The notes below the pieces were generated by a model. The model was not told where the DNA came from and did no database searches. It saw only the letters and a list, made by a program, of their open reading frames with translations. Both the position numbers and the translations under genes were made by a program. This document shows, one piece after another, positions 1 through 64,000 of a stretch of DNA of 64,000 bases (positions are counted from its first letter, which is position 1; every line of letters begins with the position of its first letter). Source of the DNA: a virus. Lineage: Duplodnaviria; Caudoviricetes. The stretch is taken from positions 60,869-124,868 of IMG/VR virus record IMGVR_UViG_3300028048_000079. One strand, written 5' to 3'.

Positions 1-1
1 G

Positions 2-2758
2 GGTAATGGCATACTTACAACAGACTATATTGTTTTTAAACCAAATCAAATTAAGCATGCATTAGATAATAACGGTAATTATGGTTTAGATACTGATGAT
101 ATGACAGAAGCAAAAATACGTGAAGCAATTAAAGAAGTATTAACAGAAGCACTCATCACTGAAGGTGTTGAAACTAAAAATATGAAACTTGCCAAACATT
201 ATCTTTATCAGAAGAAAGGATTTAATGAGCAGCAAGCCATGCAATGTATTGGCCAAATTAAAACTGATATACCAAATTCAAGACTTGGTAAATGCAAATT
301 CATGCTTGCAATGGTAAGAATGTTCTGCGATGGTGATTTCACTGATGGAGCAACTATAATGAAAATCAATAAAAGCCTTAAATTTGCAGCATCCGATGCA
401 CATATAAATGAGTATAACAATGACTTGAATGGTTTATCCGCACAACAGTTAATTGATAAATTTGCTGTTTCAGCCCAACAAGATTTAGACCAAGATAGAA
501 ATGATGTCTCATCACAAGAATATAATGAAAGTAATAACCACTATGAAATCGTAAAGATAACCTCATTTGAAGAGGCAGAAGAGTATGGTGATTATGTATC
601 TTGGTGCGTAACTCATTATGATGACATGTACGACTCATATACAAGTAACGGCAATGGCGTATTCTATTTCTGTTTAAGAGATGGATGGCAAAACGAACCT
701 GAAGAACCCGGTGAAGGCTGTCCTCTTGATAGTTATGGTTTGTCTATGATTGCTGTATCTGTTAATAGTGATGGCTCATGTAATACAATAACATGCAGAT
801 GGAACCACGATAATGGAGGAAATGACAATATCATGACAACAAAACAGTTATCAGAAGTAATTGGAAGAAACTTCTATGATGTTTTCAAACCGCTTACATT
901 GGAAGAGATACAAGAAAACCAAAAACGCATCCTTATGGATATTGCTGATGAAGTAAGCACTATTGACATTGAGTATGATGCTGAGAAACTTGAATTTGAC
1001 CCGGACTATGGTGATACCATAGAGGCTGATGTATATGTATATAAGTCAGAAAAAGATGCAAGTGTCATAATTGGTGAAGAAGGAGAATTTATAATTGATA
1101 TGGTATTTGACTCTGTTAATTATAGAGTTGGGGATACAATGACCGTATATCTTGGCAAAAAGTCCAATTTTGTAACATTATATTATTCAGAAGGATATAT
1201 TGTAAAAGGAAAACTTGTTAGTGATACATGGTTTGACCAAGCCCATAATGAGTTCAATGACGGTTATGGAATGGTTCGTCTAAATAACAAATGGAACTTA
1301 ATTGATAAAAATGGGCAATACTTATTGAAAGATTGGCATGATGCTATTGGCAGAAGACGTTTGAAAGATAGTTACATTGAAGTTGTAGATAATGGAAAAA
1401 CGAATTTCATTAATATGGAAACCAATGAATATTTGTTTGACAGACCTGTAGCTTATATATTCTTTGCCGATGATTATGGTACTTTCATAAGGTTGGAAGG
1501 TAATGACTATATACAAGTTTATGACCCCAAAACCCTTAAATTAAGAGCACCTTGGAAAATACAACGGTTGTTAGGATATTGTTATTCATCTTTCTATTGT
1601 GTAGAATTAACAAATGATGAACAATATCTAATTGATAACAAAGGCAATTTATATGGCTATATCAGTAAAGAACTTGCATATCAAAACCCAATGATTAACA
1701 CTTCTGAAAATGAAAGCATTTCAAGAAACTATATTGATGAAGTAAGGTATATTGATGCACGTGATGAGAAATATAATGGAGCAGTCCACAAAAAGCATTG
1801 GACTGAGATATATAACCAAGAGCCGATAACAGATGATAGCAGAATACGTGTGTTTCACGGATGTGAGTTGAAGACTGCTTGTAATATAGCTATTAACGGT
1901 ACGTCAGGAAAAACATACCATACAAGGCAATATTCTTATGAAGCCGGTATGAACCCATTAGGAATATTCGTAACAACAGATTTTGAAACTGCAAAGAAAT
2001 TCGGTGTATCTAATTCCGGTATGGCAATTATTGAATTTACTGCCAAAGGTTCTGATTTGGAAACCCCTGTATGGAATGGCCAAGGTTCATATTTTGGACA
2101 AGGTAGTAATCCTATGCCATTTAGTAATAGTGATGAAAGAGATGCACAGAAAATGCAATACAGACAGAATGCACTAAATACTCCCGATGATTATTACTAT
2201 GATGATAAACATCAAAAACGTGACATCTCTATGAGTCATGTTAGAAATTCAGATAAACCGGAAATGGCCGATAGAATTTTCAATAATACAGAACATCAGG
2301 CATTGTTTATTGGTGATTTAAATCCTAATATGATAAAAAGAATATGGGTGAAATTACCAAGAGAAGATGGGTATGTACATTCAGATGATAACTATCAACC
2401 AATGAGTGTCAGAGAGTTTATAAAGAAATTCAAGGATAAAGAATGGTGCGAAGGTACTGATTATAAGGGAAATTGGAAATATTCCAAGATAAGAAAAGAA
2501 AAACTATTCTATCCTAATGAAGATGTTAAATCATTTGATGATGTGATTGATAGGATTTGGAAAAATGAAAAAAATTATTATAACAGTCGTGAAGAAGTAA
2601 AACAATCACTTGAGTCTTTTGGAATGCTTCAAAATCCGCCATCAGATAATGCATATGACTTGATTAAAAACGAATTGTGGCCAAAACAGATTATACAACT
2701 GTATGGCAAAGAATATTTTAAAAATAACTTTGATAGATTAGGACAATGGATACATTAG
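2..2758 (+). CDS. Large multidomain polyvalent-type protein, 5'-truncated by the window edge: end of an ART-PolyVal-like module, WG-type repeats, C-terminal ADP-ribosyltransferase-like module
   Basis: Frame is open from base 2 (GNGILTTDYIVFKPNQIKHALDNNGNYG...), matching the YxVFxPNQIK...NNG motif of polyvalent-protein ART-like modules. FNDGYGMVRLNNKWNLIDKNG resembles a WG repeat; RVFHGC...GIFVTTDFETAKKF...IIEF resembles an ART fold. Confidence 0.6.
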   Translation, partial: GNGILTTDYIVFKPNQIKHALDNNGNYGLDTDDMTEAKIREAIKEVLTEALITEGVETKNMKLAKHYLYQKKGFNEQQAMQCIGQIKTDIPNSRLGKCKFMLAMVRMFCDGDFTDGATIMKINKSLKFAASDAHINEYNNDLNGLSAQQLIDKFAVSAQQDLDQDRNDVSSQEYNESNNHYEIVKITSFEEAEEYGDYVSWCVTHYDDMYDSYTSNGNGVFYFCLRDGWQNEPEEPGEGCPLDSYGLSMIAVSVNSDGSCNTITCRWNHDNGGNDNIMTTKQLSEVIGRNFYDVFKPLTLEEIQENQKRILMDIADEVSTIDIEYDAEKLEFDPDYGDTIEADVYVYKSEKDASVIIGEEGEFIIDMVFDSVNYRVGDTMTVYLGKKSNFVTLYYSEGYIVKGKLVSDTWFDQAHNEFNDGYGMVRLNNKWNLIDKNGQYLLKDWHDAIGRRRLKDSYIEVVDNGKTNFINMETNEYLFDRPVAYIFFADDYGTFIRLEGNDYIQVYDPKTLKLRAPWKIQRLLGYCYSSFYCVELTNDEQYLIDNKGNLYGYISKELAYQNPMINTSENESISRNYIDEVRYIDARDEKYNGAVHKKHWTEIYNQEPITDDSRIRVFHGCELKTACNIAINGTSGKTYHTRQYSYEAGMNPLGIFVTTDFETAKKFGVSNSGMAIIEFTAKGSDLETPVWNGQGSYFGQGSNPMPFSNSDERDAQKMQYRQNALNTPDDYYYDDKHQKRDISMSHVRNSDKPEMADRIFNNTEHQALFIGDLNPNMIKRIWVKLPREDGYVHSDDNYQPMSVREFIKKFKDKEWCEGTDYKGNWKYSKIRKEKLFYPNEDVKSFDDVIDRIWKNEKNYYNSREEVKQSLESFGMLQNPPSDNAYDLIKNELWPKQIIQLYGKEYFKNNFDRLGQWIH

Positions 2759-3273
2759 ATAAAATAAAAAACCTAATGAGTAAAATCGACAATACATATA
2801 AACAGTCGATTAATGAAGGTGCATGGGGTGTCGGTCCAAGACAGAGTGACGATTATCTAGATTTGCAAAGCTTTGTTATAGACGATTGCAGAAAAGTCTT
2901 CAAAGATTATATAACAGGTAAAAAAGGACAACGCGGTAATGAAGGCGCCGATTTTTCGTGCATTGGACTAATTGACTTTATCTTTGAATTTTTCATAAAA
3001 ATGGATATTGTATTTGTGGATGAAGATAAGTACCTTGTCGATGAATATGCTAAATGTATCGAAAATTGTAAGAAAAATGAATGTTGGTTAAGTAAATGGA
3101 ATCATGATGCTGATATACAAGGCTCTCTTGACAATTTAAGTAAAAAATTAGAAATATATAAAAAGTTAGTTGATAATCCAAAACGTGAAGAAGAAAACAA
3201 GTTGATTAAAGAACTTGAAAATCTAAAAGACGATAAAGGACTACTTGACACGATACATGACCATATGGATTAA
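2746..3273 (+). CDS. Hypothetical protein; DUF4259-like GAWG start after a leader ending in INE
   Basis: ...KQSINE-GAWGVGPRQSDDYLD resembles the MGAWGxG start of DUF4259 proteins. Confidence 0.45.
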   Translation: MDTLDKIKNLMSKIDNTYKQSINEGAWGVGPRQSDDYLDLQSFVIDDCRKVFKDYITGKKGQRGNEGADFSCIGLIDFIFEFFIKMDIVFVDEDKYLVDEYAKCIENCKKNECWLSKWNHDADIQGSLDNLSKKLEIYKKLVDNPKREEENKLIKELENLKDDKGLLDTIHDHMD

Positions 3274-3348
3274 CATTTTTTAACGGAATTTCTTTGGAAG
3301 TTCCGTTTTTTATTTGTAAATTTGCAGAAAATTAAGAATGTAAAGTAT

Positions 3349-3753
3349 ATGGTAATTGAAGATTTTACAGAAGAGTACTCAAATAATTGGGTTTCGAATG
3401 ATAAGTTCCTTTTTAAGAATGACGTTGTTGAGTTCTATTATCGTTGGACAATTAATGCACATACGTATCAGCCCGGTTGGGATGACGATTGGAATACACG
3501 TTATGTCATTCAAATTTTAGTTGATAATGACTCAAGACATGAAGAGCATAAAACTGATGACATTATGCTAAATGACAGACTTTATTCCTTCTTTATGAAG
3601 GAAAGGGAAATCTGTCACAAAAAACTTAATTCTGATGATTTGCAAAAGGTAATTAACCTAATTGATAAAATTAGGATTGAGCCGAAAATCAAAAAGAACA
3701 AATACGAAAAAATAAAGGCCATCCTTAATGGAGGGCACTTTATGGTATTTTAA
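3349..3753 (+). CDS. Hypothetical protein
   Basis: ATG at 3349 downstream of promoter TAAATTTG (3317-3324); the TTG start in the ORF track lies inside the promoter. Confidence 0.7.
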   Translation: MVIEDFTEEYSNNWVSNDKFLFKNDVVEFYYRWTINAHTYQPGWDDDWNTRYVIQILVDNDSRHEEHKTDDIMLNDRLYSFFMKEREICHKKLNSDDLQKVINLIDKIRIEPKIKKNKYEKIKAILNGGHFMVF

Positions 3754-5141
3754 TAATTTTCAAAACGTCCGCTTTTTGTCGGTTTATTAATTTGCTTGCC
3801 GACACCTAAACTGTATTTTGCATTCATTTCTCCAAAAGTGATTGGAACAATATAGTCAATACCTAACTGTTTGGCTTGCATACAAATATCAGACAATGTT
3901 GCGCCGCCACTTATATTATCATCAAAGATAACAAATACAGTTCCTTTGATTTTATCCATCTCTTGTTTAACCATATCTGAATTGGGTAAAAAGTAATTTT
4001 TCATACCCATTCTGACATTATTCGGAAGGTTCTTAATCTGGAATTTTTTAGCTTCAAGCCTATGCATAGGTATTTTAGATACTCCACTACCCCTAAAATA
4101 TGGTTTAACAATATTCCACACATCTTCTGTTTTTCTTGCTTCAACTTGTGATTTTGTGCCTTTCAAAGTGCCGAAAATCTGAGATGCTTCTAATGCTCTG
4201 TTACGCCCTTGTTTCAGTGCATTATATATTTCTTGCCTTTTGTCATACAATTTCTTATAGAACTTTGCAAGTGCTTCTGGAAATCTATCACCATATTGTT
4301 TTCTATTAGTGTTATAGCAACGGTCTAACTGTGTGTATAGCATATTATATTCATTTATTAATACATTTACATTATTTCTAATATCTTCCGTATTCTTATA
4401 ATCAGAAAGAGTTTTATCAAGATACTGTTCGTGAGTAGTATTATCTTCTCCATACTTCCACATATTACTTTTATAATAATCTTTGTTTTTATTAACAAAA
4501 TCCGTATCTTTTTGAAGATTTGTTAAATCCTTCTTGAACATTGTTTGATTTATTTTTATTACATTCAATCCAGAAATACTCATATTGTTTGCTAAATCCG
4601 TAGCCATACGTTCATTAAACCCACTACTGCTTGGGACTGGATATATAGAAACCCCAGTAAAATTTACATTACCGTTAGACTGAGTTTTAAAATTATTTAT
4701 TGCCCATGAAACGACATAACTAACCTTTTTGGAAAATTGATTTAAAAACTCTCTATATTCAGCGTCATTCATCCACAAGTCATAAGACTCTTTCTGACCG
4801 TCGCCATCAAGGTCAACATTCATTTTTGCATGTTTATTTTTGAAATAATGCATAATTTCAGTACCACGTATTGATGTGATATTATAGGACATTATACCAC
4901 CCTTTAACGGCACTTCATATGTGTCAGAATTATTTTGGTCCATTTTACCGGTATTTAACAATTCAGCCGGGTTTAATTGACCAAAGTTTTTAGTTTGATT
5001 TGCGCTTTTACGTTTATTATATGTTAATTGAATTCTGTTTTTACCCTTCTTGTTACTAGCGTAAACATCTTCATTTAATACATCTTCACCATTGACGTAA
5101 TACTTGTAAGCCTCTTCTGTTATTTTAATAATCCTATTCAT
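3750..5141 (-). CDS. Type I phosphoribosyltransferase-fold protein with a large insertion
   Basis: PRPP-binding loop VFVIFDDNISGGATL near the C-terminus; upstream IYPVPSSSGFN motif. Confidence 0.65.
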   Translation of the reverse strand: MNRIIKITEEAYKYYVNGEDVLNEDVYASNKKGKNRIQLTYNKRKSANQTKNFGQLNPAELLNTGKMDQNNSDTYEVPLKGGIMSYNITSIRGTEIMHYFKNKHAKMNVDLDGDGQKESYDLWMNDAEYREFLNQFSKKVSYVVSWAINNFKTQSNGNVNFTGVSIYPVPSSSGFNERMATDLANNMSISGLNVIKINQTMFKKDLTNLQKDTDFVNKNKDYYKSNMWKYGEDNTTHEQYLDKTLSDYKNTEDIRNNVNVLINEYNMLYTQLDRCYNTNRKQYGDRFPEALAKFYKKLYDKRQEIYNALKQGRNRALEASQIFGTLKGTKSQVEARKTEDVWNIVKPYFRGSGVSKIPMHRLEAKKFQIKNLPNNVRMGMKNYFLPNSDMVKQEMDKIKGTVFVIFDDNISGGATLSDICMQAKQLGIDYIVPITFGEMNAKYSLGVGKQINKPTKSGRFENY

Positions 5142-5165
5142 TCTTTTTTTCGAACTTTTTTTTAT

Positions 5166-6149
5166 TTATTCGTGGACAAAAATGCATGTCTTTTTACTCC
5201 ATTCCTCATTTAATTCATCATAATATAATTGGACAACACCATAGTATCGTTTAGCAATTTTATGAATTAATCTTTCTGCCCACTTGGAAAGCATTTTTCG
5301 ATACTTCTCCGCATTAAACTGATTTGAATTTAATTTTGGTACAGATGCATCACGATAATTCTTAAGTATAAATAAGTTGAGATTAAATAATTCCGCATCA
5401 TTGGATTTGTCAAGCCCATCAAAAAAACCAATTTCTGTTTTTTTAAGATTATTATATGACAAGGTTTCTTTGAATTTTTCTTTTACATTTGAATGATGTG
5501 CATTTAATCCTTTTAACTCTTGTTTTAATTGATTTGTATAAGAATTGCCTTCTGTATAGTTACTAAAATAACATAGCCATGCAATATTTCTTAACAACTG
5601 ACTATTTGATTTATAATTGTCTTTCATGAAAATGGCGTTGCTTGATGTTTTCTTGTTAATGAACAACCCCTCTCCACCTCTTATTAAGTCATTCCAATCA
5701 TCATATAAATGTCCTACTTCATGTGAAACAACGTATCTAATTTTAGATGCATTATATTTTCCTTCGTCCGAAACAGGGAAAATAAATGTTAAATAAGCCA
5801 TATCAAGTTTATTATCTTCTGTTAATGTTTCATTTGAATTAGAAAAACCACTATACAGCGCCTTATCTGATATATCTTCCCCATAATTAAGAGCAATATT
5901 TATATTAATTGTCTTAAAATAAAGATTATATGAAGTAGTAAAATTAGTTTCAAAAGAACCTTTATATAAATCAACCATATCAGAAACATAATTGCAAACT
6001 GTCATTTCAACCTCTGACTTAACCTTGTCTAAAAATTCAGGATAATGTAATGCCTCATCAATAATGGACTTCCTTTGATATTTTAACACATCTTCTCCAT
6101 TGACGTAATAGTTGTAAGTATCTTCTGTTATCTTAATAATCCTATTCAT
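5166..6149 (-). CDS. Putative zincin-like metallopeptidase (HExxH)
   Basis: VVSHEVGHLYDDWN plus downstream TEGNSY; paralog of 9708-10727. Confidence 0.6.
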   Translation of the reverse strand: MNRIIKITEDTYNYYVNGEDVLKYQRKSIIDEALHYPEFLDKVKSEVEMTVCNYVSDMVDLYKGSFETNFTTSYNLYFKTININIALNYGEDISDKALYSGFSNSNETLTEDNKLDMAYLTFIFPVSDEGKYNASKIRYVVSHEVGHLYDDWNDLIRGGEGLFINKKTSSNAIFMKDNYKSNSQLLRNIAWLCYFSNYTEGNSYTNQLKQELKGLNAHHSNVKEKFKETLSYNNLKKTEIGFFDGLDKSNDAELFNLNLFILKNYRDASVPKLNSNQFNAEKYRKMLSKWAERLIHKIAKRYYGVVQLYYDELNEEWSKKTCIFVHE

Positions 6150-6239
6150 TTATACCAAGCATTCTTATCATAAGATAATTATAATAAATTTAACCAAAAT
6201 AATTTGGTAAAATCAATATAAAATAGTATATTTGCCAAC

Positions 6240-6431
6240 ATGATAGACAATACGGGAATAAACTGGGAACAAGCAAGAGTTGATGCTGCCATCAACATCA
6301 TGAACGCTATACTAAGCAGTTCTGTAATGACGTTTGTATTACAATTCATTTTTAAACGTCAATTGGCTGACCTTGCCGTGGATTATGCAGATAAACTCAT
6401 TGAAGAACTTAAAAGAAAAAAACATGACTAA
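6240..6431 (+). CDS. Small hypothetical phage protein (WEQxRxxAAI family)
   Basis: ORF directly behind promoter TATATTTG (6227-6234); ends AVDYADKLIEELK. Confidence 0.7.
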   Translation: MIDNTGINWEQARVDAAINIMNAILSSSVMTFVLQFIFKRQLADLAVDYADKLIEELKRKKHD

Positions 6432-6909
6432 ATACATATTTTTAGATATTGACTATACACTATCTTCCAAAGATTGGGAACGGTACTACAGGGACAAAGG
6501 ATTACAATACTTTGCAGAAGTAGACCCGGATATCGATTTCCGTGCAGTAGAACGAGTAAATAAACTTGTAGAAGCAACCAATGCTAAAATTATTCTTTCA
6601 TCATCTTGGCGTTTCTACTTATCCGAAACAATTAACAGACTTAGAAATTCAGGTCTTAAATACCCTATTTCAGATATCATCAAGGGTGAAGAATGTGTTT
6701 ATAGTGACAACTGGCCGGATGTAAAACACCCGACAAGAGGTGATTTGATAAATGATTTTATCAAAGAACACCCATGTGATAGATATGTAATACTTGATGA
6801 TACCAATGATATGACAGAGGAACAACAACCGTTCCTTGTACAAACATCAGTTGAATATGGTTTCAATGATGAAGACTTGGAAAAGGCAATAAATATACTT
6901 AATATTTGA
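6424..6909 (+). CDS. HAD-superfamily phosphatase (HAD_SAK_2 / RNA-repair-associated type)
   Basis: YIFLDIDYTL (motif I), KIILSSSWR (motif II), YVILDD (motif IV); ATG at 6424. Confidence 0.8.
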   Translation: MTKYIFLDIDYTLSSKDWERYYRDKGLQYFAEVDPDIDFRAVERVNKLVEATNAKIILSSSWRFYLSETINRLRNSGLKYPISDIIKGEECVYSDNWPDVKHPTRGDLINDFIKEHPCDRYVILDDTNDMTEEQQPFLVQTSVEYGFNDEDLEKAINILNI

Positions 6910-6960
6910 ATAACAAGGCATATTTATAATATATAACGTTATAATAAAGAAATATTAGTC

Positions 6961-8607
6961 ATGGCTAAGTATAATTTAAATAGAAAACAATTGCAAGAAC
7001 ATATTGAGGCTGTATTGGCAGAAGCCCTATATGACAATGATATGTCAAATCTTGCTAAAACAACCGGCGAAACAATGGACGATGACTTCCTCGATTCAGT
7101 TGCTTATTATGATAATATAAATAACGGTCCTGAAGGCCCTGTTTATGCTGATAGAAAAGCAGAAGAAATGTCATCCGATTGGAGAGAAATAGATGACCAA
7201 GCAGCAGATACACAAGCCAAATACGGAAAAAATGCTGATGAACTTGATAAACTCAATGCATTCTCAGATACTATTGACCAATATGTCAATGACACAAATC
7301 TGAATGGATATGAGGACAATAGTGGCTTCATGGCTATGCGTGACTATGATGATGCACGTGCAGAAGCAGAACACCCAATGGAGTCAATTATCCGTAAAAT
7401 GGTCAAAGAAGCATTGTCAACTGTGCATGTTGGGGATTATGACAAACCAAATCATCCGGATGATTTCTCAAACAATTACAGAACCAACGCGCATAAATTT
7501 GCACATGATGGTGTAGATGCTTATTTCGCAAGAAAAGACCAAGATAAAATGCACAAAAAAGAAAAGGATAACATGAAACGTGCAGATAAACGTGCAATGG
7601 CTGCTGCTGATAAACGTCCGTTACACCGTAAAGGCTCTCTTAACCGTGCATTTGAAAGTAAAATAAGAAATATGGTCAAAGAAGCACTTAACGAATATTC
7701 AGATGATGATGCCTTTTGGAAACAACAGCAAGATGATGAGATGAGTTATGATATGAGAGAACTCACCAAGGCAATGCAACAAGCCAACGGTACATATCAT
7801 GCAAAATCATCTGACGGACAATTCCAAACCGGTGATAAAGTAATTGTACACGGTAGAACTCAAAATATAGAAGGTGTCATTAAAGATTTCGGTACACACC
7901 TCATGACATGGGAAGAAACTTGTGATGTTGATTATGAGAAAGACGGAAAAACATGGACATTGCTATCAGTTCCCCTTAACAAAATCGAAAAGGTAACTGC
8001 AAACGAAGGAAAAATTCATGAGGAAATAGATACAGGCCAAGTACGTTCATCACAGGATAACGAAGACTCTAAAAGACATAGGTTAAAAAGAGATGAGGCG
8101 AATAAAGAAATTAACAGACAAATAAGGAAATTACGTCAACAAATTTCTGATTATGAGGATGATGGAAAAGATACAACACCACTTACTAATAAAATCAAAT
8201 CACTGAAAAAACAACTTAAAGAGTCGTGGTATCCAGAAGAAGATGACGATTTGTCAGACTATTCATATGGTGCAATCATGAAACTTAACGTCGACGGAAT
8301 GTTCGATGAATTGACACCTGAGAAAGTACAGGAATTGCAATCAGTAAAGGATGAATATATTGACAATTCCAATAACTATTCATCAGTCTTGGTAAGACAA
8401 ATCTTACTTCAACCAGATGGATTTGATGGATATGATGTGTCAGTAGAGGTTGCTGTATCTTCTCCTGATATGCCAATGGATGCAATCGAAGAAGAAGTTG
8501 AAAGCATGGTTTGGTACTACATCGAAGAGAAAACTGGCGTAAGAAGCCCAAGAGTCTACATAGTAGATGAAAAGGAAGTATTCGACAGACGTTCAAAAAA
8601 TAGATAA
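6961..8607 (+). CDS. Acidic multidomain protein, probable internal head protein
   Basis: Repeated linkers ESIIRKMVKEAL / ESKIRNMVKEALNE and LKE, IHE motifs; TATTTAT at 6921 upstream. Confidence 0.5.
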   Translation: MAKYNLNRKQLQEHIEAVLAEALYDNDMSNLAKTTGETMDDDFLDSVAYYDNINNGPEGPVYADRKAEEMSSDWREIDDQAADTQAKYGKNADELDKLNAFSDTIDQYVNDTNLNGYEDNSGFMAMRDYDDARAEAEHPMESIIRKMVKEALSTVHVGDYDKPNHPDDFSNNYRTNAHKFAHDGVDAYFARKDQDKMHKKEKDNMKRADKRAMAAADKRPLHRKGSLNRAFESKIRNMVKEALNEYSDDDAFWKQQQDDEMSYDMRELTKAMQQANGTYHAKSSDGQFQTGDKVIVHGRTQNIEGVIKDFGTHLMTWEETCDVDYEKDGKTWTLLSVPLNKIEKVTANEGKIHEEIDTGQVRSSQDNEDSKRHRLKRDEANKEINRQIRKLRQQISDYEDDGKDTTPLTNKIKSLKKQLKESWYPEEDDDLSDYSYGAIMKLNVDGMFDELTPEKVQELQSVKDEYIDNSNNYSSVLVRQILLQPDGFDGYDVSVEVAVSSPDMPMDAIEEEVESMVWYYIEEKTGVRSPRVYIVDEKEVFDRRSKNR

Positions 8608-8638
8608 AATAAAAACATATGTATCATAACATATATAA

Positions 8639-9328
8639 ATGGCACAGAAAATAAATCAAAAACAATTTGTTAATATTGTCAAAGAAACAATAACCAAAAC
8701 ACTTAAAGAAAGCGGTTTCGATGGATATGATATGCAGCCACAAACTCCTATAACCAAACAACAGCAGATAGATGCCTCATGGAATGAGTTTAATGATACC
8801 AATAAAAAGAATCTTGAAAGGCAAAAGAAAGACGGAAATGTAAGTGCATTCCTTGACAGCAACATCAATACACAGGACTTCAAAGGGCAACTTGGTATGA
8901 ACACAATGTCTTCTGATAAGAATGTGGCTGATATGGCGCAACTTGTCAGAGGCACACCAAGACAGACAGCACAGAGATTTGATAAATACTCAAAACAAAA
9001 ATATATGGAATCGAAAAAACGAAAATTCAATATGACCGAAAGCCAACTTAATAACCTTATTAAAGAATGTATAACAGAAGTGTTGGCAGAAAGAACTAAA
9101 AAACAATTGAAAGAATCAGATGAATTTAAACCAACAGGGTATAGAACTGTCTCTAATTTAGGAGGACATGAGGTGCAAATTCATCCGTCTGGTGATTCAG
9201 CACGTTTTAAATTCTATGGCGGACAACCAACTGACTGGATGGAAATTGATTTCGATGAGAATGGCGCTGCATATGTTGAAACTGAAAGAGGAAAAGAATT
9301 ATTAGCAGATTATATGAGATATCAATAA
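8639..9328 (+). CDS. Probable internal head protein
   Basis: Leaders QKINQKQFVNIVKETITKTLKE and MTESQLNNLIKECITEVL; followed by terminator hairpin at 9339-9369. Confidence 0.5.
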   Translation: MAQKINQKQFVNIVKETITKTLKESGFDGYDMQPQTPITKQQQIDASWNEFNDTNKKNLERQKKDGNVSAFLDSNINTQDFKGQLGMNTMSSDKNVADMAQLVRGTPRQTAQRFDKYSKQKYMESKKRKFNMTESQLNNLIKECITEVLAERTKKQLKESDEFKPTGYRTVSNLGGHEVQIHPSGDSARFKFYGGQPTDWMEIDFDENGAAYVETERGKELLADYMRYQ

Positions 9329-9338
9329 TATACAAAAG

Positions 9339-9369
9339 AAGGCTTGGAAAACAAAAATCCAAGCCTTTT
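9339..9369. terminator. Bidirectional intrinsic terminator between convergent genes
   Basis: AAGGCTTGGA...TCCAAGCCTT inverted repeat flanked by A and T runs. Confidence 0.75.
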
Positions 9370-9375
9370 CAATTT

Positions 9376-9660
9376 TTAGTCATTAAGTATAACACTATCT
9401 CCTCCTGTGCCACCTTGCTCGTATTTCTCAGAAACTACCTTGGTAATTCCGCCACTTGCCAAAACAGCAGACACAGCACCAATATATGCTGCCATACCTG
9501 TTAAATCCGTAGCAATAGTGTGCATATATATTGCTTCAATAGATAAAGCAAAAACAGGTACCAATAACAATAAGCAACCAATAATGGTTACACAAACAAG
9601 AAAAAAATTCTTGCTGCTAACACCGGTGTTGTTCCTTATTAACTTTGAAAAAAATAACAT
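9376..9660 (-). CDS. Small two-TM membrane protein (holin-like)
   Basis: Two hydrophobic helices, basic N-terminus, 94 aa; CATATTTAT upstream on the minus strand. Confidence 0.45.
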   Translation of the reverse strand: MLFFSKLIRNNTGVSSKNFFLVCVTIIGCLLLLVPVFALSIEAIYMHTIATDLTGMAAYIGAVSAVLASGGITKVVSEKYEQGGTGGDSVILND

Positions 9661-9707
9661 GCCATTCCTATTATAGAAATAAATATGTTATTATAAAACA
9701 AAATCAC

Positions 9708-10727
9708 TTATTTCCTAAATATAGGAACTACATTTTTACCACCATATGCCATATATTCTTTTTGCCTATCATTAAGGTAACATTGTACAACGCCTGCATA
9801 ACGATGCAAAATACCATTTATAATTTTATCACACCACCTATGTAACTTATTTCTGTATGCTTCTGCATCAAAACCGCTGGCATTCATCTTTGGAATTGAA
9901 TTTCCCTTATAGTTCTCCAAAGCCCACTTATTAACATTTTCTAATTCTTCAGCATCAGCATATTTTAAATCTTCCAAAAAATTGCCACGTCCGTCAGTTA
10001 CATTAATATAACACGCACATTCTTTTAGTTTTTCACGATAATTAGAATAGTCTGTGCCACAAGACTCAAGTTCTTGATATAACTGGGAAACAAATGCCTT
10101 TCTTTCACTGTTTATGCTCAAATAAAGCATATATACCAATGATTGTATTATATTGCTGAATTTATCACTTCCATAAACCAACACATCATTTACAGCATCA
10201 TTGTTAATTTCTTCCTTTTTATTATTAAAGATACCCGGACCACCGTTCATCAAACTATTCCAATCATCATAAAGATGTGTAACCTCATGAGAAACAGTCC
10301 CTAAAATAAACCCCGGATTTATCTCACCATTTTGGCTAACAGGTATGCTTAAATATAACTTGCAACCTAATAAATAATTCAACTCATCCAATTTCTCACC
10401 AGATTCACATGCTCCACTATACATATAAGAATCATGCATATTGCCACCATAGTGAAGACTGATATCAATACTGAGATGATTAAAATATAATCTGTTATCA
10501 ATGTATCTGTCAAACACTTGCTTACTTACATGGTTCTCAATCATGCCCTTTATTAAATCAATGCAAATATTTGATACCTTTAACTTAACGGCATCCAAAA
10601 ACCTTGGATAATGCATTTCCTCACACAGTATAATATCACTATACTGCTGCTCATTAACAATAACAGACTTTGGCTCACGATTAAGTCCAATTAATTCCTT
10701 TAATATCTTATCCTTTTTGTAAACCAT
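9708..10727 (-). CDS. Putative zincin-like metallopeptidase (HExxH), paralog of 5166-6149
   Basis: TVSHEVTHLYDDWN, SERKAF; shares HYPxFLD and FxAExYR motifs with 5166-6149. Confidence 0.6.
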   Translation of the reverse strand: MVYKKDKILKELIGLNREPKSVIVNEQQYSDIILCEEMHYPRFLDAVKLKVSNICIDLIKGMIENHVSKQVFDRYIDNRLYFNHLSIDISLHYGGNMHDSYMYSGACESGEKLDELNYLLGCKLYLSIPVSQNGEINPGFILGTVSHEVTHLYDDWNSLMNGGPGIFNNKKEEINNDAVNDVLVYGSDKFSNIIQSLVYMLYLSINSERKAFVSQLYQELESCGTDYSNYREKLKECACYINVTDGRGNFLEDLKYADAEELENVNKWALENYKGNSIPKMNASGFDAEAYRNKLHRWCDKIINGILHRYAGVVQCYLNDRQKEYMAYGGKNVVPIFRK

Positions 10728-11310
10728 TTACTTCATTCCTTTCCTTTAATTTCTTTTTATATTCAATATATTCTTCAGAAGAAACATCTGCATAACCAAC
10801 TATGCTTATAGTAGGAACATGCTCATGAGTATCACCCTCACCTAAACAATATACATGATAACTGTCATCAAAACTATCAACCTCAATTCCACGTACTTTA
10901 ACCTCTTCAATGCTTATTGGTGGCATACAAACAATACCTGTATATACATTGTTGTGCCCATCAATCCATTTAATAATGTCACCACGCTTGTAATCATATT
11001 TACTTGCTATATGACCCTTGTATTCTTTTGTAACCTCATGAACCATTACAACAGAACCATCAATGAGCTTGTATTGACGGGTACATTCCCAACCATCAAA
11101 CCCACCATCATTTACAGACAATGAATTGTCAATTACATACTCATCAGTAATAAACATCTTGTAAGAACTGTCAGCCTCACATAAATCTTTAATTACTGCT
11201 TCAGCCTTTTCATAGGTACTGTAATAACCTACAAAAGAATTGAAAAGCATTTCATCTTTGTCAATATCAGCATAGTCATATACTGACTTTAATTCAATTA
11301 TTGTATTCAT
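10708..11310 (-). CDS. Hypothetical protein
   Basis: 200-aa ORF translationally coupled to its neighbours. Confidence 0.75.
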   Translation of the reverse strand: MNTIIELKSVYDYADIDKDEMLFNSFVGYYSTYEKAEAVIKDLCEADSSYKMFITDEYVIDNSLSVNDGGFDGWECTRQYKLIDGSVVMVHEVTKEYKGHIASKYDYKRGDIIKWIDGHNNVYTGIVCMPPISIEEVKVRGIEVDSFDDSYHVYCLGEGDTHEHVPTISIVGYADVSSEEYIEYKKKLKERNEVNGLQKG

Positions 11311-11780
11311 ATTTTATCAATTTTTTTTATGGTTTCAACTTTTAACCTTACTGTCATTCTATGTCTATCACCTTTTCTATGTATAGTTTCCGTTTTTAAT
11401 GTTTTGTAATCTGTTTTAATAATATCTTTATCATAAAATAAATGTTCATCAATTACATAAGGAAAACAGATATTATAAACTTTTATATTAGGGGATATCA
11501 AACTTATATCTAAATCATCATTATCTTCCCACGTTATAAGAGCAAAATAATCCACCGAATTTGAGTCATAATTCTTATCTTTGAATTTATCCCCAATAAT
11601 AACATCTTCTTCAATTATCGTACATTTAACATCAACGACATCATCTGGCTTTGCACCATAATAATGAGCATGTCTTTTATCAATTTCAAATGCAGTAAAA
11701 AATACTTTATCTGATTTATTAGTTTCTAATACTGCCGTTGTTATAAAAGAAGTACCGACTTTATAATCTTCTATCTTCAT
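11307..11780 (-). CDS. Hypothetical protein
   Basis: 157-aa ORF overlapping the next start (ATGA). Confidence 0.75.
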   Translation of the reverse strand: MKIEDYKVGTSFITTAVLETNKSDKVFFTAFEIDKRHAHYYGAKPDDVVDVKCTIIEEDVIIGDKFKDKNYDSNSVDYFALITWEDNDDLDISLISPNIKVYNICFPYVIDEHLFYDKDIIKTDYKTLKTETIHRKGDRHRMTVRLKVETIKKIDKI

Positions 11781-11799
11781 TTTAAATATATACTAATTC

Positions 11800-12025
11800 T
11801 ATTTTGAAAATCAAAAAATTTTTCTGGAATTTTTTTTTGAAATAACCTTTAATAGAATAAACCCCACCCCCCCCCTTATTTTTTCCCGGATTTTTTTCAA
11901 AGATTTGCAGAGCAAACCGTGTGCCACCGTCAGCCGGAAACATAGGGGGTGGCGGAGACGTGGGATACGTAGGTAGGGGGTACATAGGGAGGGGGTGCAG
12001 CAGTCCTACCACATCCCCTCCGTGT
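11800..12025. other. Non-coding A/T-tract plus poly-C / G-run island (candidate terminus, packaging or G-quadruplex site)
   Basis: C4-A-C9 at 11862-11875; five runs of 3-5 G between 11945 and 11995; several T-tracts; abrupt GC spike. Confidence 0.4.
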
Positions 12026-12026
12026 A

Positions 12027-12042
12027 TGTTCCACGTGAAACC
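12027..12042. promoter_or_regulatory. parS: parS-like site
   Basis: TGTTCCACGTGAAACC versus the bacterial parS consensus TGTTNCACGTGAAACA (one terminal mismatch). Confidence 0.75.
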
Positions 12043-13146
12043 TTATGCAGCCATCAGCAGTTGGTAAGCATCCTCGACCTTCTTCTGTGCGCTACCGAAC
12101 ATCATAGCGTTGAACTTGTCTTCCTGAGATTTCCAATTCTTCTCATTCTGAAGGTAGGTAGTCACACCATTCAGCAGCCACACCTTTGTGCCACGATTGT
12201 ACTCCTGTCCTACTCCATTCTCGATGCTGTCCGTCAGGGCTGCCATAATGTTCTTTGTTCGTGTGCTGATTTCCTCAACGTGGTCAGCCTTGAAGTCAGC
12301 CTTCTTCCAAAGTTCAAAGGCGGGAGCAGTCAGACACAACTTGCCTACGAAGTCACGTGCATATTCAGCAGTGATGGTCTCCTCCTTGAGTCCAAGCATA
12401 CGCTCCATGAACTTGTCGCTAAATTTAACTGACTTGCTGAAAAGTTCAGCGGCAATTTTGCGGTTGCGCTCGATAGTCCAATCAAGACGCTCGTCGACCT
12501 TAGAAGTGTGCTTGAACACCACTTTGTTGGCGCAGCCCTTAATGGCCATGTTCAGTGTGTTCTGACAAATCACACGAATCGGTGTGAAGAAAGCCATGAC
12601 ACCGCCACTGCCATCATGTGAGTTAGTGAACACCACATAGTTCTTGATTGCGTCGTTAGGGTTAAGATACGAATCCTCACCAAGTGTAGCGGTGATGAAC
12701 ATACGTTCGCCATAGCCAAGTGCGCCATAGGATTCGATAACGGGTTCGCTACCACTTGCCTCCTTAATGAAGTCCATGAAGTCGAAAGCCTTGCTGTTCT
12801 GCACGATTCCGTAGCCCTTACCTACGATACCAAGTGTGTCGTTATTGTCAGTGCGCAGCGTAGCCTTATGGGTGTTAATGATGTCGGCCACTGACGGATT
12901 CCAATCGAAAGCCTCACCTTTGCGGATAGCCTCAACCATTTCAGAAGGTACACGCATCAGTGGCATTTCGCCCACCTCATAGTTAATGCGGTTTTCACTT
13001 GTTACGTCTGCCATAACGTCGTGGATGGTTGCACCCTTCTCGCAGATTGTACCGAACTGCTGCCATGCTACACGCTGTGCACCCGTCTCTGTGTTAGGGT
13101 TAACGTTCACGTTACTCTGTCCGTTGATATTCAAAACTTGTGTCAT
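12043..13146 (-). CDS. DUF932/DUF945 (TIGR03299-like) phage/plasmid protein
   Basis: LGIVGKGYGIVQN, NSHDGSG, TPIRVICQNTLN, KHT motifs; higher-GC codon usage; C-terminal MAA. Confidence 0.85.
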   Translation of the reverse strand: MTQVLNINGQSNVNVNPNTETGAQRVAWQQFGTICEKGATIHDVMADVTSENRINYEVGEMPLMRVPSEMVEAIRKGEAFDWNPSVADIINTHKATLRTDNNDTLGIVGKGYGIVQNSKAFDFMDFIKEASGSEPVIESYGALGYGERMFITATLGEDSYLNPNDAIKNYVVFTNSHDGSGGVMAFFTPIRVICQNTLNMAIKGCANKVVFKHTSKVDERLDWTIERNRKIAAELFSKSVKFSDKFMERMLGLKEETITAEYARDFVGKLCLTAPAFELWKKADFKADHVEEISTRTKNIMAALTDSIENGVGQEYNRGTKVWLLNGVTTYLQNEKNWKSQEDKFNAMMFGSAQKKVEDAYQLLMAA

Positions 13147-13330
13147 AATAAATAATGTTTTAAAGAGTTATTACTATTTGTTTTAATTTCACGATGCAAA
13201 GGTAATAAAAAAAATTGATATATGCAAGAAAAAATGAATTTATTTTTAGTCGTTTTAATTTATTTAACAATTGAACATTTTTTAACGAATTTTTAACAGT
13301 CAATTAACATAGAAATTCAAGATTATTTTG

Positions 13331-13400
13331 TACCTTTGCATTGTCATTCAGAAGATGGATGAAGGGTAAGGATGACACCTTAGAGTATAATCTCCGACAC
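13331..13400 (+). repeat. Promoter + conserved ~30-nt non-coding motif, copy 1
   Basis: TACCTTTG at 13331, then GGATGACACCTTAGAGTATAATCTCCGACAC at 13370-13400; no ORF follows. Confidence 0.8.
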
Positions 13401-13509
13401 ATTCATTGATAATATGTTAATTTATGTTTCAAAATGTAAGTAAAATAAAATCCGTCCTATCCTCTCGGACTGAACGGACTAACAACAATATAAGTCAAAA
13501 ACTAAAACT

Positions 13510-14040
13510 TCATGCTGCTTCTGCCTTTTTAATTCCTTGTTTGTACGGATAGCCACCCGTATAATCTATAACGGCTGTCATGACTTCTTTGTAATACTTC
13601 TCCATTTTGTTGGCAAGGTCTTTCATGTCCTTATAGCTCTGTTTGCGGAACTTCTTTCCGCCATTGTCGACCAATACATTCTGCATCGACTTCATGGCGA
13701 GATACTTGTACTTTGGTGTGGTCTTGTCATATGGTGAAAGCCATACAGAGCCACTACAGAACACAGATACCTTCTTGTTATATAAATCTATTTTAAAGTC
13801 AATGTATATTGAGTTTTCAGAAATGCCGTTGGGGTAGTCCTCCTTCTTCAGTGCATCCAATCTCACAAAGATAATATAGGGGCAGAAACCGCCCACTTTG
13901 CCCACAGAGACGTTTTCAGCAGTGCTGATGGGTATCAGATAGTCACGTAGCATTTCTCGTTGCTGTTGCCATTCTGTCACGTTCTTAGGGTCACGCATTG
14001 CGTTTTCCTTTGCCATGATGTTGTTAATATCGTATGCCAT
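13510..14040 (-). CDS. Hypothetical early protein (C-terminal AEAA)
   Basis: ATG at 14040 downstream of a minus-strand promoter near 14094-14101; terminator hairpin near 13450-13478. Confidence 0.75.
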   Translation of the reverse strand: MAYDINNIMAKENAMRDPKNVTEWQQQREMLRDYLIPISTAENVSVGKVGGFCPYIIFVRLDALKKEDYPNGISENSIYIDFKIDLYNKKVSVFCSGSVWLSPYDKTTPKYKYLAMKSMQNVLVDNGGKKFRKQSYKDMKDLANKMEKYYKEVMTAVIDYTGGYPYKQGIKKAEAA

Positions 14041-14271
14041 AATTTTAATTGAATTTAAATTGTTAATAACTGATGTTCTTTTTAATAACGCTGCAAAGGT
14101 ACAAAGAAATTCTGATATATGCAAATATTCTGTGCTAAAGAACGTTAAGCGGCCAATGTTTTTCCAGTTTCTTTACATTTCAGATTATCCATTACCTCTT
14201 TTGCGTGGTCATTCATTGACTTGTCACCGAAAGCAAATTTGGCTTTGCCATTTACAAAATATATCATACCT

Positions 14272-15062
14272 TTAAATCATTGTTATAAGTTCATTAATAA
14301 AATACCTCATATCGTCAGCATAATCTTTTAAATCGTCCCATGATGTTCTGTATACGTTAAAATCTTCAGGGAAAAACTCAGACATATGCTCATAAGTGGG
14401 TTTATCACCATAAATTCGTTGAATTAACTTTTCTTGAATGGTTGTCGGCTCTCCGTCTAAAATTAAATGATATCCTTTTGGTTCTGTGCCGTAAGCCTTG
14501 AAGAACTCTACAGCGTCATGGCTGTTTGATGGGTCATTAACCAACGCTTTCCATTCCTTTTTGAATTTTTTGGACTTTCCCCAATAATATTCTTTATTGT
14601 TACCTTCATTGAGATTTATTGCAATTATTTTCATGTTGTTTTATTTTTAGATGTTAATAATTTTTGTTTTTATCCGTAGATTTCCTCGCCAAAGACGATG
14701 GTTTGCAGTAGGCAGTCAGCATCTAACATATCGCCTTCTTCTGTCATAATGTTGGCATATTGTCTTGGATAGTGGAACATAAATTTCTTGAAACCCTTTT
14801 CGATATCCTTAATGGAAACCTTATATTCCTTTTCTTCTTCTCTGTCCTCAATCAGCAGATAGCCACCATTGATTAAGACATAAGCCCAAATGTCCTCTCT
14901 GCAATCATACATAGTTTTGGCTGTTTCGTACAATTCCTTATCGGTGTCTTGATGTGTGCCGAATGATGCCCAATAGTTGCCGTAACTTGCATCTGAAAGC
15001 CATGTTGAAAGCCAATCGTGGTTTGTAATAATTGCTTTAACTGAATTTATTTTCTTTGCCAT
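14272..15062 (-). CDS. Two hypothetical proteins (14272-14634, 14670-15062)
   Basis: Co-oriented ORFs with A-rich leaders behind a promoter near 15114. Confidence 0.7.
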
Positions 15063-15200
15063 AGTTGTATTGAATTAAATTATATCTCGGAATTATTCCT
15101 TGATTTCTGTGTGCAAAGTTAATCATAATTTTTGAGAAAAACGAAGGAAATACATTTTTTAACCAAAGATTAACATTTGTTTAGATTTATATAATGGGGT

Positions 15201-15262
15201 GTGTTGGAGACTATACTTTAGAGTTTCACCCCTACCTCTTTTATTTTTCTACTGCAAAGATA
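15201..15262 (-). repeat. Promoter + conserved ~30-nt motif, copy 2
   Basis: Minus strand TATCTTTG, then AGAGGTAGGGGTGAAACTCTAAAGTATAGTCTCCAACAC. Confidence 0.8.
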
Positions 15263-15366
15263 GTAAAAAAAGTTGAGATATGGAAATTATTTTTGTTAAT
15301 TGTTATTAACTGATTGTTAATAAAACAAAACAAGGGAAGAGTGGTTTACCCTTCCCTTTTGGCTGA

Positions 15367-15382
15367 TGTTTCACGTGGAACA
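15367..15382. promoter_or_regulatory. parS: parS site
   Basis: TGTTTCACGTGGAACA; the reverse complement TGTTCCACGTGAAACA fits the consensus fully. Confidence 0.85.
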
Positions 15383-15383
15383 T

Positions 15384-15926
15384 TTAGGCTGCATCTGCCA
15401 TCGGCTCGTCCTCCTTCTCCTTGACGGGAATATTAAGGTTCTTACAGAGGGCTTCATAGTTGCCACGTGCTCCACACTGCTTGCCCAATTTCTCGGACTT
15501 GTTGAGGTCGTTGATGAACGTCACGAAGTCGTTGGAAACTCTCTCGTAGTAACGCATCACTAAGCGGATGGTCACGTCTGACATCTTCTTTCCCTCAAGG
15601 CCGTTATACTTGTTGTACTCCATGCCCATCATGTGAACTTGCTCGACCTTGCAAGCCTTGAACTGCTTGTAGCCCTTCTCGAACTCCGACATCTTGAAAG
15701 CACCCTTAGAGACACCTACTTGAAGGATGAAATAGAATGGGATGGACTTGTGGCTATCTGCAAAGGCCACGATTTCCTCACAGATACGCTTGTGCAGCAG
15801 AGCCTTCTGTCGTTCGTCATAATGCTTTGTACCTTCCTTCTTGTACTGCGGAAGATTGTACTTTCCGTTAATCTTGTTAGCGGCTGTGTTGCGGATTGCG
15901 GTTTCAACTGAATTTTTCATAATCAA
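15384..15926 (-). CDS. Hypothetical early protein (C-terminal DAA)
   Basis: Higher-GC ORF with its own promoter near 15985; parS begins 1 bp after the stop. Confidence 0.8.
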   Translation of the reverse strand: MIMKNSVETAIRNTAANKINGKYNLPQYKKEGTKHYDERQKALLHKRICEEIVAFADSHKSIPFYFILQVGVSKGAFKMSEFEKGYKQFKACKVEQVHMMGMEYNKYNGLEGKKMSDVTIRLVMRYYERVSNDFVTFINDLNKSEKLGKQCGARGNYEALCKNLNIPVKEKEDEPMADAA

Positions 15927-16711
15927 ATCTCCTATTTTTAAATTGTTAAACTTAATGTGAATTACTTGTCTTATTTTGACACTGCAAAGGTAATAAAAAT
16001 ATTTGAGACTACCAAATTTTTAAATACTTTTTAACTGGAAATACCGTTATTTAACATTCGTTCACTAAAATCAATCGTTATACATCAAAACTTGTTCGAT
16101 TGCATCACATACATGGTCGTAGCCACTTCCGTACTGCTGACCTTCTTCATCAAGGACAACAAAACCTTCAGTCCAATCATGTTGGATTGTGTAACGTCCA
16201 ATTTTCAGATGATTTTTATTTATTGCTACCATACATTATTAATATTAAAGGGTTATTACTAATTGATTTTTGATAGCGCAAAGGTAATACTTTTTTCTGA
16301 AATATCCAAATATTAGATGAATTTTATTTGTTAAAGAACGTTAAAAATTAAGGGATATTAACAATTTTAATTGGCTTACATTGGAGATTATACTTTAGGA
16401 TTTTACTCCTACCTTTTAATTTTGATAGTGCAAAGTTAAGGAAAAAAACTGAATTATGCAACTTTTTTGTGCTAAATAATATTAAATGAATTGTTAAAAA
16501 TTGTTTTGTGGGAAAGCACTTCGGTCTCGCTTCTACGTTAGGCTCTGAACACTTGTACTTTGTGCCTTTTGGCTTAACTCCACTACCCTCCAAAGGTAAC
16601 TCCCACAAAACTAAAATAGTTCGCAACTTCTTTCGTCCATAGCGACATGGATTCTTTTCTTAGGCTCTGTTGCTTTTCCTAATAGGTGGGTAGCCACCCC
16701 ACCACGTATCT

Positions 16712-18094
16712 CTATGCAACCTCCTTGAGGCTGATGTATCTTTCACTCCATTTCCACTTTATTTGAAATGCTGCATCATGGCAATTTTCACGGTAGGCTT
16801 GAAGGTCTGCCTTTGCCTCCTCTTTCGTGGTGCAAAAACATTCCACGTCCCATCCTTCGCCATAGTTGGACATCACACATGGACAAAGCGTAAACTCTGT
16901 CAATTCACCATCCCAATCTTTTGTGAGACGTTTAGCTGTTTCTTCTGTAATGTCACGCAAACGGCAAGCCTTCTTGCAAGCCTTATAGGTTCTGCCAAAG
17001 TTTACTAAGCCGACATACAATCCGCTTTTTAACTTGATTTGATATTCTGTCCTATTTGCCATAACTTATTACTATTATAAATTGATTTTTAATTTGACAC
17101 TGCAAAGGTAATACTTTTTTCTGAAATATGCAAATTATTTTAGTTAAAAAGCGTTTCAGAATTGTTAAAAGATGTTAACCAACTCTCATTACATATACAC
17201 CTTCGTAGTCACCACCAAAATCGATATCAGCAACTTTTTCACCTATTTTGAGGTCTGTGAATGGTCTGCCATCGGTTGCAACTTCTAAACCTAACTTCAT
17301 AAAATCCTCTGCTGAACGTACAACATGAACTAACGGCTTGTCACCATCTACAGCCCATGATTCGCATTCTGATGTATTAATAACAAGGTATGCACCAAAA
17401 TTTTTGTTGTACTCTTTTATTTCTAAACGTTCCATATTAAAAAACTAATTTATATTATCTCGGAATTATTCCTTGATTTCTGTGTGCAAAGGTACAAAGA
17501 AATTTTGAGAAAAACGAAGGAATTACATTTTTTAACATGACTTTAACGTTTAATATAGGAAATGTTAAATCTTAGTTAAAAAAGTGTTAAAGTGCCGGAA
17601 ATATTTGGTAATTTAAAAAATTATTCGTACCTTTGTATCGTCAATGAAAGACAAGGGGCAAAGGTGAAACTTTGAAGTATAATCTCCGACATGGGTAATT
17701 ATTTTTTCTTAAAAAACGTTAAAAGCAACCCCACCTACTTTCACAAGCGGATGGGGTAAAACTGAAATGCCTAAAATTTCCAAAGGTGAGGAGGCTTTTA
17801 TGCAGCCTCCTTCTTCACATAGCTGGTAAGGTCGTAAGTACCACGCGGTATGTGTGTGTCCGCACCAACTTCTGTAAACTTTTTTCCACGTCTTTCAAGT
17901 TCCCTACGTGTATAGGCCTGCTGCTTGCTTGTGGTGCAAGAATACTTGCAGACGTTAAACAGAATGCCATCAGCCGTTTTTTGGGCGATGCAAGTCGCAT
18001 AAGAATACAACTTCGTGCCGTTAGTCCGCATTGAACCATTCTGCTTTTCCTGACCATTGATAAAAGCGTTAATCAAATCTACATTACTAATCAT
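16712..18094 (-). CDS. Three monocistronic hypothetical early genes (16712-17062, 17175-17435, 17798-18094)
   Basis: Each has its own TAnnTTTG promoter; 17798-18094 carries LYSYxTxIA...YSxTTSKQQ, a common phage motif. Confidence 0.7.
17604..17692 (+). repeat. Promoter + conserved ~30-nt motif, copy 3
   Basis: TTTG at 17604, TACCTTTG at 17628, GGTGAAACTTTGAAGTATAATCTCCGACAT at 17663-17692. Confidence 0.8.
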
Positions 18095-18349
18095 ATCTGT
18101 ATCTCCTATAAATTAAAGATGTTAAACTTGTGGGGTGTCATTCCCTTAACTTTTGACGATGCAAAGGTAATACATTTTTTTGAATTATGCAAATTTTTGG
18201 GTAATTATTTTCGTCCAATTTTGTTTAATTAACACTTAAGTGTATCATTTCTTAACAAATCATAAAAAAACGCTAAAAATTTGGTGGTTTCAAATATTAT
18301 ACTTACCTTTGCATTCGATTTCAAATAACAATTCAAAATAATAAGGTAT

Positions 18350-18523
18350 ATGAATAATAAATCAAAATTTCTCTTAGTCCTAATAACGCTAATTTATTGT
18401 GCCATATTGTATTATGGTGTATTCTGTTTATCCAATCCCTACAAAAGCAGTCTGTTGATTTCTGTAGGGTTTATTGCTGTTATTTTAGCCTATGGCTACG
18501 TATTTGAGAAGTATAACAAATAA
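18350..18523 (+). CDS. Small two-TM membrane protein (57 aa, not in the ORF track)
   Basis: MNNKSKFLLVLITLIYCAILYYGVF...AYGYVFEKYNK, after promoter at 18304. Confidence 0.65.
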   Translation: MNNKSKFLLVLITLIYCAILYYGVFCLSNPYKSSLLISVGFIAVILAYGYVFEKYNK

Positions 18524-18537
18524 AAAATTTTTACGTT

Positions 18538-20012
18538 ATGAGTTGTCCTAATTTCCACAAAATCAATGCACATAATTATTATGTCGTAGGCGATACAACA
18601 ACCGCCTATGATGATGAACTTGAGGAGGAGGTCGAGGTAACGAAGGATTCCTTTGACTACGATTGCGATATAGACTTTGCACAAGAAAGCGCAAAGGAAA
18701 AAGGTTTTGACCCCGTGGACTACAATGACCGAAATTCCTATCAGAATAGTATGTGTGCATCTTGTCTTTCATCTAAATCTAAATGGTATGCTTTCGGCAA
18801 AAAGGGTGCTAACATGGATTTCAACAACTTTGAATTCAGTCAAGAAATTTATGTTCATAGCGGCCATTATTCCGGAATGAACTACGATTGGGATATTTGT
18901 ATATCTGATAATTTCGGTAATCACTTCCGGATTTCTGAATACGATTCTATAGAGTCTCTTGTGGATGATATTGCCGACACATGGCAAGAAAATGCTACAG
19001 ATTCATGGTATGACACATGGAATGCCGGATTGGCTAAAATCCAAAGGAAAAACCTTGTGAAGTGGCTGAATGGTATGATAGAAAAACTATCTGATGAAGT
19101 CGACGATGTGTGCCGATATATCTGTGAGGAGGTTTACGTATGTGGCGGTATCTTCTCAAATGGTGAAGCTGTCTATTACAAAGAAGATAGTCTTAAAGGT
19201 AAGGTGAACAACGTGGAGGCTGCATAAGTCTCCACACCGCTACCCTATGTACTCGAATGGGTACAGGTTAACACAAATATCAATTAAAATAAAAAATTAT
19301 GTTACGTTATAGCGGAGAAAAATTTCAGATGGTTGATAGGAAAGGAATAGTCCATGAAGTCCTACAAGTAACCAAAGGTAAGGCTAAGAAAGCCTATGAG
19401 GAAGGCAAACATATATGGATTCACCCTTGTAATATGCGTGTATCAAATGTATGGCAGTCACCAATGCCTTTCAACAAGAAAGCGATTGAAGATAATGCCT
19501 TCCTAATGAATAGTACGTTTGATGATATTGTTAATGATTTCCGGTATTACAACTGCGACAATGAACGTGGAAAATATCCTATCTTCTTCGTGGCGGCAGC
19601 GTGAGCAGACCCCATGTACTCAAATGAGTAACAAATAACATCAATTAACAATTCATTAAGGTTCTTTAAGCAAAAAAGTTTGGTAGATTAAAAAATTATT
19701 CGTAACTTTGCAGTCGAAATTAAAACAATAAAGAATATGAGAGAAGACTATAAGTATGGCCAACGGTACGGCAGACGTTTTTTTGTTGGAATCGACATCG
19801 CTCTTGTGGCAATGGTAGTATATGCTTTCAATGCCGAGTGCTATTCATCTGAAGAAGTAAATACATTCAGTGAGGACACTTGTAAGTCTCTTGCAAAGCA
19901 CGATAGTAAAAACGTCCATATCTATGAGTATGAGACAAAAAATATCGACAACATTTGTAATGCCATTAACAGAGAAGGCAAAATCGTGTTTGTAAGAGCA
20001 TTTGAAAAGTAA
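18538..20012 (+). CDS. Three hypothetical early proteins (18538-19227, 19299-19604, 19737-20012)
   Basis: Full ORFs with typical leaders; the first two end in EAA and AAA. Confidence 0.75.
19249..19264. repeat. Dispersed palindrome GTACTC-RAAT-GAGTAC (also 19616, 20390, 28764, 49688, 61435)
   Basis: Six near-identical intergenic copies, all just after a stop codon or tRNA end. Confidence 0.85.
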
Positions 20013-20019
20013 GGCATAA

Positions 20020-20300
20020 AAGTCTTGATGGCGCAGTGCGCAATGCTTAATAAGACTTCGGTTGACCATCATCGTCTGTGAGACATACGTTCATCGTTTA
20101 TAGCAGACACTTTTAAAACTAAGGACAATAGGCTGAAGGAGTTTTACCGATAGTGGGTTTTCAAGTAGGCCACAAGCACCATAAGAAAGTGCAGACAACC
20201 GGAAACGGAATGTTAGATTAGTCCTGACCCAAACGGAATTGACCGGTAGGACATGGTGAGAGTTAAGTCCATGTGGCTTGGTGAGTGGAATAGGAACTCA
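20020..20300 (+). ncRNA. Candidate structured RNA upstream of tRNA-Arg
   Basis: ORF-free in sense, GC-elevated, with several candidate stems (see findings). Confidence 0.45.
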
Positions 20301-20306
20301 TAAATT

Positions 20307-20381
20307 GCTCCCATAGTCGAGTGGATAAGACGAGAACCTCCTAAGTTCTAAGCACCGGTCCGATTCCGGTTGGGAGTACCA
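20307..20381 (+). tRNA. tRNA-Arg (anticodon CCT)
   Basis: Acceptor GCTCCCA/TGGGAGT, anticodon arm AGAAC-CTCCTAA-GTTCT, T-arm ACCGG-TCCGATT-CCGGT, encoded CCA. Confidence 0.9.
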
Positions 20382-20454
20382 CACCCTATGTACTCAAATG
20401 AGTATGGTATACGAAGTAGAGTTAATATCAATTTAAATTAAACAATTAGAAAGT

Positions 20455-20781
20455 ATGACACAGATTGTAACAAAAGTAGGCACGTTTGACGTGATGGACA
20501 AGAACGGAAACGTATTAGTGTGTAAGAACGGAAAGGCATTGGCCACATTCACCGGTATCAATGCTTGGGATAAGGACGCTATCATCATGGCCATTGAAAG
20601 TCATGGAGAGGAACTTAATAAGGCCGCAGCAAAAGTCGGTACCGGAAACATTACATCTGAGAATGTCATTCCAACACTGAACTATATCTGTGACATGTTG
20701 AGCGACACCATCGAGGACAACAAGACAAAAGGCTTCGTAACAAGTAGGCTGAAACAAGTTATTAACAAGTTGGCAGCATAA
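20455..20781 (+). CDS. Hypothetical early protein (C-terminal LAA)
   Basis: 108-aa ORF with higher-GC codons. Confidence 0.75.
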   Translation: MTQIVTKVGTFDVMDKNGNVLVCKNGKALATFTGINAWDKDAIIMAIESHGEELNKAAAKVGTGNITSENVIPTLNYICDMLSDTIEDNKTKGFVTSRLKQVINKLAA

Positions 20782-20801
20782 ATAAAATGAATTAGAAAAT
20801 T

Positions 20802-20927
20802 ATCACGGAATAGCGGGGTTGACCGGAACCCAAGTAATACCCAGTACCCAACCGCTGCGCAGTTTAAGAAGGGGGTCTAAACAAAAACTGGTGAGGGCTT
20901 AACCGGCAACCGCTAATTCCCCGTGAT
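20802..20927 (+). ncRNA. Candidate ~125-nt rod-like structured RNA
   Basis: Closing stems ATCACGG/CCGTGAT, TAGC/GCTA, GGTTG/CAACC, CCGG/CCGG. Confidence 0.5.
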
Positions 20928-21149
20928 TAACAAATATCAATTAATATGAATTACGTAGTGAACTTTTTCACCCAAAGAGAGTATGAGCATATTCCTGAAA
21001 TGCTGAAAGCCGGTAGTAAGGAACTCGCAACAGACCCTAAATCCTTTGGTGAGCGAAAGCGCAAATGCTAAACAAATTTTAACACAAAGGTTTACACTTT
21101 TTAACAGAAAATATTTGCATATCTCGAAAAAAGTTTGTACCTTTGCATT

Positions 21150-21960
21150 GTCAAAATAAAACAAATGGCTATGACACCCGCAAGAAAGAATTAGCGGAGT
21201 TGTAAAACCAACAATGGATGATGGGAGGTTATGGGGAATATTCCACCTTAGTACCAATCCGAAATAGTTCAAATAATATGGACACAAGACCTCCGCCCAA
21301 TTGAAGGGTATGTAAGATTTAAATTGTTTAATATTCATATAAGAGCGTAGAACTATGATAAGAGTAAGAGACAAGCCTTGATAAATAAGGTTAGTATAAT
21401 ATAAAATCATATTTAAGATTAGGCTGATTGCTGACGCTAATCACCGCAGCCCGTTATATAAGTGAAACGGCCCCGCACAGATACCGCAGCATAGGCCAAA
21501 GTGAGAACAAGCCACACCGCCTTTGCGAATTGAAGTCAGTGGACTATGTGAAATTCGCCCGCATCAATATCCGGTTCTCTATTATATCTCTTTCGGAAAG
21601 TGGCTCAACCTTCAACGCAAGATTGCCTTAGTCCGGCATATAGTGCCGTTTGAGCGAATGGCAGGGACGTGAAGGATAAACTCAGTCGGAATAATTTGCA
21701 ATAGTTCTGACAATGGCTCACTTAAGAGAGTTTGCATTAGCGTAGTGATTACGATGATGATTTAGGAGGTGAGTTTTGAACATGAAAATGGAAACTGCTG
21801 TATCACAAGGGTAAAGGTTTACGATTGCTTGTTGGAGGAGGTTGTGAACAGCACTTGCAAGAGTTTTCAAAGTAGTGTTTGGTGAGTTGTCCTTTATAGG
21901 TTAGCGACCTATGGTATATGGAGGATGGAGGACGCAGAAACTTAGATTGGATAACTCACA
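21150..21960 (+). ncRNA. Candidate large ornate ncRNA (ROOL/GOLLD-like size and context); structured core about 21420-21960
   Basis: Promoter at 21138; no credible sense ORF over 800 nt; many local and long-range stems; 11-bp terminal stem 5 nt before tRNA-Ile. Confidence 0.6.
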
Positions 21961-21964
21961 TTTT

Positions 21965-22041
21965 GCTCTGGTAACTCAGTTGGTTAGAGTGCTCGGCTTA
22001 TACCCAAGTGGTCGGGGGTTCAAGTCCCTCCCAGAGTACCA
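21965..22041 (+). tRNA. tRNA-Ile (anticodon TAT)
   Basis: Acceptor GCTCTGG/CCAGAGT, D-arm ACTC/GAGT, anticodon arm CTCGG-CTTATAC-CCAAG (one C-A mismatch), T-arm GGGGG-TTCAAGT-CCCTC, CCA. Confidence 0.88.
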
Positions 22042-22116
22042 TAGGAAAAAAAATTATGTTGTTTGTCATAACTTTTGGGTTTAAAGCACTATTTATTTAT
22101 ATAAACAATAGATAGT

Positions 22117-22683
22117 ATGCAGAATCCAAATAGTTACTTAAAACAAAAAGAGCGTAGTTTATTACGAAAACTTGAATTAATAAAAGAAAAAGGTGGTAAA
22201 TGTAATCTTTGTGGCTATGATAAAAATATTGCGGCATTAGAATTTCATCATATAGACCCATCAAAAAAATTATTTCAATTAGACTCAAGACATATATCCA
22301 ATACTACGACTGAGAAATTAATAGAAGAAGCAAATAAATGTATTTTGGTTTGTGCCAACTGCCATCGAGAATTACATAACAAGCAATTTGAAAAAACTGA
22401 ACTACAAAACACACTTGATAATATAACATCACGGCATATTAGTTTAAAGGAAAATAAGAAAAAAATTGGAACTTGTAAATATTGTGGTAAAGAGTTTCCA
22501 TACGTAAAAGGAAAAATATATTGTTCTGCTGAATGTCGTGAACTTGATAAACATTACCCTTCTTATGAGGAAATAATCTCGGATTATCAAAAACTTAAAA
22601 GTTGGGAAAAAGTAGCACAGAAATATAACATATCAAGAAAAGTGATACAAAGAATTAGAAAATTTAAACAATCTCAAGCGTGA
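22117..22683 (+). CDS. HNH endonuclease with extra Zn-finger/HTH C-terminus
   Basis: CNLCGY...LEFHHIDP...KCILVCANCHRELH, then CKYCGKEF...YCSAEC. Confidence 0.85.
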   Translation: MQNPNSYLKQKERSLLRKLELIKEKGGKCNLCGYDKNIAALEFHHIDPSKKLFQLDSRHISNTTTEKLIEEANKCILVCANCHRELHNKQFEKTELQNTLDNITSRHISLKENKKKIGTCKYCGKEFPYVKGKIYCSAECRELDKHYPSYEEIISDYQKLKSWEKVAQKYNISRKVIQRIRKFKQSQA

Positions 22684-22844
22684 GAGTTTTTATTAACAAA
22701 TGATTTTAGAATTCATGGGGCTATCAACCGGACACCTATCACGAATGAAAATTTTTTATATCCTGAAGACAAGTAGCGTGATGAAGGTAGTATCATACAC
22801 TATCACCGGTTTTATTTATTTTATTAAGTATTAATAGATTTTTG

Positions 22845-22882
22845 AGTCTTACTCGTCTGTGAAAGATAGGTAAGACCTCTTT
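22845..22882 (+). terminator. Intrinsic terminator
   Basis: GTCTTAC-TCGTCTGTGAAAGATAG-GTAAGAC hairpin followed by a T-rich tail. Confidence 0.6.
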
Positions 22883-23074
22883 GTATCTTTTAACATGAAT
22901 TAACAGAATTTTTTTGGCGGTATGAAATATTATTTGTATCTTTGTAGCGTAAAACGTCAGAAATGGCTTATAAACGCATTTTAACGTCTTAGACTAATAA
23001 CTATCCATCTGAATGCAGAAATGCGTCCTACGAGCCTTAAAAGTGGCAAAAACAATAATTCAAATAAAAAGACT

Positions 23075-26027
23075 ATGAATAACAAAACGTATGTAATCTA
23101 TTCAGAGGATTTGAAGGGATTTCTTTCAAACGATGGCTTAAGCCTTACAGAAAACATGGATGATGCAATGCACTATCCAAGCGTAGGACAAGCAATGATG
23201 GCTTCGTATAAGACATCTGAACAATTGAATGGAATATTCAAGTTCCATGAGATTTCAATCCCTGAATGCCAGAGATAAAAATAAATTCAAAATAAAGAAA
23301 AAATATCAACCGGTCTAGGACTGGAACCTATAGTATCTTATCGTATAAGAAAATTATATTTTTAATTAATATAATTTTCATTTTCATTTCTTCCTAAGAA
23401 GAAAGAAAATATATAAAAGAAAGAAGAAAGGTTTCCTTTCATGGTCTGTAGTCCTTTGTTAAAATTATAAAAAATTCACATAGTTTTAACGAAGATTAAG
23501 ACTCAACAATTTGGATAATTCAGAATTATTTTGTACCTTTGCACTTGAATTTAGGCAACAACAAAGAATAATGGCGAAAATATTTCACGTAAACAAGTAT
23601 AAATATAATGACGAAATAAGTATTGAAGAACGTCATTATGAATGGTATAACACAACTGAACGTGTTATCAATGGTGGGTTATGCTATCCTAAGTATAGGA
23701 GAACTTATACTGAAATAGTTGGTGTATTATCAAAAACTAATACAGTAGTTACACACAAACATTCTACTTATATCGATTTACTTGATGAATTAAAAGAATT
23801 AGGATATAAAATCAAATAATTTATAATTACTTTAAACAATATCAGTTATGGAACAAGTAATCGCTTATAAGGCTTTTAATGGACGTTTATTCGATACAGA
23901 GGAAAAATGTATCGCCTATGAAAAGAAGTTGTCTCAATACCCAAAGGTAAAAGAAACAACCATAAAGGCTGATGATAGTTATATCACCAATAAGGTAGGA
24001 CATGGTGTATATGTTTCAACTGATATTGTAAAACACGTTATTGAAACATGGGAAAAACCATATTCACAGAAAAAGACAAAAGTTTTCTATATCGTTGGAG
24101 GTAAATATAAATTCATTGACATACATGATAAACATGGTGCAAGCCTTATGCGCGGAAGTACCTATCTGTTTAATAATGAAGATACATCAACAGAATGGTA
24201 CTTAGGTGCAAAGCATTTCGCTGAACAAATATTAAAAGGACATGAATTGACAGATGATTTCGTTTTATCTGAAATCAATCAAATGAATGAAATAAACTGC
24301 ATACATAGCAAATTTAGCGAACTTACTGCTGAAGTAATAGAGCCAAATAAGAAATGGAAAATAGATAACCCAAAATGGACTTCCGGAGCAGTAGCACCAC
24401 ATACATTCACAATAGAAAAAATCAATTAAAAAAAAAAATAGAAAACTCAAAATCAGATTGTAGTTTTATCAGGAACTTTCACTTACAATTTGTAATTTTT
24501 GCAGGAGACACAAGTTTCAAAGTGTAATTTTTGCAGGAGGATTTTTTAACAATCTGTTAATGTTTATTAACATAAAATATTTGCATATTTCAAACTTTTT
24601 TTGTACCTTTGCATTATCAAAATTGATAGGTAAGGGTAAAGCCTTAAAGTATAGTCTCCAACACAGCTTGTACGGAATTGTTAATTTTATATAAATTTCA
24701 CATAGATTTAACAATGATTTAACTCAAAAAATTTGGTACTTTCAAAAATTTTCACTATCTTTGCAGTATAAATTTAATTAATATAAAATATGTATAGTTT
24801 TAAAATTAATGTAATAGGAGGACAAAAATATGATTTTTACAGCAATTATCACATCAGCAAGTGTCGTAAGACCGGCTAAGTCCTATGACACTATTAAAAA
24901 ACAAATGGAACGTATCTATAAACTCTATGCTCAAGGATATGGTACAAGAGAAATGCTTGAAGATTGTGAACAGAAAGTATACGTAATCTTCACTAAAATC
25001 CCTTATTAATGTCTTTTAACAGATAATTCACATTCTTTATGACAAATAATTTGGATATTCCAAATATTATATGTAACTTTGCACTTACAAAACAGAAAGT
25101 CAAACAATTTAAATTAATATTATTATGGTAGAGAATTTCAATTCAATCGTAGAGATTATGAAAAGACGTATTGCACATGATTTGCATAACAACACAAATG
25201 GTGTGCTTGATATGGTGCTTAATGCCTATAACCGCTATCAGGAAGACGAGAGAGACGGAGTAGACTATATCTTCGACCTCAATAATCAGAATGACCTCAA
25301 ATGTATGGTTGATGGTGGGTTAACCGTGACCGAAATCGTTTCGGCTTGGAATAAGGTTCAGAATGAAGGAATTACATCATATTTCCATTTCGGATGCAAC
25401 TATGACGGATTAGAAGCATTAGGAACAACTACAGACGTGAAACATGACCTTATCTCATGGCTTCCGATATTTATTCCATACGTCCTTATGTACGTAACAC
25501 GATGCACAGAGTATCAAGCAATCTATGAACACTATATCACAGAGTATCTTGAAAATAACGAAGACTTCTAATGACTATCGGTAATGTTATTGTAGCATTG
25601 GTATTCGCCTTGATAGGTGTTCTGTGGCTTATCCTTGAAAAGAAAACCAAAGGGAAAACAATTAAATAATATCTATATGACAATAAGTAAAAAGAAAATT
25701 CAATTAATATCAGATAGTGATATAGGCACATATCTACGTGTCTCAAAAACAAGGGCAAGGGAGATATTTGAGGAAGGTAATGGCAGACTATATGTAATGA
25801 CATCTGACAGAAATCCGGTTAATTCAGCAACAACCGCACATGAATATAAAAAAGGCTGTAAACCTTATTGTTATTATTATGATAGTGAAAGAGAATCTAT
25901 CAACACCTTTGATGAACTATTGGACGATTTTGCCTATTGGCTCGATACAGACGGATATGGACATATTCCGGACAGATATAGGTCAATGCACGAAATGTTC
26001 TCATATTGGGTGAAAATTCAAAACTAA
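23075..26027 (+). CDS. Hypothetical early genes (23075-23278, 23571-23819, 23848-24429, 25125-25571, 25677-26027)
   Basis: Starts refined to ATGs downstream of promoters at 22937, 23534 and 25074. Confidence 0.7.
24604..24664 (+). repeat. Promoter + conserved ~30-nt motif, copy 4
   Basis: TACCTTTG at 24604; GGGTAAAGCCTTAAAGTATAGTCTCCAACAC at 24634-24664. Confidence 0.8.
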
Positions 26028-26088
26028 ATTTAACATTTACATTAACATTCTTTAACCGAGATTATTTGGTAGTCTCGGTTTTTTTTAC

Positions 26089-26159
26089 TACCTTTGCATT
26101 GTCAAAAAGAAATAAATGACAGAGGTAGAAGTGAAATTCTAAAGTATAGTCTCCAACAT
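26089..26159 (+). repeat. Promoter + conserved ~30-nt motif, copy 5
   Basis: TACCTTTG at 26089; AGAGGTAGAAGTGAAATTCTAAAGTATAGTCTCCAACAT at 26121-26159. Confidence 0.8.
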
Positions 26160-26181
26160 ATTTGAATGAAAATTGTTAATT

Positions 26182-26709
26182 TTAATTAATTCCCAATTTT
26201 TTTAACCAGAAATTAGTGTTTTCAGAATAAGTTAATTTTGTTTGATTTTTCTGTGAATAAATGCTATCTCGTCTAATAGTTTCATATATAACCTTTTTAT
26301 AATACTTAGGTTTAGTTAAAAAACGTTCTCTGGTTAATTCGTTATCTATTATGTTTTCAGTTGCCCACACCCACCTAAGATTACAAGCACGATTATCATC
26401 TTTTTTTGTATTAATATGGTCAACCTCTGGTTTATTATCAGTATTTGGGATAAAAGCCAAGGCTACCAAACGATGAACACCAATATGATGATTTTTATTA
26501 TTCTTATCCTTAATGGTTATTCTGACATAGCCATTTTTATCTTTCTTTAAAATGGCAATTTTATCACCTTTTAAAATACGGCCAATATTAGAAACTTTAA
26601 TTTCCGGATAATTTTCCAATTCTTTCCATATTTCTCCATCTATAATACTGAAATCTTCGTATTCTTGTTTCCGGTATCCTCTATATTTGTATTTTTTAAC
26701 AAAAGACAT
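26182..26709 (-). CDS. NUMOD4-HNH homing endonuclease
   Basis: EIWKELENYPEIKVSNIGRI (NUMOD4); VHRLVALAFIPN...EVDHINTKKDDNRACNLRWV (HNH_3). Confidence 0.9.
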   Translation of the reverse strand: MSFVKKYKYRGYRKQEYEDFSIIDGEIWKELENYPEIKVSNIGRILKGDKIAILKKDKNGYVRITIKDKNNKNHHIGVHRLVALAFIPNTDNKPEVDHINTKKDDNRACNLRWVWATENIIDNELTRERFLTKPKYYKKVIYETIRRDSIYSQKNQTKLTYSENTNFWLKKLGIN

Positions 26710-27200
26710 TTTTCTTTAACTTTTATGCAAATATACTTTTTTTTGAATAATTACAAAAATATATTTGTCGAAATATATTATACATTTGTTAAATAATCCT
26801 AAATTTAACATTTATTATTTAATTTTAACATTATTTCATATTATTTAAAATTTTGTTAAAAAATGGACAGCACACAGATTTTTCTCGTCAATTTTACCAT
26901 ATCCACATCATTAAATTTAATTCATTTTTTCCATCTTTCAGTTAAAAAATTTTATTTACCTTTTTCCAATGAGAACATATTCCGGTAAATACTATAGTAA
27001 ATGATACTATTTTGATATCATAATGGAATAAAAAATCTATCAATTTGACTATCAACCCCTTAAAATTCAGCCTTTGTAACTGCTTGATACTGAAAGGGTT
27101 ACAATAAACTATGGTGTCTGTTTTCCCATAAGTATTTGATTATCAAGTAGTTACGGGATTTAGTAAAAAAAGTGTTAATTTTCTTTTAAAAAATGCAATA
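26710..27200. other. Candidate replication origin
   Basis: Very AT-rich ORF-free gap with 27-bp dyad sites at 27076-27102 and 27128-27154; the + strand looks G/T-richer to the right. Confidence 0.45.
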
Positions 27201-27263
27201 AATTTGGATATATCATTTTTATTTTGTACCTTTGCGTTGTAATTAGAAAAATGTTATTATATT

Positions 27264-28754
27264 ATGGTTAGTAGTAAGGAGTTATATCGTCAATTATTTG
27301 TATCTGTTCTTCTTCGTGAGAACGTTTTGGAAGTGGTATGTAACAACACAAAGGAGCATTATTTTGACCGCGTTGTTGTCAATTCTGATGGTACTATCAA
27401 TGTATATTCACATGGTCTTAAAAAGCCTTTTACAAGGCTTGGTTTTGATTTTGAAATTGATTATGCCAAACTGCTTTACTACATTGAGGAGGATTTGTAT
27501 GCTATTCGTCATGGTGGAATTTCCAAGCATAATATGGTTTACAAATTTCAGCCGGAGACAGAATTGTATATGAAGGTATGGAATTTATTAAGTAGTAATC
27601 AGATGTATTATTCTATAAATGTTATCAATTCTTCATCGGTTGAGATTTACGTTGAGGATGGTGACTGGAAGCATGAGCATCTGGTATTGCAGCGTCTTAT
27701 GGAGAAAAATGGATTTACTTTGGTATGTAGGGAAAATATCAGAGAGGATGGTTCTGACTGCTATTCAGCCGTTCACACCTATATGTATAACGGAGAAGAA
27801 TAAAAGAGAATAAATACAAATAAGATATATAGAGATATGGAGAAGATTATCGGCAAATATTTTGTATGTGATTGTGAGCATAGGGGTGACATAGAGAGTG
27901 CCAAGTCATTTATCCGGTCATTAGGCTGTGTCATTACCGATAGTTATTGGGATGGTTATGATTGTGGCGAAGCGTGGATAGAGTTTAGTTTCTACGATAA
28001 CATCTTTGTAAAGGTATATGAGAAATTATCCGGTTCTTCTGTATCTTATAGTGCTGACATCAACAAGTACATGAAGTCCGGAATTGTGCTTCCCTATCCT
28101 CTTATTAATGGTAAGGAGTTGATTGAAATGAAGAACCGGATGTCTGATGATTTTTCTGTCGGTTTTGAGGAAAGACTGCCTTTATGGTTATTCTTTCAGA
28201 TTAACGAATATCGTAATCAGTATAGTCCCGGTGAGATTGTTGAAAAGGTATTATCTTACTTTGAAGAGCCAGTAGAGGTATTGGGTTACAATATTCACGT
28301 TGTGGATGGTAACAAGTTCTGTGATGTATTACTGAAGAGCAGTTACCGGAATTTGTCGTGTAAGACGATGCAGTATGGTATTGGTGATTATTGCTTAGGT
28401 GATAGGGGATTTTTGGATTCGATTCATGTATATGGTCAATGTCGTTGTGTTCACAAATGTATAAACACCAGTAGGCTAAGGGATTATGAATATCTGCATC
28501 GTGTGATTAACTGCATGAAGTCCGGATTGGATATGGAGTATCGTAATCAGGATAGTTACTATCATCCTATTGATATTATTTTATCTTCTGACAAGTACAT
28601 GGATAGTGATGGTAGTTTCAAACCGGTGATTGAGATTGATGGAAAGAAGTATAGTTTGAAAGACCCTTGTTATTGGGAATGGAAGAAACCAGAGTATCAT
28701 CAAGTAATAATTGATAGCAAAAAGGGTTATGGTTTAAAACCAATTGGGATTTAA
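27264..28754 (+). CDS. Two hypothetical proteins (27264-27803, 27837-28754)
   Basis: ORFs behind promoter at 27227. Confidence 0.75.
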
Positions 28755-28827
28755 AGGGTATATGTACTCAAATGAGTACGTTTTAGAAATAGGTTAAATA
28801 TTAATTAGAAAAAATCAGATAGAATTT

Positions 28828-29319
28828 ATGAAGAAGTTATTTTACATTATATTATTTAGTTTATGTATTTGTTCTTGCAGCAAGGATGATGATATGTTTA
28901 ATGAACCGGCATCTATTATTGGTACTTGGCAAGATAGGGCTTATGGCGAGACATTTATCTTTGGTGAGAATAAAGTTAAACTTATTACTATGACCGGTGA
29001 TATTATTAATTTAGATTATGTTTTCACGGGTGATGAAATTACTTTTACTGAATATGTCTATGTTGATAATAGTGATGTGATTTTGAGTTACAAGAATAAA
29101 ATAAAAGAACTTGAGAACGAAGTAAAGACTGCAAGGGGTGAAAGTAGATTAGCATTGCTTGACCGGATTGCATATTTTAGGTCTTTACTATATGAAGCAT
29201 GTTTAAATCAATCAGATTGTGTTTATACCTATTCTTCCAAAGTAACTAAATTCACATTTAATGAATTATCATTTTATATTGATGATACGGAATACAATTT
29301 AACAAGAATTAACGATTAA
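28828..29319 (+). CDS. Putative lipoprotein (lipocalin-like start)
   Basis: MKKLFYIILFSLCICSC-SKDDD lipobox; IIGTW motif. Confidence 0.65.
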   Translation: MKKLFYIILFSLCICSCSKDDDMFNEPASIIGTWQDRAYGETFIFGENKVKLITMTGDIINLDYVFTGDEITFTEYVYVDNSDVILSYKNKIKELENEVKTARGESRLALLDRIAYFRSLLYEACLNQSDCVYTYSSKVTKFTFNELSFYIDDTEYNLTRIND

Positions 29320-29396
29320 TTAGTATTAATTAAGTTAAAAGATTCGTTTATATCAGATTTTTGTTGTACCTTTGCATTGTCAAACAAAACAAATAT

Positions 29397-30621
29397 ATGG
29401 AAAAGATTTATGTTGTGGTTTATGTATGTGTAATGACCTTTTGTGGTGACATTTACACGGAGCAGAAAGTAACACGTAACAAGTATGTAGCCCAGAAATA
29501 TTTCAACAATTACATCGCTGACATTGCCGAGACAACCGGTGATAACATGATAGTTGAGGAAATGGGTAAAACCATATTTGACTATGAGGGTGCAAATGGC
29601 GGTAATATGTATCACGTTGAAATTTCAGAAGTATATGTAGCATAATAAGTAAAAAAAAAATAGATTAATATGGAAGAACAATTGACATGTTTTGAGGTTG
29701 AGACAAAATACAAGAGTGGCCGTATCAGAGTTGAGACAATCATTTCAAAGAACGAGGAAAGTTTCTGGAAGTATTACGACAGGCATCATAATGTCAAACT
29801 GATTGCGGATTCTGTAATTGTGGATGCTTGGCCGGCATAATAATTAAAATTCAATTAATATGGAAAAGACTTATGTGATTGACGATAAGAAACGATGTGT
29901 CTATCCTATATGGGGTTGGGCACAATGTTGGAAAAGTCATTTAAAGGTAGCGGAAGGTCGTAAATACCGACTTAGGACACTTTGGGGTTTTTCTGTTGAT
30001 ACCGAAAATAAGGTTATTGAGGTTAGTGATGGTCAGCGTAGGGTATTCGATTCAGTATATGCCGGACAAAACGGAAATCCTAATGATATGAAAGATTATT
30101 TGGTTTTTTGTGATGCGTTGAAATATCTTAAACAAAAGGGTTATAAAACAAATTTTTAAATATTAATTAGTTAGAAGTAAAAGTATTGATTAATATCTTT
30201 TAACGTTTCCTTAACGTTTATTATGGTAAAATATTTGGTAAATTGGAAAAAATGTTGTACCTTTGCAGTACGAAATAAATAAACAACATTATTAATTTAA
30301 TTAAAAGGAGATTTAGCTATGAAATTTGTTTTAGGAATTAAACCAAATGTACTTAGTGGATATGGAACACTTAAAGAAGCTCGTAACCGCATTGAGGGTG
30401 TTTTGTGTTTTAGTTCTTCTTTCGGAGTTGGCTACCAAAACTCAATGATAAACACAACCGCAATATATGGCTATAATATTGAGGTTTTCAAGCGAGGTAA
30501 ACACCACAAGAACAAGCATTACGTTATCTACAGATATACATTCCCTATTGAAATGTTCAAATTGCTTAATGTAGAGATTAAACAAGGTAGTCGTACATTT
30601 AAAATAATACCCAAAAAATAG
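29397..30621 (+). CDS. Small hypothetical genes (29397-29645, 29670-29840, 29860-30159, 30319-30621)
   Basis: ORFs behind promoters at 29366 and 30258. Confidence 0.65.
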
Positions 30622-30775
30622 GAGATTAGATTATGTATATTGCTAAATGAGATTAACAAAAATTAACTATAATTTTTTGGTGAAATCAGAATAATTTCGT
30701 ATCTTTGCAGTGAATTTAAAAGCGAGGATGGTGAAAATCGTTAAAAGAGTATCCTGAATTTTAAAAATTTTTATT

Positions 30776-32440
30776 ATGAGCATTATTACACATAAATTAG
30801 AAGAATACAACACAATAGAAAGTATTAACGATTTGGTTGGTAAAATTAACGAAAAACTTCCTAACAGAAGTGACTGTAAAATTTATCCAAACCAGATGAA
30901 GTGCGCAATTAAAGGTATTAAAATGTTTGATAGTAATTTACCTCGTCCAAATCATTTAGTGGTACAAGGTAAAACACAAGCAGGAAAAACTGGTGTTCTT
31001 ACTTCTATGATTATGCTTATTGATGAGTTAAAAATAGAAGGGGCAATGTCAGTTAATACCATATATTATATTACTGGTGACAATGGGTGTAAATTAATTA
31101 AACAAACACAAGAAAGAATTAGTCATTGTTTTACTGCTGACGGAATCGAATGTGAATTCAAATGCCTCAAAAATTCAGACCTAAAAAATGACATTAGTAA
31201 TGAACAAGTTCTAACCAATACAATTATCTTCATTGATGAAAGTCATTATGGTGTATCAAGTGAAAAAAATATTTTAATAAAATGGTTAGAAAGTAAGGCT
31301 ATTAATATGCACAATGATAAGGAACTTGTTGAGAAAAGTGTTTATATTGTATCTAATAGCGCAACCCCATATGGCGAAATAAATTCTGATTGTGGTAAAT
31401 ACAAAAGTTATGTTGCACTTGAAACAGATGATTGGAATGGTGAATATGGTTATGTCGGATTTAAAGAATATAACAAAAAAAACTGTTTCCGTACAATTAC
31501 TTCCCAAATTAATAAGGGTAATGTGGTCGAAATGTGTGAACAACTGTCAACTCGCTTAAATGAAATACACACAAATACTGGTAAAATGAAATGTGGTATA
31601 ATCAGAATGCGTAAAGAAACATTTAAAAAGTGCCAAGATGTTTTGGAAGAATATTTTCACGTAGAAACATATTTTTCAACAAATGAAAATATTAATTACA
31701 GTGATATACAATGGAAAATGGAACACGAATGTGAAGATTGGGGTAAACCATTAATTTTCGTGGTGGCCGGTGCTTATAGAATGGGCGTTAGTATTCCGTC
31801 TACTTGTAAGAAGAATATTGGATTTATCTTTGATTATGCAACTGGCAATGCCAAAAATAGTGTTATAACAACAGAGCAAGGATTGCTTGGTCGTGTTACT
31901 GGATATTGGAAAACAGATGATTGGTGTGATATAACTATATACATAAACGAAAAACATTATAATGGTCTTAAAGCGTGTTATGTAGAACAAGCAATTTCAA
32001 CACCAATGGCTGATGTTAAACAAAAATTTGTACCAAAAGAAGAAGGCACAAAGGTCGGTATTATAAGTGATGATGATTTTATTGAAATTTTTTGTGATGA
32101 AAAGTTTGGCGATAAGGAATACAACCATAAGGTAAAAGAGTTTGTGGAAACAAGTCTTAGAGAAATGGGAAAACCTTTACCAGAAGATATTGTTTGGTTA
32201 CCTGGTCGAAGAAATGATAAAAGGAACAAGGTTAGGTTTAGTCAACCAACATTTAGTTTAAAAGAAGATGGTGCTAGGTCGATTTTATCTAAAAAAGAGA
32301 ACATCAATAAACAATGTTATACAACTTTGTATGATATTGATGAAAATACCATTAAGGTTAGATATGGAAAAATCGTAAAAGGTGATTATGTTGAAACCTA
32401 TGATGAAAATAAGAAAATAATACATACTTTAACAACATGA
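30776..32440 (+). CDS. SF2 helicase-like / DExH ATPase
   Basis: Walker A GKTQAGKT, Walker B IFIDESH, motif III SATP, motif VI EQGLLGRVTGY. Confidence 0.8.
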   Translation: MSIITHKLEEYNTIESINDLVGKINEKLPNRSDCKIYPNQMKCAIKGIKMFDSNLPRPNHLVVQGKTQAGKTGVLTSMIMLIDELKIEGAMSVNTIYYITGDNGCKLIKQTQERISHCFTADGIECEFKCLKNSDLKNDISNEQVLTNTIIFIDESHYGVSSEKNILIKWLESKAINMHNDKELVEKSVYIVSNSATPYGEINSDCGKYKSYVALETDDWNGEYGYVGFKEYNKKNCFRTITSQINKGNVVEMCEQLSTRLNEIHTNTGKMKCGIIRMRKETFKKCQDVLEEYFHVETYFSTNENINYSDIQWKMEHECEDWGKPLIFVVAGAYRMGVSIPSTCKKNIGFIFDYATGNAKNSVITTEQGLLGRVTGYWKTDDWCDITIYINEKHYNGLKACYVEQAISTPMADVKQKFVPKEEGTKVGIISDDDFIEIFCDEKFGDKEYNHKVKEFVETSLREMGKPLPEDIVWLPGRRNDKRNKVRFSQPTFSLKEDGARSILSKKENINKQCYTTLYDIDENTIKVRYGKIVKGDYVETYDENKKIIHTLTT

Positions 32441-32563
32441 TGTGAAGAGCAATAAAAATAAGGCTATATCCAAACAAGGAACAAGAACTGAAACTAAACA
32501 AGGTTTTGGGTTGCTATTGATAGCGTAGTAGTATTTAAAGGCGCAAACAAATAATAATATTAT

Positions 32564-33980
32564 ATGAAGATTTCAAAATTACATTCATTTAGTTTTCCTT
32601 TGGGAATTAGTGAGGGTGGTGTATTTGTTTATGCAACGAATAAGGGTATAACCATTGATGGCGAGGTTGATGGTATATATGATGATGTTGATATTCTGGA
32701 TGCTCATGATTTGAAAAATGCCATTGATGATGCAATTCAGAATTGTCCTTCATTGACAGATATTGATAAGGATATGTTTGGAACACATATTGAAGATGTT
32801 AATTCGCATATTAGTTATTGGTGGGAGGTGAATTATGAATAAGAATAACATTATTTATTATTTATTGATTTTTATGATAATTGGTATAGTCTTTTCTCTT
32901 ATTGAGGGTGCAATTATCATGTGCGGAACATTATCAACCATTTCTGACAAATTATTTTGGTCTGCAATGAATGTGATGTTATTCATTGGTTGTCCGGTTG
33001 GTGTACTATGTATTAACAAGTTATCTGAAACTGGCGATAAAAGATTACGTGCAAAAGGCTTGATATAAAAAATTAATTAATATGAAAAGAGGACAACATG
33101 AAGCTTTAAAATTATCTAATAAAAAATATGAAGAATTTTATTTTGTTTTTGTTTATTGGCAGTTTGTTGTTTTTATTCACCGGCTGTTATAAAGATGGCA
33201 CTAAGCATATTGGTGTTGAGGGCATTCGTTCAGAAGTATTAGTAAAGGAGATTAACTACAAAGGTCATTCTTACATTGAGTTCAAAGAAGAAGGTACGTA
33301 TGGCCATGGATGGGTACATAATCCAGAGTGTTTAACGAATGATATTGGGGAATTATTGAGTAATCAGTATGAGTAGGATTTATAAATATTTTTACAATAG
33401 GTCTTTAAGGAAGTTTTCTGAAAAGATTAAGGTTTGGTTGGAGGATAAATCCGGTGATGATTTAATTGAATTGGTTTTAAACTATTATTTCCATAATTTT
33501 TCTTCACATGTAAATGATTTAAAGAATATATTGTATGACATTGAGGAAAGATATCATATAATGTCAAATTATTTTTCAAGGAATGTTTGTCTTTATTCGC
33601 CGGAGATTAAAAAATTCTCATTTGACAAGACAATAAATGATGGTGAATGGTTAAGTGTAAATAAGGTTTTGCAGAATGGTTTTTGGGAAATGTATAATGT
33701 TCCTCACCTTTACAATAAGTTTGGCTTGGTAAGTTTATATTATGATATATCCTCTGTTACCGGTTATTCCAAGCGTGGTTTTCTGGAATTTATAAGGGAG
33801 TGTTATTGTCATTCTTTTAATATCGAGTTTGAACCGGTAGTATATCTTTCTGTTAAGGATAAGAATGGCAATGAGTATAAGTTGGATAATACTTTGGCAG
33901 TATTTGAATTAGATTTGCTTAGGAATGGGTATAGTTTATTGCGTGAAGATGGTTCTAATCTCATATATATCTATGGATAA
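32564..33980 (+). CDS. Hypothetical genes 32564-32842, 32835-33068 (2 TM), 33128-33376 (lipoprotein), 33369-33980
   Basis: Coupled ORFs; lipobox LFTGC in 33128. Confidence 0.7.
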
Positions 33981-34188
33981 ATTATATCATTTCCTTTGTG
34001 GTGTGTTATTTTTTCCGTTTGTGTATATTCAATTGCTTTGTTACGAGTTATGGTATAAATTGCAGTTTAAGTTTTTTTCACTTTTAATTAAGTTATATTA
34101 ACGAGAAATATTTTGATTTCTCGTTTTTTTGCTGTACCTTTGCATTATCAAAACAAAGCAAATATACTTATTTAAAGAAACTTTGAAT

Positions 34189-34551
34189 ATGAAACAGAAA
34201 GAAAAAGAACTTCTTTTAAAGGAGTTGAGTGCAAGATTGCCTTATCATGTAAGGTGTAAGATATGGCTTAAAGATGGAACAACCGAAGAAGGTTTGTTAG
34301 ACTTAGAGCATAATTATGGTAATGTATTGCAAGATGCTTTTTATTATAATAAAATAAAAGACATCAAGCCTTATCTTCGCCCAATGTCAAGTATGACTAA
34401 TGAGGAAAGAAAAGAATATGAAGCCACATGTAGTGATTGCTATGAAACATTGGAAACATACGATTGGTTCAATGCACACCATTTTGACTATCGTGGCTTG
34501 ATACGGATGGGTCTTGCTCTTGAAGCACCAGAGGGAATGTATAAAAATTGA
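34189..34551 (+). CDS. Conserved phage hypothetical (KELLLK...IKPYLRPMSSMT...FDYRGLI family), copy 1
   Basis: Clear paralog of 35315-35698. Confidence 0.8.
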   Translation: MKQKEKELLLKELSARLPYHVRCKIWLKDGTTEEGLLDLEHNYGNVLQDAFYYNKIKDIKPYLRPMSSMTNEERKEYEATCSDCYETLETYDWFNAHHFDYRGLIRMGLALEAPEGMYKN

Positions 34552-34962
34552 TTGATTATAACAAGTGAAGAAATAAAAAAATAGAGAAATAACTATGGGA
34601 AAGATTAAGAAAGAAGAATATCCAATAAAGGATAATGGATTTGAATATGACGGCAAAACGTATGATTGTCAATTTGCAATTAAGCGTGATGTCAAAATGA
34701 TTCTGCAAGAAGCCGAAACGTCTCATAAAGATACTTTTGACGAACTTTATGATAGGAATACATTAAGACCGGATAAAATTCGTATATATGTGGATGAAGA
34801 TAATATTCCTATTTATGGAATGATTATATATCTTATAGACTATAAAGAAGAAAACAATAGTAGGTATGCTTGTGGTGGATACTATAGATTTGAATTTGAT
34901 AATTCAGTGCTTTTACCACATCCATATCAAGAAAGCATTTGTTGGTAATAAATGGAATAATT

Positions 34963-35850
34963 ATGGCAACAATTACAGAAGATTACGCTTCGCTTGAGAC
35001 TGCTAAATTCTTAAAAGAGAAAGGGTTTGAGTGTAATTATACTATGTTTGCAAAACTCACAAAAGATTTTCTTCTGGTAGATTCTATTCAAGAAATGGAT
35101 AGAATCATAAACAATACTAGATTAATATTAAATATAAAAAATTTAATTTAACTATGGCAACGATTAAAACAACATCTGTATCTGCGCATGATACATATTC
35201 TTGCGCAAGACCTAAAAATATAGAGACGATGGATTGTTGTAATACATGTACTTCAAGACAGCCAAATCTTAGTTGTAAGTTTTTAACAAAGGAAACAATA
35301 CAAATTATAGAGTCATGACACAAGAAGATAAAGAACTCCTTTTAAAGGATTTATGTGAAAAGTTACCATATAAAACTTACGTAAAAACAGAAAAGGGCAT
35401 AGGTTATGTATATGCTATAAATACTTCTCAATTAATCGAAATAAGCGTTGCTAACGAATCCGAATACTGGTCAGAGGTGTTTAATATTGATAAAATAAAG
35501 CCTTATCTTCGTCCGATGTCAAGTATGACTGAGGAGGAGAAAATTGATTATCGAGCATTCTTCAACTATGATGGTGTTGAATATCCAGAAGAATATATTG
35601 ATTGGCTCAATAAGCATTACTTCGACTATCGTGGATTAATAGAAAAGGGTCTTGCTATCGAAGCGCCTGATGATATGTATAAAATAAAGGATAAATAACT
35701 ATGGCAACAATTACTGAAGATTATGTTACACTTGAGACAGCTAAACTCTTAAAAGAGAAAGGGTTTGAGTGCAATTATAAAGAGGTGCTAAACTTGCTAA
35801 AATATCTGAAGATTGTTACGAAACCATCATGTGGAATTATAGTGAATTAA
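34963..35850 (+). pseudogene. Two short MATITEDY...KEKGFECNY ORFs (34963-35151, 35701-35850), possibly truncated remnants
   Basis: Near-identical first 26 aa, then unrelated short tails. Confidence 0.45.
35315..35698 (+). CDS. Same family, copy 2
   Basis: IKPYLRPMSSMTEEE, YFDYRGLIEKGLAIEAP. Confidence 0.8.
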   Translation: MTQEDKELLLKDLCEKLPYKTYVKTEKGIGYVYAINTSQLIEISVANESEYWSEVFNIDKIKPYLRPMSSMTEEEKIDYRAFFNYDGVEYPEEYIDWLNKHYFDYRGLIEKGLAIEAPDDMYKIKDK

Positions 35851-35892
35851 AGGACAAGTTTAAGTAAACTATAAACTTAGAAATTAATTAAT

Positions 35893-38800
35893 ATGACTGC
35901 AACAGAGCAATATCTTAACAAAATCGGTTTTACCGGAAATGTTGACAATCTTGAAGAAGTCCTTGATTTCATGGACGAGAAAAAGAAAATCTATATTGAG
36001 ACGAAAGTAGAATCAGCAGAAACGGTGCTTGGTCCTTTACATGAATATTCGGCAAAGGTATATCATATTCCTTCCGGAATGAATAAGGTTCTTATTACAG
36101 AGACACCAAGTTGTTCAACACTGACCGGTGTTCTTCGTTTATCTGTTCTTTATGCCGCAAGGTATTTGTCAGAAAGTGGGCATGAACTTAAATTGTTATA
36201 ATTATGAAAATATTAGAAAGAAAAGAATTATCACCAGTTATTGGCCGTTGTCCTCATTGTGGTAGTAAATTGGAACTTGAAAAAGGCGATGTATGGTGGC
36301 ATAAAGATATAGATGGTGACAAATCACCTTGTGTTACGTGTGCTGCTTGCGGTAAAGGTTTTGATGTTGAAGGTTGGGACAATATAAATAAAATATTGTG
36401 ATTATGACTATGTTAAAATAGTGTTAAAGTCCGCGAATTATTTGGTAGTTTGCGGATTTTTTTGTACCTTTGTACCATCAAACAAATAAGAAGATTAGAA
36501 TATGGATAAAGAGAGAGCAAAAGAATTTCTTCTGGACGATGATGATAACGGAAAAATCTTCATATCCAAAGATTTACAAAAATTATTGGATATGAACGGA
36601 AATCGTCTGATTGGTATTTTTGCAGTCCTTGAAACTGAAAGTGGTGACACACTTATGCACATGGACTGGGCTTATAGTGGAGAGCCTATTATTATGGGCA
36701 GATTTTTACATAAAGAGTTTTTCTTGGACGCAAATAGCCATCAAGAAGTTGTGTATATATAAAAATAGAATAACATGGTTAAGATTTACAATAGTGAGTT
36801 ATTGGAGAATGCCGGTTTGGTTGCCATCTGTGATGAAGATAGTGTTACTATTTACACCCTTGCTGAATTGGCCAATGGTTTTAAAAAAGGTGATATTATT
36901 GTCAAGAAAGACGAACATCTTAAGGTTTTTGGCAATGAGTGTTGTATGTGCCGATATTGTGGCTTCAATGGCGAAGTGTTGGAGACTGATGCGTTTTATA
37001 TCAGACGTAAAAATGGAGAAGTTGAAAAATATAAACGTCCTTATCCTATGACCGGTTTGGGTTATACCAAAGAGTATCGTTTGGCAACAGAAGAAGAAAA
37101 AGAGTTTTTCAATAAAGAAATTGAAAACGCCAGCTATGTTGAATGGTAAAAATTAATTAATATTATGTATAGATTGTTTAGGTTTATATTTCTACTTAGT
37201 GTAGTTTTATTTGTGTCTTGTGGCAGGTCTGACCGGATTGACCATGAGGATAACCGCTACATTTATGTCTGGCAATATAATGGTGAGGATTCGACATTAG
37301 TCAAGTTCAGTCAGCCGGTTTTTAGAGAGTTTAAGGTAAAGGGTGGACATCATACAAAAAATCATCATATCAAAGTTGATTGGAATAATAATGGCTATTA
37401 TGAATGCTATTCCATTTCATCTGATTCCTATGTAAGTTATGGTGATATGTGTTGGATTGTGGATAAAGCACAAAAAGTCCGTTACAATAAAAATCCGTTA
37501 ATCGGAATATTCAAGGAAGAGTTTTATCCTTATCACCGGTTTCATTTTGTAAGATACAAATAATATATATGTTAAAATAGTGTTAAAATCCACAAATTGT
37601 TTGGTAGTTTCAGATTTTTTTTGTACCTTTGCAGTAACAAAATAAGAGTTAATAACTATGGTAACAATAGATTATATACGTGAATTATTAGAACGTGGGT
37701 GTATTATCAGCGATTACAGATATTACAGGGTGTTGAAAGGTAAAACAAAATATAAAGTGAAAGGGAAATAACTATGGCAACAATTAAAGAAGAATTGGAG
37801 AGCATTGCTAAGGTGTGTAACACATCTGATGAATTTACTATCCGTGCCAAGAATTATCTTCGTGATGAAAAGGGTATCAATCAGTCTTTGATGTCTGATG
37901 GTGAGTTGCGTGATATTTTCCGCAAGGTTGATTATGATAGGGAGAAGGAAAAGGCATGGAAGATATACGATGAAATTATCAAGCCATCTTTGTTGAAGCG
38001 TCCGGAGTGTAAGGGTCTGTGGTATGAAGTATGGATTGACTTGTCAGAGGATTGGATTGACAAGTGGTTCAGTTCTTTCCGGTACATGGAGAATAAGGAT
38101 ATTATTGAGGTCTGTGTGAAGTATCTGAATGATAGGGAACGTTTCTATGGTTCTTCTGACTACACCGATATGCTTAATGATATGATTAAGGATTGCAATT
38201 TTTCAGATTAATTTAAAAATAGATTAATATTATTATGGCATTACGTAGGGATATAGTTGGTTTCATGTTAGAGGAAACTCTTACTTTGGGGAATTTCAAG
38301 ATTGTTGAATATTTTCCATACACGTCCATTGTTACGTTACGTGTTGTGAATACCAATCCCAATTATGAGACACCATTTGACGAATGGTTAAATAGTCTAT
38401 GGAAAGAGATTGAGAAATGGCTTGAAAAGGAGAAAGGCATTATGCCGGACAATAAGGTTGCGGTCAAGTTGGTTGTTAAACCGGAAGTATATGCCAACAG
38501 AGAACAAAGTAATGATTTCCTTGATGGCTGTATCTACGTTGGCCGTAAGGATGGTGTTGTGTCTATTGGCTTCGGTGTATGGCAGCCGGATGATTGGACT
38601 AAGAAATACAATAAGGAATTCTAATTCATTTTTATAATTTAGTAAAATGTTCGAAAAACTAACTGATTTCGTTTTTACATTATGCTCCTTGGTTAAGCAG
38701 GAACAAGTCCGGCGTAAGAGTTTTAGGTTATATTCAAGGGATGGCCTTAATGGTAAGAAGTTAGATGCAAAGAAACATTATTTCAGCGTTGTAGGGATTA

Positions 38801-39042
38801 CTGGAGATAGTATAGATTGCCCATTGATAACATTCTATGATTTGGCAAGTTGCTATGAGTATATACGTTGTAAGCCAAATCAAAGTTTAGACGTTGGCAG
38901 AACATTTGGAATTGTTTATCATTTAGGAAATGAGAGATTAACCAATAAAAAGATTGCATCTTGCAAACTGGTATGTTTATTTGGGTTTATCTCTGTTGAT
39001 ACTTTGAAAGCAATTCAGAATAAGGAAAAAAATCTCTATTAA
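35893..39042 (+). CDS. Hypothetical genes 35893-36201, 36204-36401 (Zn ribbon), 36502-36762, 36775-37149, 37165-37563 (lipoprotein), 37774-38211, 38235-38624, 38647-39042
   Basis: Contiguous ORFs; CPHCG/CAACG in 36204; lipobox LFVSC in 37165. Confidence 0.7.
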
Positions 39043-39146
39043 TTTAACTTGTTTTAACGAATTATTCACAATTATTAATTAAAATAGTTTGGATAATTCG
39101 TTTTTTCTTTGTACCTTTGCAGTGTCAAATTAAAAAAACGATTTTT

Positions 39147-39536
39147 ATGAAAAAATTAATTAAGAATTATTTGAAAAAGCATTTAAATTGCTCGCATCCA
39201 AAGCATTATTACTTTTTGCGTTTTTTGTCTGAAATGGTCAAAGATGATAATAGTAATAATCGTGTATTTGCCGGTATTGCACGTTTTATGTCCAATAATA
39301 GAATAAACCTACCTTTTAGTGACATATTTGTTATTGATAATATCATTTATGTATACACATTAAGACCCGGTCTTTGGATTGGACGTGGTGGAGAAACAAT
39401 TAAAAAAATCGAAAACGAGATAAATTATAATATCGAAGGACAGAGATTAGATGATTATTCTATCCAGTTATTAGAAGAATATAAAAATGCAAACTACCAT
39501 ATACATCATTGCATTTGCGTGTATAACGATTTTTGA
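39147..39536 (+). CDS. KH-domain protein resembling the ribosomal protein S3 type-II KH
   Basis: IYVYTLRPGLWIGRGGETIKKIE (RPGxxIGxxG with GxxG loop). Confidence 0.65.
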   Translation: MKKLIKNYLKKHLNCSHPKHYYFLRFLSEMVKDDNSNNRVFAGIARFMSNNRINLPFSDIFVIDNIIYVYTLRPGLWIGRGGETIKKIENEINYNIEGQRLDDYSIQLLEEYKNANYHIHHCICVYNDF

Positions 39537-39674
39537 TTTGTTAATATCTTTATCGTTGAATTTTTTTAACGATTCATTAACTAAGTTTTAACACTTTTTC
39601 TTTGGGTATTTAAAAATTTCTTTGTACCTTTGCATCAGATTTAGAAAGAAATACTTTTAAAAACAGATTAGGTT

Positions 39675-41211
39675 ATGATTACAGCAGAAGAAGCAAAGAA
39701 GTACACTAAGGAATTTGTTCCGAGTGAGACTGCGCAGCGTGAGGTTCTTGATGTGATTGAGCGTCAGATTAAGAATGGTGAAAAGCATCCAACGGCTTAC
39801 ACTACACGTTTTGTAAGGAGTTATGCAGAGGATTTGGCAAAGTATTGCCGTAGTCTTGGTTATACGAATGCACGTATTGTTGATATATACAACAGACGTA
39901 CCGGTCAGCGTGGTGGAAATTATTTACAGATTGATTTATAATTTTAAATGCCACAATACAGAATAAAACTAAAATAAGATAGATTATGGCAAAGGAATAT
40001 GCAGTTTCAATGGACATTACAATGTCTTGTATCATTTACGTAAATGCGGAGAATGAGGATGATGCGAAGGCAATGGCAAAGAATTACGTTGAAGATTCAC
40101 CTTATCACTATGCACGTAATGGTGCTTATGTGAATTGTGAAGTTACCGATGTAGAAGAAAGTTTTTAAAATCAATCAATATGAAGTTCATTAATAAGATA
40201 AGGGAGTTCTTTTCTGCTATTCGTTGGTACATGGCAGGTAATAGGATTGAGAAATGTTCTTCCAATCCGGATTACTATAAGTCATTTTCCAAAGAACATG
40301 AAAGTGAGTTTAAGGAATTTAAGGATAGAAATATATTAAATGAGATTAAGGAGAGTTTTGGTTTCTTCAACGGATATTTCCGGAACAATGAGGCCTCCAC
40401 TATTATAAGGTCTATGAATGAGCATGAGAGATTATATCGTAACCGATATAGTAATGGTTGGTATAGTCATGGAGAATTGTCATACAAGCCTTATTTCCGT
40501 CGTGAGCAAAGTCCTAAATACCTTGCTTTGTATTTTTATCTTATTGCCCTTAATATGGACGATGTTGATTTCTATCCGTCTAATCTTGGTTATGATGATA
40601 TGAGCAGACCATTTAATGCTTCAAGTATGAGGAATGAGCCTTGTAATCTGGATTTGGTTATCGGTAAGTATTCTGTGACAAGTGATTGCAAAGTAAATAT
40701 TAAATAATATAGAGTTATGATAGAGATTAGCCGTTACATGGATGATGGTGCTGGATGGCAAGAGCAAGCAGTATTGGCTTATGTCCGTAAATTTGCCGAT
40801 TCTGTTAAGGATATAGAGAAGCCTTATCGTGCAAGTGACGAAGAAAAGGCTGAAATAGAACGTTTGCTTTCTTTTATTCATGTTGAGGTTGGCCGTTATG
40901 AGAATGGCCGTGAGCAGGGATATATCTTTTCTGTATGGTGTTTCAGCAAGAGACTTAATATTGCAGTGTTTGAACACCGGAATAGTGATACCTTGTGTCT
41001 GAATGTGTTTGATGGTGTTTTTATCAATACACCGACATGGGAGGCAGTCTGGAAAGGCAAGGAAAGCAAATGGGATTACGACTATGGTTTTGAATATGGT
41101 CAGATTGTCGAATGTGGTGAGAAAATCCTTAGTCTGTTTAAGGAGTTTGTAGAGAAAGAAGTCCTTGAAACATTTACTAAGAAGATGGAAAAAATGAAGA
41201 AAGAAAAATAG
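39675..41211 (+). CDS. Hypothetical genes 39675-39941, 39986-40168, 40180-40707, 40717-41211
   Basis: ORFs behind promoter at 39626. Confidence 0.7.
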
Positions 41212-41502
41212 ATTAATATGAAAACAGAATATAAGACTTGTAAGATACCATTTTCAGATGGTAGTGAGAACTACAATGAGGGTGATAAGGTTTTGATATT
41301 ACCGGAATTGAACACTGAAAATGAATATTGTGTAGGAACTGATTTCTGTCGACCCGTAAAGATTGATAAGAAGTATTTCAAAGATTAAGTGTTAAAAAAG
41401 TGTTAAAGTTGGGAAAATGTTTGGTTTTCTCAACTTTTTTTTTGTAACTTTGCAGTACAATTAAAAAATAACATTATTAACAAATAAAATCAATTAAGAA
41501 TT

Positions 41503-42738
41503 ATGGAAAAAAAGTCATACGGATTTTGGAACATTAAAGAGAACGTGTTTGCCGAAGCAAAAAAATATCAGACAAGAAAAGAATTTAGCGATTGTTGTGG
41601 CAGTGCATACAAAGCCGCAAGGGTAAATGGTTGGCTTGACGAAATGGAGTGGTTTGTAAGACCAATTGTTTACAATAAAAAATGGACAAAGGAAAAAGTA
41701 TTTGAGGAAAGTAAAAAATATAGAGCAAAAGGCGAATTTGCAAAGAATTGTGGCAGTGCATACGGAGTTGCTTTGGAGAATGATTGGCTTGCGGAAATGA
41801 CTTGGTTTGAAGAAATACGTAAGTCAAATGGTTTCTGGACGAAGGAAAAAGTATTTTTGGAAGCAAAGAAGTATGCAACAAAAACACAATTTTCAAAAAG
41901 TTGTGGCAGTGCATACGAAGTTGCAAGAAAAAATGGTTGGTTGGATGAAATGGATTGGTTCACATCACCACAAAAGCCAAATGGTTTCTGGACAAAAGAA
42001 AACGTGTTTGCCGAAGCAAAAAAGTATAAGACAAGAACTGAATTTGAAAGAGGCCGTGGTAGAGCATACAATGTTGCTTGTAAAAATGGTTGGCTTGATG
42101 AAATGAATTGGTTTATATCGCCACAAAACCCAAATGGATTTTGGACAAAAGAGAATGTGTTTACAGAAGCAAAAAAGTATAAGACAAGAACTGAATTTCA
42201 AAAAGGTTGCAGTAGTGCATACGTAGTTGCAAGGGTAAATGGTTGGTTGGATGAAATGAATTGGTTTAAAGAAGTTAAAAAACCGGGGGGCTATTGGACA
42301 AAAGAGAATGTGTTTACAGAAGCAAAAAAGTATAAGACGAGAAATGAATTTCAAAAAGGTTGCAGTAGTGCATACGTAGTTGCAAGGGTAAATGGTTGGT
42401 TGGATGAAATGAATTGGTTTAAAGAAGTTAAAAAACCGGGGGGCTATTGGACAAAAGAGAATGTGTTTACAGAAGCAAAAAAGTATAAGACGAGAAATGA
42501 ATTTCAAAAAGCCTGTAGTAGAGCATACAATGTTGCTTGGAAAAATGGATGGCTTGAGGAAATGGATTGGTTCACATCACCACAAAAGCCAACCGGATAT
42601 TGGAACATTAAAGAAAACGTTTTTGCTGAATCAAAGAAATATGAAACAAGAACTGAATTTTCTGATGGTTGCAGTGGAGCATACGAAGTTGCAAGAAAAA
42701 ATGGTTGGTTGGATGAATTATTTCCAAAAGCGGCCTAA
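41503..42738 (+). CDS. Tandem-repeat protein, 8 x ~51 aa, no catalytic domain
   Basis: Unit WTKENVFxEAKKYKTRxEFxxxCxxAYxVAxxNGWLDEMxWF; 153-bp DNA period with near-identical units 5 and 6; own promoter at 41445. Confidence 0.85.
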   Translation: MEKKSYGFWNIKENVFAEAKKYQTRKEFSDCCGSAYKAARVNGWLDEMEWFVRPIVYNKKWTKEKVFEESKKYRAKGEFAKNCGSAYGVALENDWLAEMTWFEEIRKSNGFWTKEKVFLEAKKYATKTQFSKSCGSAYEVARKNGWLDEMDWFTSPQKPNGFWTKENVFAEAKKYKTRTEFERGRGRAYNVACKNGWLDEMNWFISPQNPNGFWTKENVFTEAKKYKTRTEFQKGCSSAYVVARVNGWLDEMNWFKEVKKPGGYWTKENVFTEAKKYKTRNEFQKGCSSAYVVARVNGWLDEMNWFKEVKKPGGYWTKENVFTEAKKYKTRNEFQKACSRAYNVAWKNGWLEEMDWFTSPQKPTGYWNIKENVFAESKKYETRTEFSDGCSGAYEVARKNGWLDELFPKAA

Positions 42739-42831
42739 ACAGAAGTTAAAGTTGTGTTAAAGAATGTAATTCCTTCGTTTTTCTCAAAAAAATGTTGTAA
42801 CTTTGCATCGTAATTAAAAAACAGATAGAAT

Positions 42832-45800
42832 ATGAATACAATTGCTTTCAACAAGTTCATCGTAGTGGGTTGGCTTTATACCATACCTTATATGTTGCAA
42901 GGTCGTGACGTAATGAATTGGTATTTTTACAACAACTATCTGAAGGTGTATAAAAACCTCAAATCAGCCACAAATGCGGCTAATAAGGCCATTTCAAAGT
43001 ACAAGTTCCATAGTGTCAAGGTCTATCGTATTTATGACGCTGATGAAATGATTGGCGGTGATGCAATCAAGATGTGGGAACGGGAGCAGCCGGAGAGAAT
43101 TATGTATGTTAAGGAGTTATTTCAGAAATAGTTAGTTATGGATAATGCAAGTAAGTATATAGTGCTTTATAATGGTGTACCATATCCGGTTAATTCCATT
43201 GAGGAGGCTGCAAATAATCTGTTTGGTCTTAGGGTTGAGATAAGTGAGAATGGCCGAGATTGGGATATTATTGTAAATGGCGAGAGCAGAGCACATTATA
43301 TCCGTGCCGGAATTGATGACAACATAGGTATCAGTTCAAGGGATAATGGCTATACTAAGGAGGAGGCATTAAGAGATTACATGAGGAATTTTGTAGGAAA
43401 GAACACATATTACAATTTGCATTGGTATCAGTTAATGGATAATAGTGAGTAAAAATTAATTCATATTAAATATGCTAAGTAAGAAGCAGATAGAGGAAAT
43501 TGGTGACGAGGTGATTTCAATAATCCGGAGGTCATATAATAAAACTTATGCAGACATTTATCCTATTGTCAATGGTTATGTGGATAATGCTGATGATGCG
43601 AAAGCCGTATTAGATTACATTAAGAAAGACACTACGGAAGATGCTTACTGGCAGTTGAATGATGTTGATTATGATTAATTAACATTTCATTAACAAAGAA
43701 TTAACACTTTTTCTTTGGTTTTTCCAAAAATTCTTTGTAACTTTGCACTATCAAAATTAAATAATATAAGTAGATATGGATAAGATTAGAATCAGACAGA
43801 ATTATGAGAATTATGAGAGGGTACAGAATGCCTTTAAGGATTTCATTCATGCCCTTGTGTGGGAATCTATTGATATCGATGCCGGAGTTCATGAGGATGA
43901 AGTAAATGAGCATATTGACCGATATTGTAGAAACAATGGAGGTCAAATGATTTCGCTTACTAATGATAGCGTAATGAAGTTCATCAAGTCGCTTGAAAGC
44001 CGTTATGAGGTACACTGCTATGAGATTTGCGTAGAAGGTAAAGCCATTATAGAAACGGAATATCATACTGATAATGAAGTGATTGCACTGAAAAAAGGTG
44101 CGGAGTTCTATCGTAGAGCGAAATGCCCACAAGTCAAAATTTTTGACAATGAGCAGGATAAGTACATTGCTGAATGGGATTAAAAATTAGATAATATGTG
44201 GTTAATCAAGAATCATAAAACCGGAAAGTATTACAAGACAAAGTATAATATTGACAATGATAAGTTATTTCACTTACATAGTTTACCATTTGTTAAGTCC
44301 GGTGTATTAACTGAAGAAGAAAGTCGTTCTTCAATGCTTTGTACTGACAAATGGCCACAGATTGAACTGGTAGGTAGGTTTGATGGCAGACGTAATACAT
44401 GGATGCGTGATTGTGAGTGGTTCACATGGCTTGTGGTAATTGATGAAAACAATTAAGTAATTAAAATTTAATTAATATGGAAAAAGGTGTATTTAAAGTT
44501 TTAACGGATGCAGTTTCTGGGGTAAAAGAAGTTGGTATTTACCCAACAATGAATGATGCAGTTGCAGATTTCAAAGAGTGCGTTGCATGTTACATTAGTT
44601 TTGTAGAATTTGGCTCTTATAAAAAACCTGAATTGATTTTACGTAGAAGGCTTGTTGCCTGCGGAGCACCTACTTACGGGACAAAGTCTACCTTTGACAT
44701 AAATCCTAAGTATGCAGAAAAATATGCTGATGAATTGGTAACGGCTACTGGAAGTACGGAGTTAAGTGAGTATGTAGTTAATTACAACAATCGTTATTTT
44801 TAAAAAAAAACTTAATTAATATGAGAAGGAATAATACATCTCTTTTCAGTAAGATATGGAAGTTTGGCAAACGTGGTTGTACTGCCCGTGAGAAGTATCT
44901 GGATTTACCCGATGGTATCAGAATTCCAAATGAGGAGGATTGTGTCTGTGCTCAAATTTGTGCATTTAAGGACACCAATGAAGTGATGGTATATATTCTG
45001 CATTATCCGGATGATGAAGTAGATAATTGGGGCGAGTTTGTCTATTTGCATGAGTTGCCGATGAAGTGCATGAAAACCATTATGGATTTTATTGATAGGC
45101 TTGGTGGTTTGGAAGCACTGACGGAATTGAAACGTAAGATGGAAGGAGATTAGTAAATTTTAACATTCCTTTAACATTTATTATGCGAGATTATTTGGCA
45201 GTCTCGCATATTTTTTGTACCTTTGCATCGTAATTAAAGAATATAAGTTATTAACAATTAAAAATTCATTTGAAATATGGCACAGAATAAGAAGCGTCCC
45301 CAGTACATCAAAGACATTGTGGAGAGTGTAAATTTTGATTTGCGTTACCACAAGGTCAAGGATGAAGGTAATGAGTTATTCAGATGGGTGTGTGAATACC
45401 TGTTGAAACGTGGCTATTATCGTGGATTCAATTATTTCAAGGATTATGACAACAAGTATTTGGGCAAGGTAGTTCCTACAGAGGCCGGAAGTTATGACCC
45501 AGAGAAGTTTGATTATTTACAAGTTTATTAAAAAAGTCAATTCATTTTATATGGAAAAGGTATACGCAGAAGTACATTACTATGACTGCAAAGGCCGTCA
45601 ATATCGTCTAAATTATCTTGCTGATGATTTAAGAATTATGGGTATTGACGTACAAGGTACCGGTTTTAATGACGATTATGATGGATATGTAGAAGTTCTT
45701 GTTACGTTAGAGCAAGCCATTGAACTTGACAAGAAATATAAATCTAAATTTAATATGATTGGTCGTGGCAATACTATTGAGGAAATTTTTGATGATGCGT

Positions 45801-48118
45801 TAAGGATTGACCGGATGGTTAATAGAATATGTAACTAAAAATAGATTAATATGGACGATATTTGTAAGTATAAATTAGAATTGAAGTCTGACGCTGGTAT
45901 TTACATTCGTTGTCGGATTGGTGGTCTTGGACACATAAAATTCGATAAAGATGGTAAAACTGATTGGGATTTCAATGGTGCTTGTTGTCTTATTAAAAAC
46001 GCTGACTATAAGGGGTATTGTAATCTTTGCGTGGTATATCATTCGAAGGGTTGTGAGCAGTTTGAAAATGGCTATACTATTCAGTTTGCTCCAGTATACA
46101 ATGAGGTTGGCCAAATGATATTGGTAGAGTATGACAAAGATGAAAGTTATGCTTGCGTTAATAGTGGTGGATTTAAGGATTATGAGACCGGAGAAATAAG
46201 GGATGCAGAACTTACTTTCCATAAGTATGGTACATTTACAGAGTTTAACAATCTCTTAACAAAAAATTAACACTTAAAATTTGCATATTTCAGAAAATTG
46301 TTGTACCTTTGCACTATCAAATTAAAACATTATAGATTATGGAACAGAAGGAGTATATTGAGAAGTACATGGCATTAGAGCAACAAATGGCTGACCTTAG
46401 AAAGTCATACGTTGAGAGTAATAGCCCGTGGCCGGTAGGTACTAAGGTTGTGGTACATCACAGACACTATGGTGGTAACTTTCCAACCGGATATGATGAA
46501 TATGGTATCATAAAGGGTTATGAGATTAACAATGCCACCGATGAAGTACGTCCTATTTTGGCTAAGATTAAGAAAGATGGTACTGCCCATCCTACGGCCA
46601 GAGTGTATGTGCGTTGTAATGTTGATGTGGAATTATGTAACGATTAAATATCAATTAATATGGAGTTTGCAAGTTATATTGTAATTGGTTTTAACTATAA
46701 CGGAAAACGTTATAACCATAAGGTTGAGAAGTCTGAAATTGATAAGGAGACCTATGAAGATACATGGGTATATTACTTTGAGGAAGATGGCTTAAGTTTT
46801 GAAGTATGGGGAGGTCTTGATGAAGATGGAGAGCCTGCTACTGGCGGTGGTGATACTAATCAATGTATTCCCTTTGCCGTAAATGTCTACGAAATTGATG
46901 TTGAGGATGGTGAGGGTACACAATTGGAACAGATTGATGAAGTGGACGTTGAGGAATGTGTCTAAAAATAAATTTAAATGATTACAAAAGAAAAAATTAG
47001 ACAAAGTTTCGATGCAGTCTGTTATCATTATTGCGGAACACGATGGCAGGATATAGGTTTATTGGATAAGGCTCTAAGAGCGTTTATTTATCTGTTCGCT
47101 GAATATCCTACCATATCCGTAAAAGGTGAACGTATAGGCTCTGAAAACGCATCAGGGGCATATTGTAATGTGGCTAATAGCCATGAATATTCTCTAATAT
47201 ATATTGAGAAGAAAGATGGCGGTATAGTCGACCTTAATGTTGAATGGCACCAGTTAGGTGGGGCAAAAATGAAATTTGATGGTGAAATTATGATGGCTGC
47301 TATTGAAAATTATGGTAGTTGGAAACTTGAAATTTCAGACAAATTGATTGAACTATTGAACGATTTGCTATCTCTTTAACAATCTTTAAAACATATTTCA
47401 CGTTCCTTAACTGAAAATATTTGGTCGTGTGAAATATTCTTTGTACCTTTGCATTATCAAATTAAAAACAAGAAATATGGTTAAGATTGAAATGTATAAG
47501 GATGATAATGGCAGATTGCTTGTTATCAGTCAGCGTATTAATCACAACTTGGTTTGTGAGTTGTTCAATGATGGTGTAGAAAAACGTGGACATAACGGAA
47601 AATATGATATGAGAAAGGAGTTCAGTAATGATGCTTCTATTCCTCAAATTCTCAATCATTTTGATTTTCCAATTGACACGAAGGCATATTGGAAACGTTG
47701 GGTTTAAAAATATAATATTATGGTAACATCAGCATTTATAAAGAAGTGGAGTGGAGCAGATATGCAGGACGATGGTGCATACGTCTCTAAGGAGTTTAAT
47801 ACGTTTCAGAACGCTTTTAAGCGTGAAATAAGCCGTATATGTAAGAATATAGGCGCAAGCCTTGTAAGTTACTCCAAAGGACATTACGATATGTCAGGGT
47901 TTATTGAGAGAAACGGACACTATGTCTATTTTTCCTATGACAATTCATGTAATGCCGGTGGCCGTGCTTATGCTAATCTTCGTTGTCGTGGACCGTTCTT
48001 CTGCCGGACGGCTGCAAATGAAAAAGATTATCGTGGTGGGTATAATAATACAATTCCATTCACGGAGGCAGAGGAAACATTTAATCGTCTGCTAAACGCT
48101 ATGCACTTGGCTGTATAA
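42832..48118 (+). CDS. Array of small hypothetical early genes (starts 42832, 43138, 43472, 43776, 44196, 44477, 44821, 45277, 45551, 45851, 46339, 46660, 46978, 47477, 47720)
   Basis: Tightly packed co-oriented ORFs in 2-4 gene cassettes behind promoters at 42798, 43738, 45218, 46304, 47444. Confidence 0.7.
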
Positions 48119-48209
48119 GTGTTAAAATAATGTTAAAGTCACGAATTTCTTTGGTTATTTCAGAAAATTGTTGTACCTTTGCACTATCAAAATTAAACGA
48201 TTAAGCATT

Positions 48210-48629
48210 ATGAATACGCAGTTAGAAAAGAGAATTAAGGAGTTGCGAAATGAGTTATCATTTACCAATAAGATGTATTGCAATCTTAAAGAGCAGCTTG
48301 ATAGTATGGTACAGCATAAGGAGAGCCTTGAGAAGAAAATCAAGGAACTAACTGATAATGCCACCAAGGAGTTTATTGACGAGTTTAAACAGAAGCATTC
48401 TGCTGATACCATTCTGTTATTCCGTTGTGGTGATTTCTATGAATGTTATGGTGAGGATGCAGTAGAGATTTCAGTAACTTTGGGCATTACCCTTAATATG
48501 GATAAGACTGACAAGGGAATTCGTTCTTGTGTTACCGGTTTCCCACACCACGCTCTTGATACATATCTTCCAAAGTTGATACGTGCCGGAAAGCGTGTTG
48601 CAATTGCCGATGAAATAAAAGTGTATTAA
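48210..48629 (+). CDS. Coiled coil + stand-alone MutS domain I (mismatch-binding)
   Basis: [17 protein letters not shown]...LGITL...[26 protein letters not shown]. Confidence 0.85.
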
Positions 48630-48650
48630 TCAATTAAAAATAAATAAGTT

Positions 48651-49680
48651 ATGGAGAAGTTTCAGCAGACAATGAATGATTGGTTTGAACTGACCAAGCA
48701 GTTGAAGGACGAATGCAAGGAGTATCTTATTCGTGTTCTGAAAGAGCATAAAGGAGAAATAGATTGGTCAGAAGAAGGTTTGGACGATTATGTCCAGATG
48801 AAGTATTATGACCTATATGGTGAACTTGCCGGATGGACTGATGTGTATGGTGTCAAGTTGAGTAAGAATAATACCATTACATTTATCGGTGAGGATGGAG
48901 ATAACACCTATGAGGAAATGCACGATGATGATTTGTTTGCTGTGTGCAGTTTTATTAACGAAAAGGTTTTACCGGTAATAGGATAAATTATGGAGAGACA
49001 ACCATCTTACGGAGAGTTGGCAATGCTTTCAGACATGTTTGAGAAGCAGTGCGAGGACAAGGGAATAGTCTGGACAGATTTGGAAGTTAAGGATGAAGCC
49101 TATTTGGATTTCTGTAGTCAGTGGATTCAAGGTGAGGATAATCCGGAAGTATTGCTTTGTAATTATGGCTATGAACTTAAAAAGGCAGCGTAGCGTATGG
49201 AAAAGATTATCAAGGTTGGAAGTTTAATTAAGTATCGTGGTGATTTCGGAACTGCCACACCTTCCGTAGTATCAGTTACTAATATTGAACGTTCAGAATA
49301 CAAAATGGATAAATATGGCAAACCGGTTAATGAAGTGCCATTTTCAGAACGTGAGTATTGCGTCTTTGATTTGGATAATGGCCACTGGTGTTATGGTGAG
49401 CAGATTGATGATGTAATTGCATAAAATTTTAATTGATATGGCAAGAAAAAACGATGAAATTAAAGTAACTAAGGTTGAGTTTCTGTATGTGAATCAGCCT
49501 AAACGGAGAAAAATTAAGGTAAAGTTAAATACCGGTTCTACCATCTACATTGAACGTTGCTATGAGAGTTGGCAACAATATGGTGGCACAACTGATGAAT
49601 TATATATCACTATGCCGATAGCGGAAGAATATAATTACTGGTTACATGGTGAAGATTTAGATGTTAATGATGAATATTAA
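48651..49680 (+). CDS. Hypothetical genes 48651-48986, 48990-49193, 49197-49424, ~49438-49680
   Basis: Coupled ORFs. Confidence 0.7.
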
Positions 49681-49971
49681 TTAATATGTACTCGAATGAG
49701 TACATATATAGACCTATACTATGTTATATGTAATTTCCCAGTTGTTTGAAATTATGTATAATATAGTATACTTTTTTATTATTTAATGTATATTATATGA
49801 TACATTAAGGCAATTTTTTGTGTTTAGCCTATAATGTATGAATGGTTATGTTTTTGATTTTTTAACAGATTATTCACAATTATTAATAAAATTAATTTGT
49901 ATAATTCAAATTTATTTTGTACCTTTGCAGTGTAATTAAGAAGTTAAACAAATAAAATCAATTTATATTAT

Positions 49972-50676
49972 ATGGTACTGACATTATCTTTTATTGCAGA
50001 GAATTTCGCAAAGTTCAACAAAGAGTATTTCGATGGCAAGTTAAAGACACCTACCTTTGAGATTACACATGTCAAGTATTATCTTGGTCAATACCATTGG
50101 AAGTATGACAGATTTAATTATAACTACGATGGCAGTCGTATAATCGCTGAAAGCGTTATCCGTATTTCCAATATGTATGACCGGAATGAAACAGAGTATC
50201 AACAGACCATATTGCATGAAATGATTCATCTGTATATCCGGCAGAATAATATCAAAGATACCAGACCGCATCATGGTAGGGTATTCAATTCCATTGCAGA
50301 CCGGATTAATCGTCAAGGTGGGTGGAGGATTGCAAGGACTGACAGCGTTGAGGGTTGTGGACTGACTGACAAATCTTCTGTAAATAAATTTTACATTGCT
50401 TGTTTCTTCAGCGGTTCATCCGGCAGATATTTTCGTTTCCGTATTAATGAGAAGTATCTTGATTATTATAAGGATAAGTTTGATAATTACCCCAAACACT
50501 ATAAGAACGTCTTTATCTACGTTTCTACTGACGATAAGATGTATGCACATTATCCGTCTTGTTACAAATCTGTAAGAGGTTGGTATATATCCAAAGAGGA
50601 ATATGATACCTTGAAAGAAACAGAGAAAGTCATATATCAGGTTCAGACTTTGAGCATTAACCATTACGCAGCATAA
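49972..50676 (+). CDS. SprT-like zinc metalloprotease
   Basis: FNKEYFDGKL...TILHEMIH...HHGRVF; C-terminal NHYAA. Confidence 0.85.
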   Translation: MVLTLSFIAENFAKFNKEYFDGKLKTPTFEITHVKYYLGQYHWKYDRFNYNYDGSRIIAESVIRISNMYDRNETEYQQTILHEMIHLYIRQNNIKDTRPHHGRVFNSIADRINRQGGWRIARTDSVEGCGLTDKSSVNKFYIACFFSGSSGRYFRFRINEKYLDYYKDKFDNYPKHYKNVFIYVSTDDKMYAHYPSCYKSVRGWYISKEEYDTLKETEKVIYQVQTLSINHYAA

Positions 50677-50715
50677 AGGATGAAATATTAATTAAAATTT
50701 AAATAGAATAATAAG

Positions 50716-51339
50716 ATGAAAGCATTGATGATTTTTTTGATTTTGCCAATGATGATTTGTTGGATAATGATGTCAGTAACAATTCAGACAACAAAAGCAA
50801 AGGTCGACCCCAGTGAAACACCTTGGTTTAGGCTACATGGTAAGACAATTTTGTGGGTATTTGCCTTTGTTGTGAATATGATATTTCTGTATATGTTTAT
50901 GTTTATCTGTGCATTATACTATACAGAACAGAACGTACAACCAAGCAATAGAAGTGGTGTAGATACGATTGCAACGGAAATGAGGATGGAAGATGAATGT
51001 CTGAAAAAAGTTAATAATTTCGGGCAATTTGTAACTCATGTTACCTTGACAACATATAATCCAGTGGAAGCACAATGTGATAGTGACCCACTTGTAACCG
51101 CTGATGGCACAAAAATAGATTTAAATAAACTCAAAAAAGGTGAAATAAAGTATTGTGCTATTTCCAGAAACCTTCTACCTTTTATACCACTTGGTTCGGT
51201 AATAGAAATTGAAGGCTATGGATTGTATGAAGTTAGAGATACCATGAATAAAAGATTCAATCATTGTATTGATATATTGCAGCATGTTGATGAGAAGAAT
51301 TTCAAGAAAACCAAAGTTAAGATAGTAAAGATTAAATAA
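50716..51339 (+). CDS. Membrane-anchored 3D-domain (peptidoglycan-acting) protein
   Basis: Two N-terminal TM segments; TTYNP...CDSDPLVTADG...AISR...VRDTMN...IDIL. Confidence 0.75.
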   Translation: MKALMIFLILPMMICWIMMSVTIQTTKAKVDPSETPWFRLHGKTILWVFAFVVNMIFLYMFMFICALYYTEQNVQPSNRSGVDTIATEMRMEDECLKKVNNFGQFVTHVTLTTYNPVEAQCDSDPLVTADGTKIDLNKLKKGEIKYCAISRNLLPFIPLGSVIEIEGYGLYEVRDTMNKRFNHCIDILQHVDEKNFKKTKVKIVKIK

Positions 51340-51347
51340 TATTTGAC

Positions 51348-54300
51348 ATGACGACAGATGAATTACTTTTAAAGTTACCATCCCATATTGGTCGTAATAA
51401 GGTACTGGATAAAGATGGTAATGTAGTCGCTTATGCAACAGACGATAAGAAAGGTGGTGATATTGGATGGCTATATCTTCACAATGACGGAAAAGATTGG
51501 CTTGCATCTTATGGTGTAGAGGGTGAATTTGTATGCCTTAATCCGGATGCAACAGAACAGCCATATAATAATGCGTTTGCCTATGGTAAAACACCAAACG
51601 AAGCATTACAGAAATTATATGATTGGTGTGTGAAAAATGAGTTTATTCGTTAAAGTTTAGTTAAAATCGAGTTAAAGAATGTAAATCATTCGTTTTTCTC
51701 GATTTTTATTCGTACCTTTGCAGTATCAAATTAAAAAGTATTAGATATGAAGTTTGAATTGAATGGTAGAGAGTATGAGGACTATGAGTTGAACAACGGA
51801 CAGATTGTTGAACTGCTTGAAGGAGACTACGATGTCACAGATATGGGTCGTGAGTTCCTTATGAAAAAGGTCTATGAGCGTTTCAAGTCTACGCTTTGTC
51901 CTCGCAGTGGTGAAACCAATGATGATGTATTTGCACGTTTCTTTTCTGACTATGTGAATAATACATTACATGATGAAAAGAAGGCAGCAGAGAAAATGGC
52001 AAGAGACCATCGGACTTTGCAGTCTAACATGTTCAAGTTGTTTATGGCTTATATCAAAATATTGGCTGAAAACGCTAAAACCGGTTGGTTTGACGGACGA
52101 AATGAATATGCGTGCAAGGCATCACAGAAAATGTTAGACTATTTAGATAGTATTGATTATCCTTATTAATATGGCATTAACAAGAGAACAGATTGAACAC
52201 TTTGAATATTGGTGGAAGAAAGACGGAAACATGGATAATCCGTGGAGACATCTTTCACATTCCAGACGTTGGTTGAAAAAACAAGTCAATAAGTATATCC
52301 GTTTAAAAGGAAAGAAAATATCAGATGATGAACAAGGTGGCAAGATTGGCCGGAAACCTTTATGCGGATGGGAGTATTAAAAACTAATTAATATTGAGTT
52401 ATGTTTAAGGAATATAGTTTAAAGGATTTATTCATATCCTTATCAATTGATATGCCGTTCTATGCACTTGGTTGCTATATGGCTGCTGACTATATAGGTG
52501 GTTTTGCTGCCGGATTGTTTTTTATTGTTCTTTGTCTTATTTCCATTGAGCGTGCAAGAAGTGAGGAACAAGACAAGCAAATCCATGCGATTAAAAATGA
52601 ATTAGATAAGGTTAAAGAGGAAATCAAGACCTACAAAGACCAAATTTTGGAGAGGTAACTATTTATTCTGGATGACAGCAATAATAGTTTTATCCGGATT
52701 AGTAATTATTTTTGGTGTGGCAGGCATTGTTGATTACTTGCTACATGAGCATGACCCGTATGGTGATTTCTATTAACGTTTTTTAGTAATTGATTAACAT
52801 TGATTAACAGAAAATGTTTGGTTAATTCAAAAATTTGTTGTACCTTTGCACCATCAAAATAAACAAAGTATAAACAATTTAATTAATAAACATTTATGGC
52901 AAGAATATCTGATTTAGACAAGACGCAGTACATCACAGTTAACGGTGTTAAAATGACTATGGCTGACTATAAGAAGTCGCTGAAGCCAAAGAAGGTTGCT
53001 AAGAAGCGTGTTCGCAGAACTGGCGAAGAGACTACCGTTGGTAATCATAAGGACGTTTCCATCCTTGCAGAAGAGGTTGAGAAACTGATTAAGAGTGCTG
53101 CACCATTCAAGTCCTTATCGGTGTTCTATGGCCACGCATATCGCTCCTACGGCATTGTTTCAGAGCAGATTATGAAGCCTTATAGCAGAGAGTATGCTGC
53201 TTATCAGTCGAAGTATCGTGAGGTTGAGCGTATCATCAACGTTATGCACGAATGTGGCAAGAAGAAGGAGAACGAGGTTTACGATTTCGCCATCCAGTTG
53301 TCTTGGAAGTTGGACGATATGAAGATTGCTCTTAACAACCTTATCAATAAGGTTAGCAAGAATCGTGAGATTACCATCCGTCTGTTCAAGGGTCAGCCGG
53401 TCTATGAGGGTCGTATGCTCGGTGGTAAGACACCAAGAGAATTAGGTTTTAAGCACCAACTTTTCTCTCAGTCTCCGGTTAAGATTGCCAAGACTATGGG
53501 TAAGTTAGAGGAATGTGTGAACACCATCAAGAAGTGGGGTGAAGCCGGACGTAATCCATTTGATTATAAACTCTACTAAAAATTAATTGATATGAAGTTA
53601 CGTGTGTATGATGGTGCAAGAGGTTCTAAGGACAGACACCAGTATGAGGGTTATGTAGACAGATATTCACTTTATTTTCCACGTCCTAAGAAGTGGATTG
53701 ATGAAGATTATCGTAAATTTGGAGAACGCATTACCGGAGATTTTCTTGGATTTTCTTTCAGTGAAGATGGTAAAACCATTAATCGCTGCACATGGGATGA
53801 ATGGAATACACGTAATGGCCAGTGTGATAGTCTTGGCAAAAAGGTGAATATTGATACCTTACCGAAACACGTACAGAATTGGATTGCCGGATATGAGAGG
53901 GTTTATAATAAAATGATTAAGCATCCGGAAGATGAAAAGGTGGTTGAAGCATGGAATAATTATTTTTAAAGCCTAATTCAAGATGAATAAAACATTAATC
54001 AAAATTAAAAAGAAGATTTTCAGAGCCGTTCTATATATTTTCTATCCAAATCGTTGTATTCCCAGACTGATGCGTTACGATGGTTATGAGTGGTACTTGG
54101 CAGAGGGTGAGGTAGAAAAGATGGTGTATGTGAAATATATACGTTTCATCAAAGACGAAACAATATCCTTATTTGAGGTGAGACGTAGGCACAGATGGAC
54201 GGCCTACAGACGTATGCACCGGTTGCTTTTGACGAAGAAAATTATCTGATTAAACATTTTTTAACGAATTATTCACAATTATTAATTAAAATAGTTTGGA

Positions 54301-55323
54301 TAATTCGTTTTTTCTTTGTACCTTTGCATCAGATTTAAGAAACAAGTTAAACGATTAAATTTTAGAGTTATGTTATATTCAGTTTTTGATTTCGACAAGT
54401 TGGACGTTCTTCACAACCTTACATCTGTTGAGGAATGTATGAAGGGAATACGTGAGTTTGCATCGTTGGGTGATTGCTACAAAGAGGATATGAGCAATGA
54501 AAAAGTATGTGATATTTGGGGGTTTGCCGTATTCTCGCATGAGGTTGAGATTACAGAGCCTGCAAGAACGTCCAGAAAAGAGATTGAGGACAAGTATGAT
54601 ATCAACATTATCTACGACTATCAGAAAACCATTGAGGTAGAACGAACAAGAAAACTCAAAGGCTCTATGACTGCAAAGGAGTTGTTTGAAAAGGCTAAGG
54701 GTGAGTTATCCCTATTGAATAAAGGCCGTACAAAGATTTACGGAAAGAAAAGGACAACCATCATCAATTCCGGACAGACCATGTATGGTGACATTATTGA
54801 TTGGCTTCGTGACTATTATCCTAATGAGCGTGCTATTTGGGATGATACGGCAAGACTGCTTATCGGTGAATTTGTAATTACTAATTCATTACTTTAAAAA
54901 TAGATTAATATGGAAAGATATTGTAAGATACCGGTTGAGAATATGACCAATACCGATAAGGTGATTGCTATGGTCGAACGTATGAATATTATGGGTTCTA
55001 CCCATGTATGGCCGGAGTTTGGTACATTCACAATGGCATTTGAGGAACGTCATGTTGGTTTAGGTGATTATATGTATCTCTACGACATCACTTCTACCGG
55101 TCTTGTTTTCTGTCCGATGGACAAAGACCGCATGAAGAAAGAGAATACTACTAAGCCATTGCCATTATACGGAAAAATGTGGAGAATACCACTTAATTGG
55201 TTTAGCGAAGAACTTATGTATAGTGTGTTTATGACATTGAAAAGTGCTTGTAAGCGTAGTCTTACACCAAATGCCTACGAAAAGGTTCTGTTTGAGATTG
55301 GTGAAACACCGGAAGAAAAGTAA
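51348..55323 (+). CDS. Hypothetical genes (starts 51348, 51747, 52171, 52401, 52896, 53592, 53983, 54370, 54910)
   Basis: Co-oriented ORFs behind promoters at 51713, 52841, 54319. Confidence 0.7.
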
Positions 55324-55563
55324 ATATTAATTGATTTAGAATTATGTTGCGTCATTATAGTATTACCGGTTTCAAAAGGAATAAGCGTAACAAGAAAACG
55401 CATACTTTGTTCCTTACGACAAGGCTATCTACCCATGATATTTGTGCGGCCATGCTTAAATGTAAGTATGTGTGGAACACCATTGTGGATATAGATAGTT
55501 TCACAGATAAACCAAATAGTTGGAAACATTATGATGATATAGAGGTAAATCTTACTTTGTTTG

Positions 55564-56985
55564 GTCAATTACTCCTCCCTAAAGTGAGGGGCTTGTCCAC
55601 TTCCATTAAGGGTGCAGACGATTGGGTTATTGACGAAACCCTGCCGTTTAAGAACCTAAGCCTTCCGTCGACTGGAAGAATATTCGAAAACGGGTGTTTG
55701 CCTTTCTTGGCTATGTTGACCGCTGCGTTCCAATCTGCATCCAATACCAAACTATCCTTGCAGTAGTAACGGCAACCAATACGTTTACCATTACGTTTGT
55801 CATTCCTACAATCTGTTTGGCTTGTGTAAACCGGAGAAACTGTTTTCACCTCTTTACCAAAAAGGTGTGCCTTGGTGGTCAGTCGTGTCTTGAACTCAGC
55901 AAACGGCACTTGCGCAATTGCGTTGTTGTGACGTTTACGTTTAAATCCATCTTTGGTCTTTGACGTGTTTTTCTTAATCTTACTTAAATCCTCCATTACA
56001 ATCACACCGGCATCGGTGGATTTAATCAATGCAAGAACCGCACGGTTCTGCATATCTCTTGACATATTACGTTCCCTACGTGATACTTTTTTCAAATGTC
56101 TCTTTGCGGATTTAGTGCCTTTCTTCTGCAAACAGCGTTTAAGGTAACGCAGTTTCCTACGATTACGAAGGTATTCCTTATCCACAAAAGCATTACCTTC
56201 AGATGTAACGAATAGACGTTTCATACCCAAGTCCACACCGATGGAGTTGTCATTACATACTACGGTATCCGGTACATTAAAAGGTACAGAAAGCCATAGG
56301 GTATTGTTACGTAGGAATAATAATGGGTCACATGGCTTATACATGGAAAACATTTGTTTTTCCTTGTCATAAGTGACAAATGGTATGGTGGTGCGTTTTC
56401 CCTTTATGCCTCCGCATAACGCAATGTTTCCCGCAGTAAGCCTTGAATACATGCGTTTATCGAGTGTGATTGACAAATTATGTTTTGTCGGCTTATCTCC
56501 GTTATGTTTGTTTTTGTGTTTGCTTCTTAGTGCGGACATTGCTTCTTTTTGGACACGTATTACGGATTGTGCCGGTAGATTAGGGAATTGTTCACGTACC
56601 ACGTTATAGCATTTATTATGTACTGACTTAATGGTAAGTGGTGTATTGTTATCTGCAAGCAGGCTGCTGCAAAGGCCGTATGCTTTTGCAGTGTCTGTAA
56701 GGAGTGAAACCCAGTAGTCATATGTGGTTTTATCCGGTTGCAGTTGTATGTTATACGTCAGTATCATTTTATTTATGTATTGTTCACGTCGTGAACGTAA
56801 TTTATATATAAATATGTTAATAATTATAAAAAATATCAATAATTAAGTATTTTTTGCAAAAAATATTTTGTTTTCTGTTGAAAACGTTTTATATTTGCAA
56901 ATGAAAAATAAATAAGTTTAATAATAAAAGGCTACTTTCAATTCCTCTCCACCCTGAAGGATGGAGTTTCCTTGAAAGATTTTCT
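55564..56985 (-). mobile_element. Non-autonomous IS200/IS605-family (IS1341-like) tnpB-only element, 1422 bp
   Basis: Left-end hairpin near 56937-56976 after target TTCAT; right end ...CAAGCCCCTCACTTTAGGGAGGAGTAATTGAC; no target duplication; no tnpA. Confidence 0.9.
55565..56767 (-). CDS. tnpB: RNA-guided endonuclease TnpB (400 aa)
   Basis: RuvC-I IGVDLG, RuvC-II VMEDL, RuvC-III DADWNAAVNI; degenerate Zn finger YTSQTDC; ATG at 56767. Confidence 0.92.
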   Translation of the reverse strand: MILTYNIQLQPDKTTYDYWVSLLTDTAKAYGLCSSLLADNNTPLTIKSVHNKCYNVVREQFPNLPAQSVIRVQKEAMSALRSKHKNKHNGDKPTKHNLSITLDKRMYSRLTAGNIALCGGIKGKRTTIPFVTYDKEKQMFSMYKPCDPLLFLRNNTLWLSVPFNVPDTVVCNDNSIGVDLGMKRLFVTSEGNAFVDKEYLRNRRKLRYLKRCLQKKGTKSAKRHLKKVSRRERNMSRDMQNRAVLALIKSTDAGVIVMEDLSKIKKNTSKTKDGFKRKRHNNAIAQVPFAEFKTRLTTKAHLFGKEVKTVSPVYTSQTDCRNDKRNGKRIGCRYYCKDSLVLDADWNAAVNIAKKGKHPFSNILPVDGRLRFLNGRVSSITQSSAPLMEVDKPLTLGRSN

Positions 56986-57112
56986 ATGAACTTAATATCA
57001 TCAAGGCTATTGCAGCGTAAAGTGTTAAATTTGTGTTAAAGTGGCGAAAATATTTGGATAATTCAAAAATTCTTTGTAACTTTGCACCATCAAAATTAAA
57101 CAAGTAAGAGTT

Positions 57113-60100
57113 ATGGCAGAAATTAACAATTTCAGAGGAACTAAGGTGGGAAACCTTGTTGTTGAGTGTGTTGAAATGCTCGATGATGATACATGTATTC
57201 TTTCGTTTGAAACTATTGACGATGAAGAAGATGAAAACGTTATTGATAATATTCAAGTCGAATACTGGCTCGATGAAGATAGTTGGCATTTCAATGTAAG
57301 TTACTTTGAAAAGGATAGCGGTTACTATCTCGGCATGGAAGCCGCAAATATGACAGAGGACGATAAGAACCGGTGCAAGGAGATTATTGGTGAGTATCTG
57401 AAGCAGATTACAACCGATTAAGGTTGTATTTGTGAATTACAAGTGAAAATGGTTGTATTTTAAAAATCAATTAATATGAAGATTTGGATAGTAAATTACA
57501 CAAGTTACGAATCTGATTACTTAGACACTGAAAACAAAGTATATACAGACGAACAAGAAGCCGTTAATGAGCATACCAATAATATACTCCATATTGCACA
57601 TGAAGTGTATGAGGAAAACGATGCGGATAGTTGGTTTGAGGAACACAAAAACGATACCCACATTTCAGAGGGTGTTAATGGTGATGTATATAAGTGCAGT
57701 ATTGAAGAATTTGATGTTTAATTATGACAGAAAGAAATCAAAAATTAATTGAGCAGTTGAAAGACCGGATTGAAAAGACGGGTGAAATAGATGATTATGC
57801 TTATGAAATTGTAGATGCAATTGATTCTTCTGGTGAAATAAGTGCTATATATGAAGCACATGAGTTAATTGGTGAAGAAGTTGAATTTGATTAACATAAA
57901 ATAATATAACAATGAGTAAGATTTGCTTGAACGTTACAATGCGTGTTATCGTTGATGCAAAAATTAACGATAACGAGGATATTATGGAGTATCTGGATTG
58001 CTATGCAGATGGTGACAATACTCACGTCATGGTACTTGAGCATGAGGTACAAGACTATACAATAGAGGATGCAAAATAAATATTAATCAATATAAAGATA
58101 GAAGTTATGGGTCAGAGAACACAAGTATTAGTTATTAAGGAAAATAACAAAAAAGAGCGTAAGATTACATTTCTTCACCATCAATGGGGTTTTGGCCGGA
58201 TGATGTATATGGCTTTAATGGATATGTTCTTTCAGGATTACCATAAGGACACATTCAAGAGGGGTTATTCATTCCTTACTCCGGCGGCAGTGGCAACAAG
58301 TAGTAGTTTCTACGATTGTACTGATGAAGTGCCTACAAGGGTGTTGAAAGATGTTGACCCAAACAATTTTGCCAGTATTGTGCGTGTCTTTGATTATGGT
58401 GACAATAACAATGGCGGTTTGGTGATTTACATCAAAGAGAAAAAGAAAGAGTATGATACGTCAAATTTCAAAATCGGTTTTCTGCTTGGATGGGAGGACA
58501 CCTATCGCAAGTATGAAGATGGAGAGGAAATTAATGTAGGCCATGATAAAAAGCCGTTCTTACGTTGGCTTACACCGGAGGAATATGGTAAGATGAATGG
58601 TGGTAGCGACTATTCAGATGAAAAGTTTGTCCGTATTTTTATGCGATTCTGCCGCTATTTTGGTGTTAAGTTCTTCAAAAATATTTCTACACCGGAAGAG
58701 AATCTTGCAGATATAACGGAGTTGCGTAATGAGTTTAAAGAGTATGAGGAAACGTTTGAAAATAAACGTTCAATCCCTTATGGTTATAATTATGAGGGTG
58801 AAACATATCTCTTGGCTGCAAGATATTATGATGGTACAGAGGGTGAATTTGAAGTGTATGCGTATTTTCTTATTAAGTCTTTTGAGAATCCAATTAAAGA
58901 CATCGAAACCGATGGTTGGAATAAAGGATGGGGTAAAATTACCGGCAAAGCATTGAAGATTATCTCAAAGAACACCGGTTTATCTAAGAATAAAATTCTT
59001 TCTGGCGGTATTCGTAAGCCCGATTGGAAGATTGTGACTTGGGGAGAAAATGCAGTTAAAACCTATGATACACTTAGGTTTATCGAACAGAATCATATTC
59101 AAGGTGTTGTATTAAAAAATACTATAAAGGTCTATTAGGCATGAATTTTGCGGAAAAGGTATTTAATCTTCGTAGTGAGATTATAACTGATATTAAAGAG
59201 TTAGTGTTAAAACATGGTATCATTACTGATACTGGTAAACATAGCCTTGATTGTTGGGGATATAGAATGGCTAACTCAACGATAACAATTCATTTTGTTG
59301 AATATTCACCAATATTAGGTATATGTTTTGACATGGGTGACGATGTGGTTCACTACCAGTCTGAACTTACTATTGAGGAAATAGCAAACCTTGATGATAT
59401 TTTGCATTTGTACTATAAAGAATAAAAAAAAATTAATTAAAATGGATAGAATTAATAAGAATACGCTTGAAAGCATTTTGGAGAACATTAACGAGCAGAC
59501 CAAAGAGGAATACACATTAAGGCAGTCTAATGGTGGCTATAGCCTTTATATACGTACAGAAACGGGTGGTCTATCAATTAGCAATTTCGGTACTGATTTG
59601 TGCCTTACAGCAAGGGAAATGTACTATTATCTTCGTGGACTGCAAAAGGCTATTTCATCCTTAAGATGGCATGGTAGCAAAGAGTTACTGAAACCTATAT
59701 GTTAAAATAGTGTTAAAAACCGATTTTTCTTTGGCTATTTCAGAATTTTTTCGTACCTTTGTACTATCAGAATAAGTAAGAAAATATGGGAAAGTTAAAG
59801 TTACAGCATCATTATGATGAAGTTCGTTCAAGCCTTGAAAAGTATATCAAGGAGAATGGACTTGAAGAAACTATCAATAGCGAGATTAAAAACGTTCGCC
59901 CCGGTATTCCCGATGAAAGACGTAAATGGGCAATGTCGTATAACATGTGGTTTAAGGTTGAACGTGATGTACGTTATCCTATCAGCCGTGAAAAAGGTGT
60001 GGATGATAGTCATATTGCTTCCCTTATGGAAAAGATTTGTAAGAATATGGGTATTTTCGATAAATTCTAAATGACATGAAAAAACAGGATATTTTTACTA

Positions 60101-62403
60101 TCAGTGCATTAAACATCAAGACCGGTGAAGATGTCACACCTATGTATTGTCTGAAAAACTATTACAATGAGGGTGATGCAACAGATGATGCAATCGCCCT
60201 TGCTAATCAGTTCAAAGATGATGAAGAAGTTATTGAGATTACTGTCTACGCCGGTGAATATGAAGATGTAGATACTTGTGATGTGTTTGGTGAGCCTTTT
60301 GATATTTTCACGGCTACAAATACTACTAAGGAAAAATCAAGGATTGCAAGAGAGAAAGAGAATTATGTTAAAACCACCGGACTTAATTATTATGCCGGTG
60401 AAGAATAATAGATAAAAACTAATTAAGATTTATGTTGCAATATTTGGACAAAAAAGATGAATGGCATACCTTAGATTTAATGGCAGTAAAGGAAATTATT
60501 CCGGAAGGTTGGGGTTGTATGAGTATTCATCTGAAAGATGGTAGTGTAATTGTCGCACAATATATGGAAAGTCGCTGATATGAACGATAATTCTCATTAT
60601 AAGAGTTAAGTTTGAACACTTTAAGGTTATAAATAACATCAAATAACTATGGCAAAAGAAAAGAAACCTACATACGGATGGGTGGAGAAATTGGTAAATA
60701 AAATTACCAAATCGAATGCACCGCTGAATAATAGTTTTTTATACTATGGGTACGGGGTTGAACAATTATCCGGTACACCCGATTATACCTCTGTGGATAT
60801 TTGTGACAAAGGTACATGGCGAAATGAGTTGGTGCGTTTTAGTTTCGATTTTCTGACAAGAGAACTGCATTTCTTTTCATACGCTGATGATGAAATACGG
60901 ATGGCATTTGTTAAGGCATTTGTCTTGTATTACGATAATGTAAATGTGTCGGACGAAACTCTTAAAGACCGGAGATTGGAATACCAGTGGTATCTTGATA
61001 ATTCAGAAGAATATGATGAAGATGTTCTGGAAGATGCCAAGAAAGAATTGGAGATTATTGATAATCTACCTATCGGTTGGGTAAAAATGAAAGATTTAAA
61101 AGACAAATAAAATGAATTCGACAAGTAAATATTCAAATAAAGACGTAGCACATAAATTTGATAATCAGAGTAGGTTAGGATATGCAATTTCCGGAAATCG
61201 TGGTGGTAATCCACAAGTAAAGGATGATATCGGTTATGCAACTTTATTCATCGACAATGCAAGTGGGTGTCAGTATGGTGGCTCTGAAATAAGTGTCAAT
61301 GCTTTCAGTGGATTTGGAGATACCTATGAGCGTAGGGATAAATGTGAGATAACAATATGCAATGAGGGAAAAGAAGTGTTCAGAGGTGGTTTTGATGAAC
61401 TTGTGAACAAATTGCAGCCAATAGAGTAACCGGCGTACTCGAATGAGTACATAAAACATTAATTGATATGAGTAATCTTTTGACAAAACTTGGCCGTGTA
61501 TATCGTGACTATTACTTTGAGGTAACTGGACGTAAAGGTGGTTACATCACACAAGAAGAAAGAGATAGAGCAAGAAAACGTAATCGTAAAAAGAATAAAA
61601 AATGAGACCGGATATTCGTTTAAAGTTGGCAAAAGAAGAATATGATTCAGCCAAAAATGAGTTTTCTCTTGCAGTTGAGAAATGGTTTGAAAAAAACTAT
61701 AAACCAAAGGAAGGAGAGGATGATGTGATGTTTAGTGACGCACATCTTCGTCCGGATGGAGATATTAGCATATCATATAGTTTTTGTAATTTTGAAACAA
61801 TGGATAACTATTATAAGAGGTTGACAGATGATGATGGCCACTATTATAGTAGCCTTATTGTGAAACCGGAAGAAGTTTTTAAATAGATTAATATTATGAC
61901 GAAAGAAGAAGCTATCACAAAGTTAAAAGAGTGCCAAAAGAATTATGACACCGAAATCGCGCATGATATCGCTGATGGTATTTTATGTGACTTACTGGAA
62001 GGATTAGGGTATCAAGATGTAGTCAAAGAATATCATAAAGTGAGTAAATGGTACGCATAATAAAAAAAAATAGATTAATATTATGACGAAAGATGAATTG
62101 TGGAAAAAACTTACAGAAGCCGCTGAAAAATACGAGAAAGAGAAACAAGAAATTTTGAAGCAATGTGCTGAAGAGAATTGTGATATTAAAATCGGTGATA
62201 TTGTTACAGACCACTTTCAAACAATAAAGGTTGAAAAAATGACCTATTATTATGATTGTATGAGACAAATGCCGGAAATGGTATTTTACGGTGCTAACTA
62301 CAAGAAAGACGGAACAATTTCCAAAAGGCAGCAACCTACACAAGCACCGGTTTATCAGACAAATGTGACGTTCGTTAATGGGGAAAAATATAAATTCAAT
62401 TAA
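57113..62403 (+). CDS. Array of hypothetical genes (starts 57113, 57476, 58107, 59141, 59442, 59786, 60076, 60649, 61112, 61602, 62083, plus several under 60 aa)
   Basis: Co-oriented ORFs behind promoters at 57077 and 59754; 62083 shares a KKDGT motif with 46339. Confidence 0.7.
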
Positions 62404-62404
62404 T

Positions 62405-62902
62405 ATGCAGAATCAAGAGTGCTATGACAAGAACGGAAAGTTTCTTGGATGGTTTAGTCGGTCTATGGCAACCGCAGTATTTGTCTTTGCCAAAGATAAA
62501 GAAAACGACTGGTGCATTTTAGGGTCTGAACGTGGAGAAGAGGCCGCAGATTATCGGGGTTACTGGAATTGTCCTTGTGGCTACCTTGAGTTCGATGTCA
62601 CCGCAGCAGAAAATGCTTGTAAGGAGTTGAAAGAGGAAACCGGTGTTTCACTTAAAGAAAGTGATTTGCAGTTTGTTGGCTACAATGATAGTCCAAATGA
62701 AAACAGACAGAATGTTACCTTCCGTTTCTGTGCATTTATTAAGGATAAGAAAGCGGAGGATTTCAAATTCTCTCATGCCGGTAATGAGGGAAAAGAGGTT
62801 GGAATGATTAAGTTCATCAAGGTACAAAACATCATGTTCTATCTGTGGGCATTTGGACATGAAAAGTTAATCAGAGATATATTCTGGAAGTATCGTCCTT
62901 AA
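62405..62902 (+). CDS. NUDIX hydrolase
   Basis: WNCPCGYLEFDVTAAENACKELKEETG Nudix box. Confidence 0.88.
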   Translation: MQNQECYDKNGKFLGWFSRSMATAVFVFAKDKENDWCILGSERGEEAADYRGYWNCPCGYLEFDVTAAENACKELKEETGVSLKESDLQFVGYNDSPNENRQNVTFRFCAFIKDKKAEDFKFSHAGNEGKEVGMIKFIKVQNIMFYLWAFGHEKLIRDIFWKYRP

Positions 62903-62992
62903 AGTGTTAAACTAATGTTAAAGTCGGGAAAATATTTGGTATTCTCGACTTTTTTTATTACCTTTGCATCGTAATTAAAAAACAGATATAAT

Positions 62993-63226
62993 ATGAAGCA
63001 GTATCAAAAATTTAAGCCAAAGGTTTTTACATGGGATAATATGTTTATCTTTCTGTTCGGTGTGATGTTCGGCTATTTTGCATATTCAGGCGGCAATTGG
63101 GCTGTGGCCGTATCTCTTGCCGCTATGTATGTCGGTTTATGCCTAATTAGTAACAGAGTTGCTTTCAACAATGATAATATCGAAACATTGCATGATGAAA
63201 TTGAAGAATTAAAGAAGAATAAATAA
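62993..63226 (+). CDS. Small two-TM membrane protein
   Basis: Two hydrophobic helices plus coiled tail; same layout as 52401-52658. Confidence 0.7.
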   Translation: MKQYQKFKPKVFTWDNMFIFLFGVMFGYFAYSGGNWAVAVSLAAMYVGLCLISNRVAFNNDNIETLHDEIEELKKNK

Positions 63227-63258
63227 TATGACAATCAGAGTATCAGAAGATTATTCAT

Positions 63259-64000
63259 ATAATTCTTTCAAGGAAACTCCATCCTTTAGGGTGGAGAGGA
63301 ATTGAAAGTAGCCTTTTATTATTAAATTATTAAACTTATTTATTTCTCACTTGCAAATATACAATGTTTTCGGCAGAAAACAAAATATTTTTTGCAAAAA
63401 ATACTTAATTATTGAGAAATTTTATAATTATTAACATATTTATATATAAATAACAACTAATACAGATGTACCTGACAACAAAAGTACAACTCACACAGAA
63501 TAACAAGGATAACATTAACCTTGATATACTCTATAAACTCGCATACCACAATGCAAGACTATACAACGTGGGATTGTATAACGTCAGACAACATTTCTTC
63601 AACACTAACTCATACCTATCATACTTCTCTAACCATACAGAGTGCCAAACAAACGAAAACTATGCACTACTGCTTACAGACTGTGCACAGCAGACACTAA
63701 GACTGGTAGATAGAGATATGAACTCATTCTTTAAACTACTTAAAGCAAAAAAATACGGAAAGTATTCATTCCCAGTACACCTACCAAAATATAAGGATAA
63801 GGAAGGAATTATGTCTTTCGCAGTACAAGGACGCTCATGCAGAATACAGAAAAACGGTACCGTGGCAATTGGTCTTACAAAGGAGTTTCGTGAACTATAC
63901 GGAATAACCGAAAGACGTTTCCTTATCACAATACCACGTAATCTACGTGATATACCGGTATTCAAGGAAATGAGGTTTATACCAAGGTACGGAGGAAAGG
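63259..64000 (+). mobile_element. Second IS200/IS605-family element (right part outside the window)
   Basis: TTCAT at 63254-63258, then a left end near-identical to the reverse complement of 56985-56800; interrupts an ORF starting at 63228. Confidence 0.88.
63466..64000 (+). CDS. tnpB: TnpB N-terminal part (truncated by the window; missing from the ORF track)
   Basis: MYLTTKVQL...ARLYNVGLYNVRQHFF...CAQQTLRLVDRDMNSFFKLLK...LPKYK, open to the window end. Confidence 0.8.
   Translation, partial: MYLTTKVQLTQNNKDNINLDILYKLAYHNARLYNVGLYNVRQHFFNTNSYLSYFSNHTECQTNENYALLLTDCAQQTLRLVDRDMNSFFKLLKAKKYGKYSFPVHLPKYKDKEGIMSFAVQGRSCRIQKNGTVAIGLTKEFRELYGITERRFLITIPRNLRDIPVFKEMRFIPRYGGK

Follow-up and report, generated by a model that had tools for sequence, protein, structure and literature searches.

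The locus described here raises the question of why a phage that appears to encode neither ParA nor ParB should carry parS, the site at which chromosomal ParB is loaded. The initial annotation had reported two such 16-mers in the window (the whole stretch of DNA that was analyzed, 64,000 nucleotides in length), and both their coordinates and their resemblance to the chromosomal parS consensus TGTTNCACGTGNAACA (PMC7383237) were borne out (Table 1). The sole mismatch of site 1 falls on its last, outermost base, which is outer position 1 in gene sense. At the two specificity positions per half-site that separate parS from Noc/NBS sites (half-sites TGTTTCAC and TATTTCCC, respectively [PMC7383237]), the bases are of the parS type rather than of the Noc/NBS type, and both halves of both sites read xGTTYCAC. 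The window contains four matches to the consensus at ≤2 mismatches, versus 0.35 expected from dinucleotide shuffles, and base composition predicts ~0.001 exact match per 350 kb at 33% GC. Matches at 31411 and 35724, whose mismatches lie within the central CACGTG, were taken as chance occurrences, with the match at 31411 also being inside an open reading frame (ORF).

Table 1. Positions of the parS sites, the composite element, and the flanking genes and signals in the window
Feature	Position	Strand	Remarks
parS site 1	12027-12042	.	TGTTCCACGTGAAACC; 15/16 versus TGTTNCACGTGNAACA; gene-sense reading GGTTTCACGTGGAACA
parS site 2	15367-15382	.	TGTTTCACGTGGAACA; 16/16 versus TGTTNCACGTGNAACA
Composite non-coding element	11781-12026	minus	Downstream of site 1; ~250 bp; GC-rich iterons, then AT-rich
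Inverted repeat GGAGGGG...CCCCCTCC	~12021-11988	minus	Part of composite element
Iterons CCCTAYGTAnCCC	~11989-11935	minus	Part of composite element
Box GGCACACGGTT	11925-11915	minus	Part of composite element
Two A-tract/TCCGG/A-tract motifs	~11897-11879 and ~11838-11819	minus	Part of composite element
G9 run	11867-11875		Part of composite element
DUF932/TIGR03299 "phage/plasmid-like" early gene	12043-13146	minus	367 aa; Pfam PF06067, E 1.4e-36; phrog_1221; TIGR03299 above cut-off
Promoter TACCTTTG of DUF932 gene	~13204	minus	Host-type (Bacteroidota)
180-aa early gene	15384-15926	minus	Site 2 lies 1 nt past its stop
Promoter TACCTTTG of 180-aa gene	~15992	minus	Host-type (Bacteroidota)
Intrinsic terminator hairpin	15332-15358	minus	3' of site 2; stem excludes parS

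The 124.9-kb contig that contains the window (G000) appears to derive from a lytic-looking, T4-like jumbo phage of Bacteroidota; the genome size is roughly 390 kb by CheckV estimate, the contig being only ~32% complete, and no cultured member of this phage group was among the records found. Jug-like and T4-like jumbo phages of Bacteroidota have been described elsewhere (PMC12880540). Six-frame HMM searches of 12 records, namely, the contig and 11 related ones, detected no ParB_N (PF02195), TIGR00180 parB_part, AAA_31 ParA, or Phage_integrase, and PF02195 and TIGR00180 gave no match even at E ≤ 1 in the contig or its relatives. Control genomes were positive in the partition-gene searches. The absence of parA and parB that had been noted for the window therefore holds for the entire contig and the 11 related records, with two relatives that are 100% complete, G003 and G004, carrying the case for the absence of both partition and lysogeny genes. 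A temperate lifestyle was rejected because no integrase was found, and an autonomous parABS cassette of the P1/N15/actinophage type was rejected because no parA-parB operon was found. By these profile searches, the parS sites are orphans whose cognate parB is absent from the same replicon. The thymidylate synthase homologues are ordinary ThyA, which led us to reject cytosine hypermodification, although a different modification that blocks ParB could still be present. Separately, a divergent phage-encoded binder might escape HMM searches.

A parS site just downstream of DUF932 is kept in nine relatives (L006 to L009, L012, L013, L223, L233, and L244, the last from a 157-kb human-gut contig), and it is retained where the neighboring DUF932 protein is only 43 to 56% identical. 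In G001, G002, G004, and G005 (237 to 351 kb), parS was the only match at ≤1 mismatch, and a reversed control pattern gave no matches in the same relatives. Genomes usually carry one or two copies and at most four, all in the early region; the near-identical strain L221 carries four of them, all within 4 kb, G112 has two sites that lie 17 kb away from DUF932, and G114 has two sites located 3' of other early genes. In the close relative L024, the 16-mer of site 2 is intact even though its flanks contain a 40-nt indel and another terminator, and the L221 orthologue of site 2 differs only at outer position 1. On comparative grounds, the 16-mer is under purifying selection: it stays intact where the sequence around site 2 has been rebuilt, and its variation is limited to outer position 1, with the core GTTYCACGTGRAAC being kept, except in a few decaying copies. 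The initial annotation had staked its reading on conservation in related phages, and conservation is what we observed, at orthologous as well as new positions and with diverging flanks.

Loss of the site was also observed. In the window's own lineage, site 1 carries two mismatches in L004 and a substitution plus a 1-nt insertion in L225, and the single site of G005/L006 has a C-to-T change within the central CACGTG. Since the complete relative G003 has no parS site at all, the function of parS is dispensable.

The same motif was present in 73 of 101 sampled Bacteroidota genomes, usually as one to three copies clustered within 2 kb, and the control pattern had no matches in these genomes. Where the ~620-aa gene was scanned, in three fetched host loci, the motif flanks mnmG/gidA. 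TAnnTTTG promoters and crAss-like best hits point to a Bacteroidota host for the phage, and the identity between phage and host parS holds only at the level of this phylum. Since the sites correspond to the parS of Bacteroidota chromosomes, borrowing of host ParB is the best reading of these data. We consider it probable, on balance, that both 16-mers are true loading sites for ParB, of the host type, that selection has kept in a clade lacking ParB, ParA, and integrase.

If so, host ParB dimers would recognize the phage parS after injection, form closed, CTP-dependent clamps, and move outward across the early region around it, such that the phage DNA would gain a chromosome-like partition complex. 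Through host ParA and/or SMC, this complex might position, separate, or organize phage genomes, and it could pass a stalled or slow infection to both daughter cells. We infer ParB binding and all of these downstream steps from sequence. Lin and Grossman are said to have shown in 1998 that a single parS stabilizes a plasmid.

Site 1 adjoins a composite element that ends in an 82 to 90% AT stretch. Its CCCTAYGTA-type repeats number three to six per element copy, with four matches in the window. In the 125-kb contig, the element is the only iteron cluster and contains the sole G/C run of ≥8; just one other 100-nt region reaches ≥58% GC. Five lineages show the same architecture behind a parS; one of them is G112, in which the element does not neighbor DUF932. 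When metagenomes were searched for the element without regard to parS, parS was present at five of the six new copies at a fixed spacing of 13 or 37 nt; L210, the sole clade member from IMG/VR and itself found by the element search, carries a parS with two mismatches at the fixed 13 or 37 nt. The composite element is confined to this clade, almost always occurs with parS, and is new here, and it has no similarity to cultured phages.

As in iteron-type origins, a cluster of short repeats lies next to an AT-rich stretch, a combination that is unique in the 125 kb; no DnaA boxes were found within the element. By its sequence, the element resembles a cis-acting site of the origin or centromere type. 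The initial annotation had placed the two sites 12 to 15 kb from a candidate origin, a distance for which we found no basis, since no independent origin signal was found and GC skew, which tracks the direction of transcription, is uninformative as an origin marker. It is possible, if doubtful, that parS and the iteron/AT-rich/A-tract-TCCGG element together form the phage's own origin-and-centromere module, where loaded host ParB would be linked with phage replication or else with a hypothetical iteron-binding protein, and which might support a heritable, plasmid-like carrier state in non-sporulating gut/rumen bacteria.

The genes flanking the sites had been described as early, a view that is supported by the host-type promoter before each of them. 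DUF932 is the syntenic neighbor of site 1, which begins 0 nt past its stop. The 180-aa protein had no match in family searches, and its homologues in L024 and L221 share 90 to 92% identity. The abutment of the sites to stop codons, which had been emphasized originally, is real in the window (0 and 1 nt) but is not a conserved feature: in relatives, parS lies 9, 45, or ~85 to 100 nt from the stop, on either side of the terminator. Because this distance varies, we rejected a functional role for stop codon adjacency; stop-adjacent sites recur because the intergenic gaps that contain the sites are very short, which is likewise the case for host sites.

Given that every site lies inside the early-gene block, amid host-type promoters, host ParB might bind for a different purpose, either host takeover, with the many replicating phage genomes titrating ParB, and SMC loading as well, off the host origin, or the damping of host-sigma early promoters by spreading. 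Silencing by ParB spreading offers a precedent, being established for plasmid ParBs and Pseudomonas aeruginosa ParB (10.1101/151340), and a copy number of one to four would suit a dosage effect. However, the one site per 280 to 350 kb carried by most relatives would be a weak sink, host mis-segregation brings no evident gain in a lytic cycle, and it is a unique cis element, not promoters, with which site 1 is associated. We regard takeover or self-regulation as unlikely.

The 16-mer could also serve a user other than ParB, such as a phage-encoded dimeric DNA binder or a junction at which early cassettes (promoter-gene-terminator) are shuffled by recombination. Arbiol et al. reportedly described in 2010 such recombinational shuffling of the promoter/stem-loop cassettes of T4-type phages. 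The sites do fall at cassette boundaries, repeatedly right where small early ORFs end, and the neighboring cassettes vary between near-identical strains. In several lineages, moreover, the end of parS is overlapped by an inverted iteron, a possible binding site for some other protein. Nevertheless, a non-ParB user would leave unexplained why the phage sites agree with host parS in each of the 14 core positions and share its tolerated T/C wobble; most cassette boundaries in the window lack such a site; and our searches yielded no ParB-like or other candidate binder. This explanation strikes us as quite improbable.

A neutral origin for the sites, as a relic of captured host or mobile-element DNA that arrived, for example, with the higher-GC DUF932 gene, or as a chance palindrome, would fit the base composition of the stretch at 12 to 14 kb (43% GC versus ~32 to 35% in the surroundings) and the character of DUF932, a gene typical of mobile elements. 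When IMG/VR was scanned for exact matches, at least 119 contigs were returned, and by a rough estimate chance alone would yield not many fewer in a database of this size; the present clade was absent among the exact matches listed. The conservation data nonetheless largely refute a neutral origin, which we consider very improbable, as parS persists across the divergent lineages described above and in several unrelated contexts, at a compositional expectation of ~0.001 per genome and with no matches to the control pattern. DUF932 loci outside the clade (10 more distant viral and 16 bacterial) had no parS within the fetched flanks, and this result, together with the location of the G112 sites and element far from DUF932, led us to reject a general DUF932-parS link. 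With regard to a possible role of DUF932 as an initiator or DNA binder, its fold was uninformative, as the AlphaFold model was poor (pLDDT, 61.6), Foldseek gave no match at E ≤ 0.001, and there was no PDB sequence match below an E value of 0.4.

Action at the RNA level, with the palindrome forming part of a terminator or 3'-untranslated-region hairpin of early transcripts, is scarcely credible, for although both sites in the window lie between stop codon and hairpin (site 2 being placed ahead of its gene's terminator) and are thus probably transcribed, folding puts the terminator stems elsewhere, with the 16-mer forming no more than a weak stem that is a few base pairs long, relatives have the site beyond the terminator, and no Rfam match was found.

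Taken together, these results uphold the central part of the initial interpretation, namely, that these are orphan, chromosome-type parS sites that have been conserved, but not the weight it gave to stop codon position or the distance to an origin. The principle is not new. That a phage can exploit host ParB through parS has already been published: PMC2731898 describes five host-type parS sites in phi29 that are used through host Spo0J. As presented there for phi29/Nf (Meijer et al. 2005, in PMC2731898), a phage classified as lytic and without ParAB carries the parS of the host chromosome, as does, at the phylum level, the phage described here; in phi29/Nf, host ParB (Spo0J) segregates the phage genome, whereas the use of ParB in the present phage is predicted. 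phi29 has a 19-kb genome, is a protein-primed podophage, and infects a spore-former, and the use shown for its five sites is spore entrapment. In contrast, the phage considered here appears to be a T4-like jumbo phage (~390 kb by CheckV estimate) of non-sporulating Bacteroidota, with usually one or two sites (up to four) in the early region, one of which is fused to a unique iteron/AT-rich element.

Bacteroidota form no endospores. Spore entrapment therefore cannot apply to this phage, and any benefit of ParB binding must differ from spore entry; candidate benefits are the positioning of replication factories, SMC-mediated organization of a 300- to 400-kb genome, and the inheritance of stalled infections. 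If host ParB does bind, the phi29 strategy would extend to T4-like jumbo phages of Bacteroidota, and the mechanism would bear on how phages and gut Bacteroidota coexist over the long term. For this phage group, the unique and conserved element joined to site 1 also offers a concrete candidate for an origin or centromere.

Other known systems share individual features with this locus. SGI1 hijacks the ParB of the IncC plasmid parABS system via its own parS sites (PMC10954446) and is likewise a mobile element without its own ParB whose parS is recognized by the ParB of another replicon; unlike the present phage, SGI1 as described there is an integrative mobilizable element and relies on a helper plasmid ParB rather than a chromosomal one. 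In the parABS systems of P1, N15, and actinobacteriophages, a centromere-like site on phage DNA also serves inheritance, but these temperate or plasmid-like phages encode their own ParA/ParB and use their own non-chromosomal parS, none of which applies here. With the parS/ParB/SMC system of chromosomes (Lin and Grossman 1998; Livny et al. 2007; consensus in PMC7383237), the phage shares the identical 16-bp sequence, low copy number, location in short intergenic gaps beside gene ends, and, for site 1, proximity to what may be an origin-like element. Relative to chromosomal parS, however, the replicon is a virus that carries no cognate parB.

Two parS-type 16-mers are present in the window where the initial annotation had placed them, each directly beside a stop codon (see the table). 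Four matches with ≤2 mismatches were observed, relative to 0.35 expected from dinucleotide shuffles of the window, and the number of exact parS matches estimated from base composition at 33% GC is ~0.001 per 350 kb. The remaining two of the four matches, at 31411 (within an ORF) and 35724, are both mismatched in the central CACGTG and were treated as chance. The near-parS sequence at 31411-31426 (TGTTGCACTTGAAACA), whose center is broken, lies within a 554-aa ORF (30776-32440), and the complete relative G003 also has a single copy of it; the resemblance to parS probably arose by coincidence within coding sequence and was conserved together with the gene. At two specificity positions, compared using the parS and Noc consensus sequences (PMC7383237), the phage sites carry parS-type bases and lack Noc-type bases.

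Coordinates and components of the parS-type sites, adjoining genes, and composite element
Feature	Coordinates	Strand	Sequence or description
parS site 1	12027-12042		TGTTCCACGTGAAACC; 15/16 vs consensus TGTTNCACGTGNAACA, last base alone differing
DUF932/TIGR03299 protein gene	12043-13146	minus	stop 0 nt from site 1
parS site 2	15367-15382		TGTTTCACGTGGAACA; 16/16 vs consensus TGTTNCACGTGNAACA
180-aa protein gene	15384-15926	minus	no family match; stop 1 nt from site 2
L221 parS-type sites	2503, 3493, 4169, 6420 (reverse complement)
Element part 1			parS
Element part 2			CCCTAYGTAnCCC repeats, inverted and direct; one inverted copy overlaps parS end in several lineages
Element part 3			box like GGCACACGGTT
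Element part 4			A-tract/TCCGG/A-tract motifs, one or two
Element part 5			G or C run, often present
Element part 6			stretch of 82-90% AT

Since each flanking gene has its own upstream Bacteroidota-type promoter (TACCTTTG), the earlier description of both as early genes is reasonable. Both encoded proteins end in Ala-Ala (…LLMAA, 12046-12054; …MADAA, 15387-15398; minus strand). The GC content is 43% at 12001-14000 and about 32-36% in the adjacent 2-kb bins, and the DUF932 gene may have been acquired relatively recently. Downstream of site 2, a promoter (TATCTTTG) is followed by a short ORF-less unit starting GGTAGGGGTGAAACTC (15100-15262, minus strand), which is near-identical in the close relative L024 (2560-2640) and looks like a small-RNA unit. 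The hexamer TGTTAA/TTAACA is over-represented in the window (135 copies relative to 83.5 expected from composition), is concentrated in early intergenic DNA (11000-19000, e.g., 13264-13415, 15294-15315, and 17532-17585), and lies immediately beside parS in related phages (TTAACATTnTGTTTCACG). Possible readings are a binding site for some regulator and a degenerate half-parS.

The sites are conserved in related phages, at orthologous and other early-region positions, while their flanks change. In six related loci (L006-L009, L012, and L013) whose DUF932 proteins are only 43-56% identical to that of the window, a parS-type site lies ~85 nt 3′ of the DUF932 gene, past its terminator. This DUF932-adjacent site is the sole match at ≤1 mismatch in the related records G001, G002, G004, and G005 (237-351 kb; G004 is 100% complete), in which a reversed control pattern gave 0 matches. 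Two further records carry two perfect sites each: the G112 pair, spaced 100 bp apart, lies 17 kb from DUF932, with one member abutting the TAA of a 111-aa ORF, and one of those in G114 (273 kb) is 3′ of a homolog of the window gene at 14670-15062. With a DUF932 that shares 99% identity with that of the window, the metagenome contig Ga0326512_10008296 (L221) carries four parS-type sites in a 4-kb span, including two within early-gene cassettes absent from the window, so parS copy number shifts between near-identical strains. Comparison with L024, which is 90% identical to the window, shows a 40-nt indel and another terminator around site 2, with no change in the 16-mer. Outer position 1 carries almost all of the variation among sites, and the core GTTYCACGTGRAAC is retained except in decaying copies. 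These are site 1 in the lineage to which the window belongs, where site 2 is also present (a second mismatch in the relative L004; one substitution plus a 1-nt insertion in the relative L225), and the single site of G005/L006 (a C-to-T change within the central CACGTG). Given that the complete relative G003 has no parS-type site, the feature is dispensable.

Two points of the initial annotation went beyond the data. Abutment of a stop codon is not a conserved feature, as the stop-to-site distance among relatives is 9, 45, or 85-100 nt, and the sites fall before or after the terminator depending on the relative; stop-adjacent placement recurs because the sites occupy very short intergenic gaps. 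Nor was any basis found for an origin 12-15 kb from the sites, since GC skew tracks transcription. In an unrelated phage contig (IMGVR_UViG_3300045988_010343, 51% GC; reverse-complement 8377), the sequence xGTTCCACGTGGAACA lies 1 nt past the TAA of a small gene and is followed by a terminator, so that a stop-parS-terminator layout occurs in another phage lineage.

The window forms the terminal 64 kb of an IMG/VR contig that is 124.9 kb long and has a CheckV completeness of 32%, which implies a genome of ~390 kb, similar in size to those of T4-like "Jug" phages of Bacteroides/Phocaeicola (PMC12880540). Host-type TAnnTTTG promoters in the window and top DUF932 matches, among catalogued phages, to crAss-like phages of Bacteroides agree with a Bacteroidota host for this T4-like jumbo phage. 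Exact parS matches were found in 73 of 101 sampled Bacteroidota genomes, the comparison with the phage sites being at the phylum level, typically as one to three copies within 2 kb of each other; a control pattern had no matches in the 101 genomes. Four loci were fetched, and a ~620-aa gene was scanned in three of them; in all three, the sites flanked mnmG/gidA, the classic origin-proximal gene, and were only a few bases from gene ends. At the Bacteroidota chromosomal loci L165, L166, and L168 (from G100, G007, and G026), the flanking sites lie within 3-40 nt of the mnmG/gidA ends. Many sampled genomes have two sites ~1.9 kb apart, bracketing mnmG/gidA in L165, which suggests a conserved Bacteroidota centromere layout.

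Six-frame searches for ParB_N, TIGR00180 parB (even at E ≤ 1), AAA_31 ParA, and integrase were negative in every record, including two complete genomes, whereas control genomes, including B. thetaiotaomicron, were positive. The reported lack of parA/parB in the window thus extends to its relatives, and because the contig is a fragment, this absence rests on the complete relatives. The check on DNA modification covered the hmC route, for which the thymidylate synthase homologs were ordinary ThyA.

Judging from the sequences, the phage sites are, on balance, probably targets of host ParB, which would recognize them, load as a CTP-dependent clamp, and spread across the early region, and the phage DNA would thereby acquire a chromosome-like partition complex. 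We favor ParA-based positioning or segregation of phage genomes as the purpose, which may extend to the inheritance of infections that are slow or stalled; SMC-based organization of a very large genome ranks next, followed by titration of ParB or dampening of early promoters. Were the 16-mer instead bound by a non-ParB protein, or were it a junction at which early-gene cassettes recombine, its identity with the host site would be unaccounted for. Conservation largely excludes a neutral relic or chance, and variable position relative to terminators, whose folded stems do not include the 16-mer, excludes an RNA-level role.

Site 1 is part of a composite element that extends downstream of it over ~250 bp, with the same architecture in the window and four other lineages, and that contains the sole iteron cluster and the sole G/C run of ≥8 in the 125-kb contig. 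When IMG/VR and a metagenome collection were searched with the iteron pattern without parS, only clade members were recovered, chance matches aside. Of six metagenome copies that were new, five have parS at a constant spacing of 13 or 37 nt, and in the sixth (L225) it has decayed; the site of L210, the single clade member from IMG/VR, has 2 mismatches. The element has no DnaA boxes, no Rfam match, and no similarity to catalogued phages. With an iteron block followed by AT-rich DNA, occurring nowhere else in the genome and set beside a putative centromere site, it resembles an origin or centromere region and is a candidate for one. DUF932 is a syntenic neighbor of site 1; the link is specific to the clade and is not a general association.

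The principle of a phage using host-type parS is already published. According to PMC2731898 (citing Meijer et al. 2005), phi29 has host-type parS at five sites, and its genome is segregated into the prespore with the help of host Spo0J; another precedent is SGI1, which exploits the ParB of the IncC plasmid (PMC10954446). The variant described here differs in five respects: the phage is a T4-like jumbo; its host is non-sporulating, which rules out spore entrapment as the purpose; the sites are few and vary in copy number; they are limited to the early region; and one of them forms part of a unique composite element.

Follow-up and report, generated by a model that had tools for sequence, protein, structure and literature searches.

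Background

To our knowledge, very few bacterial or phage RNAs longer than 500 nt have complex conserved folds, namely rRNA, RNase P, group II introns, OLE, ROOL and GOLLD. Each of these either carries out sophisticated chemistry or builds RNA-only assemblies without precedent. Of them, ROOL and GOLLD are both abundant and self-assembling; ROOL, which forms an octameric RNA-only cage, is reportedly as abundant as 16S rRNA, and self-complementary loops serve the assembly of GOLLD. We know of no protein partner of ROOL and of no function for either RNA. Both are large, pseudoknotted and found in a phage and tRNA context, and ROOL comes from the rumen (PMC5737381; 10.1101/2024.12.08.627333). ROOL is about 580 nt in length (average 581), its 5' and 3' parts are intertwined, and its fold includes three pseudoknots and six multistem junctions (PMC5737381; 10.1101/2024.12.08.627333), and GOLLD is composed of structurally separate 5' and 3' domains but is still one RNA (10.1101/2024.12.08.627333).

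Here we describe an uncatalogued family of large (about 0.8 kb), pseudoknotted non-coding RNAs in a clade of rumen phages. A sequence-only reading of one phage stretch had proposed a large, ornate non-coding RNA adjacent to a tRNA, and this main claim is borne out by about 19 homologs, covariation above controls, two pseudoknots and a non-coding pattern of substitutions. A description of this RNA was not found in the literature.

Genomic setting and promoter

The DNA analysed here, referred to as the window, is a stretch of 64,000 nt corresponding to positions 60869-124868 of an IMG/VR virus record of 124,868 bp, which CheckV rates as 32% complete. The source is an uncultured bovine-rumen phage, of whose genome the 125-kb record represents only about one third, and near-identical sequence is present in bovine gut and rumen samples. 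The proteins of the window are mostly without a Pfam family. The phage uses the standard genetic code, as its frames gain no length when TAG is taken as Gln or TGA as Trp.

A dedicated promoter had been placed at 21138 by the sequence-only reading, and it is real as a motif. The Bacteroidota-type phage promoter lies at 21114-21145 (+), with the -33 element TTTG at 21114-21117 and the -7 box TACCTTTG at 21138-21145. The motif TTTG-N17-21-GTACCTTTGCA, whose copy before the RNA spans 21114-21147, has 16 copies in the window, where 0 were expected, and 15 of the 16 are on the + strand. Further sites, with a nearly identical consensus, are found at 14092-14125 (-), 23510-23543, 24580-24613, 30234-30267 and 45194-45227. 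This suggests one dominant class of phage promoter, probably read by a Bacteroidota-type sigma factor. Since the shape of the motif is that of the Bacteroidota -33/-7 promoter, we infer that the hosts are Bacteroidota. By the known geometry of Bacteroides promoters, transcription would start at about 21151-21158. The block 21094-21165 is kept in all relatives and is repeated elsewhere in their loci.

Copies of the promoter are also interspersed (45194, 46280, 47420 and 48150) in a run of about 11 ORFs of 92-153 aa at 44477-48986 (+), several of which are spaced exactly 12 nt apart; the run possibly represents an array of small paralogous genes. A TnpB/Cas12f-like ORF is located on the - strand at 55565-56839, with a match to the Pfam Cas12f1-like TNB domain (E 3e-12) and a weaker match to OrfB_IS605, which is under the family cut-off.

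Upstream of the RNA lies a gene encoding 108 aa (20455-20781), for which 33 relatives with 57-98% identity were found in metagenome protein sets. It is followed at 20946-21071 (+) by an ORF of 41 aa that is called in most relatives; since its mismatches by codon phase (59/49/142, p=3e-14) are biased to the third position, this ORF is a real conserved small gene. An element of about 125 nt, closed by a long helix with bulges (AUCACGG..AGCGG / CCGCU..CCGUGAU), is situated between the two at 20800-20925 (+). Near-invariant in eight relatives, it is wholly missing from the loci L013, L015 and L027, in which the 41-aa ORF comes directly after the upstream gene. Rfam gives no match to this element, which might represent either a small structured RNA of its own or a mobile insert. 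Most relatives carry, between the promoter and the RNA core, a conserved basic ORF of 36 aa (MSKN.LNK...KDKNG..RY.I...; for example L008:4742-4852, L009:4743-4853, L012:3002-3112 and L027:3438-3548), accompanied by the hairpin GUACUCGAAUGAGUAC. The ORF is missing at this locus in the window, L004 and L017-L020, and a search of the rest of the 125-kb record did not find it. Its product is a possible protein partner for the RNA.

Homologs and non-coding character of the RNA

The whole RNA gene, about 810 nt in length, spans 21152-21964 (+), with a conserved core at 21172-21960, and its product folds into at least three structured domains. Homologs were obtained from two sources: the contigs of the relatives of the upstream 108-aa gene, which gave syntenic loci, and an exact scan of JGI metagenomes with the 22-mer at 21228, which gave ten more. 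In total, about 19 distinct syntenic homologs with lengths from 755 to 900 nt were identified in rumen metagenomes. Full-length identity to the relatives is 70-81%, equal to that of the flanking coding gene, and the order of the domains is constant throughout. The family is narrow: its roughly 19 sequences belong to one phage clade and are partly mosaic copies of one another. A search of a phage collection showed only the tRNA in common, and scans of IMG/VR returned only the record itself, whether the query was one of three flanking proteins, a 33-mer, the invariant 22-mer or a degenerate motif. Two patterns gave 0 matches in the GTDB species genomes, where neither a prophage nor a host copy was seen; the family has been seen solely on phage contigs.

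The proposal that the stretch has no credible sense ORF agrees with the substitution data. Mismatches to the relatives over 21172-21960 are spread evenly over the three codon phases (467/505/487, p=0.48), compared with 318/200/719 (p=1e-78) for the upstream gene at 20455-20781, and the majority of the indels are not multiples of three and would break a frame; the RNA stretch is therefore non-coding. It is free of called genes in all homologs. The longest sense ORF in the window is 67 aa with a TTG start, and the longest ORFs vary from homolog to homolog, none being conserved. An antisense ORF of 157 aa (20937-21410) has no Pfam match, is not called in the relatives and reads as hydrophobic filler. 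Alternative codes (TAG=Q, table 4) were also tried on the stretch and opened no frame.

Secondary structure of the 3' domain

The 3' domain (21676-21960, +) consists of P1 (21679-21683/21728-21732), P1a (21685-21691/21705-21711), pseudoknot 2 (GGCUCAC 21715-21721 / GUGAGUU 21769-21775), P2 with its GNGA(U) loop (21741-21744/21750-21753), the optional module P3-P6, the terminal helix P8 (21882-21892/21949-21959) and P9 (21896-21901/21907-21912). The optional module includes P4 (21790-21796/21862-21868), P5 (21797-21800/21849-21852) and P6 (21804-21808/21842-21846), and an invariant CUUGCAAG is located at 21854-21861. A hand-built structure model of this domain was evaluated on a MAFFT alignment of 17 homologs. 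The results showed that standard pairs occupy 93.9% of the pair cells, against 26-43% when the partners were slid by 1-3 columns, and that both partners differ in 24 of the 59 pairs, the slid controls giving 3-7; since the homologs are partly mosaic copies, such covariation counts are not independent events. For four of five measures the observed values were reached by 0 of 500 shuffles, and the fifth, further pair types, was not above the shuffles (289/500). A 124-column core that includes the divergent L006, L013 and L027 was 90.3% paired, against 27-46% in the slid controls. Pseudoknot 2 is present in about nine sequence versions, and the duplexes formed by its own arms have a mean energy of -9.1 kcal/mol, compared with -4.3 kcal/mol for arms combined across lineages. 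G-U wobbles account for about 7% of the pair cells of the domain by hand tally from the per-pair table; since these would be mismatches on the opposite strand, the fold is that of an RNA on the + strand.

Every homolog has the terminal helix and the core of P1, P1a, pseudoknot and P2. P3-P6 is missing from L013 and L027, and the window itself is without the inner hairpin of this module. A covariance model built from a 106-nt core module of the 3' domain found exactly one copy per locus and none elsewhere in the 125-kb record or in the flanks of the relatives. The loop of P1a always contains a GC-centred palindrome, which is UUGCAA in most homologs, lying at 21696-21701 in the window; L013 has AUGCGCAU instead, and L018 and L026 have GCGC centred on the same axis. 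These palindromes are only mildly improbable, as a random 13-mer has one of at least 6 nt with P=0.12 and one of at least 8 nt with P=0.02. The P1a loop palindrome and the invariant CUUGCAAG are candidate contact points and might be read as weak hints of self-association.

Secondary structure of the middle and 5' domains

The middle domain (21411-21675, +) contains pseudoknot 1 (GAGAAC 21503-21508 / GUUCUC 21574-21579), whose 3' arm is located in the loop of hairpin H3 (CCG 21571 / CGG 21594). H3 is enclosed by M4 (AGCCAC 21510 / GUGGCU 21600), and the domain further comprises an inner hairpin (GCGAAUU 21525 / AAUUCGC 21552; GTGAAT/ATTCAC in relatives), M5 (CCUUC 21609 / GAAGG 21671) and variable hairpins at 21417-21470 and 21620-21665. 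Compensatory versions were found for most of these elements. Pseudoknot 1 reads GAAAAC/GUUUUC in L027 and L006; M4 is replaced by GUCACC/GGUGAC in L027, AGGAC/GUCCU in L006 and AGGGCAA/UUGCCCU in L013; H3 alternates between CCGG/UCGG and CCCG/UGGG (GC in 10 sequences, CG in 6); and M5 is CCCUC/GAGGG in L027. On the alignment, both pseudoknots of the RNA are supported by many compensatory variants.

The 5' domain (21172-21410, +) begins with the terminal hairpin S1 (CCGC 21178 / GCGG 21194), which is followed by the nested S2 (GGA 21216 / UCC 21258 and GG 21223 / CC 21254), a bulged hairpin (21233-21247), S3 (UUCA 21268 / UGGA 21279), an A/U-rich variable linker (about 21299-21365) and S4 (GCCUU 21375 / AAGGU 21387). 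There are fewer informative changes here than in the other domains, and the most invariant block of the whole RNA, 22 nt at 21228-21249, is identical in 17 homologs. In the relatives S1 is swapped for GUGCC/GGCAC, GUGGC/GCCAC or ACCGC/GUGGU; the first pair of S3 is UA in 8 sequences and GC in 9; and the divergent L027 has a GC-to-CG swap in S2b and another in the bulged hairpin. The first 175 nt or so are missing from L010 and L011. The 10-nt palindrome GGAAUAUUCC was considered as a dimerisation site and rejected: L027 retains the hairpin without the palindrome, and GGAAUAUUCC is thus better read as the bulged hairpin.

The local stems of the sequence-only reading, seven in number, are all present in the sequence where they had been placed and are upheld by the relatives, several with compensatory changes. 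They include P1 (AACTC/GAGTT), P1a (GTCGGAA/TTCTGAC), the terminal helix (GTGAGTTGTCC/GGATAACTCAC), ATAGGT/ACCTAT, CCTTC/GAAGG and GCGAATT/AATTCGC. Its three long-range complements did not survive. The strings exist, but only 74%, 70% and 54% of their cells pair across the homologs, compensation is zero, and at one position none of 16 sequences can pair; moreover, their 3' arms fall in the supported P2 and P5 or in a deletion junction specific to the window. From the collinear order of these complements, pseudoknots or intermolecular pairing had been deduced. Two pseudoknots are real, but they are other pairings, and the deduction from collinearity is rejected. Folding energy by itself was uninformative: 150-nt segments gave z-scores near 0 over 21150-21850, and only 21850-21999, around the terminal hairpin, reached -2.6.

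The downstream tRNA and its neighbours

A tRNA-Ile with the anticodon UAU was detected by ARAGORN and Rfam at 21965-22041 (+), 5 nt past the last helix of the RNA. In 18 of the 19 homologs a tRNA with a UAU or CAU anticodon was detected 3-7 nt after the end of the RNA (for example L004:5706-5780, L010:5458-5532, L008:5723-5812 and L015:3902-3991). The tRNA differs between relatives, being UAU or CAU (Met or lysidine-Ile), and some are 90-nt forms with an insertion. For L013 no tool detects a tRNA, and the alignment alone reads one that is split by an anticodon-loop insertion of about 100 nt (after 5202), which may be an intron. The window contains another phage tRNA, a tRNA-Arg at 20307-20381.

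Directly after the tRNA-Ile, and outside the RNA, is a gene resembling HNH homing endonucleases (22117-22683, +), with a weak Pfam HNH match (E 7e-4; 20.1 bits against a cut-off of 21.4). An HNH_3 gene is present at the same place in L008 and L015/16 only and missing in the other relatives; such patchy presence is as expected of a free-standing homing endonuclease.

Expression and proposed maturation

Six RNA libraries from four studies, X1, X3 and X17-X20, contain all or part of the stretch, and one RNA run of 12 million letters contains 34% of its words. These libraries are suggestive of transcription, and the presence of the stretch in them could also come from contaminating DNA; the small word shares in runs X4-X20 are no firm guide to expression or habitat.

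The reading that we favour, and regard as likely, is that of a conserved folded RNA that is made as one unit with the tRNA, released by RNase P and active in trans as a stable folded particle. The RNA and the tRNA-Ile(UAU) would be transcribed together from the promoter at 21114-21145; a scan of the + strand between the two found no terminator-like sequence. Host RNase P would then cut at the 5' end of the tRNA (21964/21965), which would set the 3' end of the RNA and leave it a 5-nt tail after the terminal helix P8. By analogy with ROOL and GOLLD, which it might resemble in function, the released RNA would act in trans during infection.

Alternative explanations

The strongest competitor, which we hold to be possible but a good deal less probable, is that the stretch is a string of separately folding modules, namely the 5' domain, the middle core with its pseudoknot, the 3' domain and the terminal hairpin. 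These would be transcribed along with the tRNA and then processed to several smaller stable RNAs, of a kind often found in phage tRNA operons. In the window, the element at 20800-20925, which is likewise small, conserved and structured, is located just upstream. Every supported helix is local to one domain. An all-against-all screen for covarying helices between domains supported none of them and gave only weak candidates, which clash with supported helices and are probably linkage artefacts of mosaic lineages. Furthermore, domains are deleted or exchanged independently, the 5' domain being absent from L010 and P3-P6 from L013 and L027. Since no inter-domain helix is supported and domains are lost independently, co-transcribed modules retain some probability beside one giant RNA. 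Against the modules, however, are the fixed domain order in all homologs and the core 3' module, which never occurs alone in the 125-kb record or in the flanks of the relatives. Motif and terminator-like scans found neither an internal promoter motif nor a terminator within the RNA stretch, and separate domains do not exclude a single molecule, as the two structurally separate domains of GOLLD belong to one RNA (10.1101/2024.12.08.627333).

Much less probable is a ROOL or GOLLD RNA that has diverged strongly. The RNA does share the phage-borne, tRNA-adjacent niche with both, a rumen origin with ROOL and its size with GOLLD, and its variable 5' part and more conserved 3' part may recall GOLLD (PMC5737381; 10.1101/2024.12.08.627333). 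Neither Rfam model matches, however. Rfam 15 was searched at the gathering score with the window and 12 loci, and at E<=10 with lax filters with the 1.9-kb region and 8 short relatives; both searches returned tRNAs only, and no match to ROOL, GOLLD, OLE, RNase P, tmRNA or intron models was obtained. Similarly, raiA and HEARO had no Rfam match in the window or in 20 relatives, and ARAGORN found no tmRNA. The sequence-only reading had offered a divergent ROOL or GOLLD member or a new class. Since covariance models, the only available test of membership, gave no match to ROOL or GOLLD, the new-class branch is supported, but the divergent-member branch is not, there being no Rfam match at E<=10. 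The RNA belongs to a new family of the ROOL/GOLLD kind and is a member of neither; the resemblance lies in niche and style.

Similarly improbable is a leader acting in cis on the maturation, stability or timing of the downstream tRNA-Ile instead of an RNA acting in trans. The single promoter and the fusion, across a gap of 3-7 nt, to a tRNA reading AUA/AUG-type codons would suit such a leader, but a length of about 800 nt, two pseudoknots and invariant blocks of 20 nt go far beyond the need of known tRNA leaders. The tRNA-Arg at 20307-20381 has no homologous leader, as the core covariance model found no second copy, and the RNA stays when the identity of the tRNA changes (UAU, CAU or 90-nt forms). 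Finally, it is scarcely credible that the stretch codes for protein, as a decayed gene or in an unusual code, or works at the level of DNA, as an origin of replication or a packaging site, for although the antisense 157-aa ORF overlaps the RNA and palindromes are present, codon periodicity is absent, indels shift the frame, alternative codes open none, the antisense ORF is without a family match and is not a called gene in relatives, and the compensatory changes with their G-U wobbles are strand-specific.

Comparison with known large RNAs

The conserved, tRNA-linked RNA described here was compared with the known large RNAs. OLE, raiA, HEARO/omega RNA, RNase P RNA, tmRNA and group I/II introns are alike in size, conserved blocks and complex folds, but none matches by Rfam, and no IscB, TnpB or reverse-transcriptase gene adjoins the RNA.

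The closest resemblance is to ROOL and GOLLD, whose association with phage contigs and an adjacent tRNA is found here as well. As with ROOL, the RNA has a rumen origin, a link to phages or prophages, tRNAs nearby and several pseudoknots, and beside the abundance of ROOL may be set the finding that a very small RNA library still contains a third of the stretch. It differs from ROOL in its greater length (about 800 nt, 755-900 nt) and in having two pseudoknots, each local to one domain. Moreover, the 5' and 3' parts of ROOL are intertwined, whereas the domains here look separable and are lost independently, with no 5'-3' helix. With GOLLD the RNA shares a length of at least about 800 nt, a place in phages or prophages beside or around tRNA genes, and a fold with many helices and contacts resembling pseudoknots. 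The better conserved 3' part and variable 5' part of GOLLD may have a counterpart here, as the 3' core and terminal helix occur in all homologs and the 5' domain is missing in L010, but the most invariant block sits in the 5' domain. The conserved motifs and the helix layout differ from those of GOLLD, and no covariance model matches. Self-complementary loops of the kind used by GOLLD for assembly are only suspected here. GOLLD is known from Lactobacillales, marine and Mycobacterium contexts, and the present RNA is from a Bacteroidota-type rumen phage.

We regard as speculative, and as rather unlikely at present, the further proposal that this is a third independent family of phage giant RNAs that is released from a tRNA precursor, self-assembles through the P1a loop and CUUGCAAG into a multimeric RNA-only particle and serves jumbo phages of Bacteroidota during infection. 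If this were true, a phage tRNA-linked 'RNA cage' strategy would have arisen repeatedly and would be characteristic of large phages in general. One more unrelated family in the ROOL/GOLLD niche, phage-borne, promoter-driven and tRNA-fused, points to convergent pressure, and among the families compared here it would be the first in phages of Bacteroidota-type hosts. With about 19 natural variants, natural deletions of whole domains and clear pseudoknots, it also provides a new, compact test system for the function of such RNAs and for the question of whether the self-assembly known from ROOL and GOLLD is general.
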